The position numbers were made by a program, and so were the translations under genes. A stretch of DNA of 63,687 nt, the filler included, from Sphacelaria rigidula (taxonomy: Eukaryota): the NCBI GenBank assembly GCA_964200075.2. It is 11 parts of 11 records of this genome, joined end to end, with 100 filler letters (N's around TTAATTAATTAA, not from the genome) between each part and the next. Parts side by side here need not be neighbours in the genome. Positions count along the whole stretch, not along the records: positions 11,599 to 17,297 come from CAXNAA020025153.1; 10 more parts are not named here. One strand, written 5' to 3'. Within the stretch, counting starts at the first letter, position 1, and the number at the start of each line of letters is the position of its first letter. The notes below the pieces were generated by a model, which saw only the letters and a program-made list of their open reading frames with translations, was not told the origin of the DNA and ran no database searches. Below, one piece after another: positions 1-63,687 of this stretch.

Positions 1-61
1 CTATCGTTCAGCGTCTTCATCTCGTTATGCTCAAGGAACTTGAGCATTTCTACCCCATGTT

Positions 62-335
62 GGAGGGGGGGGGGAGGGGGGGTATGCATGATTTGCGTGC
101 CGTAGTTATAAGACCGATGACTCTACATCCCTACAAGGCCGGGACAGACGACGCCGGGCTTTCGCCGCACCAGGCTCGCAGTCAGTCAATCACCAAGCGC
201 GACGCGCCGTAATGTGTACGGCGAGTCGCATGAAGGGTGAGCTGCATCCCGCTAGGATTGTTCGACCCAAAGCGTAAAAGTTGTCTTACACATGGATGAG
301 TTGCTCAATTCTCTGGTATCGCCGTTTCCAGAGAC
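62..335 (-). mobile_element. Oligo-C-terminated short retroposon, family A copy (5'-truncated)
   Basis: G-run followed by GTATGCATGATTTGCGTGCCGTAGT...; alignable by eye to 28509-28857, 61790-62149 and 52010-52091. Strand given with the C-run as the 3' end. Confidence 0.75.
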
Positions 336-1024
336 ATGTCTTCAAATTATTTGAACAGTACGCATGAAGGGTTTCAATTTGAAGACAAGATCAACACCGA
401 CACTGACACCTCCAGAGAACCGGAGTATCGACCGGAAAACAACACTGGCTACTCCGGGGTAGCTAAAACCTAAGGGGTCGTACCCGACCCTCAACCCTGC
501 GTTAAACCAGCATTGCAGTATTACAGGTACTGATGTGGTGCCAACGACAGCTCAAAACTCGCTACCCGGGAGTGCTCTTCAAGGGGGTGGTATACTACGC
601 ATGGGTCACATACACCGTATCCTAGCGTGGTATTTTGACTGCGAAACCGGACGGCCATGCACGGTGAGGTTCGGGGAGTGTAGTTTGCTCAGGAAGCGAA
701 CATGGGACCATCATGAGCCAGTTAGCGCTCACTGCCTTGAAGTGAATAGCTCCCTCGTCTAGACACTGATACACCCTGTGAACAGGATGGATGTGCACAC
801 CCGCCACCACTGTTCCTCCAGAGAATACCATGTTACACGTTAGGTGCCAGCACAACCATTGCGTCTACCAGAGCGCGTCGGTGACGTCAAAAATGAGAGC
901 GCTCACTCTTTCAATGGTCAAATGTTCGCTTCCGGAACGATATATATGGTGTATGGTCCGTCCAGGGATGCCACATCATTGATATCCAGAGCTCCTTGCT
1001 CCTCGCAAGTCTCACTGTTCACAG

Positions 1025-1197
1025 TTCGAATTCCAGCAAAACTTCATCGTCCGGAGACTCGAACCACCGAACTCCTGTTGACCATTGGACCACCAGTGAG
1101 CGCCGACTGCTGATTCACGTGTCAAATATCCACTTGTGGAACAAAAGATCGGTGGTTCGAGTCTCCGGACGATCGAGGGTTTGCCTGGGATTCGAAA
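1025..1197. repeat. Inverted pair of Pol III B-box-containing (tRNA/SINE-head-like) segments forming a ~170-bp hairpin
   Basis: 1025-1090 is the approximate reverse complement of 1129-1197; both arms carry TCGGTGGTTCGAGTCTCCGGACGAT. Confidence 0.75.
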
Positions 1198-1479
1198 TGT
1201 CCGCTTCTTGAACAAAGGCAGTAGTACATATGCTCGAATGACGGCAAAAGCAACCACGTACGGGCCTTTCACGATGGATTACTGACTTGTCGTGCATCAA
1301 CTTGCCCGCTACAATCAAGCCGCCGTCACAAGGTAGACGCGTGTACCCGAGGTCACTTACTCTACGGAAACACTGACCAAAATAAGCTCAAGGACAAAAA
1401 AATGAAGGGAATAGAGACCAAAATAATAAACCGACCACGACGCCAGGTCGGGACAGTACCGAGAGAGAGAGAGAGAGAA

Positions 1480-2275
1480 AGTGCGGTGGCATTGATTTGA
1501 GCGAATTCGATCATTTTTTGCGAGTTAGGTCCAAGCGGATACGCAAGCTTTCAATCGTGAAAAAGACGGTGAAATTTGTGAAACGGTACGTGTTCGCTTG
1601 TCTACAGCACAGACAGTGCTGTACTGTCCGCACTGTTTGCGTACAGGGCGTCTGAGTGCGCGCGCGCGCGTGTGTGTGTGTTTGTGTCTATGTGTTTTGT
1701 ACAGTGGGATGTGAAGGAGAAGCGGCCAAGGTGCAGTACAGACAGCGCAGGACTATCTGTACTCTCTGCCTACAGTGCGACGTGAAAAGGACTTGAACAA
1801 CGTGCATACTTGTACTGCCTGCACTGTCCATGAGCGTGTGCGAAAGTGGGTCGCCCAGTTTACCACGCAGTTCCGTCGCCGATCCTCACCAGGAAAGAAG
1901 ATGCCCAACTTTTCGCCAACAAGAAATAAACACACCATCCCAACTCCTGCAGTGTATCCATCCCTGTGTTCAACTCGTGTTTCATGCTGGAGGGTTGCGT
2001 AAAATGATGTGTACGGGGTTTGCGTGATTCTGTGAACGGGTGGTTTCAGACGTGGTGGTCTGCAAGATAGGAGTCAAGTGCCCCTTCGTACATTTCGTCC
2101 GCATATTTTCGATCGAAGAGGCTTGGCTTTGATACTTTTTATTTCTTGTCCGCGCTCCACTAATTATAAAAAATTGCTGAAGCCAGTTAGAAACAGAAAT
2201 GCCTTGAACCTATCGGATCGAAATATTTATTTTCGACCACAATTTTTCGATAAAAAAATGCGCTCGGACACAGCC
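1480..2275 (+). mobile_element. Non-autonomous PIF/Harbinger-like element, degenerate copy of the family at 42289-43308
   Basis: Colinear similarity over ~750 bp with the reverse complement of 42289-43100 (shared CAGGACTATC, AAGGACTT, CTGCAGTGTATCCATCCCTGTG, TGATTCTGTGAACGGGT, GATAGGAGTCAAGTGCC, TTTTCGATCGAA). Confidence 0.7.
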
Positions 2276-2530
2276 TGCAGGAATAGGAGAGAGAAGTGAG
2301 AAGTGAGAAGCGTTGATCACTGCAATCGTGCACCTACTTTCCGATAAATCATTATATACTGGAGTCCTCCCTTCCATACGGTACACTACAATACAACAGC
2401 ATGTACGATAGGGGGTAGTGTCATGTTTGTTGCTTTTCCGCTGCAGCCAGTCGCGAACAGCGTCAAGGGGAATGGGCATGGCTACTCGTGTTTGCCAGCT
2501 GTCTTGTACTTGTTTGTACAGGCGACTGCG

Positions 2531-2887
2531 GTATGTGTATGCTGTAATCCCATCTATTCCGGACGCCGGCCTACATTTTTCGGTATATGTAGGCGCACCA
2601 GCCGGGGTCACACAGGAGGAAGACCGACACGGGAGTTTTTTTCTTTTTCTTTTCATTCTCCACCTTCCTTTTGAGGTGCTTGCCTTCTGTTATTTTATCG
2701 CGAGAGGGGTTCAGCAGTCCCTTTCCCTCGTCGACCATTACGTCGAATGTCGTATTTCAACGACATAATCGCTCTCTACTGTTGGGCATTGTGTGAGAAA
2801 AAATCCCAGATCGCTACGAAAATTGAACCCACAACCCAGCCGTGAGAAGGTTTCGAGGTTGCCAACTGAGCCACCGGGGCGACCGGC
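2531..2887 (-). mobile_element. tRNA-derived SINE, full-length copy
   Basis: Minus-strand head GGTCGCCCCGGTGGCTCAGTTGG (A box) ... GGTTCAATT (B box), conserved body, CATACA-type tail; homologous to 27446-27807, 37733-38114 and 57625-57889. Confidence 0.85.
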
Positions 2888-4073
2888 TGTTATGTAGACG
2901 CACTGAAAAATGCATTCGGGCACAGTAACGTTCGTGGGAATAACGCTCACATGTCACGTCTTTCGAGCACAGTGGAGCAAACGGTCCGAGATACAGGAGT
3001 CCACTCAAGTTATACGCAGCTTTGCCAGTCTACAGTACCACACATCATCCGCACAGTGTATTGACACGCCTGCGATGATGCTACAGTACTGTACCGCCTG
3101 TCGTAAGGTACTGTATAGTATTGGGACGGCACTTTCACGTTATTGCACAAGACGGCTCATTGCCGACTATATAAACAACAGAACACCCCTACGAGGGGTG
3201 AATGCCCAGGGGAAACAAATCTCCGAAGATGGATATAACCGTAGACACAAATCCACGCGAATCATTCAAGAATTGGTCTATCATGGTAGCTCCTTTTCAG
3301 TGACAGTACTCTTGTTGTCTGGTAGGTAGACCTGACAGTGTAGAGGACTAGGGCGACACCGCCGCCGGCAGAGTGGGGGCTGCTGTGGGTGTGCGGGGCA
3401 CCGCTGTGCGTGAGGCCGAAAAGGATCCCGCAAAGCAAAATACAACAACGAACCTTGAATGTACAGCTGATCTGACAGCTGACCAGACTTCAAGGCTTGG
3501 GCAAAAGTTCCACCTGGCTGATCAGCTCTCCTTCTATCCTCCACTCTCGATCTTGCTGTACCATGCGCCAGTGTAGTACGGTATATGGCTTCCCGAAGCT
3601 CTCCCCAGCTCGCGTGAGAGTCACCGAAAATGTGTCATTTTCTAACATGTATCTTCTGTACCATATGTCGTTTTCTTTCTTCACCGCATAGCGGCAATTT
3701 CCCCGCCTCTCTCTTTTGGCCTATGCGTATACTTCCTCGCGTGCTCCTTTTATCTGAACAGAAATGAAAATGATAGCTATGTATTCGTTCCAAGTGCGAT
3801 GTACAATTATAATGGGGCTCGTCCTTCTATGACCGCGGGTTTGAGCATCGAACGAATATATAAACGAAAATGGTGAATTTGGTGCACGATGCCTCCTGTC
3901 GTGGCCTTGAACTGCTGTGTAGTGTGATCCCAGACAATCACCGGACAGAGCAGCTGACAGAGCGAAGTGCTCTGAACCTTCGCGTTGGCAACTTGTTGAT
4001 TCAGCCCGCGTTTTCTTCGGAGTTTTTCATAAAACTTGAGATATAGATTGAGGTAAACAGAGATTCCCCACCA

Positions 4074-4322
4074 ATGGATGTTTCTGGCGAAACGGTCGCG
4101 ACGGCACCATCTATATCTGAAAAATGCGATCAAGATCACCGTGAAACGGGCGGAAATACTCCTGCTGACGCCGAAGCCGTGAAGCCTGTGGGGATCACTG
4201 CTGCCGAAAGACGCACTGGACCCGCCCCTCATACGTCGTTCTCTACCTGCTTCCCTGCTCTGAGCCAGGAAACATTGGAGGTGGTACGGGACATGGGCTT
4301 TAACAGCATGACACCCGTCCAG
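4074..4322 (+). CDS. First coding exon of a DEAD-box RNA helicase, probably DDX55/Spb4-like
   Basis: ATG to SFSTCFPALSQETLEVVRDMGFNSMTPVQ contains the upstream Phe plus the Q motif (GFxxxTPVQ); ends at CAG|GTGTGA donor, phase 0. Later exons not found in this contig. Confidence 0.8.
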
Positions 4323-4929
4323 GTGTGAAAACATATTTCGTACATCCTCACCCGACGGCAGCGAGTCTTACCCCCTACGTGTACAAAAGTACAGACTGCA
4401 TACCGCTGACTGTCCGTCGTCGAGAACTGCGTATATCGTATCGGCGTATGGGCGCCCGCATCTGTCTTACCCCCTTTTTTCTAGACCGGAGCTCGTACAC
4501 TCTTGAAGTACCTCGTTTATCAGACAATCAAGTCGTTTCCCGACGAAGAAGCCTTGGGTGGTATACGAGTAGTCGGCGCAGCAGTTGTAGCGGATCGTGG
4601 GTTGGAGGGTGGTATTGTACGTACGCTGTTCCGCGTGCCGGAAAAGAAAAAGTGAAGGAGAGTGGGGGGGGATATGATTTGGTCGACGAAACAGCCCTGG
4701 AGTTTTTGAGCCCATCTCCTATTGCATTGTTACTCTACTTTGAGACAACCATGTGCATGAAACGTTCCGACACCGTAGCAGAGTTTGTGCAGATCCTCAA
4801 CTCGTTTCAGGATGTAGTAACCGCCGCTCCGACTAGATGCACACGGTGGTGGATGACGCGATACAATAGTAGGGGCACAATCGTCGACTTCAAACACCGT
4901 CCAGTGGTGCCTGTTCTTATCGAAGACGA

Positions 4930-4950
4930 TTAACCCTTTTGGGACCGACT
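4930..4950 (+). mobile_element. Possible left terminus of a piggyBac-family element
   Basis: TTAA followed by CCCTTTTGGGACC, near-identical to the TIR of the TTAA-flanked MITE at 56834 (CCCTTTTGGAACC). No matching right end seen. Confidence 0.4.
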
Positions 4951-5699
4951 CCCCACTAACGCAGGGTTGAACCTGTGTTCGTGACATGATAAAAAATAAG
5001 CAAGGAAGCGACCTGCCCAATCACGGCGAGGCGAAATTTATCCACCAGACCCGAACGACCAGCTCGGGGATTGCAGGCGAGTGTGATGCCCCTGCAAAAT
5101 TCGTCTAGGGACCTTATCCCTGGCCCAAACAAGCCTTCCCAGGTTTCCAAGTGCAGGACGGTCGGAACTTGGTTTGTAGTATTACTTGCACTCAGTATAG
5201 CGTTCCCGAGTTTTTCCGGACGGTTTCCTGGGTCCCAATTCTATATTAAAACGTAGTAATTACACCAACACAGGGTTGAGCGGAAAAAAACGGAAGGAGT
5301 GTACATGGCACAATGTGGTCATTTTCACGAGGCACTAAACCCAGGTGGGCTGTGGGAAGACAAAAGGAGCTACTCGTACCGTCATGAGCTCTGCTTATCC
5401 CTCTGCCGATGACTTGCAGTGTGCGGTGAGGAAGTACGTAGTGGATGGGTATGAAGAAGCTGTATATAGGCAGTTGATCTCGGTAGCTGAAAACTGCCCA
5501 AAACTTGTGCGTGAGTATGCTGCTGCAGCTGCGACGGCGATCGGGGAGGCGTACTACACTGTACTGTATGCATGCGCGCCGCAACGCTGATGCCCTTCAA
5601 AGAGAATTTTCCGCATGCAACGAAGAGGGAAATGGCAGCCCGCCCCGACCACAAAGGGCTGTGTGGCAAGGTGATGGGGACAATAATATCGTCCAAAGC

Positions 5700-5799
5700 N
5701 NNNNNNNNNNNNNNNNNNNNNNNNNNNNNNNNNNNNNNNNNNNTTAATTAATTAANNNNNNNNNNNNNNNNNNNNNNNNNNNNNNNNNNNNNNNNNNNN
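5700..5799. other. Artificial contig linker (also at 11499-11598, 17298-17397, 23097-23196, 28896-28995, 34695-34794, 40494-40593, 46293-46392, 52092-52191, 57890-57989)
   Basis: N44 + TTAATTAATTAA (stops in all six frames) + N44, repeated every 5,798-5,799 nt. Confidence 0.99.
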
Positions 5800-6599
5800 T
5801 ACCGCCACAATTATATTTCCCAATTGCCGCTGTGCTGCTGCCACCATTTCCATTCACCACCGCGCCTCGACAACCATACTTCATCACAACCCCCAGTCCG
5901 ACACGATCAATGCCAACACCACTCCCGCCACCTCCGATACAATCGGCACCACATTTCAATGCGTGGCGTCGTCGGCGCCGGTGAAACGAAGCGGGGAGGC
6001 GGTGCCGATGGGTTGGAGCAGGGAAGTGATACCGGTGGAGTTGAGCAAGGATGCGGAGCCGTTTCGATGGAGGAGGGGGGACGTGACCATGAAAGAATGC
6101 AGAAAGCTGAAGATGGATTTTGGAGAACATTATTCTCCGTTGTAGACGGTCAAGTATTCATTTGCAGACCACTTCAACTTGATGGGAGATTCATGCATTG
6201 GATATTTTGATTTTGAGTAAAAGCGCAGCAATGTGACCACTATCCGAATGCAGTGATTTGACTTGTAAGCACCATATCTGCAACAGCGATTGAGATGCAC
6301 GACAAGGATTTGTTTGATCTTGCATGAGGATATTACGCTTTGTAGTGTATCATGCATTTCACAGTTCGATTTGAGTTCGACTTTTGTGTGATTCACGCTC
6401 GTTTTTTTTCATATCATCACGGAGATGACATGATGGGAATTTTCCCTTCATTCGAAAGTTTCCAAGCATGTGCTGTCGCCACGAAAATTGTCAAGGGGCC
6501 GATCAAGATACATTTGTATTTTATGGATCATGGCAAATGACGGATTCTATTTGGTAGATGAATCTATTGATCTTGGATTTCCGGCCATACGTTTATGAG

Positions 6600-6935
6600 A
6601 TATTTTTGGACAAACACGTCCCGAGTTTTGACATTTTATGCTCCCGAAAATGGCGAGATGATATGGGGTCGGGGGGCATATAATGTAGGAAGTAACTTTC
6701 CGTGATGACTTTTAATTTTTTCTTGCTGAGTCCCCCATATACTCCGGCACTTGCATGATGAGAGAAGTATGTTTTTCTTGGGATATTTGAGGGACGTACG
6801 TCAAGAGATTTGAGAATTTATGCCCCCGAAAATAGTGAGATGGTATGGGGTCAGGGGGGCACATAATTCAGGAGTCAATGCTCCATGATGATTTTGTTTT
6901 TTATTGCTGAATCTTTCATGTATCCCGGCATTTGT
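6600..6935. repeat. Diverged tandem duplication, ~183-bp period
   Basis: TTTATGC(T/C)CCCGAAAAT.G.GAGATG.TATGGGGTC.GGGGGCA.ATAAT occurs twice, at ~6635 and ~6817. Confidence 0.75.
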
Positions 6936-8579
6936 GTTTGAATTTGCCCAATCTCATGGAATGGAACTACGATTTTTTGTGTGATATGAGTAAGGTTCAG
7001 CCTCAACGTGGGGGGCTAATTGACGATTGTCGAGCTGAACAATAGTGCATGTGTACTTGGATTAATTCGGGTACATGCGATGCAGATTGACGAAGCATCA
7101 TGGATATCGGATCGCGCACGTTGACGGATTATGTTATGACTGGGTGTGCGAACAATTGGTGGAACCCATATGCAGTCCTCCCTACCGTACTCAGTTGTGT
7201 TTTAGGGTGCATTTTAGGCATTGTATTTCGGGTGGAGAAAGCAGCTCGGGTGGAGCTTGCACGATTGATATGTGGTGAGTGAAGGTTATAAGAGGTTAAT
7301 AAAAGAAGAAGGTATACACACTCCCCTGTCCAGAGGGCGTCCCCTACGGGATCATCCCTTCATCAAATAGGACTGTGGGGCAGTGTGCTGTACCAAATCA
7401 CGCGCCTCGGCGGTAGAAGTATCGAACGAATAGGCTATGGCAGACGAACAGTTACTGACTTCGAATTGGGTGGGCGGCGATACTACGCTATAAGAAAATC
7501 GAGATGCGAACGAATCATGCCGGCGATCGCCTCACGGTATAATTCGGCGACAGCATAACACGAGCACCGTACTCGAATTCACCGCCTCCGACGGTCTGAG
7601 GTGCCAGGAAGAACTCCACGAACTGTCCCTCCACGAGCACTGCCATGATTTTTTGGCGTTCGGCATATCCCCTGTCAGTCGCCACATCGCGCATCGTGCA
7701 TGACCGTGGAGTCGCATCAGACACGATACAGTCTACATCGACGTCGACGCACGCGCGAGCGAGTATTCACCAGCGCAATGACTGTGGGTGTACGCGAGTG
7801 TTGGAGGCGCCAACCAAAGGGGGACACCGTCGAATGCACGGTCAATTGTCGTTCGTACTTGTTTGTGCCGTGCGTCACTGGAGAGCACATAGGTAGAGCG
7901 AACACCATTTGAGCTGCTGCATCGACTTGTAGAGACACGAACTTCAACGGCTCCTGATTGACCTTCGCTCGAATGGTAGCCTGACTGATGAAAGCCAGGC
8001 GCTGACGGTCTCGACTGTAACGGTCGAGGGGAGGCCCGCATCGTAAGATTGATGAGGAATATCTCGAGCGTTGTATCCACCATTGGGACAAACCACGTGC
8101 CTCAACCCGTGGTCCCATGAAGACGAACTCGGGATTGAAGGAGATACAGAAACACCCGCTCAGGAGGCGTGACGTAACTACAGATATTAAAAACACAAAC
8201 ATAGATCATAAACTCAGATCAACATACACACGATAAACGAAACCAATCCGAAATAACGAACTAAAAGTAAGCTAGGTAAATGATAAGAAAAACGGTCGGC
8301 TGTTGATACGCGGCTCGGGCGGAGAGGATTTCCGCCAAGACAACGTCTAAGCTTCAATGAAAGCTGACACCTACACGATCATTTTGACACATCACTTGAT
8401 CGCAACTACATAGTCAGTCCATTGCCACAAAAAATCCCCTCTCTCAGGAAAAACCGATTAGTGCCTGCAACAGTTTCAGTTCCGAAATGCCCCCCAGGCG
8501 TAAAAATGCGTCGTGCAGTATTTCACCAACCAGACTGCCGGAATCCTCGGATGGGGTACTGTACGGTAGCTGCATGCAC

Positions 8580-8959
8580 AGCACGTGCGCGCAAGCAAAG
8601 AATAGGAAAATAAGTTGCCTGTTAGGAATGCTAGAGCATCCACTCTGAATCTGAAACTACCCTCTGAATCTCACAAATACAGTGTTACTTACGATACCCA
8701 AGATACCAGGGTATTTCGAGATTTCAATACCCACCGTACCGGTCCAATCCGGTATTTTCAAAACTCATACCTACGATACCTATACGCATACCACGGTATG
8801 GGATACCCCGGTAAATACCGGGGGTACGCTCGGTACGGTACCTTACCTGCGGTGCCTCTGCACATGTGCTCAAGCAAAAACAAAATAATAAAAGTATCCT
8901 GTTGGGAACGCTAGAGCATCCACTCCGAATCTGATACTACCCTCTGAATCTCACGAATA
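8580..8959. repeat. ~100-bp direct repeats flanking a GATACC/GGTAC-rich MITE-like segment
   Basis: CCTGTT.GGAA.GCTAGAGCATCCACTC.GAATCTGA.ACTACCCTCTGAATCTCAC at ~8618 and ~8898. Confidence 0.8.
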
Positions 8960-10916
8960 GGGTCTTCCGGGTGCATCACGGTGAGAAACCCAGTTGAGCA
9001 ATACACTTTGCCCTCAGAGGTGTTCCACGGGTCTATGTCGCATATAAAACCGCATGTAGACTGGGTTGGACCATGCCATGTTCGAGATTCAGAATCATTC
9101 TATCGCCATAATATCACACGCGCCTCCTTTTTATGACCACGTGAATGTAGGACATATGCATAAATAACAGTACAGGAAGGTCCTTGGACCAGTTTTGAGC
9201 GCAAAAAGTATATCCCCCTATATTGAACAGGGGATTCTATGAAATGAGGTTCATCAATGAAATGAGGTTTGAAGACCCTAGCCCTTGAATGACGAAAAGC
9301 CCTCAGGAGTACCGCACGACACTGCTGATGCGCAGTTTTTGGGAGGAGTAGGAAGTGCGTCCGTGGTTTCACATGCCGCCCATCCCTGGTTAGCTGCAGG
9401 CGACGGAGCATGACAACGTTTGTTTGACTGTCGACGATGTTTTTACTGTTGTTCATCTCGAGGGTCGTGTCCAGACAAAAATCTCGGGCGTCAAGTTGCT
9501 GTCAGTAAGGTCAGTAAGGTGCTGTCAGTGACGTGGTGGGGGGATATCACTGCCAACGCAGTGACGTGCCGAGCGGATGATTGGGCGTCCAATGTCCTGA
9601 AATATCGACGGCCGATGCACAAAGTGAATAGTTTATTGCACGACTCAACCGTACTGCAAATACCCGTCGAGCTTTCCGATCCGGTTCGAGCATATATGAG
9701 GCGGCAATGTCTCTGTCGAAAGAGAAATCGTTGGCATCCACTCCCAAGATCGCTTCGTACGGTCCCGCCATACACACCATCGCAACACCGCATCATGCTA
9801 CATGACAGCATCTCGACCCCGCCCTGAACCGTACGTTCGCGCCCGCATCCCGACCTGTATGTGAACCTATTGCTTTCACTCTCCAACTGCGCCACTGCAA
9901 CTCGAGACTCCAGCGTCATCACTAGTTGCTATTGCCATCACCACCATGATCACCATCGCCATCATTTCCAGTATCACAGTCATCATGGTCATCATCGGGG
10001 GCTACCTCGTCCTCCAACCCCTCTCGACCCGTGCCGCGTGTGGCCCTCAACCACCTTTGCTCGAATCCCGACCCACCTACGACCAGGTCCCCGAGAGTGA
10101 CCGCGATAGGCTGCTTCGCGGTGAGCCTCCCTTTCCTCTCTCGACTCTCTTGCACACTGGCTATTACAACATGCTGCATACCATCTGCGCCGCCTATCGC
10201 AGCGGTAATGTACGAGTCTCTGGGACCGTTGTGCGGTATTTTCGACTTGATCCCCACCACAACCCCCTCCCCGCCCGCATCCCATTCCAAATGGTAGAAT
10301 GGGCACGTGTCTGACACCTCCAAATACAGGGCCGCTTCCGGCTGGCAGGCTTCCCTGCCGGGTTCTACGAGGCGCCTGAGTTGTCTGTTGGATGCGACCG
10401 AGACCATGCGAATACATTTGCTGATGCAGGATTTCTTGAGGTATCGAATCCACAGCCTCTCTAGGCGTGTTGTATACCCTGTACTTTCCCCACAAGGGAA
10501 TTCGAGGGTAGACGATCTTCTGCTGGCCGGGCTTCGTGATGAGGAACAGCGTGTTCATCTGATTGAACATCGAACGCTGCGACCGAATCAACGGTGGACA
10601 AGGTAGAGATGGCCAGCGGAAACGAACATGAGAAAGTCAATTCAGGATACGGAGGAGGGGCGGTGGTTAGAATCAGCGCTCAGACAGGGGTCTCAAAACC
10701 ACGATGTGTAGTTGTTCCCGAAACCGCATGTCCCCCGGGCATCGCGATGTGGACGCGCCCATAAACGGACCCGAAAAAAACTGTTTTTTCACGAAGTGCG
10801 GTAAAGCGGGAGGGAAAACAAATCGATACCACGCAGTAAAACAAAATTACATCTCCAACGGTGCACGAAAAAACAAAAACGCGCACCCATGTCCCACTTT
10901 CTATTTGGACCTCTCA

Positions 10917-11037
10917 GGGGGGGGCGTACTCGTTTGTTGCTTGCCTTAGTCGTTTGACCGTTGACCACGCATCTTTTTCGAGACGGAGCACCGTTCCTAC
11001 TCCTAACAAAGACAGCTCCAATGTTCCGGCGCTCATT
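10917..11037 (-). mobile_element. Oligo-C-terminated short retroposon, family B copy
   Basis: G-run + CGTACTCGTTTGTTGCTTGCCTTAGTCGTTTGACC..., ~120 bp; same family as 26912-27150, 28418-28508, 41157-41232, 50163-50241 and 59860-59954. Confidence 0.8.
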
Positions 11038-11598
11038 ACGTTCCTTTAGCCGCTCACTACGTTTTTTCCAGACATTACACAAAAACCTTTTACATATCTT
11101 ATCTCCGTTCTGTTTCGCCGTCTCTGGCCACTATCTCCTAGTATGGATATCGTCTTCTCCCTACTGCTTAATGCATCAAACGATTGCATACCACCTTCGT
11201 CCACGTCCCGGATTTCCCCCTCTAGCACGTCCCACGCCGTCCCGTTCGAGTAGGGGGGGAAGGGTTCATAGGTGTGCGTTATTTTGTTTTTCGTGCACCC
11301 CCGACATCCCTTCAAATCGTGAGACAGTCGCGTACATATCAGGACGCAAACGGCGGTAAAGGGCGAGGGAAGAGAGGACTACGGGGTTACAGAGTCTTTA
11401 TCGCCCCCCATGCAGCGCGGGTTAGGAAAAAATATAACAGTCGTCGTGTGGAGGAGGGAGTAGATCGACAGAATTGCCTCTGTAGCAAGCAATAGAGANN
11501 NNNNNNNNNNNNNNNNNNNNNNNNNNNNNNNNNNNNNNNNNNTTAATTAATTAANNNNNNNNNNNNNNNNNNNNNNNNNNNNNNNNNNNNNNNNNNNN

Positions 11599-13669
11599 CG
11601 AGGTCATACAGGGACTGCGACAAGGATGTGTGGTGTCTCCTCTGCTGCTCAACATTGGTGTCGTAGGGGCGCTCGATCTCGTCCTCGTGCGATTCAGTGA
11701 GGACGGCGACATCATTCTCGAGGACATGGTATACCGGGAGGAGGAGACGGGGAGGGGGGCGGAGACACCACCGGGACCCTTGCGGAGAGCGGTGTGTGGA
11801 ATGATATAAGCGGAAGATGCCGGCGTCATTTCGGGATCCCACGACGACCTGGCGAGGACAATGACCGTTACAATGCACGTGTTTGGGGCCTTTATCAGAA
11901 TATTGCCGACCTGAGTCCCAGTGCACATGTACGTGGGCTATCAGTGCAAATTGACGGTGTTCTAGATTTACGGGGCGGAGATCATAGACCAATCATGACG
12001 TCGATATTGTGCTTTGAGTATATGTGCCACATGGACGTTCTACAGGCCCCCTACTGCCTTCAGTAGCCTTCTATATACTTGTACTGCGTATTCCGATACA
12101 GCATACTTGGGGTTTGGACGCAGCTCGAGGAGCTTGCACGGTCTACAATGGGTGAGTAAAGGGTATGAGGCGTTAATGAAGAAGAGTGACTACACATTCT
12201 CCTATATCCAGAGCATCCCCTTCAAGGGGCTTTTTCATAGCCCTTGTACTGACAGTGACGGAGATGAAGACGGAGACCCTCTTGATACGGGTACCCGAGG
12301 AATCGCCGAAGAAGTGGGAACCACCCTCGCCACCAACAGCATCTCGCCCGCCACTGGCCATGGAAGCAGCGGGCCAGAACCACGGGCAGATCACTCAGTT
12401 CCGACACATGTGTGATCTTGCCAACGAAGATGGCGAGCTTACACAAGATATCAACCGCCGGAGCAGACCAGCGTGGGTGTGCGTGAGGAAGCTCCCCCTA
12501 GAGCTCTTTGCCCAACCGAGAGCACCGTGGAGACTCGAGGTCCAACTGCTCAAAGCGAAGGCAGTGGAGACTCTACTGTACGGGTGCACGACGTGGCCTC
12601 CAACGGCCAGCGCTACCAGGGGCTGAGAAGGACGCACGATCGGCTCCTTTTGCGAGTTCTCAGGTACCGCCTCGTGCGTGGCACGTACCGACAGCTTTCG
12701 CACGCCCAGGCCCCCGTGAAGATTGGATGCCAGAGTGCCGATCCGCCCACCGCGACTGCTGTTCGCGGGAGCTCGGGGTTGACAACCGGACGGATGACTA
12801 CCGAAGGGACTGGTGTTCGGAACAGCTGTGGGAGGGTGGGGTCCAGGAAAAGGATGCCCGGAGCAACACTAGCTGAAGTGCCTCAGGAACGATCTCGTAG
12901 CGCTCGGAGCCAAAGACGGCTCTACGGATATAAACGCCGTTCGGAGTTGACAGCGTCCTCTCGACTAGAGCAGCCAAGAAGGTGGAGGGAACGCCATGGC
13001 ACGCGGGGGTGCTGCGACAATGGAAAAGGTGTATGACCTCATGGCACATGGACAAGGAGGAGGTCAGCCGACGGCGCGCGAGTAAACGGGACAACAACGG
13101 AGTCAGAACAGCAGAGACGACCGCTAAGAGGGTGGTGGGAGGATGAGGTGTGAACAACCGAAAAAACGCATGAAGATTCTAACTACAAATATCAAAGCGG
13201 TCGAGGAGAGCAGGAAGGAGATGGAAGAACGTATACAGTAGCCAGATATGTATCGAGCTGCATGTGGGGGGGGTTGCAGGAATACCCACCACCACCCTAT
13301 GCCTTTTTTTATGGCTATTTCCTTCCTTCCCTTGTGCGGTACTCTTCCCCCGATGTGGTGTGTCGTCATTTGCTGTTCATGTTATGTCCAGTATAATCGT
13401 ACATACGGTGGTCCCTCCAATGTCTGCGTACGGCTGGGGTGTACCTGTGCGATGAAGTCCCGGCATGGAATATTCCAGCATGATACTTGTGGGAATGTGG
13501 GGTTGACTTGGAGTTCAGGGTACAAGTATAGAACCTTGCGACTTTCATTGCTACGACTAGGGATCTCTGAGTATATGCCTGTTCGGCTTCGCCTGTGGGA
13601 TCTTGTCTCCAGTAGTCCAAATGGTCGCCTGCGACACCGGAATTAAATGAGTACACACCCTCCGCCCCC
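11599..13669 (+). mobile_element. Decayed RTE-clade non-LTR retrotransposon (RT C-terminal half + 3' UTR), interrupted by a ~350-bp insertion at ~11894-12240
   Basis: Translates as QGLRQGCVVSPLLLNI...RRAVCGMI*AEDAGVIS (degenerate YADD motif), then LTVTEMKTET...EAAGQ...DINRRSRPAW...LLKAKAVETLLYGCTTW...HDRLLLRVL, with stops and frameshifts. Putative UTR ends AAATGAGTACACACCCTCCGCCCCC. Confidence 0.88.
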
Positions 13670-15790
13670 CTTTTATGGGGAAGACTTGTGAAGAATACTG
13701 TGTAAGGTGGGGGAATACGTGATACGTGCCTACTGGAATCCGCCCATGTCGATTTTGCTGGTTCCTGTTTTATTTCTCTTCCCCCATCACACCTCATTTG
13801 GGCTACTGGGTCTGTGGCCGAGTTCGCATTAGATGCCCAGTGTAAGTACTGTTCAGATATCGAACCATCCGTGATGTGAAGGCAGCAACAGTGGCCACGG
13901 CTGGAATTGTAGCACGTCGGCCAATGTGCGACAATCGACAATCAACGATGGCATCACTTCGAAATGCTGAGGAACACATGCACGAAGTACACAAACGCGC
14001 TGACAGGTGTACATGGAGAAGGTACAGCGCACATACCTAATATAGTTGGCCCGCGCCTGTTGACAGAAAATTGCCGCGGATCGATGATCAACATCGAGCC
14101 CATTTGAGCAGATACATTGTTTTCACTCCCAATTCTGTAGTCCAACAATTGTCCAGTAATACTGCAACCACGGGCATGTGTTCGTGTTCAGCAGAAGGTA
14201 CCACATGAAGCATTGAAGTAGACGTCGAGACACCCCGCATACACCGTCAGACGGCAGGGTGCTACTTTCTTGCCTGTCTCCTTTCTCGTCAACCGACCAT
14301 GGAATATCACCAGGACAGGGGAAATCGCAAAGTATGTAATACACCAGAAAACACACCCATGTCACTGCGCATGTGAAGAGAGTGCTCCCTGTCAATCCAG
14401 TGGCTGCATGCATTTGTCTTACGTGTACATCATGCAGGTAGCGAGATGAGCGAGAAATAGAACCACAGTTACAAGTGTTATCAGCGTATATTGTTCAGGC
14501 ATCATCACCTTTTCATGTCACCACTACGACCACGAAGAAACCATTCAACATCACAACCACACCGTATGCATCCCTTACACCACAACACCTACAATCATCT
14601 GCCTTGCTTCCCCGACACGTTCCTCCACAACAGTCAGTTCTATCAGCATATGCACCCTATCTATATTTCCCTTCCAGTACACTTTTCGCCACCAGTGCGA
14701 GTAGAATCGTAGCTTTCAAGCCCAAGGTGACCCCGCCTAGACCCTATCCGCATCCGGGTGCCTCCTTGGAAAAGAGGGTTGCTACAGCGGGGTCGAAGAC
14801 CATCAACATTATGCTGACCGTGACTTGTACCCGCAACCCACAAGGGGCTGCAGACACGACGGAGCTTTACACGGTCGTGAGCACAACATCCACACATGGA
14901 ACACGCACACATTTGCACGATACACATCCGTACCATTCTACACAAAATCACACCAATACGCCCCCTGCTGCCACACCTACTCAAATCATACGGAAAACAA
15001 AGCACAAGCAGGGACGAGCTAGGTCAAATATTGAACACAGTAAATGCCAAACATCCCACAACATGAGACCTACCGCAAACAAACACAGACAAGTCAAAGC
15101 CAGAGCCAAATTTGCATCATGCCCCCACTCTCACGCTCCAAGAAGCGAGAAAAGGTTTACTTCCAGCAACTGCAAGGAACAAACCACACACAAGTCGCGT
15201 CCATTCGAACCCACTTAGCCTCAAGTTCTACGTTGACGTGACAAAGCTTATCCAGCTAACGGACCGTATGTCTCACTAGGCGTACGCGATATCTATGCCC
15301 CCCCCTTCATCGAAAGGTCTCGCCTCCCAGTTGAACCAAGGTTCCCTGCAGGCAGGCGCAAGAATCCACATCCCACGCCCCATCATAATTGCTTCGTCAG
15401 TCTTCCATCAACCACAGCCGATACAGCGCAGCTTGTTTGAAGTCCCGATCGAAGGGTTACACACGATAGCCGGAGCACTGCAGTGATGACGATGGCGTCG
15501 TCAGTTTCTTCTCCAATTCACCGCATACCATCTGCAACGGAGACAACGTACGACACGCGAAGATCGTTTACGGAAACTCTTCAGGTGGAAAATGCACCCG
15601 TACAGCCAACATTTCCATCATCTCCACATAGCAAACATATTCCATGCGGATGATAACCTTGACTGGGAGCGAAGACTGCACGAGACAAGAGATGGCTTGA
15701 CCCACGGTACTCACGTTAGACCTCGCGACAACATGTCTCCACACTGCACAACGCTTCCTCCACGCTCGAGCTCGTGCCCCACCAGCTCAC

Positions 15791-16143
15791 AAACTTGTAA
15801 GTGGTTCCCGCCCCCCTTCCAACAGGAGACCTCAGCATGCGGCGCCCGTCGCCGCTGCTGGCCACGGCATCAGAGTCCCACTCGTAGTCGTCCGACAGGT
15901 CATACGACAAGTCATAAGGGAAGTTTTCATCGAAGAAGTCTTTGAAGGAAGAGGACTCGTCGTCGTAGCCGTAAGAGTAGATGCCGTCGTCTCCATCGGA
16001 TCCGGGCCCCGGCGCTGGCTCGGGCGGTACCGCTTCGTCGTTGGGGTCGTGCTTGCAGTCCTTGTCCGCGGCATTGTCTATGATGGCGAAGCCTGCCGGG
16101 CACACGTAGGACATGCAGCTGCCATGTTGCGCTTGGGGTTGGC
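15791..16143 (-). CDS. Exon of a Cys-rich repeat, probably extracellular, protein with an acidic Asp/Tyr-rich segment
   Basis: Acceptor CTTATCCTACAG, donor GTGAGC (alternative AA|GTTTGT possible); in phase with the exon at 17173-17297; encodes SCMSYVCPAGFAIIDNAADKDC...YSYGYDDE...GRRMLRS. Confidence 0.75.
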
Positions 16144-16369
16144 CTGTAGGATAAGATACGTTGCGGCGGAGGGTGCGGAGAGAGTGGGATGATCGCGTGT
16201 ATTCAGCTGCTGCATGCGTACTGAGACGTGCAATGCTATCTGCTGTCGAGTACAAGAGAAGGAAGGTATTGTTTTCCGCGTGCGTTTGCTGAGCTGCATG
16301 TTAAGAAACCTGTCTATGAAACACCTGCTGTGTGTCTGACACGGGAGATTTTGGGCAAGAATGGGAAAT

Positions 16370-16745
16370 TTGGGGCGTCGATATTCCAGATCTTTTGGCA
16401 GTGAACAGTCCAAACACCCTGGAATATCCAGTTTTGTGGATGCTGAATCAGTACTCCAGGTGGTACACGTTACCCGTCATAGTATTGTCGACAGTCGATA
16501 CCCCGGGTACTTCGGGGTACTCGGCATTTGCAGCGGTCGATATTTCAGGAATATCAGCGTTTCTGGCAGTTGGTCATCCATTTGCTCTGGGTTGCTCAGC
16601 ATTTTCGATACCCGATACTCCTTGTACTCGGGAACACTCTGGCGTTCCAGAGGCCAAGTACCTACAGATACTCTAGTACAATACCCGCTACTCTCATTAG
16701 CCATTACTCCCAGTTACTTTGGAATACGTGCGTATAGTACCGCCG
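16370..16745. repeat. Degenerate GATAC/GTACTC-rich intronic satellite-like repeat
   Basis: Recurring TCGATA(C/T), GTACTC and GGCAGT motifs at irregular ~30-bp spacing. Confidence 0.5.
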
Positions 16746-17172
16746 ACTACATCAACACTCTAGCGCCGTAATCACATCCTCACGCTTTCAAACAACCGGA
16801 CCCAAGACAGAAAATTAGAAGCGGCTGAGAATCGAACCCCCTTCTTCGATTTCAAAATGAATCATGTCGATCACCCACCCCCATCTATGTGTGTGTTTTC
16901 TGCCGGACACATGGCGACTCGGACGTCGACAAATTCCATATACGACAGAGAGTTTGTACCTCCATCTGCCTCAACCAGATAGCACGGTTGGAGCTGGGTC
17001 GACGTTGCTTTCTTACCCACGTCACATCTGCGGAGACAGCGTCTCCACGACGTGATAGATAAACGTGGGTTGGTACTCGGGGCGAACACGCTTAGTTCAA
17101 GTCAAAGCCGCACGCCTACTGGTAGTGAGTACACGTACTCGCACTCCGAAGTATCTCCCCACTTCCACTTAC

Positions 17173-17297
17173 CAGCATCGCAGCACGCTTCCTGGGTGCA
17201 GACGCCGTTCTCGCACGAGGTCGTGTCGGCGTAGGGGATAGGGTTGGTGCCGGCTGCACACCCGAAGCTCGAGCAAAACAACGAACAGCACTGCTCC
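17173..17297 (-). CDS. Upstream exon (cut by the contig end) of the same Cys-rich repeat protein
   Basis: EQCCSLFCSSFGCAAGTNPIPYADTTSCENGVCTQEACCDA then G|GTAAGT donor, phase 1, matching the next exon. Confidence 0.8.
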
Positions 17298-17397
17298 NNN
17301 NNNNNNNNNNNNNNNNNNNNNNNNNNNNNNNNNNNNNNNNNTTAATTAATTAANNNNNNNNNNNNNNNNNNNNNNNNNNNNNNNNNNNNNNNNNNNN

Positions 17398-17464
17398 GTC
17401 GATGCTGAGGTGGTTTGAACTACGGCGCGGTCCTCTAAGCACGCGGTCCTCTCACGCATTACAG
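17398..17464. mobile_element. One end of a TAACCC-containing MITE (cut by the contig start)
   Basis: Approximate reverse complement of 17594-17660. Confidence 0.75.
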
Positions 17465-17593
17465 GGTTAACGGCGCGACCCACACCGGTATGCACTTAAG
17501 AAGGCAAGCAGCGATAGCAAGAGTCGTACGTGCGCGCCGGACACAATTGCATAGAAGCGGTGAAAGCGTGATGGATCGGTGTCTATGGTCGTA

Positions 17594-17800
17594 CAGTAAT
17601 GCGTGAGAGGACCGTGTGCTTAGAGGACCGCGCCGTAGTCCAAAACACCCCAAGATCGACGTTTTTCGAAACCAATCAGGCCAGTTCCTGCAGGAACCAC
17701 TCCCCTGGCTCTAACCCCAACACTAACCCTAACCCTAACCGTAGGGATGTTCAAACTCAGATGCGGTCCTCCTAGCACGCGGTCCTCTCACGCATTACAG
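17594..17800. mobile_element. 207-bp MITE with ~38-bp TIRs, TA flanks and internal telomere-like TAACCC repeats
   Basis: TA|CAGTAATGCGTGAGAGGACCG...CGGTCCTCTCACGCATTACAG|TA; internal CTAACCCCAACACTAACCCTAACCCTAACC. Confidence 0.82.
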
Positions 17801-20106
17801 TACGGTGATCGCCTTCATCGCGCACGCATGGACTCACGTGTGCTGGACGTAGTGTTCTGCGAAGAACCGCCGTCGATATGAACAAGGAGACAGTAGCCGT
17901 ATGTGTGCACGTTGCATTGTGACATGCAAGAGGGTAGTTAGAATTCTTTCGAATGTTCAAAAGGTGTGTGGTACACGCTGGGGGAAATGGAACACAAAGA
18001 AGTCAGAGTGTACGGGAGTCGAGGCTTTCTGATCAGGGGGCATCCATCTGAGAGGGACAAAGCGGAGGTGATTCGACGTGCTTATTCATTCGGCTGCTAG
18101 GTGCCAGCGGGGCCACCTTTGTGACGTGTGTGGTACGCGCAGCGGCAGGCTGTGTGCAAGGGATTTGCAAGTTGTTCACCAGTATACGCCTACGTGTGTA
18201 CGCCGTGTGTGGCGTTTTCAGGCCATATTTTGTGGGCAGAAACGTTTGGTGTTCCTCGCTACTTCACATTATACGACGCTTCCTTTTTTCTCCACGCGAA
18301 ACTAGGAACCATAACAACGATTCTGCCGCAGCCAACAACGAAATCCCTATCGATCCTCCCGCAGAAGTCGATGGTTGACACTTCGTTCTACGAGGAACGG
18401 TCTTCAAACAGGTTCTGCACGGGATAGGTGCTGTCTGATGAACGTTGTGTGGTGTGGGGCTGTAAAGAGACAGACCTGCAGGAGGTTCGGGGTCCCTCCT
18501 GGTGAGGAGCACTCTTGAGGTTGTGGACACCGAAATCGGCGAAGGGACACCGGATACTCGTGTTCGCCACAAAGAAAAACGGCCACCGACACACATGTTC
18601 GCACGTTCCCGTGAAAAGAACAGACATGCTATCGATGATGGGCCACGAACGTTCGAATAATTTGCACCAGCATCAGCAGACAGTCTCGTTTGAGCACGGA
18701 CCCTGCCTGCCCACACCAGGTGCCGGACGAGTCTTCTACCCAACGTAGTGCATGGTTTCGTGTTTTTCCTAGAGAGGAAGACGAGTTGTTGTAGTCCTGC
18801 GTGCAATGAAACTGCCGACGCAATAGTAGAATGGCCGCCTTCTTTTATCTGTGGTGGGAATCATTTGAAACGACCCGAGGTCTCCTTTGATTTTGACCGG
18901 AAAATGTGAAATAGTGGATCGGCGCGCAGGCGGTATGTACGTTTCTGAACGTTCCTCCACATGGCATGATATAGTGCCTGCTCCAGTTCCGCACCCACCA
19001 CAGAGTGCATGATACAACGGTCTCGGCGGAATACTTATCCTTACTCAATGGGGTGAGTTTCAAGATGCAGAGAGGAGGCGCGCGTTACACGCGTCGAGTA
19101 ACCTGGTAGGCTCTAGATGCGTCGTGACATCGACCTGGGAGGAGAGCTTACACCCTGTTGACAGCGCACACGCGACCCTTTGACTACCCTTGAAATGTCT
19201 CCAGAGCGGTCGATTTCCGAGCCTCCCCAGGAAACAAACGCCTCCGGAGGGGTGTGCGGCCCTCCAGTTGGGTACTTTTGAGTTTTTATCAGAGGGATTG
19301 AACCCCTCCGGAGGCTTGTTTTGTCTCGGAGGGCCGCGCATCCCTCCGCAAGCATTTTGGGGGGGCCGCGTGTGCAGGTGGTGTCCGTTTGTGGAATTGG
19401 CATCATTTTGGCTGGAATGAGCGTAATGATAGAACAACGTATCTCAACGCGACGCAGTCGGTGTATGTAAACGCCGCGTGGCGCCTAAACCCATCACTTA
19501 TGTTCTGCAATGCTGCAGTGATTGCGTCGCTGTTTTTAACAACGATTTGACTTGGAATTTCGAGTAATAAGTACGTGCGGCCCAAAATTCGCCCGCCCCT
19601 ATCGTATGACGACTCTGTTGTGCCGATCCCGCAAAGCTTGGATCTCGGCGACGAAGCGGAGAATTTATCTGCGGTTCCTTGCGTGCGCTTGTCACACACC
19701 CAAGCTAGGTCCCCGAGGTACGTTATTACTGCATTTGCGCGTGATGCTAGGCCACAACAAACCCAAATATACAAAATGAAGGTGTTCCCGGCCTCTGGGA
19801 GGCCGTTTCCGGTCCGCTGTCGTCACTTGAGCAAATTGTATAACGAGCTCCCCTAGCTGTTGTGTGTATGTGGGGGGGCTGTGAGGTGCCGTGGGCCGAC
19901 TTGCTTCCTGTGTTGAGAACCGCGCGATCTCAAGTGCTGTAGCTGTCCCAAACAAAACTAAGGTATTCAGTGGGCATATTGGCCTCGGGACAGGTGCGGT
20001 CACCCCCTGACGTTTTCATTGTTTCTCCGCGCTTACTGTCATTTATTTTGTCGGGTGAATCGTCGGCCGTAAGGTTCTCCACTCCGACTCGTTACTGTAG
20101 AAGAGA

Positions 20107-20319
20107 CTGTAATGCGCGGGAGGATGGCGTGCTCGGAGGATCACATCGTAGTTGGAAACACCTCATAATCGACGTTGTTCACAACCAGTTGGGACAGTCC
20201 TTGCAAGGACCACATCCCTGATCCTAACCAGAACACCAACCCTAACCCCAACTCCAACCATAGGGATGTTTGAATTCCGATGCGGTTCCCTAAGCACGCG
20301 GTCTTCCCACGTATTACAG
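20107..20319. mobile_element. Diverged copy of the TAACCC-containing MITE
   Basis: CTGTAATGCG...CGTATTACAG termini, colinear with 17594-17800; no TA flank retained. Confidence 0.78.
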
Positions 20320-20584
20320 AGGCAATCGATACAGTGTCTCTTGAGCTGCCAGGCAGGTCGGGTCGTTCGTTGGATGCGGAGTTGAACTCAAGATGCGACC
20401 CGGGACGCAAATGCCCCACCTTGATGATCGAGGGATGCAGAAACAAAAAGCGTCTCGAGGTTACTCGAGCACGGATGGATGTCGCTTGTCGGAATTCCAC
20501 GTTTTTGTTTTTCCCTGACGGAAGAAGGAAACCCAACCCAATATTTACCCCGCAAGCAAGTCTTGCAAGCGAGTTAATTCCACC

Positions 20585-20706
20585 GGTGTGTCTCTTCAGC
20601 AGCTCCACTTTCCTCGGGTATGCCTTTTCAGTAGCTTCATTTTCGGCGGGTGTGTCTCTTCAGCAGCTTCATTTTGCTCGGGTATGCCTCTTTTGCAGCT
20701 CCATTC
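20585..20706. repeat. Minisatellite, ~32-bp unit x ~4 with an alternating dimer structure
   Basis: GGTGTGTCTCTTCAGCAGCT.CA.TTT and GGGTATGCCT...AGCT.CATT units alternate. Confidence 0.75.
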
Positions 20707-21641
20707 TGACACTGTTTTCAAGATATATGTATGGTGGCTGAACACAAGACAAGCGAGACCATGAAACACGGATCCCTTGGAACAATACACGTATTTTATG
20801 TCGGGCTTTTGAGCGCCCGCGCGAGTCGATATGTGAACCTGACCGGCAATTTCAAGAAGATAATGCTGCAATGGTGCTATTCTATTTAGCAGATGAACAC
20901 GCCTGGGCGATCTTCTGTTGTTCATGTTGTTTCATGATGAAAAAGGCTGGTGTACCCTTTCCGCTGCGATGGTGCGTATTTTACTGTGCGGGGCGGAGGG
21001 TACGCAACACTGCTTGGGCAGCCGTAAGCAATAGACAGGCGCTGCTCAAAGCTCTGGATGTGGAGTATGGAGGGTATGTTGCGTGCTCCCGGCGTGATGG
21101 TGTGGTATTGGAGATATGCCGTGTACACGCCAACAGCTCCCACCTAGGTCTGAATGCTGTAGTGTAATGGCAGTGATCAACTCGAGGTGTCGAGCCACAC
21201 CCGCTGCAGTCCCGAGTCGTTAAACTTTTACAAGAGCAGTACTAAGCGTTTCTCCGCAGTTCGGGTGAATGGCACTGATCGGCTTCCATTGGATATTGGT
21301 CCCGTTCATGCAAACCTTCAACTATCGGGGGAGTCAATCCGGTCATGTACGTTCCTCAACCGAAAGTGATGCTGGTCCCATAGTTGACCTCCCGTGGCGG
21401 TCAAATGGCTAGCTCGGTTCAACAGCATCGCAGCGGGCGGCACGGTGTTCTCTTGTTTCATTTTCTCGAGACATTCTTTTACTCCGCCGATTTTCTGGCT
21501 GCTGGCGCTTTCCAGGCTAACACGCCTTACCCGCGCCCTCCCCCCTTCCTGTCAATACCATCACAACACCAGAAGCAACCACCATCCACACCGCTATTCA
21601 TACACACCGACAGAGATCCTTGCTGTTCATCGGGTAAAACA

Positions 21642-21747
21642 ATGCGGGCAGTAATCAAGATGTTTGCTCTCCTCGCGGCAGTGGCTGCACCGACAGCCTT
21701 GGCCGGCAGCCTCAGGGACGTCGATCACTACGAGAAATCGGGCTCCT
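21642..21747 (+). CDS. First exon of a secreted protein of unknown function
   Basis: AAAACAATG start context; MRAVIKMFALLAAVAAPTALA-GSLRDVDHYEKSGS looks like a signal peptide with A-x-A cleavage; donor T|GTGAGT. Confidence 0.65.
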
Positions 21748-21837
21748 GTGAGTTACGGCTGTTTCTGGGTTTCCTTCCTTTTTTTTGCTGATATGCACAT
21801 CCCTTTTCAAACATGTGGATTGGAACTGCGATATCTG

Positions 21838-22760
21838 CCAGAAGTAGCTGACTGTAAATTGAAACACACCACCCACTTGATTGTTGGAGTGTATGTGGCT
21901 ACCGTGGCTTGGGTACAAAACACACGGTGTTCAACTGTCAGCGTGACAGGAGCAATGGGTTGGCAACTTGGCATGCGCAACCAACGCCCGACGTGTGCGT
22001 GCTGTTGCAGGTATCGAGGAAAAATACCCTCGATGCGACTATCAATGTGACTTATCCGGTTTTGGAACTAGCCACAAACGGTTGAGGGCGGGATTTCTGG
22101 ATGTGAGCAAAAGCGATAGCGAGCCCAACCAAAAAAATCCTGAACCAGCAAAGAGGCCCGAAAGACCAGATCGACATATGGCGAAAATGCGTCATCTCTC
22201 CTTTGTTGGACGTTCTCCTGTGCCCTTGTTTGTGAGTGGGGCTATCCCAGCATCATCTAATAATAGTGCTCCATAAACACGGTTACATAGTATAGTTTCT
22301 GGATGCAGTTGGCTTCCTCTCCTCTATTATTTGTTTCTTTCTCCATATGTCATGTACTGCTTGCTGTATGTGTTCTAAAACATCTTCAAAATCTAACCCC
22401 AACGTGGCTGATCCCAGTTCAAAACCAGCCACAACTGATTCCTGTCATACATCTGGTCCTTCGAAAAAGTAATACCGAGCACTGAATATCTTTATCAAAT
22501 CAACGATAGGGTCCAAAAGGACTAGGTCGACGTCGAGTGGAAACACGCCATTCGCCTGTTTGTCGGACGGTCTCAAATGCACTTTTCGTGGGGGGGCTAT
22601 CTCGGCATTAGTCTCCCTTTTGATGATAGCTGCCCGAAGTAGTTGGCTGTAAATTTCAAGACTGACCACTTGATTGTTGGGGTATATGTGGCTATCGTGG
22701 TTTGGGTACACAACACACGGTGTTCAACTGTCAACATGACAGGAGCAATGGGTCCAACTG
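21838..22760. repeat. ~125-bp direct repeat (21838-21968 and 22634-22760)
   Basis: CCACTTGATTGTTGG.GT.TATGTGGCTA.CGTGG.TTGGGTACA.AACACACGGTGTTCAACTGTCA.C.TGACAGGAGCAATGGGT occurs twice. Confidence 0.85.
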
Positions 22761-24174
22761 GTGAACCCAGCTCTGACAAGAGAGCTCGCAGAGGCTGCAC
22801 AGTAGTAGCACTTTCTTCTGCAATGAAAGAAAAATAGTTTCAACTTGGCGCTTCACTCGGCCGAACTCAAATCCAGCACAATCGGTCTCTACTCAATAGT
22901 AAACTGATGACAAATTGGTAAGCTTACTTGAGGTGACTCGCTTCGCAGAGTGATAGCGTTGGGTTATGCTGATCTTTCTTGATATACTATGAAACGATTC
23001 AGGCAAACTGGTGATAACTTAGACTCCCCATACACGATTCTTGGATATTCTCACAATAATATTATGCTGACTTTCTGTATAAACAGCCGATTTTCGNNNN
23101 NNNNNNNNNNNNNNNNNNNNNNNNNNNNNNNNNNNNNNNNTTAATTAATTAANNNNNNNNNNNNNNNNNNNNNNNNNNNNNNNNNNNNNNNNNNNNCTTT
23201 TGGGCAATCAGGCCGAAGAAACCGTGAATTTGGTGATTTTGACTCGTGATGATTTGTCCCAACCGTGGAACGTTTCCAGTTTTTCTTCGTGGCTTCCCGT
23301 TCGTCCAAAAACGAACGGACCAATTATGTGGAGTGGGTCCGAAACAATACACAGAGCAATTAATAGCTCAAGTATAGGTGAGTGGTATCCTGCGTTTCAC
23401 GTCGAGATATTTTTTTTCCGGGCTTTCTGCTGCTCAGACGAGAATACATTAATTTTTTTTTGTCTGGGATCGTCGATTTTTCGTCTCCAAAAGAAATTTG
23501 GGATATTTCGGAACATTCATCACCGGCTGACCTTTCAAACGTCGGCACTTCCCGACGCTACCGCTGAGCAAGCCCCCCTCTCTGTTTGGCGAGCCATCAC
23601 CTCCAACAGCAACATCCCGTCATGTATTCCGGATAAGTTTCCAACCCCTGATTCGTCTGATGTTGTTGAACCCTTGAGTACTAGCTCTTTACATATGAAC
23701 AGCGGTCGATCATCTGGGGGTCGATTTGTGTCATCCTGCAATCCCAGGAGTTTGATTCCCCAACTACACATACTTATATCGTACAAGATATTCGACAGGA
23801 GATTGATGGGGAAAAAAACGCTTCGAGAGGTGCTTTTTGTTTTTCCCCCGCGGTCATCTACCTATTATACCTTCCTTCGTCCAGGTAGCAGTTGTAATAG
23901 TAGTAGTGCTGGTGCTGGTAATAGAAAAGTAGTAGTGGTGCTGGGATGGTTTGCTCCAAGGTGCCGATGTTACACATGGTTTATTCCTGCAATGGTGAAG
24001 TCTAGGCGGTAACATTGCGACGAAAGACTTGACAGCTTAACACAACATAACACACACATGTTTCTCTATGTGTGTCTTTCCTCCCCCGGTGTAAGCAAGT
24101 CGCAGTTGAGTGCCTCGCTTCCGTAGGGTTCATGTGTGAGAGCTCATACCCACAATAGGGTGGCCGAAACAGCT

Positions 24175-24540
24175 GAGCTGCAATCGCTTTCCCGCGGCCT
24201 GTGTCCTTTCGTTTGGGTATGAGTGCACATGGTTTTGCGCAAGACTTCTTTTTCAGCCCAAAGCCATGTTGCACAGGCGGCCGGCCATTTCGAGTTGTTC
24301 CGCTATATTTTTGCTCTTCTTTTTTCATGTTTTTTCGGTGTATTCCCTTCGTCTTCTGTCTCTTCTGCCTTTCTGTTTTTCTTCACTTTTCTCCGGCGAG
24401 CGCTTCCGTTCCGTTCCGTTTTGTTTACCTTGGACAAGCCTTGGATAAGGTACGCCTACCTTGTGCATAATGAGCATGCCTGGGTCCCTCGGAGATCAGT
24501 TAATGTGCGACAATCAACGCAATCAAGCAATCAAATCAAC
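24175..24540 (+). mobile_element. 3' end of a (CAAT)n-tailed LINE/SINE family
   Basis: Pyrimidine-rich body ending TCCCTCGG.GATC...GACAATCAA; homologous to 56805-57240 (minus) and 58080-58305 (plus). Confidence 0.7.
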
Positions 24541-24781
24541 ACATGCAAACAGTAGTGGCAAAAGCGAGCTGCGTAGCCCTTTGGCCCCCGGAGGTGCCCG
24601 TGTGAGTGTGAAGTCGACACCAATTTCACTCGAAAAAGGATCCGGAAATAATTATGCCGACTCGACCCACATATAGACACCTCCGGCGGCCAAAGAGTTG
24701 AGTCGCTTTGTAGGGGAATCGAATTTATCTTCCCTTCTTCTTTTTTTTCTCCGAATATTCGAGTTATGAGGCATTTATTTA

Positions 24782-25164
24782 GGCCAAGTCTTCGCATATT
24801 ATTTTTCGATCGAAAACGTGCGGTGGAAAAAAAAAAATGATCTGATAGGTTGGTTGTCCGTCCCGTCGACACGAGTGACGTCGGCATAAACGACGACCTG
24901 TACCAGATCGGATCACGTCTTTTCCCACCGCGCGTACGTTTTCGATTGAAACCTATTTTGGCTAAGAGCCTGTCTTAGCACATGGGTTTTCCATTGAAAT
25001 TGTGCGGTGGAAAGCAAAAATCCCGATCTGATGGGTCGTAATTTCAACCATCGTCACTAGTTTTGAAGATGGTCGATATCATGACCTATCAGATCAGGAT
25101 TTTTGTTTCCATCGCACTTTTCGATCGAAAACTAATGTGTTAAGACAGGGCCTGAGACACGCCA
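24782..25164. mobile_element. Two nested Tourist/PIF-Harbinger-like MITEs (inner 24966-25152 inside the right TIR of the outer)
   Basis: Outer element flanked by TTA/TTA; inner GAGCCTGTCTTAGCACAT...ATGTGTTAAGACAGGGCC flanked by TAA/TGA; both are long imperfect palindromes with TTTTCGATCGAAAA motifs. Confidence 0.75.
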
Positions 25165-25883
25165 TTATTTGACAGCGCTTTCAGCAAAAAAAATTGGGAG
25201 TACCGCCCGCCGCCCTTGTCTTGGACACCTGTACGCATGCATCATAATACCACTTCGGGGGAGTCTAGTGCACTCTCCCGATTTGCCACGTTGGCTCCTA
25301 GATCTCACAAGTGTCCAGTCACCCTGATCAAAGTGGACATTGAAATAAACGTGTTCATCTGATGTGATTTTTTTTGCAACAAAACAAAGCCCACATCGTC
25401 TCCTCATTTTATTTTTTCGTTCTCAACTGGATTTTAGGAAAAGTGACAGTATGCGAAACCTATACGCCCACTTAGGTAACCGAAAAATTGGGGTAAACGA
25501 ACCTTACAGAGGCAAAGCATAGTGCAGAAATACGAGTATGAGTAGCAGTAACCGCGAAGTTTTCCATTTTGGGGGAGAAGCTCAAAAACGCAATTGTCAA
25601 ACGTAGTAAAACTCAAGAAAAAAGTCACGCAAAAACTAAGAATGAAAAAATAGAAACAAGCACCTGATTAGTTCATTGCGAGGAGCGCCCCACGTACATG
25701 TTGGATTCCATGACTTCAACCTACAACCCAGCACCTCTCATCGCCGTGACTGTGGGAAAAATCCTTGTTTTTTTCGGGATAGTCACAAACGCCTGCCAAA
25801 AACGTGTGAACAAGAACTATAACAAAGAACATCAAAACTAAACAAAACACAAGAAAAAAAAAATATATATATATGTATATATA

Positions 25884-26740
25884 CAGTGGGGGGCTCTCAG
25901 TAGTGCCGATTGAATAGTGCCAACGATCTACAAAATGCCGGTAAAATCTCCGGGCACAGCCAGAGCTCGCAGTAGTGCCGGTTTGAACGGTTTTGTACCC
26001 TCAACAGTGCCGGTTCCGGATACACTCACGCACGCGTCACCCCCCACCAACCAAGCACCAGTAGGGGTACAGCAGGGTACGTGCTGGTGCAGGCCTTGCA
26101 ACGTAGGGACACAACATGCCTTGTGCGGAAGGTGAACTGTGCCTGGTGCAGGCCACGACGCCAGAAGGCCGTCATGGCCACGGTTGCCAGGGGGCATGTG
26201 GCGAGAGGCTTCACGGTATTTGCGGCAGCATGTTTGGCGACAACGAAATGCACCGCATCTGCAGCAAGGGCCTTCAAAAAAAGGGCAAGCGCTCAACGGT
26301 TTCATCCGAGGGTGCTGGATCGGGGCAGTCTACAAGCAAACGCGCGAAAACAGGGAGTGAAGGCGCGTCTCGCGCCCGGCTCACCATCAAGCAGAAGATG
26401 GAGGTCGTGAGGCTCCTGGACCAGCGCGTTTCTCACGAAGAGATCGCTGATCGCTTCGGATGCGCAGCACGGACGGTTCGCAAGATCAAGGCCGAGCGGG
26501 AGAAGGTGGAGAAGGAGGCTGCCACAGCAGGCAGAGACGGCATGAAAACCTGGTCCCACGAAGGGCAAGCGTAGCACTGTACGAACGGAGGGTCGTCCGT
26601 AGTGCCAGAACCGGCACTACTGGGGTATTCAGAGCCCTCAATTGCACCTGTTTGGCACTTTTCAGAGTAGTGCCGGGCTCTCTGAGTAGTGCCGGTGTCC
26701 GTGGTGGGCACATACCGGCACTACTGAGAGCCCCCCACTG
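25884..26740 (+). mobile_element. Internally deleted pogo/Tigger-type (Tc1/mariner superfamily) transposon, 857 bp
   Basis: Perfect 25-bp TIR CAGTGGGGGGCTCTCAGTAGTGCCG, TA target duplication, multiple subterminal AGTAGTGCC motifs. Confidence 0.92.
26230..26574 (+). CDS. Truncated pogo transposase ORF: CENP-B N-terminal/psq-type helix-turn-helix only
   Basis: RARLTIKQKMEVVRLLDQRVSHEEIADRFGCAARTVRKIKAEREKV matches the first HTH of pogo/Tigger transposases; no DDD catalytic domain. Start codon uncertain. Confidence 0.75.
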   Translation: MFGDNEMHRICSKGLQKKGKRSTVSSEGAGSGQSTSKRAKTGSEGASRARLTIKQKMEVVRLLDQRVSHEEIADRFGCAARTVRKIKAEREKVEKEAATAGRDGMKTWSHEGQA

Positions 26741-26911
26741 TATATACATTGCAATCGGCGCTTCACGTACACACATATTGGGATTTCCTGCGTTAACCTA
26801 CAGTTCACCTCTCTCCGTCATGATTGGCATAATTATTTCGCTGTGTTCGCGGGTCTGAAACTAAAAAAACACCGCGAAAAAAGAAAAATGGTTATTGTAA
26901 CGAGCGCGCCA

Positions 26912-27150
26912 AACGGTGCCTCCTCTCGAAAGGGATGCGTGGTCAACGGTCAAATGACTGAGGCAAGCAACAAATGAGTACGCTCCCCCCCGCCACTCCC
27001 CTTCCTCCCCCAATGAGCGCCCAAATGTTGGAGATGTCTTTATTGGGAGTAGGAACGGTGCTCCGTCTCGAAATGGATGCGTGGTCACTGGTCAAACGAC
27101 TACGATCTGCGACTGCTCCACGCCCCCATCCCCATCCCCGTTCCCCCTCT
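26912..27150 (+). mobile_element. Two head-to-tail family B oligo-C-terminated copies
   Basis: CTCGAAA.GGATGCGTGGTCA..GGTCAAA.GACT occurs twice, each followed by a C-rich tract. Confidence 0.78.
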
Positions 27151-27445
27151 TACCGTCATAGTGGACCCCGTCGTAGATCACGAAGATACGTTTGGCGAAG
27201 CCTCCGTCTTCTCCGTACGAGTAGGCGTTGTTGGTTTGGATATCCACCACAGTGATCATTACCGCCAGCTGCGGCAGATGCCCGTGTGTTTGGATAGATT
27301 TTGACGGGCATGTACGCGCGTCCAATACGAGTACAGGGGAACAGACGTAATGGGGAGCGGGTGGGAGCGGTAACGAAATTATATAGGGTGGTGCGGGGAA
27401 GGGAGGGGTGAAGCGAAAAAAGCGGGGGTGATAACGACGAAGATC

Positions 27446-27807
27446 ATGAATGTGTATTGTCGTCCCATCTATTCTGGACGCCGGTCTACACCTTTCGGGA
27501 TATGTGGGCGCATCAGCTGGGGTCACACAGGAGGATGGTCAACACAGAAGCTTCTTCTTTTTTATTTGTTTTTAGTAGCCCACCTTCCTTCTGCGGTGCT
27601 TGCCTTTCATTTTTATCGCGAGAGGGGTTCGGCAGTCCCTTTCCCTCGTCGACCGTTACGTCGAATTTTGTGTACCCACGACATAGTCGCTCTCCACTAC
27701 TGTTGGGCATGGTGTGAGAAAAAATCCCAGATCGCTCCGAGAATTGAACCCACGACCCAACCAACAAAAGGTTTCGTGGTTACCAACTGAACCACCGGGG
27801 CGACCGG
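27446..27807 (-). mobile_element. tRNA-derived SINE, full-length, with a candidate CATGAATG target duplication
   Basis: A/B-box head at the 27807 end; CATGAATG at 27445-27452 and 27810-27817. Confidence 0.85.
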
Positions 27808-27825
27808 TCCATGAATGATATTTGA

Positions 27826-27950
27826 TCATTGATGATGATGTTCAGTATGGTGATGATGACGATGATGACCAGGGTGATGATGATGCTGAGAACAATACGT
27901 GACGAGGATGATGACGATGAAGATAATGTGACAACGATGAAGATGATGAT
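27826..27950. repeat. Degenerate (GAT)n microsatellite
   Basis: Runs of GATGATGAT/GACGAT. Confidence 0.8.
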
Positions 27951-28417
27951 AGTAAGGCCTCGCGCAAAACGAGTCCAATTGATATTATAGATAGCTAGAT
28001 AGATCAAACAGAGTAAACTGAGTAAAAAACAAGAGACGAACAAAACATCAAGAAAAAAAGCATTAAAACATGGAAACGCAAGGTAACCTGAGGTACTGTT
28101 CTCGATACTGCAGATACCGTGGAAACCTAAGGTACCAGCCCTGGGGTACGCGGCACTACAAACAAATACAGTGGTGCAGTTGCGTATCGGTGGTAATGAA
28201 CAATGGTATATATATATATATATCGGAGATCGGCGCAGCCAATATAGTACCTTTTTTAGAAGCGGATATATCGCAAAAAAACGGCATCCACCGCGAAAAA
28301 TATCGGCTTTTACAGCAAAAGTATTAGAGAGCGCTGCGAGAAGGTCGCCGGAGGCAGTAAAATTGGGGTGCCTTCGCTTCATTTCTCATCAAAATTTGAC
28401 CCAAACTGTATAGTATG

Positions 28418-28508
28418 CCCCCCCTCCCCCCTCCGTCTCGAAAGGGATGCGTGGTCAATGGTCAAACGACCAAGGCAAGCAACAAATGGGTACGCCCCCC
28501 CCTCCCCG
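28418..28508 (+). mobile_element. Family B oligo-C-terminated copy flanked by CCCCCCCTCCCC direct repeats
   Basis: CCCCCCCTCCCC ... AAATGGGTACG CCCCCCCCTCCCC; abuts a family A copy. Confidence 0.8.
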
Positions 28509-28820
28509 CTGATGGTGAAACACCCATGAGGCAATGTGGAACCCGTGGCCGTCTCTAGAAGTGGTGATACCAAAAAATGAAGGCACTCATTGGAGGCTGC
28601 CATCCAAATGCAAGATAATCAGTATGGTTCGTGCCGAGCAATCTTAGCAGGATGCGGCTCACCCGTCATGCGACTCGCCGTACACATCACGGCGCTGCGC
28701 GCTTGGTGATTGAGTGCGAGCCTGGTATGGCGAAAACCCGGCGTGCTCCGTCCCTGCTTTGTAGGGATGCGAGGTCAATGGTCTTGTGACTACGGCACGC
28801 AAGATCATGCGTACCCTCCG

Positions 28821-28857
<37 letters not shown>
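28509..28857 (+). mobile_element. Family A oligo-C-terminated retroposon, apparently full-length (~310 bp + C tail)
   Basis: ATGGTGAAACACCCATGAGGCA ... GGTCAATGGTCTTGTGACTACGGCACGCAAGATCATGCGTAC + long C-run. Confidence 0.8.
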
Positions 28858-29835
28858 ACACCACCCCCCCGAACAGCACGAGAGGAAGTCTCTCCNNNNN
28901 NNNNNNNNNNNNNNNNNNNNNNNNNNNNNNNNNNNNNNNTTAATTAATTAANNNNNNNNNNNNNNNNNNNNNNNNNNNNNNNNNNNNNNNNNNNNTAGCA
29001 ACAGCTAGGTCACCACCATAGGTATCTTTTTTCACTCCGCATGTCAAAAAGGTCTCTACAAGTGTTTGATCTCTCATACACCCCCCTCAACTGGCGTGTG
29101 GCAGGCCCTTCTGCTCGGGCACCCCGTTGGGGGAGGTCGGGGAAAGTCAACGATGAATAACACCCCCTAAGTTCAAATTGGATCTATCTCTTACTGCCGC
29201 AGCACCGCCCTTCCTGGCATATGTGTGACAGAGAACAGTAGTAGCGGTGAGGGGAACATTGCCCTATTTGTTCAACGACATGTTTTTCAGTGCACAGACG
29301 CGCATCCTGTCGAAAAGGAGAGGCAGAGAGGAATCGATCTTCGCATTCGTAAGCTCGACAGGCAAGGAGAGACGACGGAATCTCTCCGCACGTCGATGTT
29401 CTGGCGCATGAATATTTTGGCACATGGTGGTATAATAACATCGATGATGCCAGTTTCTCAAGCGATTGGTAATCGCCGAGCGAGGATACACAAAGGACAC
29501 GGGCGAGGAGTTTCCTCTCTGTCTTTGCTTCTATCTCTGGTGATATCGTCATCGACACGCGTGTACACCGCATTCGTCAGGTGCACCTAGCCACAGCTGC
29601 TCATGCCCCTCCAACCCCGTATTTTGTATGAAACACATTTTCTAGGATCCACTGTTATATTGGACCTCGTGGAGGGGCATCTTGGAACTGAAGCGATTTA
29701 ATCGCTACTTGACCGATTTTCACTCTCAATCGTATCCTCTACTCTGACTTTCACGACAACACTGTTTCCTCACGTTGGACACGATACCCGCATTGTCTCA
29801 TTTGCAATCAAGAGGGTTTTAGCCAGACTGGGAGT

Positions 29836-31059
29836 CAGGCTTTAGTTCCGTATGCGCGTTTTTATTTGAAATTAAGGTCTATTTGGTTTTTGTAAGCTCT
29901 TTTAGCGCAAATTATGCGCGCTTCATGCGCCTTATTCCCGTTCTTGTTGTAGCGCTGTGGCAGTATCCCCTCACGAGGCACGCCTTCTAGCATGAGGACA
30001 AGACGACAACTTGGGCATTCGAAGTTTTGTTAATTATTTATAGTTGAAAAATGAAGCTTTTCTTCAGTTATTGCGTTTGGAGACCACAGCTTGCACACCT
30101 ACACCCTAACCCACGTGCGGGAACACAAACGCCACCACACGTACGATACTTGATACAACAGGACGGCATTATGGCCTCTAGACACACGGCATTGCAGCCT
30201 CTGGCCTCTCGCCCGGCAAGCTACACGCTACAAGCTACAAGCTACAAGCTATCACCACCCCCCCCGCATCATCTACCGTCAGTCGAAATTGAAAGTATTG
30301 TCGAACTACCGGTACCGATTGTACTTCATCATAACTGCGGATTCGATCCGGTCACCTAGCGCCTTCTCCTCCCTGGAGTTCAACCACCCTCTCAAAATCG
30401 ATTACACTCGCTCCATGGACGCGGACGATGGCTGAATAAGTAGAATACCCATCGCCACGAGATACCAACTGGGAAGCCTGTTTTTGTTGTCATCTCAAAA
30501 CGACAGCAAACCGTACTCCGAGTGCGCGCCTGAGGCCGTGACCGAAACGTCGTCCTTCCCGGACTGTAGGCCCGCCATGACCTCGTGAGTTACAAACGCT
30601 GCTATCACTCGTCATCATTTATCTCTGTTGGTGCTGCTGTTACTCCTGCTGTCTGCTGTACAAAGTACAAAGTACAAGTAGTGTATTATTCATTTAGTAC
30701 CTCAACATATTTTTGGAAGCAACATATACAATGTGTATTAAATATAAACTGGAGCAGTCTGCATCAGACCCGCAACAAAATAGGAACACGAAACATGACC
30801 ACGGAAATTTGAAGTATCGAGTGTTGGAGCCTGAAGCCTGGCGCCTGTCGGCCTGTCTGGTGACGAGATACGCCACGTGGACCACTTGCGAGCAAAACAA
30901 TATCGCAAATTCATGCGCGTTTCTGCGCGTTTTAAGCAAGTTAAGCTCGTTCCAACCGTATTAAGCCGACCATAAGCTTTGCGCTAAACAGCCCTTTTCA
31001 AGCTAAAAAGAAGAGCAAATTAAGCAAAACGTTTTGCGTGCATACGGAACTAAAGCCTA
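29836..31059. mobile_element. Non-autonomous hAT element, 1,224 bp
   Basis: TIR (C/T)AGGCTTTAGTTCCGTATGC; 8-bp flanks CTGGGAGT / CTGAGAGT (7 of 8 identical). Confidence 0.88.
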
Positions 31060-32400
31060 CTGAGAGTCGAGCGAGTGATTGAGAGTGAAAGCGCAAAGAA
31101 GGGGAGATCCTTATCCATTCATCGACTGGTGTTTCTTGGGGGATTATTCGCGGAAGAAGGCAAGGAGCGGCTCGAATGAAAGCTCCTAGGCGTGGGTGAA
31201 CCCCGTGTATATTTTGTGTTGAATTTTGATAGAGCCAGTAATCTAGTTGTTCGTTTTTTTTGGGTTTTTGACTCTGTAAAAATATAGCGGCATAATAGGT
31301 TCCGGGTCATAAAGAGCCCCAGCGACAACCCTGGGTACACTACCGCTTCATATGGATCCTTGACGGTAGATATCTTTCATGCTGACGTAAGCTCGTAGGA
31401 TACGACAGTGTGCTGCCCTTCTTTGTAATAATGTACTGCATTAAGGTGACTAGATCATGTAGCTTACAGTAAATCTAGTCTGAGCTGGCAGACCAACACG
31501 TCAGTGTTGAGGAGGATGCGTTTCAGCCTCACGTACGCAGTCTTAACCCAAAAATAAAGAAGGCAACTCAAATTCCAGGATTCCCGCACACAAGAAACAT
31601 ACGCACCTCATGTATCTTTCGACGGTTTAGTACTGTATTTTCAGTACAAGTCAAGTGTTACCTTGCTTGTGGATTTCTCCGCCGTGCCTGAACGAACCAG
31701 CCTGAAACTTGGCACAGAGGCCACAAACAGCATATTCCCGGATGGGCGGCACGTTTTATGTGGTACGCCAGACGTACCAAGCGAATACAGATTTTGGGCA
31801 ATGCCATCGCTACGCCCTCAAAAAACGGAGTCCCCTCGGCCCAGACTGCGTGAGACATCAATGAATGCATATGTTGATACGCAGATGCGCTCACTTCCAT
31901 ATCATGACCTCCTGGGTGGCTCCTGCCCTGACAAACGAACTCGATCGGTATTGGGCACACTCTGAATGATGTCATTCTACGCGATGCATATCTTGGTATT
32001 GCCTGTAGAGGTGCTCACGTCAGGAGGCACGGTCACGCAAGCGCTATAAGTGATTTTACGCGCTAAAACTTCGACCACATGACACGTAAACAAGAGACAA
32101 CAACCTCATTTTGCAGAATCTGGGATTGGGCTGTATGTGCGTGCGTATTGGGGCGAAAATATGTCAGATTCTGTACCGGTTTTTTCGTTTTTCTTTTCTG
32201 GGAAAACGACAGTACATGTCAAGATTTTGTTTTTGTTCTAAGGATTGATTGCGCTGAACTTGGTCGACACGACCACGCACCCGCAATCACTCTTCTTCAC
32301 CACCTTCCGTTCTCTGCTTTGAGAAGAGATTGTGCCTTCTGCTTTGTCTTGGCCAAGTGAAGAGCCCAATCAACCATCTGTCCCATCGACTCTTATCTTA

Positions 32401-33195
32401 TTCTACAGAAGCAAGTGGTCTCACAACCACAGGTGCGACCTCTGCCATACGACTGTTCGCTGAGCAGTAGTCAGCCTGTCGCAAGAACAGTGCTACAGAA
32501 CACGAGCTATTCTAGCAGGTTATGAGCCTCGATTGGCGATCACGTTGGTCACCAGGTCATCAGACTTCGATTCGAGACTACGTTGGTCAGCGCCAGCGAA
32601 GGGACTTCTCATCAAGGTCGTCACAGCAGCAAAAAGTGAGAGGAATCCAGCTTTCAGATTTTTCAATTGCACAAGGTTTTAGGTGTGATATTTTTTCAAC
32701 ATTTGTAACAGGTTAATACTCAAGGAGAGCCATCTGTTGCACAGCTCAGCAGGAGCATAAAGTATTTAGACAATACAAATTTCCTCGAATGGAAGTACAG
32801 CACGCATACCACGGTTTCTCTGACACATCCAGGGATTTCTGGTATAATGAACGGCGGTATACGTCCCGCGGAAAGGTTTGATGACGTGGAGCACATTCAA
32901 GGTGCCGAATCACTCCCGGTTGCACGACTTACTTCAAGATACCTCCTCCACACACTCGCTTCCAAGGAACTCCACCGTGTTCGTCTCAAGGGGCAGCCGA
33001 AACAAGTGATCCAGTTGAGGACCGAGCTGGCGGCGAAGTGGACTTCTCCTAGGAGGAAACACATGTTAGAATTGTTGGAAGTATTTGTGGCTCGTGGCGT
33101 TTGGTACTGTTCTCGAAACAGACCGACTACCGTCGCGGAGACAGTAGTTTAGCAGAAGTTGCACAGTGGTAGTCAAACCACTTGCTTCTGCAGAA
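32401..33195. repeat. Old inverted duplication (32401-32507 vs 33090-33195)
   Basis: TTCT.CAGAAGCAAGTGGT...AC.ACCAC...TGC.AC.TCTGC...ACTGT...GTAGTC.G.CTGT...AGAACAGT...CACGAGC on opposite strands. Confidence 0.65.
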
Positions 33196-33918
33196 GACAG
33201 AAAGTCCAAAGACAAAAATGGTGTTTTGGGTAATCGATTATACTTACGCTCCAGGATCTGCCTGGATACGAAGGAAATAGATATGGAGATTGGATCATGC
33301 CATGCAGGGGAAATACGAATAAGAGATCATTCTGTTATTGATGGTATACCCGATGTAGTGGTTGCAGTGCATATCTGCTGGGGCGGCACACGCCTTTTCG
33401 CGTGCTGAAAATCTGGGATTATGACATGTCATTTTGATTGAGCATTTTTCCCAGGAATGAGTACCCCACTTCATTCAGTTGTGCGTAAGTGTGTAAGTCA
33501 GTGTAAGTGAGAGGTGTGTTTTCGGTATATGTGTGTGTATGTGAGTGGGCGAAAATGGGTGAATTAATTACATGAATAATACCTGGTCTCAACTGGCCAC
33601 GGCAGGCCTACAACTTCCCGCGACAACGCACCCGGTGCATGAGGCTTCCTATTATGCTAGCATCAAACCTGGGTCAAGGCTCATGTACGGACTGCTAGGG
33701 ATTTACATGTCGTAGGCTTAGTCCTCGAGGGGATCAGGCTACGCCTCGCCCAGGCGACCTCAAGGTTTTCTCAAAAACCGTCAAAAATGATACAAAATAT
33801 ATCTACGGCATTCAAAAGGAGAGATAAAACGGGGTTTTCAAGGAGGCATCAAAACGCGCATACGCCGCAGACAACAAGAAGGACAACATCATCAACGGAC
33901 AGCATCACAGCACCACAA

Positions 33919-34290
33919 GAGCTAACTGGATAGTACGGTACCGAAGATCGGCAGCGGAAACACCCCCCGACACGCGCGTCACCAACACTAGCATTCGAAC
34001 GCCAGTGAGCAGCTGCATCAAGGACAACAAAATCAAAGCTTTTCAGCTATTATACCAGATGGGCGGAGGAGCCCAAGGCATGTATTCATCTTTTATTTTG
34101 TATTTTTGAGCTAAGCGGAGCAGTACGGTACCCAAGATCGGCAGCGGTAATATCCCTCGACACGCGCGTCACCAACTCTAGCATCCGATTGCCAATGAAC
34201 AAGCCACGTCCAAGACTACAACATCAGCTTCCCAGCTTTTACTTCAACACGAGCCGCAGTGCTCAAGAAGGCACGTTTTCCCTTTCAATT
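33919..34290. repeat. Tandem duplication, ~190-bp period
   Basis: AGTACGGTACC.AAGATCGGCAGCGG.AA.A.CCC.CGACACGCGCGTCACCAAC.CTAGCAT occurs twice. Confidence 0.85.
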
Positions 34291-34865
34291 GTTTTCGTTC
34301 GATTGAACATCGAATCTTGATAGAACCACCAGTATTGAAGAGTAAGGTGACTTCAAGAATGTTTTGTTATCGGTAAGTAGTCATTCTATTCTAGTTTGCG
34401 ATTTGGTTTACACATTTTCCTGCTTTCTAGAGTATAATATGCCCTTGTTTTTCTGTTGAACTGGGGGTGTTATACAACACCACACTAAATTGACATCTGG
34501 CCTAACGTGTAACGTGTCGAAGATTCATTTTTCAGGCTTACAGTCGGATTGTTTTTAGTTGGCAATACATTGCCCTTCCTTTTTATCCCCTGTTTTTTCG
34601 ATCACTGTTATGCCCTGCCCATCTAGAGGGAAATGTACCAATTAAGATACAGAGCCAATTAAGATACAAGTTTTTTAATCGTTCATATCTCCGCNNNNNN
34701 NNNNNNNNNNNNNNNNNNNNNNNNNNNNNNNNNNNNNNTTAATTAATTAANNNNNNNNNNNNNNNNNNNNNNNNNNNNNNNNNNNNNNNNNNNNCGTGTA
34801 CCTGGGTTGCAACGCTAAAATAAAGCCTAGCGATTGATTCGTCACGAGTCGTCTCACCATACTAA

Positions 34866-35037
34866 GGCCAACTCTTATGGGAACATTTGAAATTTTATTT
34901 TGCAACAATTTGAGAGGAGTTTCTTCTTTTTTCCTCGTCATCACGGTGAACGGGCACAAAAAACACAACTACGGCAAAAAAAATATATATATATATTTTG
35001 CAAAATAAAAATCTAAACGCTCCCATAAGAGTCGGGC
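34866..35037. mobile_element. Tourist-like (PIF/Harbinger) MITE, 172 bp
   Basis: TIR G(G/C)CC(A/G)ACTCTTATGGGA; TAA target duplication; related empty site ATACTAAAACC at ~37516. Confidence 0.88.
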
Positions 35038-36884
35038 TAAAACCAGGTAATTTTCAGACGAATCATTATTTGTCCGACCCTTGAAAAAATCGAGAATCCG
35101 ACCAAAAGTAAACCTGGGCGTACGAAAAATCGGAAAAGTGCGCTAGAATCTTTGTGGAAACACTGCAAAGTTTTGAGAGGAGACCAAGTCCGCCAAGGCG
35201 CGTATTCTGCAAATATACGCGATAAAAGGCTCAAAAAGAGCAGTTCTCAGAGAGTCCCATTTCGGACTACAGGCTGGTTCACGATGATCACCCAAAAAGA
35301 CACTCATCGGCAAAACCTCACGCCGTTTTAAGGAGTTAGACCCTGAATTTTTGCACAATGTTCTATGGGTAATTACGCAACTTTCGATGATCGAGGTACT
35401 CTTCCTTCTAGACTTTTTCCACCGTTTTTCGGGGGTCCCAGCTTTTGGGGGGGAAACCTCGACCCAATCGGACCCTCGTGAAACTGTAACAAAAAAAATT
35501 AAAAACCTCGTCCATCCGAAGTTGTGTAATGTCCCGAAGCACAGTTGTGCAAAATTTCAGGGTCTAGCTCCTTCAAACGGCGTGAGGTTTTTGGCCTTGG
35601 TGCGATGAAGTTTCCCGTACCGCGGTGAAACCGCAAACTACTTGATTTTCGTACCAAAACGGCGTTTTTGAGCCTTCTTTGATGTGAACATGGAAATTTA
35701 AGCATCAGCTGATCGAGTTTTGCGACGAAAAATTGTGGAGCCCATCCTTGGGTTATGCAAAAACAGGTTGTTTGCGAAAAAATGAAAAAAAATATCGTAG
35801 TTCCGTTTTTCTGGGGTCCCAAAATGAACACTATTTCGAAAATCGGGTAGGCACCGTTCGACCCCTGAAAAACGGTGAAAAACTCAAGAAGTACAAAACG
35901 CATCGTCCGTAGAAAGTTGCATAGCTCTAATGATACATAGCATATTTATGCGGAGTTTCAGGATCCAACTCCCAATGACAGCGTGAACGTTTGCGCGTTT
36001 GTGGAGGACGTGGGCTTGAAACGTGCAACTCCTAACTACTTGGTTTTAGTATGGAAACGTCTTCTGGGGAAATTTTACGCCAAGGCAAGAAAAACTGTAT
36101 GAGGTTTTCGAGTTTCTCCACCAAAATATGTACATGTGTTCCTTGGACTCTTCCGGGACGCATCCTTTCATTATTTTTATTTTAGCGCATTCTGTACCGC
36201 CTTCCGGGGGTCTTCATGCTGGGACCCGGAAGCCGGTAGAGAACGGAGAAAACATTATATATTATCAAGAATACAATTTTTCCATTTCGAGCATCAATAC
36301 CTACGAAACTGCCGAGTTTGAGGGCGATCTGAGCTTTTCTACAACAGATATGAGGAACACCGTCACGAGGCTCCCTGGGTCTTTCGTGGTATCATCAGTG
36401 GAAATTAGACGACGCCGACACCCGACATCACCGAAACATCACGGTTTCCGGTATAATTCGACCCCCGTAGAAGAATATAATTTCCTCGTTAGATTCCCGT
36501 GTCGATGACGGTCACTACGATTTGAAGCATGTAGAAATTGGGTGAAAAATGGGCTTGGTATTCATCATTTAGATCTCGGAACAGTTCGAAGAGCGCTGAT
36601 TGGCTGACACACATTTTCGTCCATAGCGCCACCGCTACGGCCGTAAACAAAAATTCGGCTATGTCACCCTCTTCGTCTGTTCATTGCGGTCAGTATGATA
36701 CCATATATGCGACTTTTGGGTGCGTATTGCAGAAGGCATTTGCTGATGACACAATTTTGGGTGATCACCGTGAACCAGCCTGTAGAAGAAGCGGCGTAAG
36801 ACAGGTGGGTCCTTGGACCGCGAGAGTAGGTCACCTGGGACACGTAGTTTTTTTTCAAGTAATATGTCGATGCCGATTCAACAG

Positions 36885-37150
36885 GGGTCCGATTCGCACC
36901 AGCGGCGCTCAGTTTTTTTTCTCTCAAAATGATCTGATTTCTGTCCTTGAACGGGTGTCGGCGTGAGGGGTAAACAAAGCATTCTAGTTTTGTTTCTTTC
37001 TCAAAGTCATCTGATTTCTGTCCTTGACCGGGTGTCGGTGTGAGGGGTAAACAAATTTTGTTTACCCCTCACGCCGACACCCGTTCAAGGACAGAAATCA
37101 GATAATTTTGAGAGAAACAAAACTGAGCGCCGCTGGTGCGAATCGGACCC
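36885..37150. mobile_element. Foldback-type MITE with ~93-bp near-perfect arms and an internal duplicate of part of one arm
   Basis: GGGTCCGATTCGCACCAGCGGCGCTCAGTTTT...GAGGGGTAAACAAA pairs with TTTGTTTACCCCTC...AAAACTGAGCGCCGCTGGTGCGAATCGGACCC. Confidence 0.85.
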
Positions 37151-37314
37151 GCGTTTCCCGACGTAACCCTTTTGACGGCGAGAAAAGTTCATGCGTTGAA
37201 TCGACTTAATTTCGCTCGGGAAAAGATTTTATGATCCTGATCGACTACAGTACACTCGCGGCCCAGGGGTCAACAGTAGTCGCGCCCCTGGTCAAATTGT
37301 ACAACTGACCACCG

Positions 37315-37570
37315 TTAGGGCGAATCATCACGACAACGAACCACCAAATCCACGATTTCTTCGGCCTGATTGCCCAAAAAAAAGAAAAACGTTGACAGCT
37401 GGTCCAAGGGGTATCCGCGCAACTTTTGCGCCATTCCACGTGTCTGGGCTGCGTGTACCTGGATTACAACGCTGAAAACAAAAGGTAGAGATTGATTCGT
37501 ACGATTCAAATCACTATACTAAAACCAAGTATTTTCCAGGCGAGTCATTATTTGTCCGACCCTTGCAAAC
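37315..37570. repeat. Terminal region of an abundant unclassified repeat family
   Basis: ACTAAAACCAAGTA.TTTCCAG.CGA.TCATTATTTGTCCGACCCTTGCAA is also at 34795-35085 and, reversed, at 46222-46292 and 63564-63611; 37320-37383 matches 23197-23260 reversed. Confidence 0.75.
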
Positions 37571-37732
37571 TGAACCCTTGCGGGAGCGACTCTTGTCAGA
37601 TGCGGCATGGGTCCAGTTTGGCTTATTTTCTCACAAGAATCTGATTTCCGTCGTTGAAGAAGTGAGAGTACATGAATAGCAAAAATAATATGCTGGGTTC
37701 AGTTTGCTCGACGACAGTCGACGTCGTGCGGA

Positions 37733-38114
37733 AGTGTTTATCCGACCCATCCATTTAGGGCGCCAGTGTACACCATGCGGTATATGTGGGCGCATCGTCA
37801 GCCGGGGTCGCACCGGACGAATATCATCACCACCCAGGAGCGTTTTCTTTTTTTCTTTTTTTCTAGAATTCCACCTTCCTTCTGCCATCCTTTCCTTACT
37901 TTTTATCGCGACAAGGGTCGGGGTTCAGCGGTCTCTTTCCCTCGTCGAACATGAAGCACAGTCATGTGTACCCACGACATAGATCGATCTCTACTTATGG
38001 ACACGACGTGAGGGAAAATCCCAGATGGTGTAACTTCGGGATTCGAACCCACATCTAATAAACCGTCAACCGTGCGAAGGTCTTGAGGTTACCAACTGGA
38101 CCACCGGAGCAACC
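37733..38114 (-). mobile_element. tRNA-derived SINE, diverged copy
   Basis: Head GGTTGCTCCGGTGGTCCAGTTGG...GGGTTCGAATCCC; body homologous to the other copies. Confidence 0.8.
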
Positions 38115-38807
38115 TTGTCAGTTGTACCGTATCATCAAGGGGGTGCGGCGGTCATGCACAAAACAAAATAACAAGGTCGTCGGAGCAGATTGATGCAGCC
38201 CTGAACACGCAATTGCAATGATGAAATCTCGACGACATGGAGCTTGAAGCCAACAACGTGCACGAGGATATATCACCGCGTTTTTACTCGATTTCCCGCT
38301 AACAAGCACCGCCGAGTACAACTATCTGTGTGGGTGAGTACGAAGTAAACAGCGACAGAAATTCGGGGAGATTACTGTACAGACAGTACCTGACAGTATC
38401 AGTTAAATAGAATGAGCGGGTCGTTTTCGATCGCTAACACTGTCGTCTGTAGCGCTCGCGGTAACAACGGAGCAATGTACATGTTCCGCTGGAAGATAAA
38501 CACTTCAACTACGCCCACTCAACTGCACAAATAAGCACACGCGGGTGCTCACACATCCACAACAGAACACTCCCGTGACAGGTCAACGTGCTCCAGTGCT
38601 GCATCAGAAAAACCGGACAAAACAGGAATCGGAGACACAAGACATCCAACGAGCTGCCCAACAAACTGTCAGCCGGGGACCCCGCAAACGCCTCAGATTT
38701 GTGCACACTCCTCCGATACGCAAGCATCCCACAAAAGCAAAGTCCAATGAACAAAATCATGCAAACCACTTAGCTCCAATTCGTTCCTGCCCCATGTCCT
38801 CTCTTAC

Positions 38808-38977
38808 CGTGCTGTGGTCTCCGTTACCGTCCCCACTATCGGGCCAACAAGGTAGGGGGTGCTTCTGGGTGGTCCCTGAGTCTTCGGTCTCGCATAAAAA
38901 CTCCAGTTGTCGACGTTCACCGCACCATCAGCACTGATCGCACCACCCCCGCCGTTGCCACCACTTTCACCACTCAT
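38808..38977 (-). CDS. Probable first coding exon of a PhoD-like metallophosphatase
   Basis: MSGESGGNGGGG...PYLVGPIVGTVTETTAR ends at CG|GTAAGA donor; in-frame stop upstream; GPxxGxVTxTxAR resembles the N-terminal beta-domain motif of PhoD-like proteins. Confidence 0.5.
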
Positions 38978-39780
38978 CCTCGCGTCGTTGTTTGTAGTTG
39001 TGCCTGTATTCTCTGTTGTCAAGAATTATCTGCCCGCCGTTTGTGTCCCTGTAATCGTGGGGTTACTGCCGGGAGCTGTCGCCGGTGCTCTCAGAACTTG
39101 ACGTTGGCCTGCCTCTCCGAGGAAAACGGGAATTCGCTCTCCAAACCGAAACTCGATCGTCAAAAGGCAACACTTTACGTTCAGAATTACCAAGACTGGA
39201 CTACGTGTGTATATTCCTCTCCAAGCTATCAATATTAATTTTATGTTCTTCTCGCTTGTCCGGATGAGGTGGGCGGTGCAATGCTGTGTGTGTTTGGATG
39301 GGGTATCGCTCAATCCTGCAGGAAGTTGCTACTGGCTTGTTTCTGTTTGGCGTTGCACCGGCTCCATCACATATATTTGTTCGGTTGAATTCCCGAAACG
39401 ACAAAAAGATGTTTAAAATGTATTGCATAGGATTGGTTCTACATCGGAAATTCCTAGAACCAATCTTTGAACCAGTACTCGCACGGTCCGGAATGAAAAC
39501 GCCTCTTCACCCTTAGTACACGTTTCGTTTTGTTTGGCTAGTACGCACTACGCACAATACGTTTGTACTTGTACGTTTATTGCTTACAGTAATATCCAGA
39601 GAACATAAAGCGTATGAGCCAGTATGAGCAAATAGACTTGAGCGGGGGGGTTTTAATCGATGCAGATTTCTAATGAGGACTGGATCTAAACTACTGTCGC
39701 GCTCCTGCTGAAGTCTGCTTTGTCAAGGTGCTTATTTTGTGACCAAATTGACATTCAAATAAATGACGTAGCGAAATGTC

Positions 39781-39932
39781 CAAGGCAAGCACCACAGAAG
39801 GAAGTTGGAGTACTAAAACAAGATGAGATGTAAAGTTCTGTGTTGATCTTCTTCCTGTGTGACCCCGGCTGATGCGCCCACTTGTACCAAAAAGTGTGGA
39901 CTGGCATTCATAATGGATGGGATGACGACACA
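39781..39932 (+). mobile_element. 5'-truncated tRNA-SINE copy (another 3' fragment at 40594-40680)
   Basis: AAGGCAAGCACC.CAGAAGGAAG...CCTGTGTGACCCCGGCTGATGCGCCCAC...GATGGGA. Confidence 0.75.
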
Positions 39933-41156
39933 AGGAATCAACTGTGCAGTGATGAAGAATGAACAGACGAAAAAACGTTGTGATGTCGAGTCTGAGAAGA
40001 GGAGCGCGTATCTACAGTTAACCGTACCTGGTAACAGCCAGTACTGCACTGTTGTCCGTCTCCTGGATCCACACTGCAGTTCCAGTCAGACTTGCGCTGT
40101 GCATTGGTAGCGGGAAGATAGAAAGCGCCACTGTGGAGAATATTTTTGCAAGAGCGTGGCGTTGTGGAGTTATCAGGGGATCCACAAGACTACCTGCGCC
40201 GGTATGCTGTTGTATACCGCTGGGCTGTAGGCGAGACATTTTGTACCTGTGCAGTGCTGCTGGTACTATTAACATGACACTGTGCGTCTGGGCTGTGCAC
40301 CAGACGGTAAAGAGCAGATGAAGTGCAATCAGTACCTGCACATGTATAACATGCGCCGATGGGTAGCCACGCCAGTCTAATGCAGTACTGTCGTAAGCTA
40401 AGAGCCGGGCGAAACTAGGAACGGATATGTAGCTTGCAGACCCATTCTCACCTCAAGTTTAAGAGTAAGTAACAGCCGATTTTCGAAAATGGGNNNNNNN
40501 NNNNNNNNNNNNNNNNNNNNNNNNNNNNNNNNNNNNNTTAATTAATTAANNNNNNNNNNNNNNNNNNNNNNNNNNNNNNNNNNNNNNNNNNNNTGACGCG
40601 CCAACATATACCGGAAGGTGTAGACCGGCGCCCAGAATAGATGGGACGACAACACACATACACACATACACACACAACACTGTACTGTACTGTACTGTAC
40701 TGCACTGTAAAAGTGACCGTCAATTTGATTACTGATTTCTCCCTCTTCGCGAATCCTCACAATTACCACAGCACAGGAGTATCGGGAGAACGGTGCTCAG
40801 CTCCCGAAAACACTGGAGCATTCAAGAGCATCTGGTGCTGGCAAAAATACCGAGTTTTCCAGAGTGCGTAGAGTATCGCCCAGGGCCGACAGCTCGTAAG
40901 AGTAGAGCGGCGCGTGCGTTGCGCCAAGTTGGCACGGAATTTTACTGGGTTCAATCCCCACACTGCCTTGTGCAAAGCTTTCCGAGCGCTTGACGGATTT
41001 CCATCGATGATATGCAACAAAGACTCAAAAGGCCCCATGGCGGTTTCTCTATATATCCCCCGTAGAAACGCTCCCACCGCCCTCAAACTTGTTAGCTCGG
41101 TAGGCATTGCTGCTCCAAATAAAAAGGTGCATTTGAAAAAATGTTAATAAGGTTCT

Positions 41157-41232
41157 CCCCCCTTTGGCTGGCTGGTCAATGGTCACACGACTAAGGCAAG
41201 CAACAAATGAGTACGCCCCCCCCCCCCCCCCC
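41157..41232 (+). mobile_element. Short family B oligo-C-terminated copy
   Basis: TGGTCAATGGTCACACGACTAAGGCAAGCAACAAATGAGTACG + C-run. Confidence 0.78.
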
Positions 41233-42288
41233 ACCGCCCGCACCACACGGGGAGCGCCCCTCGAAACCGCCAAAGCAAAGGAAAACGNNNNNNNNNNAAA
41301 AAAAATTAATAATGTCTCTCCCCCCCGCGTGCGGCCGGGGAATCGTCCCCCCCACAAAACAAAAAAAAAAAGGGCACCCCCCCCCCCCCCCCCCCCCTTT
41401 CGCTGGCTTCCGGGGATCCCGGCGGGAACACCCACAGAAGACGGTAAACACTGCCTTAAAACAAAAAAAATGCACGCGTCCGGGGCAACAGAGTTTATCA
41501 AATAGTCGAAAACAATGGATCCAGCGTTAAGGTTGGCGACACCTCGTGCATAGTACCAACCATAAATTCCGACGATTGGTAAACAGCCCTTCCCCCGCCA
41601 GTGGCATTGGCGGCATGTTGGACCCCAGGGTCTCCCCGGGAGGGTCCCCGCCGGTAGGCACTGTTTTCGGGGATTTCAACACAATTTCCCCCAGAAATTA
41701 ATATAAAATTAGTGTTTTTCAGGGTTATTCAGCTCAAGGGCCTGAATTATTTTTTCCCCTTCCACGGAGAAATAACGTACCCCGATTCCTCCCCACCCAC
41801 GGCAAAAATGCCGCACATTTCTTTTCATCTGCGGTGAAAATACGTGCGCTTACAATGTTTTCGTTGCGGCAAGCCTCTCGAGACACATCCGCGGCAGCTG
41901 CGCTCTTCCAGCCTTCCCATTACATTGTTGCCAGGCGGCAGCAGCGCAACAGCTACAGGCTCCTAGAGCCGAACTATATACGAGGAGGGGGCCGGCGCGT
42001 GCACCGCGCCAAGTTGACCGGGGGTTTAGTGGGTTCGACTTCCACACTACCTTGAGCAAAGCTTTCCGAATGCTCAAGGAGCCTACCCCACGTGACTGCC
42101 TTGAGGCGCTCTAACCGAGCCTCCGGGCGATAGGCACACCAACCCGCTTGATGGGTAAGTGTTTGGCGGTGAAGTTTCCTCCTCCTTTCAAGGAAAAAGA
42201 AAAAAAAACAGCTACAGGCTGGTTCTGGTTCACATTTGTGTACCGAAATTCACACATTCGCATGTGCTCACGACGATTCTTGGCGTTA

Positions 42289-43308
42289 GGGCGTGTCTTA
42301 TTAGCATTTTTTTTTCGATCGAAAAAGTGCGGTCGATTTTTTCTTCGCTGATGTGATAGGTCCACCGCATTTATGTTCCTAGAAGGCTTCAACTCAAAAT
42401 TATACTTTGTGGCACGGGGAGAAAAAACTATTTGACTCAAGAAATAATCCGTTTCGATCGAAAACATGTGGTCGTAAGGCACGATGCGGCACTTGACTCC
42501 TATCTGACAGATCACCGCGCCAGATAATACCCGTTCACAGAATCATGCAAACTCCATCCAACTCATTCTCAGCTACCACCGCAACCCTGCAGCATAGAGC
42601 ACGAGTTGAGCACAGGGATGGATACACTGCAGTAGTTGGGTATACTTTGTTTATTTTTCGTTGGCGAAAACCTGCGCATCTACCTTCATCGTAGGGATCA
42701 GCGACGGACCTGCGTGGTACGGTGGGTAACCGGGTTGCGTACACGCTCATCGACAGCATAGGCAGTGCAAAGCTGCACGTTGTTGAAGTCCTTCTCATGT
42801 TGCAGTGTAAGCAGAGAGAACGGATAGTCCTGGGCTGTCTCCACTGAACGGTGCCCGCTCTTCTTCTATATCCTACGGTACGAAACGCGCACACACGCAC
42901 TCACGACACACTGCTTGCAAGCAGTGCAGACCGTACAGACTGCCTGTACTGTTGTGCACGAGTGACCATGTACCGTTTCACGGATTTCACTCTTTTTTCG
43001 ATCGAAAGCTTGAAAAATCGCTTGGATCCAACTCGACGACAGTGAGCGATTTTCGTTCAAATCGATTCCACCGCCCCATTTTTTCGGTTGAGAAAAAAAG
43101 TGCGAAGGCCGTGTCTTATCAAATTGTTTTCGTGTCGAAAACGTGCGGTTGAATCGAATTCGCTCGTTTCTGATTTGTCCACGCTGTTCATTTTCTCATA
43201 TGGTTGAGAACATGGGTGCCGCGGACGTATCAAGTACAAGCAAATTCGATTGCACCGTACGTTTTCGAGTCGAAAACAATCTGATAAGGCACGGCCTAAG
43301 ACACGAGC
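42289..43308. mobile_element. ~1-kb non-autonomous PIF/Harbinger-like element with a related 190-bp MITE (43107-43296) inside its right TIR
   Basis: TTA|GGGCGTGTCTTA...TAAGACACGAGC|TTA; inner GGCCGTGTCTTATCA...TGATAAGGCACGGCC. Confidence 0.82.
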
Positions 43309-43394
43309 TTAGACTTTGAACATAAACATGTGCACGCATCTACTGCGGCGCATTACGGAACTTATCGAGGAACGGTGTTTTTCGTTTTTCGTTT

Positions 43395-43490
43395 TCTTCG
43401 CCAGTTATCGGGGGTTCCATGGTTTGGGGGGATTTAGGGGAATCACATGCCCACCTACGAGTAGGACCCCCGATAACTAGCGAAAAAAAA
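43395..43490. repeat. Small palindromic MITE-like sequence
   Basis: TTCGCCAGTTATCGGGGGTTCC ... GGACCCCCGATAACTAGCGAA. Confidence 0.65.
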
Positions 43491-44553
43491 GAAGTTATTT
43501 CACAAGTCTCGTAGTGCTTCGTACAATAGATGTCTGCAACTTTTTAAAGTCCAAGTCTTGAGTATTTGCTCGAAATGTACGAATTCCCAACTACTGGGTT
43601 TCAGTGCGGAACCGATTTATCGGGGACGTTTAGCGTCAAGACGATCCCATTGCATCACTTTGTTGAGTTCTGATGCACCCCGTTGTACAACTGTTCGTTG
43701 GACTACCCCACGACGAGGGCAGAAAACACGTTCTGGGCGAGCAAAATGAGCACTTGAGACTGTCAGCCCCTCTACAGATCCAAATACCGATGTTTATTTC
43801 AAAATCAAGCAACAACCATTATGTCCGACTATAATATTTGGTTGACTAACTCTGTTGGGCGGGGGGCCTGCGATTGCCGCAACAACGATCTGTGACCTAT
43901 CCGAAACGCTGGCACGGACAAGCTGAAATCCCCGTACTCGGACCCCATCCTTTTTTGCTAAATACAGTACAGACAATAGTACAGTAGTAGCAGTTCTCGT
44001 ATTTTCCCCTGGGGTGCGAAATGCTGTTGGTCTTCGATGACTCATGAACGGAGAGGGCCGCGAGCTTCAACAAGGAACAAAAGTGCGAATTTGCCGCACA
44101 ATCTTCGAACGTGTTGTTGATAACAGATATACGCGAAGTCCCGAAGTTTCGGTTAAATACGGGTAAAACTGGCTCTCACGCTTCCGTTTCGTTATACATG
44201 TAGAAGGAACGATATGCTATACGAAGTACGTGTATAATAGAGGGAGTAGAGGGGAGTGTCGTAGAGAAACAGCAAAAGAGTCCCGTATACCGTATAGCAC
44301 AACAGTACAGTACAATACACTATACCACTGCACGGTAAAGCACAGTACAGTGGCACTCAGTACGGTACAGTGAATAACAGATGGTAGCAGTGCAATAGCA
44401 CAGTAGCACTCCAGAGAGGATATACACGCGGCTGGAGTAAAGTGCAGAAAGTACTGTCATGATCACTACAGCAGTACGGCGGCGGTGCAAATACAACCAT
44501 TGAACCACAGTACACAGCAGTCCGAGACCATTGCAGTGCGGTAGATCCCGTAC

Positions 44554-44700
44554 TTGAACGTGTTCTCTTCTGACGGCACCATAAGCTGACAGGTCGTGTG
44601 TTATATCAACGCAGGTCTTTGAGATCATGCCTACTGTACCGTCATGATGTGTTGGGACATGCATAGTGCACAGCTGCTCAGCAGCTGCTGTCCAGCAAGG
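44554..44700 (-). CDS. Possible exon of an unidentified gene divergent from COG8
   Basis: Strong acceptor CTCTTTTATTTTCCGCAG, donor AA|GTACGG, 147 nt with one open frame (PCWTAAAEQLCTMHVPTHHDGTVGMISKTCVDITHDLSAYGAVRREHVQ). No family recognised. Confidence 0.35.
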
Positions 44701-45658
44701 CTGCGGAAAATAAAAGAGCCACACATGGATGACCGTGTGCGGTGAAGTTGCTGAAGTACAGAACCACCCCTCGTCCAGGGTACCACAGCCTGCGGAGAGA
44801 GCCAAAACTCTAGACATTGCAGGCGATTAGCTACACCGTCCCTTTTGTGTGCTCTTTCTGAGAAACGGTGATCAGGGTAAAAGCAAGCTTTTCGCACTTT
44901 GCGGCAATGCAGTCAGTCACTCGTAGACTCGCACGAAGCGTGGGGAATATGCCGACATGACACATTTCCCACTCAGGGACCCTGAGGGCACGCACCACCC
45001 CTACACACAGCTAACTACAACTTATCGCTGAAAACTGTTCGTGTACACGTGCAACGCGCGAAGCGGGTACGATAATCGGTATAATGGTATAGCAAACTCA
45101 TTACGGCACGCAGCCTCACTCACTTTATCTGGGAGATCGTTGAAATGCACGCGATGGATATCTATCCCGTTGGCGTTTCCCCGCACAAGATACAGGATAC
45201 CGCTGCCACTACCCCAGCGCTAACGGCAAGCTCAAAACGGCTTTCGGCCGCTTTCTAGCCGGCGAAGCTCCAAAATACCGCGTAAAGATTTGTCATTTTC
45301 AAAAACTCCACCCAATGTTGATTTAGACAAGGCTTAGCAAGGGGGATTCTCTCTGCAGTTGTTCATAATAGCTCGTGAGAAAATGTAATGTTTCGTCATA
45401 ATAGAAGGCGGAATCGTCTATCTATTGCATGCCTTGGTTATTCCTTTCCAGGAGCTGCTTTTTCCCGTACGGTATCTATCCACTGATCACAAGTCTGAGC
45501 ACATTAAAAATTGACCAGTACAACAAGCTAAAAACATCAAATTTCAGCTTGGAACACGATGTCACTGTGCAAGGACGGCGAGGCGGGGTTGCAGGAGGCA
45601 GAAGCAGCAGCACACAACAGAGTTTCTGTGGATTTTCTACAGTATAGATATAGCTTTC

Positions 45659-45898
45659 ATGTCAGCCGCTGTGGTGCTAGAAAACGGTGGAGAAAGTGGC
45701 CGTGGCAGAGGTTCTAAAGGTGACCAAGAACAAGCGGCACAAATGGAACAACAGCATGTGGCAGGTGCGGGCGAGGCAGGGGGGGGAAACGACGAGGTCT
45801 TGTCCGAAGCTTACGTGCACTCTCTGGCGTCTCTCGGCCTGGAGAGGCTTCAGAATGAGCCCGGACGACTGCACGCAGAAGCTATCGCGGTTGATGAG
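45659..45898 (+). CDS. COG8: First coding exon of conserved oligomeric Golgi complex subunit 8 (Dor1)
   Basis: AYVHSLASLGLERLQNEPGRLHAE matches the COG8 N-terminal YxxxLxxxxLERLxxEPxxLxxE motif; donor GAG|GTGCGG, phase 0. Confidence 0.82.
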
Positions 45899-47733
45899 GT
45901 GCGGGCAAAAAACTGAGAGAGATGTAGGTTGTGTGCTTGGCACGTACATACATACTGTACATACCCGGAGGGTGATGTCTTGCCCACCGGTGTGCCTCGA
46001 GGAACGATGTCCATGACAGCAGCATCTTAGTGCCAATGCGGTGTACAATCCTCCTGGTGCATGTATCGCGTATGCTTGTGTTATGAAGTATCAATCCCGT
46101 ACTCAATGCTCCAAGTAAAACTACTACTTTGGAGCACAAATAATACCACTCTTCAAAGTTTGCAAAACACCTCCCGACAGGATTCCAGCTCCCCTGGTTG
46201 CCCGAATGGCCGATGAACGATTGCAAGGGTTGGACAAATAATGATTCGTCTGGAAATTACTTGGTTTTAGTATGATGAGTCGACTTGTGACGNNNNNNNN
46301 NNNNNNNNNNNNNNNNNNNNNNNNNNNNNNNNNNNNTTAATTAATTAANNNNNNNNNNNNNNNNNNNNNNNNNNNNNNNNNNNNNNNNNNNNGTGGGTGT
46401 GTGTTTTCGTTTGTGTTTGTGTGGGGGGGGGGTGGGGGGGGGGGGGGTGGGGGGGGGGGGCGTACTCATCCGTTGAGGAGGGGCGGGAGAGGGTGAGAAG
46501 TCATGAAGCAGTGGGATGGGGTGTGTACGTGCGTTTGATGCCTCCCACGTACGTGTCGAGGGGCATCGCTATTCGTACGTAGCATTGGTATGTAAGAGGC
46601 CCCGACGGTGCTGATTACCCCTGCACATGTTCAGGGATGGGATGGATTCAGATTCATTGTTGCCCAGCCGCAGTTGACTCAAACGTCGTATAACACATCC
46701 TTTCCGCTGAGCTTGTCAAGGGAGGAGACGCATTGACTTCATCAATGGGAAGGGGATGAGGGAAAGACGGGGTCATGAGGGAATAGTATGTGGTGAGCAC
46801 GTTCTTAAGATGCCCCCCGCGCGTTCCGGGACGTTACGCGTGTGAATGCCAATGTAACTAGCAAAAATGGTGTATAAAACCCCCATCGTGTCTGAGGAGG
46901 GAGGGAATAGAGCGATTTCATCCCCGGGTGAAACGGCACTGCTATTGGATGTAAAATGTACTACTCGAGTAATACTCTCCGCTTTAGTAGAACTCCAACC
47001 TTGGTGTGTTGTGTATGTCGTGTGTGTGTGATCTTGGATAAATGTAAACGAGCTTCGAAGCTTGAAGCTTGTAGATGTGCAAATATGGATATGAAGCTCA
47101 TTACAATTATTTGCTCGTCGGAGCAGCCACAGGAGGACCTCCAAAAACGGCTCACGAGTAGCCGAACGAGTGCGAGTGCCGCGAATCACACTCGTGCTCG
47201 TCCGAAGTATGCAAAATTGCTCGTCACGAGTCCGACCCGCTATACTAATATCAAGTAATTACAACATACCACTACACCAGTATAGTGCGAGGTCCTCCCA
47301 TAGTGCGATCATATCTGCTCAAGACCTACCGCATTGTAGCGGGACCCTCATCATAGATATCGGCAAGTTACCAAGAAAGCTCACCACCCGTGGATGCCAC
47401 TCAGGTACGGGGGGGATGGGGGTCCTACTGCAAGGGAGCGGTCAAGCCGATTCCGTACTGTTCACCCTTCGCCTTTGCTTCAGACCGCTTCTCGGAACAA
47501 TATAATCGGCTGACCCTCAACATCGATCGCCTCCACACTACAGCTGCCCAGCTCCTCTCTAAATGCGAGGACCAACCCCAAATGGTAGCACAACGTGTGT
47601 TGTATACCGCAATCTGCAATGTCAGCCTCGTGTGACGCTATGTGACATAAATGGGTAATTTTCCGTGTTTCCGGATTGCTGTGGTTCGCCGACTGTCAAT
47701 CTGAAAGGATTTTGGTAGAATAAAGGTACATAC

Positions 47734-47796
47734 CTCCTGGACTTTTCGTCGGTGCTCTGGCAGAACATTTGAGAGCACCGTCAGCGTGTCGATCAT
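47734..47796 (-). CDS. TOR: TOR kinase, N-terminal HEAT region, exon e (MIDTLTVLSNVLPEHRRKVQE)
   Basis: AAG acceptor, GTATGT donor, phase 0/0; continues the colinear TOR alignment. Confidence 0.8.
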
Positions 47797-48370
47797 CTTG
47801 GGAGGAAATACGCCCAAAAAGGCGGGAGCGGTGTGTCCGTTTATGATGCGGCAAGCAGAGCAACATCCAGGTGAAAGGGGGAGGGGGAGGGCAGCAGCAT
47901 GTTATCAAGCGGAGGCCATAACGAGGGGCATTGTTATTATGGTCCATTATATTGACTCACGGGTCTGTCACGCAGTCAGCGCGTCGACCGTGAAATTCCT
48001 TATGCGACTTCACCTTACATGTGCCATGTCATGACAAAACACGTCATACATTTGACAAAAACAGAACAAAAAAATCGACCAAAACTGTAGGCTCAAATTT
48101 GTTCATGACTGCGACGATCCATATCCCCATATCCTGAAATCTCGAGGCTTGGACTTGACCTCCAGCTGATCAGCGACATAAAAATGCACAAAAACAGCTC
48201 CGTGCAGTTATTTACCCAACACTCACACCACGGACAATATGGGAAACAGCCGCTACGAACATCGGACACGACAAACCCTCTGCAGAAACCTCACAAAATG
48301 CGGACAAATGAAGACAATACCCTCAACGCCTCATGGGGCGCGCAATGAATACAGCATAATTCAAAGTCAC

Positions 48371-48503
48371 CTGGCGAGACAGCCCGTGATCGAAGAGGGG
48401 CTCGATCAGCTCCGGTACGTACGTGCACACGGCGTCTCCCAAGGCCGTGGTGATGTTAGCCAAACACTGCATTGCCTCTGGGTGCAGCACCTGCTTCTTT
48501 TCC
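48371..48503 (-). CDS. TOR: TOR kinase exon d (EKKQVLHPEAMQCLANITTALGDAVCTYVPELIEPLFDHGLSRQ)
   Basis: CAGCAG acceptor after a polypyrimidine tract, GTGACT donor; resembles the CxxxxAxAxG...LLExMxxxGLS segment of TOR. Confidence 0.87.
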
Positions 48504-48914
48504 CTGCTGGGTGACCAAAAGAGAAGAAGAAAAATAACAAGAAAGAGAAAAAAAATATATAAATGCTATGGAAATCGGATGAAGATGCAGAGAAATAAAT
48601 CGACCAACAGTATTCAAGCACAGCACACGACCTGGCTTTTCCGAGCATTCCCGCCAAAAAACACATGCCAGCGCAAATGCAGCGACTACATATATAATAG
48701 GAATAGTAGTGGCAGTGCAACGAACAGTTACAATCATGATGGTAACAGGAACAGGGTAAGAAATGAATTTGAAGAGTCCCGACAGCCACATCGGTTCGGT
48801 GGTACCTGAGGTAACCATACGAGTACGCTGTACTCGTATATCGCCCCGACCGACGAAAAAGCTGACCTCGATTTTCTGTAATATACCTGAGGCCTCTTAC
48901 TGCCCATCGAGATA

Positions 48915-49145
48915 CAACCCATAATAGACTGTTTCGGATTTTTTTCGTCATTTCAGAGTGCAAATATCTTGGGATCAGAGTGTGACGAAAAAATATTTCC
49001 CTTTCCGCCAAATATGGTATCCCCTTTACTGTTTTTCGATGAGATGTTTCTTCTTATTTTGCACTCTGATGCTGACCACTCTGAAATGACAAAAAAGCGT
49101 TTTCCGAAACTTTCTCATATCCCCCTTATAGAAATATCTCGACAC
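48915..49145. mobile_element. Palindromic MITE-like sequence in a TOR intron
   Basis: TTTCGGATTTTTTTCGTCATTTCAGAGTG ... CACTCTGAAATGACAAAAAAG..TTTTCCGAAA. Confidence 0.55.
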
Positions 49146-49630
49146 CGCACGCTACCATAAAATCCACCTGGAATTGCTCATGGCCTCGAGCAATACACTC
49201 CACATACAAAAAGCACCTCCACGCCTACGGTACACCCAACTCCTCCATACGGCGTGAGACAACAACAGCCACCGCACTCAGCTCCCTCCACCCCTTGATC
49301 GCGAGAAGAGGGCATAAAACAAGAGAGATCGGTAAAACCGCTCCGCTCGACATAGTATAAGGGTGAGGGGAAAGGTGTCGCTCTACATCGTCTTCCACGA
49401 GTACTTTGCTTCCAATATACCCACCCTGCCGTCACCCCCATCCCCGAACCCCTGCACACAAAATAACGCCAACATATCTCCCCCTCTCCCAATCACTCAC
49501 TGGACCTTCAACTGGCTAAACAGGTCCTGAAAGACAAGCTCGCGTGCTCAAGGGATCAGTGTTCGATTGTTTTGACAGCTGAGTATAACCGAGGTGAAAA
49601 CACGAAAATGAAAGGTGGCAACAGACTCAC

Positions 49631-49792
49631 CTCGCTCCGAAGGATGGACCCGTACTCTTCGACGGTTTGGCAAGCCCCCTCTTGACCAGGTCGACGAGCT
49701 TGTCCACCTCGTGTCGAAGATGTCGTTCACCACCCATCATGGCCAGCGCCAGGCGACCCAGTGCCGTATACGCTCCCGGGCTCTCTTCGTTC
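49631..49792 (-). CDS. TOR: TOR kinase exon c (NEESPGAYTALGRLALAMMGGERHLRHEVDKLVDLVKRGLAKPSKSTGPSFGA)
   Basis: CAG acceptor, GTGAGT donor, phase 2/2; matches the ExxxAFxALGxxxxA HEAT repeat. Confidence 0.87.
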
Positions 49793-50162
49793 CTGTGTTT
49801 GATTCATTGATTGTGCAATGGATTTGTCTGAACGACTGCCTGCTTGTTTGCTGCGTAGGTGATTGGTCAATCGAACGACTGATTGAGCAAGTAGTTGTCT
49901 TGACTCACATCAGTGGAACAGCCTTTATCACCCAAAATTCATCACAAGTTCCTCTATAAGCTGCTCCCAGCGAAGACGCAACGAGTGTCTCCGCATATCC
50001 ATCGCTGTCGCCCAAGATTTGAGAGTTGGGACCTGAGGTTAAGCCTCCAAAGAACGATCCATTCTCTAGGAATCGTTGAATAATGACACATTGATCGTGC
50101 TGTTGCAGCAAAGTACATGTCGAGATAACACAGCAACAAGATGGAGAGAGTGTGTCCATTCA

Positions 50163-50241
50163 GGGGGGGGGGCGTACTCATTTGTTGCTTGCCTTAGTCG
50201 TTTGACCATTGACCACGCATCCCTTTCGAGACGGGGGGGGG
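50163..50241 (-). mobile_element. Family B oligo-C-terminated copy bounded by G-runs on both sides, in a TOR intron
   Basis: G-run + CGTACTCATTTGTTGCTTGCCTTAGTCGTTTGACCATTGACCACGCATCCCTTTCGAGAC + G-run. Confidence 0.82.
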
Positions 50242-50276
50242 TTCTGAATACACTCGAGAGTGTCTCATGTACTCAC

Positions 50277-50396
50277 TGGTAGGCGCATATGCGGTACAGA
50301 TACTGAAGCGCGTCAGGCAGGGATCTCCTACCGAACCAGCGAGGAGCATACTTGGCCAGGCGTGGCAGGAGATCTGTCACTGACTTCCGCACCAAC
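50277..50396 (-). CDS. TOR: TOR kinase exon b (LVRKSVTDLLPRLAKYAPRWFGRRSLPDALQYLYRICAY)
   Basis: CAG acceptor, GTGAGT donor, phase 2/2; LVRxSxxxLLPRxA motif of TOR. Confidence 0.9.
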
Positions 50397-50970
50397 CTGA
50401 GGTTTTGAAACAAAAATGAAACGGGTACGACAAGTCGAAAAAAAATATGGACGAAATGGAGAGGAAAGACACACAAACACTAAGGGCAGCATATGCAAGC
50501 TAAGCGTTGACATTCAATTGGCTGCCGTTAGACCGTTATCAACGTGATTTATCCGGCATCATTTACAACATCGAAGTTAAACTATCAGGGCACCCTCAAA
50601 CTGGAGGAGATATCCTGTCATGAAAGCAAGAGAAAGATTTGAAAAAAAAAACAAGACTGCTCGATACTGTACCAAAAATCCCAACTCAACATACCAATCT
50701 CAATACTTTTTCCTGAAAATTAATAAAAATATACGTAAGCTTGAACAAACAGTAATAAACTCCTGCCGTTTTCACAAACCGAACCGAACCGAACCGAACC
50801 AAAACGAAACAAAACTGCGTTGAACGAACAAGTATTCTCCATAAATAATCCTGAACAAAACAAGGATCATCAAGGATATTGCGCCACTACATCCCTACGC
50901 TTCGACAACAATTCCAGTACATACTCACGCGTGCGCAACCTAAACATAACTCATTTTTCAAAACACTCAC

Positions 50971-51144
50971 GAGCTATCGCTGTCCTTGAGTTTCATGATG
51001 TTTTTGCCGATTGGAGGCGCACGGGCGATCATGAAGGACCCGCCGTGGTCAAGCATAGCCCTCGTCATCAGAATCGACCCATGCACTTCTGCCTCCGTGC
51101 GCTTTTTGAAACCACGGTCAATCTGGATGTACACTGAATATAGC
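50971..51144 (-). CDS. TOR: TOR kinase exon a (LYSVYIQIDRGFKKRTEAEVHGSILMTRAMLDHGGSFMIARAPPIGKNIMKLKDSDS)
   Basis: CAG acceptor, GTGAGT donor, phase 2/2; HGSxL...GxFM motif of the TOR HEAT region. Confidence 0.87.
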
Positions 51145-52009
51145 CTGTCCACACAGACAAAGGAAATTCATTGAAAAACGAAACAAGAGCAAACCGCAAA
51201 GAGTCAACGGTGTGCTCACGCAACATTGCAAGCGGACTCCCGGGTCACTCATGGTTGGATGTGTTTCGGTAGTTATTCATGTCGTGAGGCCAGCGGTCTG
51301 TGCTCGAGAGGAATGGGTGCAGTAGGTTTCATCCATGAGAAGGGGGGGTATCATATCGGTACAGTTGCAGTACAGCCTGTCTTCTCACCACATGTACGTG
51401 TGGATTCTCAGCTGAGCACTGAACGTGCGACAAATTAATGAATCGGTCATCAATCAGGCGCGCAGCCAAACAGTGCAGGACAGTCTACGTATACCCACGA
51501 GCACCCAGAGAACGTCAGGGAGGAAAAACAGATATGCCTCAATTTCAACTTCTTGGACAAGCGGGAGATATCAAGACATCGACTGTTGATTGGTCACCGG
51601 GAAGAAAGGTCACAAAAAATGACAAACGGCAACATTTGAAGACCCCATTTTGCAGTAAGTTCACGCGCTGGAGACCACGATTATAAACACGGCATGTCTC
51701 TTGTAATAGGGCGGGTGGTGTTCACCATCAAGCACGAGCTCCTCGTGTATATCGTTGAGGTTACCGGTGCTGAATGCCGGGTGGTGATACTGTTCCGAAC
51801 TTCTGTTCGAGGCTCAAGGGGTGAGGTACATGTTGAATGTTGAAAGGTTGGCAAGGTAGGTAGGCAGGGTCTGAGTCAGTGTGAAACAAGACGAAAAACG
51901 GGGCCAGTAGGATTTCTGCCGAAAACAGTATTCCCCTTGAGATGTGTGTAGGAGAGAATGTAACACAGTAGAGAGTTTCATCTCGCTCTCGTCACACTTC
52001 GTTTTTGAA

Positions 52010-52091
52010 CCCCCCGCCATGAGGCAGTGCATAAGCCGTGGCTGTCTCTGGAAGTGGCGATACCACAGAATAAGGCAACTCATTGTTGGCT
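52010..52091 (+). mobile_element. 5' part of a family A copy, cut by the contig end
   Basis: CCCCCCGCCATGAGGCAGTGCATAAGCCGTGGCTGTCTCTGGAAGTGGCGATACCA matches the A copies. Confidence 0.7.
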
Positions 52092-52224
52092 NNNNNNNNN
52101 NNNNNNNNNNNNNNNNNNNNNNNNNNNNNNNNNNNTTAATTAATTAANNNNNNNNNNNNNNNNNNNNNNNNNNNNNNNNNNNNNNNNNNNNACTGACGTC
52201 CTTCCTTCTGCCTCTGCTCTTGTT

Positions 52225-52341
52225 TCCATCCTCCCTCCTACTTCCTCCTCCTCCTCCTCCTCCTTCTCCTCCTCCTCCTCCTCCTCCTTCTCCTCCTCCT
52301 CCTCCTTCTCCTCCTCCTTCTCCTTCTCCTCCTCCTCCCTC
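52225..52341. repeat. (CCT/TCT)n microsatellite
   Basis: Direct observation. Confidence 0.95.
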
Positions 52342-52530
52342 ATCATCTCTCAGCCCCCTGCCCCAGACCCTACCTGGAACCCTCCACATGTGTATAGTGT
52401 GTACTGAAGTGTGTGCGTGTGCGTACGGACTGCTATATGTCATATATTGCTGCTGTGCAGCTGTAGATGAAAATGTGAGAAGGCCCGAGAGTCCGCGACG
52501 CAGCGACAAATGCCCGCGCTGTGTATCCAC

Positions 52531-54594
52531 TAGAGGTGGGCACCGGATCGCAAGAACAAAAAATAGTTACCGCATAAGAGGCGCTATTCTCAAACCAAAA
52601 ACCGGTTTAAGCGAGTTTTTTTTAGCAGGTTTATGACCCACCTATATGACAAGTACGAATCTCTTTTTTTTTCAAACTTGGGGGGGGGAAATCGGGAAAC
52701 GCATTGCATGGACACGGATTTGGACCAAATCGGGAGCGAAAAAATCGGGGGGTCATGATCTTGGAACATTTTCCCCCGAGTTTTCGAAAAAAATCGGGAG
52801 AAATAGTTCCAAGATCGTGATTCCCCCCGATTTTTTGAGGTGACGTACGTGCACTGACGTACAATGCTAGAGTATGAGGCGTTTGATATTTTTGCACGGC
52901 AGCAGAAGACAGCCTCGTGACAGCACAGGGCGTGCCTATTGCCCGCCCCAGCTGCTGAAGCAACTCTGCACGGGGTTTGACAAGCGGATAACAAGTGCTG
53001 ACGCCGTACCCTGCGGCGATAGTAATTTTTTATGCTGCGCTGCGCTGCCAAATGTGTCACTATAACGAACGCTACTGAACTCTGCTCGCGCACTGTTTGT
53101 TCTCTGTTCTCGTAATACCGGCTGTGCCATCATGTACCACCACACGGCATTATCATGTACTGTACTGATGTAGTGTCCTGCACTGTATTACCGTATGGTA
53201 CCAAGATATGGCACTGTTCTCGAAGGGTTGTTTACCGCCTGCCTGCTCTTTGGCTTCATGCACAAGTACGCAGCACCACACTCTTGAAGAAAATGACCGT
53301 ATGTGTACAGAACCGTTTCATAAATCTGTGGCACTGTACTGTCTGTGCCATCAAACGGTCCCCCCGATTTTGTGTCCACGAATTTGAGTTCCCCCGATTT
53401 TTCAAAATCGGGGTCCAAAAAAAATCGAGGTTTGTTGCCATAAAAGTGGGTCCAACCGGTTCACCGAAAAGCCGGTTCAACCTGATGAGCAAGGGGAAAC
53501 GCCTCCAAATCATCGGAGCGCAGGTGAATTCTGCGTTGTTGTCGTGTGTTTCGTGTGTGGTGGGTGATGCCGAACACACCCATTGCCGGTGACGGCAAGG
53601 TTCATTCTCACACCTCCGCAGCCGTGCAACACCTGTCGAACTCACAGCGCAGTGGCTGGTGACAATTAGTTTAGTGCATGATAGGAAATGGTGTTGGTGA
53701 TTACTTGAACAGCTGCTGTTCAAATTTGGCACCTGAATCTAGCCAATTCAGGGTGTCGAAAGGAAAAACTGTAGTAGTAGGCGCCTGAACTGTTCACTTT
53801 GTAATTTCTTCGTAATTGGCGATTTTCTTGGCGCTTTCGCTTGCCATCGCTTGTAACATTGGGGATCTGAAGATACTTATATCCGCTCCACATTTGAAGA
53901 AGAAACATCCATCTCTACTCAATATTGAGTGATTCACGAGCGTACCGGTCATCGGGGGTCCTGCCACATTTCAGCCCAGATTCTGACTCTTCGGTATGTT
54001 CGGTCGATCGAGCCTGTCCCGATCGTATTTGTGCAGAAATGTACAGGCTTTTTTCTTTTTTTTTATCCTCCTACGCATTGCACTAGAGTCGAAATACTGT
54101 ATTTCACGGTAAATAAAATCCTTCTGATAAACGGGGTATCTACTCGTATCGCCTGATACCACCAACTGGAACTTACTTGGGCACTGTGTTTTGAGGCTGA
54201 TCTGCTTTTTTAACCAAAATCTACCGAAGCTAGCACTTCGAGTTCTATTGAAGAGTAGTACGCGAGAAAACCCCCGAAACAACCCTGAACAGTTCAGGCG
54301 CCCAGTACTGTATGCACCCCACACCCCGCCCGCCCTTGCAACCCAATGCCCAACAATACGAGGGAGGAGCAGGAGTCATGCTATTCCTCAACTTTAATCT
54401 TTGCAATCAAACCGGTTGCACCGGTTCACCGAAAAAACTGGTTTAACCGCCAAAATGGCATATTTCACGGTTACACCGGTTTAACCGGGGATGAAAAGCT
54501 CCGTTTTTTTTTCAGAACCGTCACCGGTAAACGCCTGTTGGGGTTTCTAAGAACCGGTTATAACCGGTCTATCTCTGACATGTGCCCACCTCTA
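52531..54594. mobile_element. Non-autonomous hAT-like element (~2.06 kb) with AACCGG subterminal repeats
   Basis: 13-bp TIR TAGAGGTGGGCAC; 8-bp flanks GTATCCAC / GGTTCCAC (6 of 8 identical). Confidence 0.78.
52635..53452. mobile_element. TIR element nested in the hAT-like element
   Basis: GACCCACCTATATGACAA ... TTGCCATAAAAGTGGGTC termini, many AAATCGGG/CCCGATTT motifs; no clear target duplication. Confidence 0.65.
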
Positions 54595-54689
54595 GGTTCC
54601 ACACACAAAATGACACCCCAGCGGTTGAAGATAATGGCGAACAGAAGGGTTTCGGATAGGGAGAAGAAAATGCGCGACAGGAGGCATGA

Positions 54690-54895
54690 CCCTACACGTT
54701 ACACGTTCACGTTCCACGTTTCACTTCAAAAGTTAAGATAGGCTAGTAATAGGGTGGGGGGAGATCACGTAGGGAGCCCTGATTTGACTTGATTCTCGAA
54801 CAGGGCTCCCCACGTGGTCCCCGTCCCCCACCGTAGTACCAGCCTGGCTTAAGCTTTGACGTGAAACGTGAAACGTGATCGTGTAACGTGTAGGG
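54690..54895. repeat. ~205-bp imperfect hairpin, possibly a MITE nested at the centre of another MITE
   Basis: Outer arms CCCTACACGTTACACG / CGTGTAACGTGTAGGG; inner arms AGGCT.GTA...GGGAGCCCTG / CAGGGCTCCC...TACCAGCCT. Confidence 0.78.
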
Positions 54896-55724
54896 CCCTA
54901 CAAGGAGGAGGTCTGTTTGTCTGTCTGTAGGTTTTCTGCCCGGGGAAATCGCAAGTCTGCGCTGTCCTGTTGGAAACCTGCGCCAGGTAATCCCAATTAT
55001 GCTGTATCCTATCTAGAAGCTGCTGTTTTTTTCACGGCCGTTTTTATGCGCAAAAAAACGATGAGGGGTGTCGTGATGTCATTCGGTGCTTGTCTTGATA
55101 TACTTGGTATGCTTGTACGAATGGCTGTCCCTCGAGAGGTCGAAGGACAGAACCTTGCGATTCTTAGTTCTTTGGTTGGTGGTGTTTGGATCTTGAGTTA
55201 CGCCCGTAGTCGGACCCTATGTTGATTTCTACTTGGCCTCGCGGGTCGAGTTGGAAAGTCTGGCGCCACCACCTGAAGTCCGAATGGCCACCCATGGCAC
55301 CGGATATTTTGAGGTTAGCCATATTTATTTTCTTTCCTCTCGATTATTTACTCCTGTTTTGCTTGTATCGTGTGTGTGAGTTTTTTCTGGGTCTATATTT
55401 ATTTTTTTGGTTTTGTTTGATTTTCTCATACCTTATTATAGGTAGCTAGTCTGTTACCACGGAAGGCGTCTGCATCAGATGCCCAGTACGAATGTACCGC
55501 GCAAATATCGGAACGGTTTTCAATGTGAAGACAGCAACAACAGAAACGGTGTTCTGCTTTTTCCGCGGCCGAAGAAGGAGTCAAGGCCTAGTAACCGGCC
55601 GGGAGTTACTTCGGCTATGTCCTTTCCCACCCATATCCACACACGCCTGAGGGGCCTCAGAAATCACCAAGGTACATGTGTTACTCGAAAACTCAATTCC
55701 AAGATCAAAGGCACGGTACCCCCA

Positions 55725-55985
55725 CATTCTTATCATGTAAAATTTAAAACGCCGGGTTTTCACCCCGCTGTACGCAGACATGTGAGAGACAGCCGTATGT
55801 ACGAATATACTACAATAGACATAGCCTAAAAACATCACGTAAGAGCACACCACATCAGGGAAGGGTATAACGGAAGGAAGGAATTAACGAGCAAAAGAGA
55901 GACGTGGGGGGATGATACGTATTCCTGCCACCTCTGCCATGTTCGGTCCGGTACATATCTGGCTAAACGTTGTGCCATCTAGACT
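55725..55985 (-). mobile_element. Fragment of an RTE LINE 3' UTR related to 13240-13500
   Basis: Shared TAGCCAGATATGTA, GCAGGAATAC, TTCCTTCCTTCC, GATGTGGTGTG, TCGTACATACGG and ATGTCTGCGTAC in the same order. Confidence 0.7.
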
Positions 55986-56833
55986 CCGTGATATATCTGT
56001 AGCCCGCGGTTTACAATCTGTGCGCCTCCACACCACTCACTAGCAACACGAGGAATGATCGCATTCATAGCCACCAACGAGTAGTACTATGCAATATCTC
56101 GCATCCATTACTTTGGTGTACTCTACGAATACAGTCGTCGAGAAATCTTGCCAATCATCATACCCGTCGATGCTCGACAACCTGGGATTTGCGTTGCGCC
56201 GTACAGGACAGCACTGTCCATTTTACTCGACATGCACGAGCAACACCACACAGGCACACCCTCAGTGTGAATTTCGCGGTCAACTCTCATGATCAGGTAC
56301 TGACCGGCAGCTCCTAGTAAGTAAACGTACTGCGGAACTCTGTGTACGTCGGGCGCACACGTGCAAGTGAGTGACAACTTCGTGCACATTCCTCAATTCC
56401 GCGAGTTTCACCCGCAGTCCGCGCGCCATGTCGGGAAATTTCACGGTACGATAGCTTCAACCGTGGAATCAGGTGTATCAAACTTATGAAAACGAATTCC
56501 TCCGAGTTCAACAAGCTCAGCACAGCGTCCAGTGAGCTCGAGCAAAGTGGAACGCACGGACCAAGATACCCATGTATTGCAATGCACACTGTCGCACCAT
56601 CATGAAAGTTGTCACTGGACTCTATGGCTAAGGACGCCCGACGTACTTCACGATCTCGAGCTGCGTCCAACAATCAAAGGGCCGTCGAAATTGGAAGGCC
56701 TCTCTTTAACTCGAAGCAACGTTTTGGGGAAGTGTCCTCGAGAATGTCAAAAGATGCAGGGGGCTTGAGCTGACACCAAGACACGGGGCAGTATGGAGTT
56801 TTATCGAGTGATTGATTGATTGTCGTAGATTAA

Positions 56834-56951
56834 CCCTTTTGGAACCCATTGACGATGTTTGTTTTCGTGAATCAGCATCATTTTCATCCATTTCCAAGGC
56901 AAAATGATGGCGATTTACAAGAACAAAAATCATCAATGGGTTCCAAAAGGG
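56834..56951. mobile_element. piggyBac-like MITE, 118 bp, inserted in a (CAAT)n-tailed retroposon (56805-57240, minus)
   Basis: Perfect 19-bp TIR CCCTTTTGGAACCCATTGA; TTAA on both sides; related empty site ATCAGTTAATGTGCGACAATC at ~24495. Confidence 0.9.
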
Positions 56952-57624
56952 TTAACTGATTCCCGAGGGAGGTATGTAGCCGTGTTCACAATATACACGT
57001 ACCGAAGATTAACGAAACGGAAGCAGTCGCTGGAGAAGAGTAGATAAAACAGAACGGTGAAACAGACAGAGTAGACCGGTGGAGGGAGGACAACGAACGA
57101 ACAGAGCAAAGGCAAAGAACGAATGAAAATGACCGGCCGTTCCAGCATGGCTCCAGGTGGGAAAAGGTCTTGCGCAAAATCACAGGCACTCGCACCCGAA
57201 CGAAAAGAAAATATACGTGGGAATAGATTGCGGCTCATCTATCTCGGCCACACTATTGTGGGTGTACGTTTTTAGAACTCCAACTTGACGGCGCCAACGA
57301 CCTGCACCTGAGAGACTTGACCTCCGAAGCTGAAACCTTCTGGCTTGACTGTCACCTGCATACACTTGGGTGATCAACAAACGGCAGCGTTTTGAAGATT
57401 TGGCCACTGAAAAGACGGTGGCATGCACCGCAAACCCCCTCCCGGCTATGTACTTCGTTTTTTCTACAAAACGTGATAGTAGATGTATCGTACTGCGCTG
57501 GTGTACTGCGCTGGTATGTTCGATCACACGTCGTGTTTTGTTGCCTACTACTTGGAGGGTGCAGAAAGGGAGATACCAAGGTCTTCATATCAAAGCAGCC
57601 ACCGCCCCCTTTTCGCCAAGTAGA

Positions 57625-57889
57625 GGTCGCCCCGGTGGCTCAGTTGGTAACCTCGTAACCTTCTGATGGTTGAGTAGGGGTGTTCGATTCCCGGAGCGAG
57701 ATCGAGGGAAAATGACTGCTGGATCCCTCTCGCGATAAAAATAAAAGGCAAGCACCGCAGAAGGAAGGTGGGGTATTTAAATCAAATAAAAGAGAAGAAG
57801 CTCCTGTTTTGAACTTCCTCCTGTGTGACCCCGGCTGATGCGCCCACATACACCGAAAAGGTGTAGACTGGTGCCCAGAGTAAATGGGA
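57625..57889 (+). mobile_element. tRNA-derived SINE with an internal deletion, cut by the contig end
   Basis: GGTCGCCCCGGTGGCTCAGTTGG...GTTCGATTCCC head joined directly to the GAGGGAAA body segment. Confidence 0.85.
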
Positions 57890-59090
57890 NNNNNNNNNNN
57901 NNNNNNNNNNNNNNNNNNNNNNNNNNNNNNNNNTTAATTAATTAANNNNNNNNNNNNNNNNNNNNNNNNNNNNNNNNNNNNNNNNNNNNAATATCGCCAA
58001 CCAAATAACTAAGAATCACAACGTTCCATCTTGCGGCCTCTCGAGGGACAGCCATAAGCACATATCTACAAATATATATGACTTTTCTTTTTGTGTTTGG
58101 TTATGCTTGTCGTTTCTTTTATTATTTTGCTCCCCCAGTTCCCAGTATTCCGTTTGCTTGCTCTGTTTTCCTTTTTTTTCCTCCCTCTGTCGTATTCCAT
58201 CACCAGGGTTTTCTTCTTTCTCACGGTGGGTACGATACGTCTGTCTTGTGGATAATGACAAGTCCCTCGGGGATCTGTCTAAGTCGGACAATCAATCAAT
58301 CGATCATCAGTAAATTAATTAACCAAATAGTGACCTTACAGGGAATCAGGCTAACACATAATAGGCAGACGTCCATACTTCAGCGATCATCTGTCTACCC
58401 AAATCTATCATCTTTTTCTTTTGGCAATGCCTGCTGTGTACATGTAGATGAGACCACATCTAGATGTTCACCCCGGCCTCAGTATCCCTATGGCCTAGCC
58501 TCTTGCCTGGGAAGATATCACACCCTAGACAGTAGATAACATTGTCAGCAAGTGTACCGCGTACAATATGGATTCCAATGTCTATCGCAATAGACGAAAT
58601 AGTCTATTCTGTACGCAGTACACTTTCTGACAACGTGATGCTATTGTCCAGGGTGTGGACGGTGTGCAATCGTTTTTCACCGGAGGTCCCACTACAGTGC
58701 GGTTAACATTACGTGGTACGCGTCCGATCCGCTGTACTATCAAGTAATTGCACTACAGTATGCCACTATAACGCGATGTCCTGTTATAGTGCGGGTCCCA
58801 GTATAGTGCTTTCATGCTGGTGACCCACCCCACCATGCCGGAATCCCCGTTGTTAAGACTTGATCTCTTGTAGCCCATATCCCCTTTTCTATTGATTTGA
58901 TTCATTATCTCACATTAGCTGACAGGAGCCGCAAAAAAAAAAAAAAAACTCTACGAGTCGGTGATTTGAACTCTAGTTTGATGTTGCCACTCCCCTACCC
59001 ACACAGCTGGCCAGTTGATGCCCTGCAGATATACATTGCTTGTAGAATCTGCTCGTTGTAGACCCAAGTCATACATCTGTGGTCAATCTT

Positions 59091-59286
59091 CACCGTAGAT
59101 TTGCAGTAACCACGGTAGATTGGCAGTGACTGTATCTCGGGTTTGTGAGGACTGACCCGTAGATTTGTGGCGACCTATATATCGTAGGTTTGTGGTGACT
59201 ATATACCGTAGACTTGTAGCGACTGTATCCTAGATAAGTAGTGACTACCGTAGATTTGTAGTGACGGTACCGTAGATCTGCAGGAC
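59091..59286. repeat. Degenerate 20-24-bp minisatellite, ~9 units
   Basis: Consensus approximately ACCGTAGATTTGTAGTGACT. Confidence 0.8.
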
Positions 59287-59425
59287 TTGCACCGCTCATA
59301 ATGCATCTACAACAGTGTCTCCAAGGGCGGGCGGTACAGGAAAAGAGGATGGTTTTGTCTAATTTTACTCTTTTTCATTCGGTTTTTGTTCCGAAAATGG
59401 GGTACTGCGATGTGGACATATACAG

Positions 59426-59566
59426 GCGATGGGTAACGAGCTCACCCACGAGATGACGATGACGGACTTCACCCCCCTCGATGTGGACGAAATGGTGACG
59501 GCCTACAAGCAGTCGAAGAGCAGAGTCATCCTATTCGACTACGGGGGATCACTGTTGGAGAAGGAG
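59426..59566 (+). CDS. TPS: Trehalose-6-phosphate synthase/phosphatase, exon at the start of the TPP (HAD) domain
   Basis: AMGNELTHEMTMTDFTPLDVDEMVTAYKQSKSRVILFDYGGSLLEKE; CAG acceptor, GTGAGC donor; FxxLxxxxxxxAYxxSxxRxIxxDY pattern of TPS-TPP fusions. Confidence 0.88.
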
Positions 59567-59859
59567 GTGAGCCAGACTGCATAAGTTACCATGATAACCA
59601 GCGAGCATTTTGTTCAACACTTGGAGCGGACACAGATGAACGCGTACGTCTAGCAGCCGTTTAATCCATAGACGCAGGCTCCTCTTTATCTGAATCCATG
59701 CGGCAAGGGTCTCTCCTTCCTTTTTCCCTCCGAGCCGCCATCACTTCTTGCTACTCTACTGCATTACCACTGCTTCGCCTGGTGTGTTTTCTTATTTTCC
59801 TTTTATTCTTTTTTTTTATCCGATTTACTCTGTTTGCTCTCTCCGCACGTCCATTTCAT

Positions 59860-59870
59860 CCCCCCCCCCC

Positions 59871-59902
<32 letters not shown>

Positions 59903-59954
59903 ACTATCGCCCCCCCTATCAGGCAAGCAACAAATGAGTACGCCCCCACTATCG
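59860..59954 (+). mobile_element. Very short family B copy with a 12-bp target duplication
   Basis: CCCCCACTATCG (59898-59909 and 59943-59954) flanks CCCCCCCTATCAGGCAAGCAACAAATGAGTACG. Confidence 0.8.
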
Positions 59955-61573
59955 AGCGTCCCTCAGCTAGTGTTGGCGTGTGTTTTTTACTCTGGGTACG
60001 AATCTTTCTCGTCAAGATGGCTCAAGTCGTTGCGGATCAGCCACAAATGATCATGTGCGACAACCGACCCATCGATATCATGCTGTGACTCATGGCTCAT
60101 GTATTAGTATTATTAGTCGTATGTGTTTGACCAAGAAAATTCTTTGTGGCAGATCTTCAGTGATCGTCGATCTCCACGGCGTTTCACGCTGCGATGACCT
60201 TATCTAGCTATCTTTTCTGAGAAGAAGGTATCAGAAAGCGTGGTCGTGAACCAGTTAACCGGTTCGTTTAACCGTATGAGCAACGGACCTGGAAAATGAC
60301 TGAATTTATGTTTATGTTGCGGCTCAAACTTCTCTCAACACCCGTTTCTCGTGTTGATTTGCTTCTTTGGAGTATGACGGGAAGAGCAAAAGGGCGTTCA
60401 TGTACTGGGTAGTTTGCTCACCTTACCTCGACCAACGGAATAATCCTCACGTCTCGGGACGACGAGGTCGGTCTCATGAACGGGTCTGTTCCCCCCCCCC
60501 CCCCAAATCTCCGGGGTTTTGGGGAAGGGATTTTTTTTCGAGAAATGTGGGGGGCGGTTTTCTTAGCGGGGTTTTTCTAANNNNNNNNNNCCTTCCCCCG
60601 CCCAAAAGGCAATCCCCCCCCCCCCGGGCCGCCGGGGGCGTTTCTCAAAGCGGGGTCTGTCCCCCCCCCCCCCCCCCGAATTCTCCGAGTTTTTGGGAAA
60701 TCATTTTTTCTGCGAAAATTGTGGGAGCAGCTTTCTTAACCGGGTTTTTCCGAACATCTACCATCGGAAGTATTTTCTTCAGTTTATTTTTTTCTTTCGG
60801 AAAAATCGGTAAAAAAAAACCCAATTTTTTGGGGCCGTGAAAAAAATGGAACGATTGCCTCGTTAAGAATACCCCTAGAGAAGGTTGAGAAGAGAATGTG
60901 CCGTAAACAGCATATGCGCAAACCCTGTAGGCTGTAGAAGCGTGTTTATTATCCATGTTTGCGTGCCACAATGCATCATATTGGTAACACACGGTGCACG
61001 TTTTTGACTATCGAGTTGGTGACTCGATCACATTAGTGTACCAACAATGGACTCAAGACAAGGATTCCAAAAGTTTACCGATCAAGGGTTATTGTTCATG
61101 TACACCTGTGTTATGATGAATTGTTTCATTCTGTATTGGTGTTTTATTGGAAAATTGAAACGGACGAGTCATCTGCAGTAATCATTCCCACTTCTATTTT
61201 GAGTTGTAAATGCAGAAGGGAGAAATGGCAACAGGAAAAATTTCGTACATAGGTTTCATTTAGCAGATCACCACCTTGTCTCTGATCCTCCCTGTGCAGT
61301 CCAATCATCACCAAAAACTAAGAAAAATATATATATATATATATATATATTTCCTGCGATGAAACGTGTATGGTGCATTTCACAGCCAGGCGTAGAGGCT
61401 TGATGATCTGTACAGAAGAGATCAATCGCCGTAAGTATATGTATGTGTAAAAGTGTTGGGTTGGATGCGCTCTTGGTCACCGGTTCACCTTTCGTAAATG
61501 CCGTTTGTGTTCGCGTATCCCCAACTTGTACGTTTTTGTGTACGTGCGCTGCCGTGTCGTCCTCTGTCGTTAG

Positions 61574-61723
61574 GCTTTGGGCAAGTACCTGAAGAGGAAC
61601 ATGGCGAGTGTGAGCGGACGCAAGCTTCCCCAAAACACGTACGACGCTGTGGTGAAGCTGTGCGAAGACGAATCCAACACGGTGTTCATCGTGTCCGGTC
61701 TCAACGACAAGGGTCTCATGCAT
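61574..61723 (+). CDS. TPS: TPS/TPP next exon (ALGKYLKRNMASVSGRKLPQNTYDAVVKLCEDESNTVFIVSGLNDKGLMH)
   Basis: TAG acceptor, GTGAGA donor, phase 0 join to the previous exon; LCxDxxNTVFIVSG is HAD motif II of TPP domains. Confidence 0.9.
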
Positions 61724-61788
61724 GTGAGAGAGAGTCGAGAGTATGACAGATGCTTTTACCGACAAAATGTGCATTTTTTTTATGGTGT

Positions 61789-62149
61789 AGGGGGGAGGGG
61801 TGTACTCATGAGGGGGGAGGGGGGGGGGGGTGTACTCGTAATCTTGCATGCCATAGTCGTAAGACCATCGACCTCGCATCCCTAAAAAGACGGGACAGAG
61901 CACGCCGGGGTTTCGCCGGACAAGGCCCGCACTTGATCTCTAAGCGCGTAGTGTCGTGGTGTGCTCGGCGAGTCGCATCAAGGGTGAGCGGCATCCTGCT
62001 ATGATATCCGGCCCGAGGGGAAGTGATTATCTTGCATTTGGATGGCAGCTTACAATGTGTTGCTCTACTTTCTGGTATCGCCACTTCCAGGGACAGCCAC
62101 GACCTATGCACTGCCTCATGGGTGTCTCACCATGTGGTAGAGGAGGGGG
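61789..62149 (-). mobile_element. Family A copy plus an adjacent 10-nt micro-copy
   Basis: AGGGGGGAGGGG|TGTACTCATG|AGGGGGGAGGGG, then G-run + TGTACTCGTAATCTTGCATGCC...CCTCATGGGTGTCTCACCAT + G-rich end. Confidence 0.8.
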
Positions 62150-62596
62150 TTAAAGGCATGGTTTGGTCCCCGAGATACCCCAAAGGCGTTGAACCCTAGA
62201 GTTGTGAATCCCCCTCAGCGATTTTGGGTAGGGGACCTGGACTTCCCAGAAATAAGAAAGAGGTATACCAGTAGTCGGGTAGAGGAGATGGTAGATGCAC
62301 AGAATTGCCCCTGTGGCAAAGAGTAGAGAGTGGAACTCACAGAGTGGGAGAATGTGACCCTGCAGTCAAGTGCGAGCGTAGTCAGTATGTATGCTGTATG
62401 TCTTCGCTGGACATAACGACAATAAAGAGTCAGCGTGCCGTCGTTATCCATTGAATGAACATGGCCCACTGCACGCTGCTGATGTATCTGCCTCGTGCTC
62501 CACAACAACACGACAGACAGTGTGAAGCCGTGCTAGCAATACAAAAGGGGTCAGGCAGGCAAAGTAAAGAACGCCTTATTTGTGTCCACGTTATTT

Positions 62597-62646
62597 ATGG
62601 TTGAATGGTGATCATGGTTGAATGGTGATCATGGTTGAATGGTGAC
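62597..62646. repeat. 17-bp tandem repeat x3
   Basis: ATGGTTGAATGGTGATC. Confidence 0.9.
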
Positions 62647-63687
62647 CAAAATGATCAAATACAGCTAGACTGCCAGGTAATCGAGCTCAGTCCATCTGGG
62701 GTGCTCATTCTGTCCAATCACAGCTTTCGAAATGGTCACTCTGCTTCTTTGGCGCCTCGTTCCTGGCTTAGAATTTTCCGTGAAAAACTTCCACACACAC
62801 ATGGTTGACTTGAGGCGCTTTTCGGCTGCTGTGCGAACAGCCACCCCCCACCCCCTGTCAAAGTTTCCCCCCGCGGAAACCCCCGGATGTTCCTGGACTG
62901 TCAGCTTGTAACAACATTTCGAGGCGACGCTCACAGCCAAAGGGTCAACACAGGGAGTCCGCCTTCTTCGACAGTGCTCAGAAGAGCATGTCACATATGA
63001 GCGGAAGAAGGATCATGACACCAAAAGCGTTCGTAAGTATCAATGAAGTATACTCAGTTGCCGAACAACTCCAAACGTTTCGGGTGACGGGGACAAAAAC
63101 AAGTCTTTAGTCAGTGCCTGGGTGGACGGGGGGGGGGGGGGGGGGGGGGGGCAATTGTAGGCCTCAAGCAAGAAGCTGCCAACCTTATTGCCGACTTTTT
63201 TTTGCCTCCACACCAAAACATTGGGAAATTGTGTTTCCTTTTTGTGGCTGATGGCGTCAGGCTGTGGGAGAGGTGCCCGGACTCGGCCTCGCTGCGAACA
63301 ATGGCTTGGCTTTCTCCTGGCCCAGCAAGAAGGGGCTGGAGCGCCGCTGGGAGGTATGTATGTATATCTAGATATGCCATCCATGGAACGATTATACTGG
63401 TTTTAGTGTTCAGTGAACAGAATGATCTGTCTAGCACAGATCAACCGTGCTGCTGTTATGAGATATGCAATGAGTGAATGAATCTGTCGGGCTTTTCCGT
63501 GTCGCTTGAGATCTCTTGTGTTGCCACGTGACCGAACAGCAAGCTTTTTCTTTTGTCTCACTTTTGCAAGAGTCGGACAAATCAATGATTCGTCTGGAAA
63601 TTACTTGGTTTGAAATGACTTATGAGGTGTAGCATAGGCGGGAGGCCTTGCCGACGATGAAATACCGCCACTCGTTATGTTGTTTTA

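Follow-up and report, generated by a model that had tools for sequence, protein, structure and literature searches.

The apparent poly(C) end of an RTE-type LINE in Sphacelaria rigidula is a junction with the 3' terminus of a short element from another LINE system

Overview of the window

We analysed a window of 63,687 nucleotides from Sphacelaria rigidula, in which 11 contigs of about 5.7 kb are joined with N spacers between them, and found what are in all likelihood two unrelated LINE systems that overlap. The first is an old RTE family that ends in (CAA)n. The second is an abundant RTE-X-like LINE, here called family B, together with family A, both of which occur with C-runs. For this RTE-X-like system we observed the anatomy of the elements, 5' truncation at variable points, C-rich sequence on either side and a small number of target-site duplications (TSDs). 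A sequence-only reading of the window had proposed that the RTE lineage itself ends in ATGAGTAC followed by (C)n. That reading was right that the genome holds a LINE with a C-run-ended partner, but the autonomous LINE of the pair is the CCHC-bearing family B and not the RTE element. The poly(C) end of the latter is only apparent, an artefact of a junction, and repeat annotation would be misled if it were taken as posed. The source assembly comprises 244 Mb in 27,214 contigs.

The number of C-run-ended repeats, given earlier as about 12, held up on inspection: about a dozen A- or B-type termini with C-runs are found in the window, at 89(-), 10933(-), 13647(+), 26974(+), 28486(+), 28807(+), 41207(+), 46469(-), 50181(-), 59934(+), 61809(-) and 61839(-). 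The motif ATGMGTAC occurs 12 times where 3.1 occurrences were expected, a count that none of 100 shuffles reached. Several of these termini belong to recognizable copies. A 5'-truncated family B copy at 10917..11231(-), consisting of the C-terminus of the ORF, the stop codon and a C-run, lies inside a larger repeat of ~2.5 kb and matches residues 1267-1360 of the family B relative P0001 (tblastn, E 2e-25). A short family B end at 50163..50241(-) has C-runs on both sides, with 9 C at its 5' and 10 C at its 3' side, and C-runs were also seen by eye on both sides of the B copy at 28418-28503. At 59897..59954(+), direct reading of the sequence revealed a very short family B end of about 22 nt with a 12-nt direct repeat at its flanks; this repeat starts with five C and is a probable TSD. 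Family A is represented at 28511..28860(+) by a 5'-truncated copy (304 nt) with a run of 37 C, placed directly behind a B end and its C-run at 28425-28503, and at 61820..62133(-) by another 5'-truncated copy with a C-run, next to which a second, bare terminus lies at 61809. A search of the whole window against Rfam gave no matches at the gathering score.

Family B is an autonomous LINE of a lineage other than RTE

A general RVT_1 search yielded 30 RT loci, of which 2 had family B sequence just downstream. We also searched with the B-type RT, which gave 149 matches, most of them carrying stop codons, and fetched 30 loci. The B terminus was located downstream of the RT in 23 of these 30 loci, at a distance of 770-830 nt in 18 of the 23. 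At least 8 C were present within the 14 nt after the terminus in 21 copies, and the other two had no C-run. The seven loci in which the B terminus was not found consisted of four contig ends, one degenerate end and two long-flanked loci without a B end. 

Family B is coding up to its last 4-5 nt. Of 20 loci, 13 have TGA as the codon after the end peptide ...KASNK, and one has TAA. Since the ORF stops at the TGA within ATGAGTAC, the 3' UTR of family B amounts to only 4-5 nt before the C-run. The suggestion that B is a SINE, or the 3' UTR of a sister LINE, is contradicted by this coding capacity. A full-length relative of 1360 aa, P0001, is 72% identical to family B, carries Exo_endo_phos, RVT_1 and CCHC domains and has the same end peptide. 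No intact G000 copy was found among the copies seen, and the domain order of family B thus rests on the relatives P0001 and P0002, which are 72% and 65% identical, respectively, to the G000 ORF stretch and contain PF03372 and PF00078 in one ORF. Ten of 11 B-type relatives carry the CCHC motif, and the remaining one, P0009, appears to have been cut short. The best matches of the B protein among solved structures were L1 ORF2p and R2. Homology also extends to Ectocarpus, where protein P0004 has a similar end peptide and shares 59% identity with the ORF stretch of family B. Named relatives of the LINE proteins in the window are mostly from Ectocarpus.

RTE elements are not known to carry a C-terminal CCHC knuckle, a feature that separates them from CCHC-bearing groups, and the knuckle was found in none of the eight relatives of the RTE-type protein that were tested. 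B-type and RTE-type RTs are 27% identical over 296 columns and fall into separate clades of a midpoint-rooted tree of 29 proteins, built without named clade references. A and B had been taken for partners of the RTE element, an assignment that this divergence argues against. We conclude that family B is an autonomous endonuclease-RT-CCHC LINE of a lineage other than RTE.

Family A is a non-autonomous partner of family B

Family A is a non-autonomous partner of B, ~570 nt in length, with which it shares its last ~70 nt; 52 of 72 terminal columns are identical between the two. The longest A copies measure 557-571 nt and most copies are 5'-truncated. The 5' end of A and its 3' part share a direct repeat of ~50 nt, and A also forms tandems. 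A SINE in the strict sense would carry a Pol III promoter in a head derived from tRNA, 5S or 7SL RNA. No tRNA was detected in eight A loci, in which decay could hide a head, and six loci gave no Rfam match at E values up to 0.5 and no hammerhead. We also asked whether another autonomous family ends in the manner of A, and the best 20 of 150 matches to the C-terminus of Ectocarpus P0004 were all B-type. A first look at the 244-Mb assembly returned about 3,000 candidates each for A and B, of which 40 were scored, so that these figures are not copy numbers.

C-runs as target sites and as possible tails

The C-run that follows each terminus could be supplied by the element, by the target site, or by both. 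For a count of the flanks we fetched 60 copies of family A, and removal of four duplicates and six copies at contig edges left 50. The first family B search had returned mostly copies embedded in the larger repeat, and these were therefore left out of the TSD counts. The 3' flank was C-rich in 39 of the 50 A copies. The 5' flank was C-rich in 28, whatever the point of truncation, and not in the other 22; among random positions, 1.6% passed the same 5' test. Since the 5' flanks are so often C-rich, C-rich sites pre-exist and the C-run derives at least in part from the target. TSDs were called in five of the 50 copies, compared with 1 of 120 controls. One of the five was a tandem-B artefact and one a CA microsatellite, leaving three credible TSDs, two of which begin with a C-run. 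The three differ in the bases between element and duplication: at L077 the TSD follows directly after GTAC with zero extra bases, at L098 there are 2 extra nt, and at L094 the element end is separated from a 42-nt TSD by 23 C-rich nt that are not in the target.

These observations fit a mode of insertion in which priming takes place at C/G-runs and the RNA contributes a short C tract of variable length, the copies being old. Target-primed reverse transcription at C-rich sites would proceed as follows. The endonuclease would nick the G-rich strand, and the RT would recognise the RNA by its conserved final ~60-70 nt. A small number of Cs at the end of the RNA would pair with the G-rich primer, such that the genomic 3' C-run would combine the TSD with a short C tract derived from the RNA.

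It is possible, if on balance doubtful, that brown algal RTE-X elements prime as a G:C mirror of L1, with an oligo(C) end of the RNA annealing to a nicked G-run. The oligo(C) could come from untemplated addition, or from transcripts that read through into the C-run of the donor itself. With the ORF reaching to within 4-5 nt of the RNA end, such priming would place the RT recognition signal within coding sequence. Insertions would moreover renew the C-run targets, which would explain chains of A and B as well as transductions like the one at 13647-13747. A test of G:C-mirror priming was not found in the literature searched, including the accessible text of PMC12477816, nor was a usable account of poly-C-tailed LINEs found in the literature searched. 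If the RNA does end in oligo(C), the system would provide a tractable model of how LINEs can prime when their tails are neither poly(A) nor AT-rich.

A C-run that is wholly target site, made up of the TSD and later slippage and inserted by an RTE-X-like RNA without a C tail, departs from the best explanation in the priming step alone, and we consider it unlikely. The L077 duplication, which starts at GTAC with no extra C, and the frequency of C-rich 5' flanks are what this reading predicts, but the additional bases at L098 and the C-rich stretch at L094 are not, and C-richness is more frequent on the 3' than on the 5' side, under thresholds that differ between the two.

Comparison with known systems

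The sequence-only reading knew of no described equivalent, but RTE-X elements of Ectocarpus match by description (PMC12477816, as far as its text was accessible). There, RTEX-1_Ec32 (LINE/RTE-X, Ectocarpus sp. 7) is annotated as 'single EN-RT ORF; (C)n 3'' with a C-rich TSD, and RTEX-2_Ec32 with '(C)n termini/TSD'. The 607-bp RTEX-N1 is non-autonomous, is 83% like RTEX-1/-2 over its last 60 bp, can be tandem and amounts to 2.48 Mb, and RTE-1/-2 of the same genome end in (CAA)n. The C ends are entered in a supplementary table and go undiscussed in the accessible main text (PMC12477816).

Family B resembles RTEX-1_Ec32 and RTEX-2_Ec32, as described in that source, in its single EN-RT ORF, its (C)n 3' end and its thousands of candidate copies, and probably also in a C-rich TSD such as that at 59897-59954. 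It differs in coming from another species and in the greater age of its copies, and the likeness is one of description. The accessible Ectocarpus text also holds no mention that we found of a 3' UTR of 4-5 nt with the stop codon in ATGAGTAC. Family A, in turn, resembles RTEX-N1_Ec32 and RTEX-N2_Ec32 in length (about 570 against 607 nt), in its unknown 5' head, in its tandems and in being very abundant. As in RTEX-N1_Ec32, the last ~60 nt are common to the autonomous element, with 72% identity here and 83% there, and the TSD or target is C-rich, the bodies of the two elements being compared by description only. The ~50-nt internal direct repeat of A, by contrast, is not noted in the accessible Ectocarpus table. 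The LINE at 11603-13891 likewise resembles RTE-1_Ec32 and RTE-2_Ec32 in its single EN-RT ORF type and (CAA)n 3' end (PMC12477816, accessible text), and differs in that its copies here are old, ~70-75% mutually identical in the 3' UTR; this likeness, too, is by description.

The C-ended LINE and its partner are thus very probably the brown algal RTE-X system catalogued in Ectocarpus, the RTE-X label resting on the agreement of the descriptions and on homologues in Ectocarpus (P0004, 59%), with a tree that contains no named clade references. RTEX is a Repbase clade (PMC5753468, accessible text), and the literature searched, including the accessible text of that paper, held nothing usable on the features that define it. 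Sphacelaria would then provide a second brown algal example of a C-ended RTE-X LINE and its ~570-nt partner, adding as details the stop codon within the terminal motif and the pre-existing C-rich sites on the 5' side. To judge from size and rank, RTEX-N1 may be the old 'Sower' repeat of Ectocarpus, reported at about 2.5 Mb (PMC3145265, accessible text).

Chlamys Penelope-like elements offer another identity for A and B, as they target (C)n (PMC8557442, accessible text), have pseudo-LTRs, form tandems and occur in Ectocarpus (PMC12477816, accessible text). The (C)n insertion bias, the tandems and the non-autonomous partners with a common 3' end are all shared with the elements described here, and the ~50-nt direct repeat of A could be read in the same way. 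However, Chlamys elements combine a GIY-YIG endonuclease with a Penelope-type RT, whereas in the B protein an AP endonuclease is joined to an RT of the LINE type, and its best structure matches are L1 ORF2p and R2. For family B itself, a Chlamys identity is ruled out by the AP endonuclease and RVT_1 domains. The terminal columns shared by A and B also speak against it, and Ectocarpus Chlamys-1 ends in (A)n according to the accessible text (PMC12477816). As an account of both families, it is very improbable.

The RTE family ends in (CAA)n

The RTE copy of the window lies on contig C25153. Its decayed ORF, comprising the late RT and the C-terminal region, occupies 11603..13110(+), and related copies were found at L007, L013, L020, L099 and L104. 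In tblastn, the stretch 11603-13089 matches P0048, an RTE-type protein (51-63% identity, E 2e-69), rather than the protein of family B, which bears out the earlier statement that a decayed RTE-type ORF lies upstream of the motif. The ORF contains frameshifts and is interrupted at about 11894-12233, and its 5' part is lost at the start of the contig. The first part of the 3' UTR, at 13190..13646(+), contains the AATGGTC stretch and aligns with 28 other loci at ~70-75% identity. The quoted motif ATGAGTAC is indeed present, at 13647-13654, with a C-rich run on to 13670. We assign 13647..13670(+) to a severely 5'-truncated 3' terminus of family A (RTE-X-like, non-autonomous) with its C-rich run, on the evidence of a duplicate described below. 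A stretch of about 77 nt at 13671..13747(+) is not RTE sequence, occurs only here and on contig C1042, and arrived with the A end. The RTE 3' UTR resumes at 13748 and continues to 13891(+), where GTGAAG is followed by a short CAG/CAA remnant, in alignment with 12 other copies that run into (CAA)n. The window copy therefore reaches the normal end of its family, at 13873-13891.

To locate the end of the family independently, we examined 36 RTE-family loci, leaving out the window copy and its duplicate. Twenty-three of them keep the anchor stretch; the other 13, in which the anchor was not recognisable (truncated, interrupted or too diverged), are uninformative on the end. Within 60 nt of the AATGGTC stretch, GTAC followed by a C-run is absent from all 23 anchored copies, 22 of which reach the next conserved block. 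Some 180-330 nt past the anchor, 15 have a CAA-type run with three or more units, and a clear CAA run is missing in the other 8. The heptamer AATGGTC is exact in 11 of the 23 and is the commonest 7-mer at that place, and the 'GAC' position of the pattern thought to be common to all three families reads GGC in 14 copies and GAC in 4. Public contigs from four runs that diverge from the window at 13639-13641 carry on as RTE 3' UTR; these runs come from one study and are not necessarily independent of this assembly. No listed public contig from the four runs spans 13641-13658, and hence they do not tell the form of the junction.

The true 3' end of the RTE family is ...GTGAAGA(CAA)n, near 13890, and the AATGGTC..GAC..GG pattern of the window copy is internal RTE sequence and not a terminus. 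A poly(C) end for the RTE lineage is refuted, because the motif belongs to a separate insertion and other copies of this LINE have their end at another place, with (CAA)n.

Origin of the junction at 13647

A duplicate of the window copy on contig C1042, 94% identical to it over 5 kb, revealed how the motif came to adjoin RTE sequence. Its junction is 16 bases longer, with RTE-like sequence first and then CAAGATCATG before GTAC, which is the end of family A. The spacing from AATGGTC to ATGAGTAC is 43 nt in this duplicate and 27 nt in the window copy, as against 29-30 nt in B and A, and among RTE copies the B-like spacing is confined to the window copy. As the two halves of the C1042 junction match independent families, we infer that the longer form is the older and that the window copy has lost about 16 nt, a direction that is drawn from a single duplicate. 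An RTE lineage that ends in ATGAGTAC plus (C)n, with A and B as the SINEs that it mobilises, is accordingly left with next to no probability: the motif does adjoin RTE sequence and AATGGTC is present in RTE, A and B alike, but no other copy ends in this way, the window copy runs on to a CAA-type end, the C1042 junction is A-derived, and B has its own ORF with a divergent RT.

The ~77 nt at 13671-13747 stand in place of about 30 nt of RTE 3' UTR and are absent from 12 other RTE copies aligned. A search for their source matched only the window site and C1042. Neither a TSD nor a C-rich target is present at 13647, which makes this insertion atypical, and the event therefore looks like 3' transduction or break repair. 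By either route, a tiny A end together with about 77 nt of foreign sequence would have entered the RTE 3' UTR with a small deletion of the target. A later deletion of ~16 nt, with two ATG(A/G)G repeats as its probable boundaries, would then have fused the A end to the internal AATGGTC, yielding a look-alike terminus whose AATGGTC-to-ATGAGTAC spacing came to resemble that of A and B.

Family B copies and the repeats that carry them

The autonomous LINE, family B, and its shorter partner, family A, occur as head-to-tail chains joined through their common C-runs at five of the loci fetched from the assembly (L087, L077, L084, L069 and L157), of which L069 corresponds to window positions 28425-28860. 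Such chaining is expected if each new copy provides a landing site for the one that follows. A family B fragment, together with its C-run, is also found inside a larger repeat of approximately 2.5 kb, which occupies window positions 9224-11418 on the minus strand relative to L219-L223 and is exemplified as a full unit by L222:3429-5919. Copies of this repeat at the six loci compared were 90-94% identical and the repeat has sharp ends; inspection by eye for a terminal inverted repeat revealed none. It accounts for approximately 17-19 of the 30 loci in the family B search of the assembly, and several of its copies are enclosed at one end by another repeat.

At the protein level, three public proteins (P0010, P0015 and P0018) of the same LINE group as family B, approximately 50% identical, likewise have 'GCVV(N/Y)G' close to their C-termini. 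Conservation of the terminal coding motif may therefore be wide.

Duplication and other features of the window

The contig bearing the old RTE-type LINE (C25153, window 11600-17297) has a counterpart along its entire length at positions 1-5782 of another contig of the assembly (C1042), with 92-94% identity. This pair may represent alleles, a haplotig or a segmental duplication. Parts of the duplicated stretch recur in inverted orientation at C1042:10400-12000. An open frame of 194 codons (15716-16300, minus strand), which includes an acidic stretch rich in Ser, Tyr and Asp, is possibly a host gene exon.

The 100-nt N spacers (5700-5799, 11499-11598, then every ~5.8 kb), with TTAATTAATTAA at their centre, are assembly linkers and not repeats of biological origin. 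Another family of dispersed repeats, at least 350 nt long, is represented in the window by four copies, three on the plus strand (2536-2886, 27451-27807 and 37734-37982) and one on the minus strand (57703-57858). A tandem repeat with a 32-nt period is present in three copies at 20578-20705. Positions 1676-2124 and 42446-42904, together with 24788-25020 and 42308-43161, hold further dispersed repeats, oppositely oriented and approximately 75% identical, as well as a motif of ~30-50 nt that recurs.
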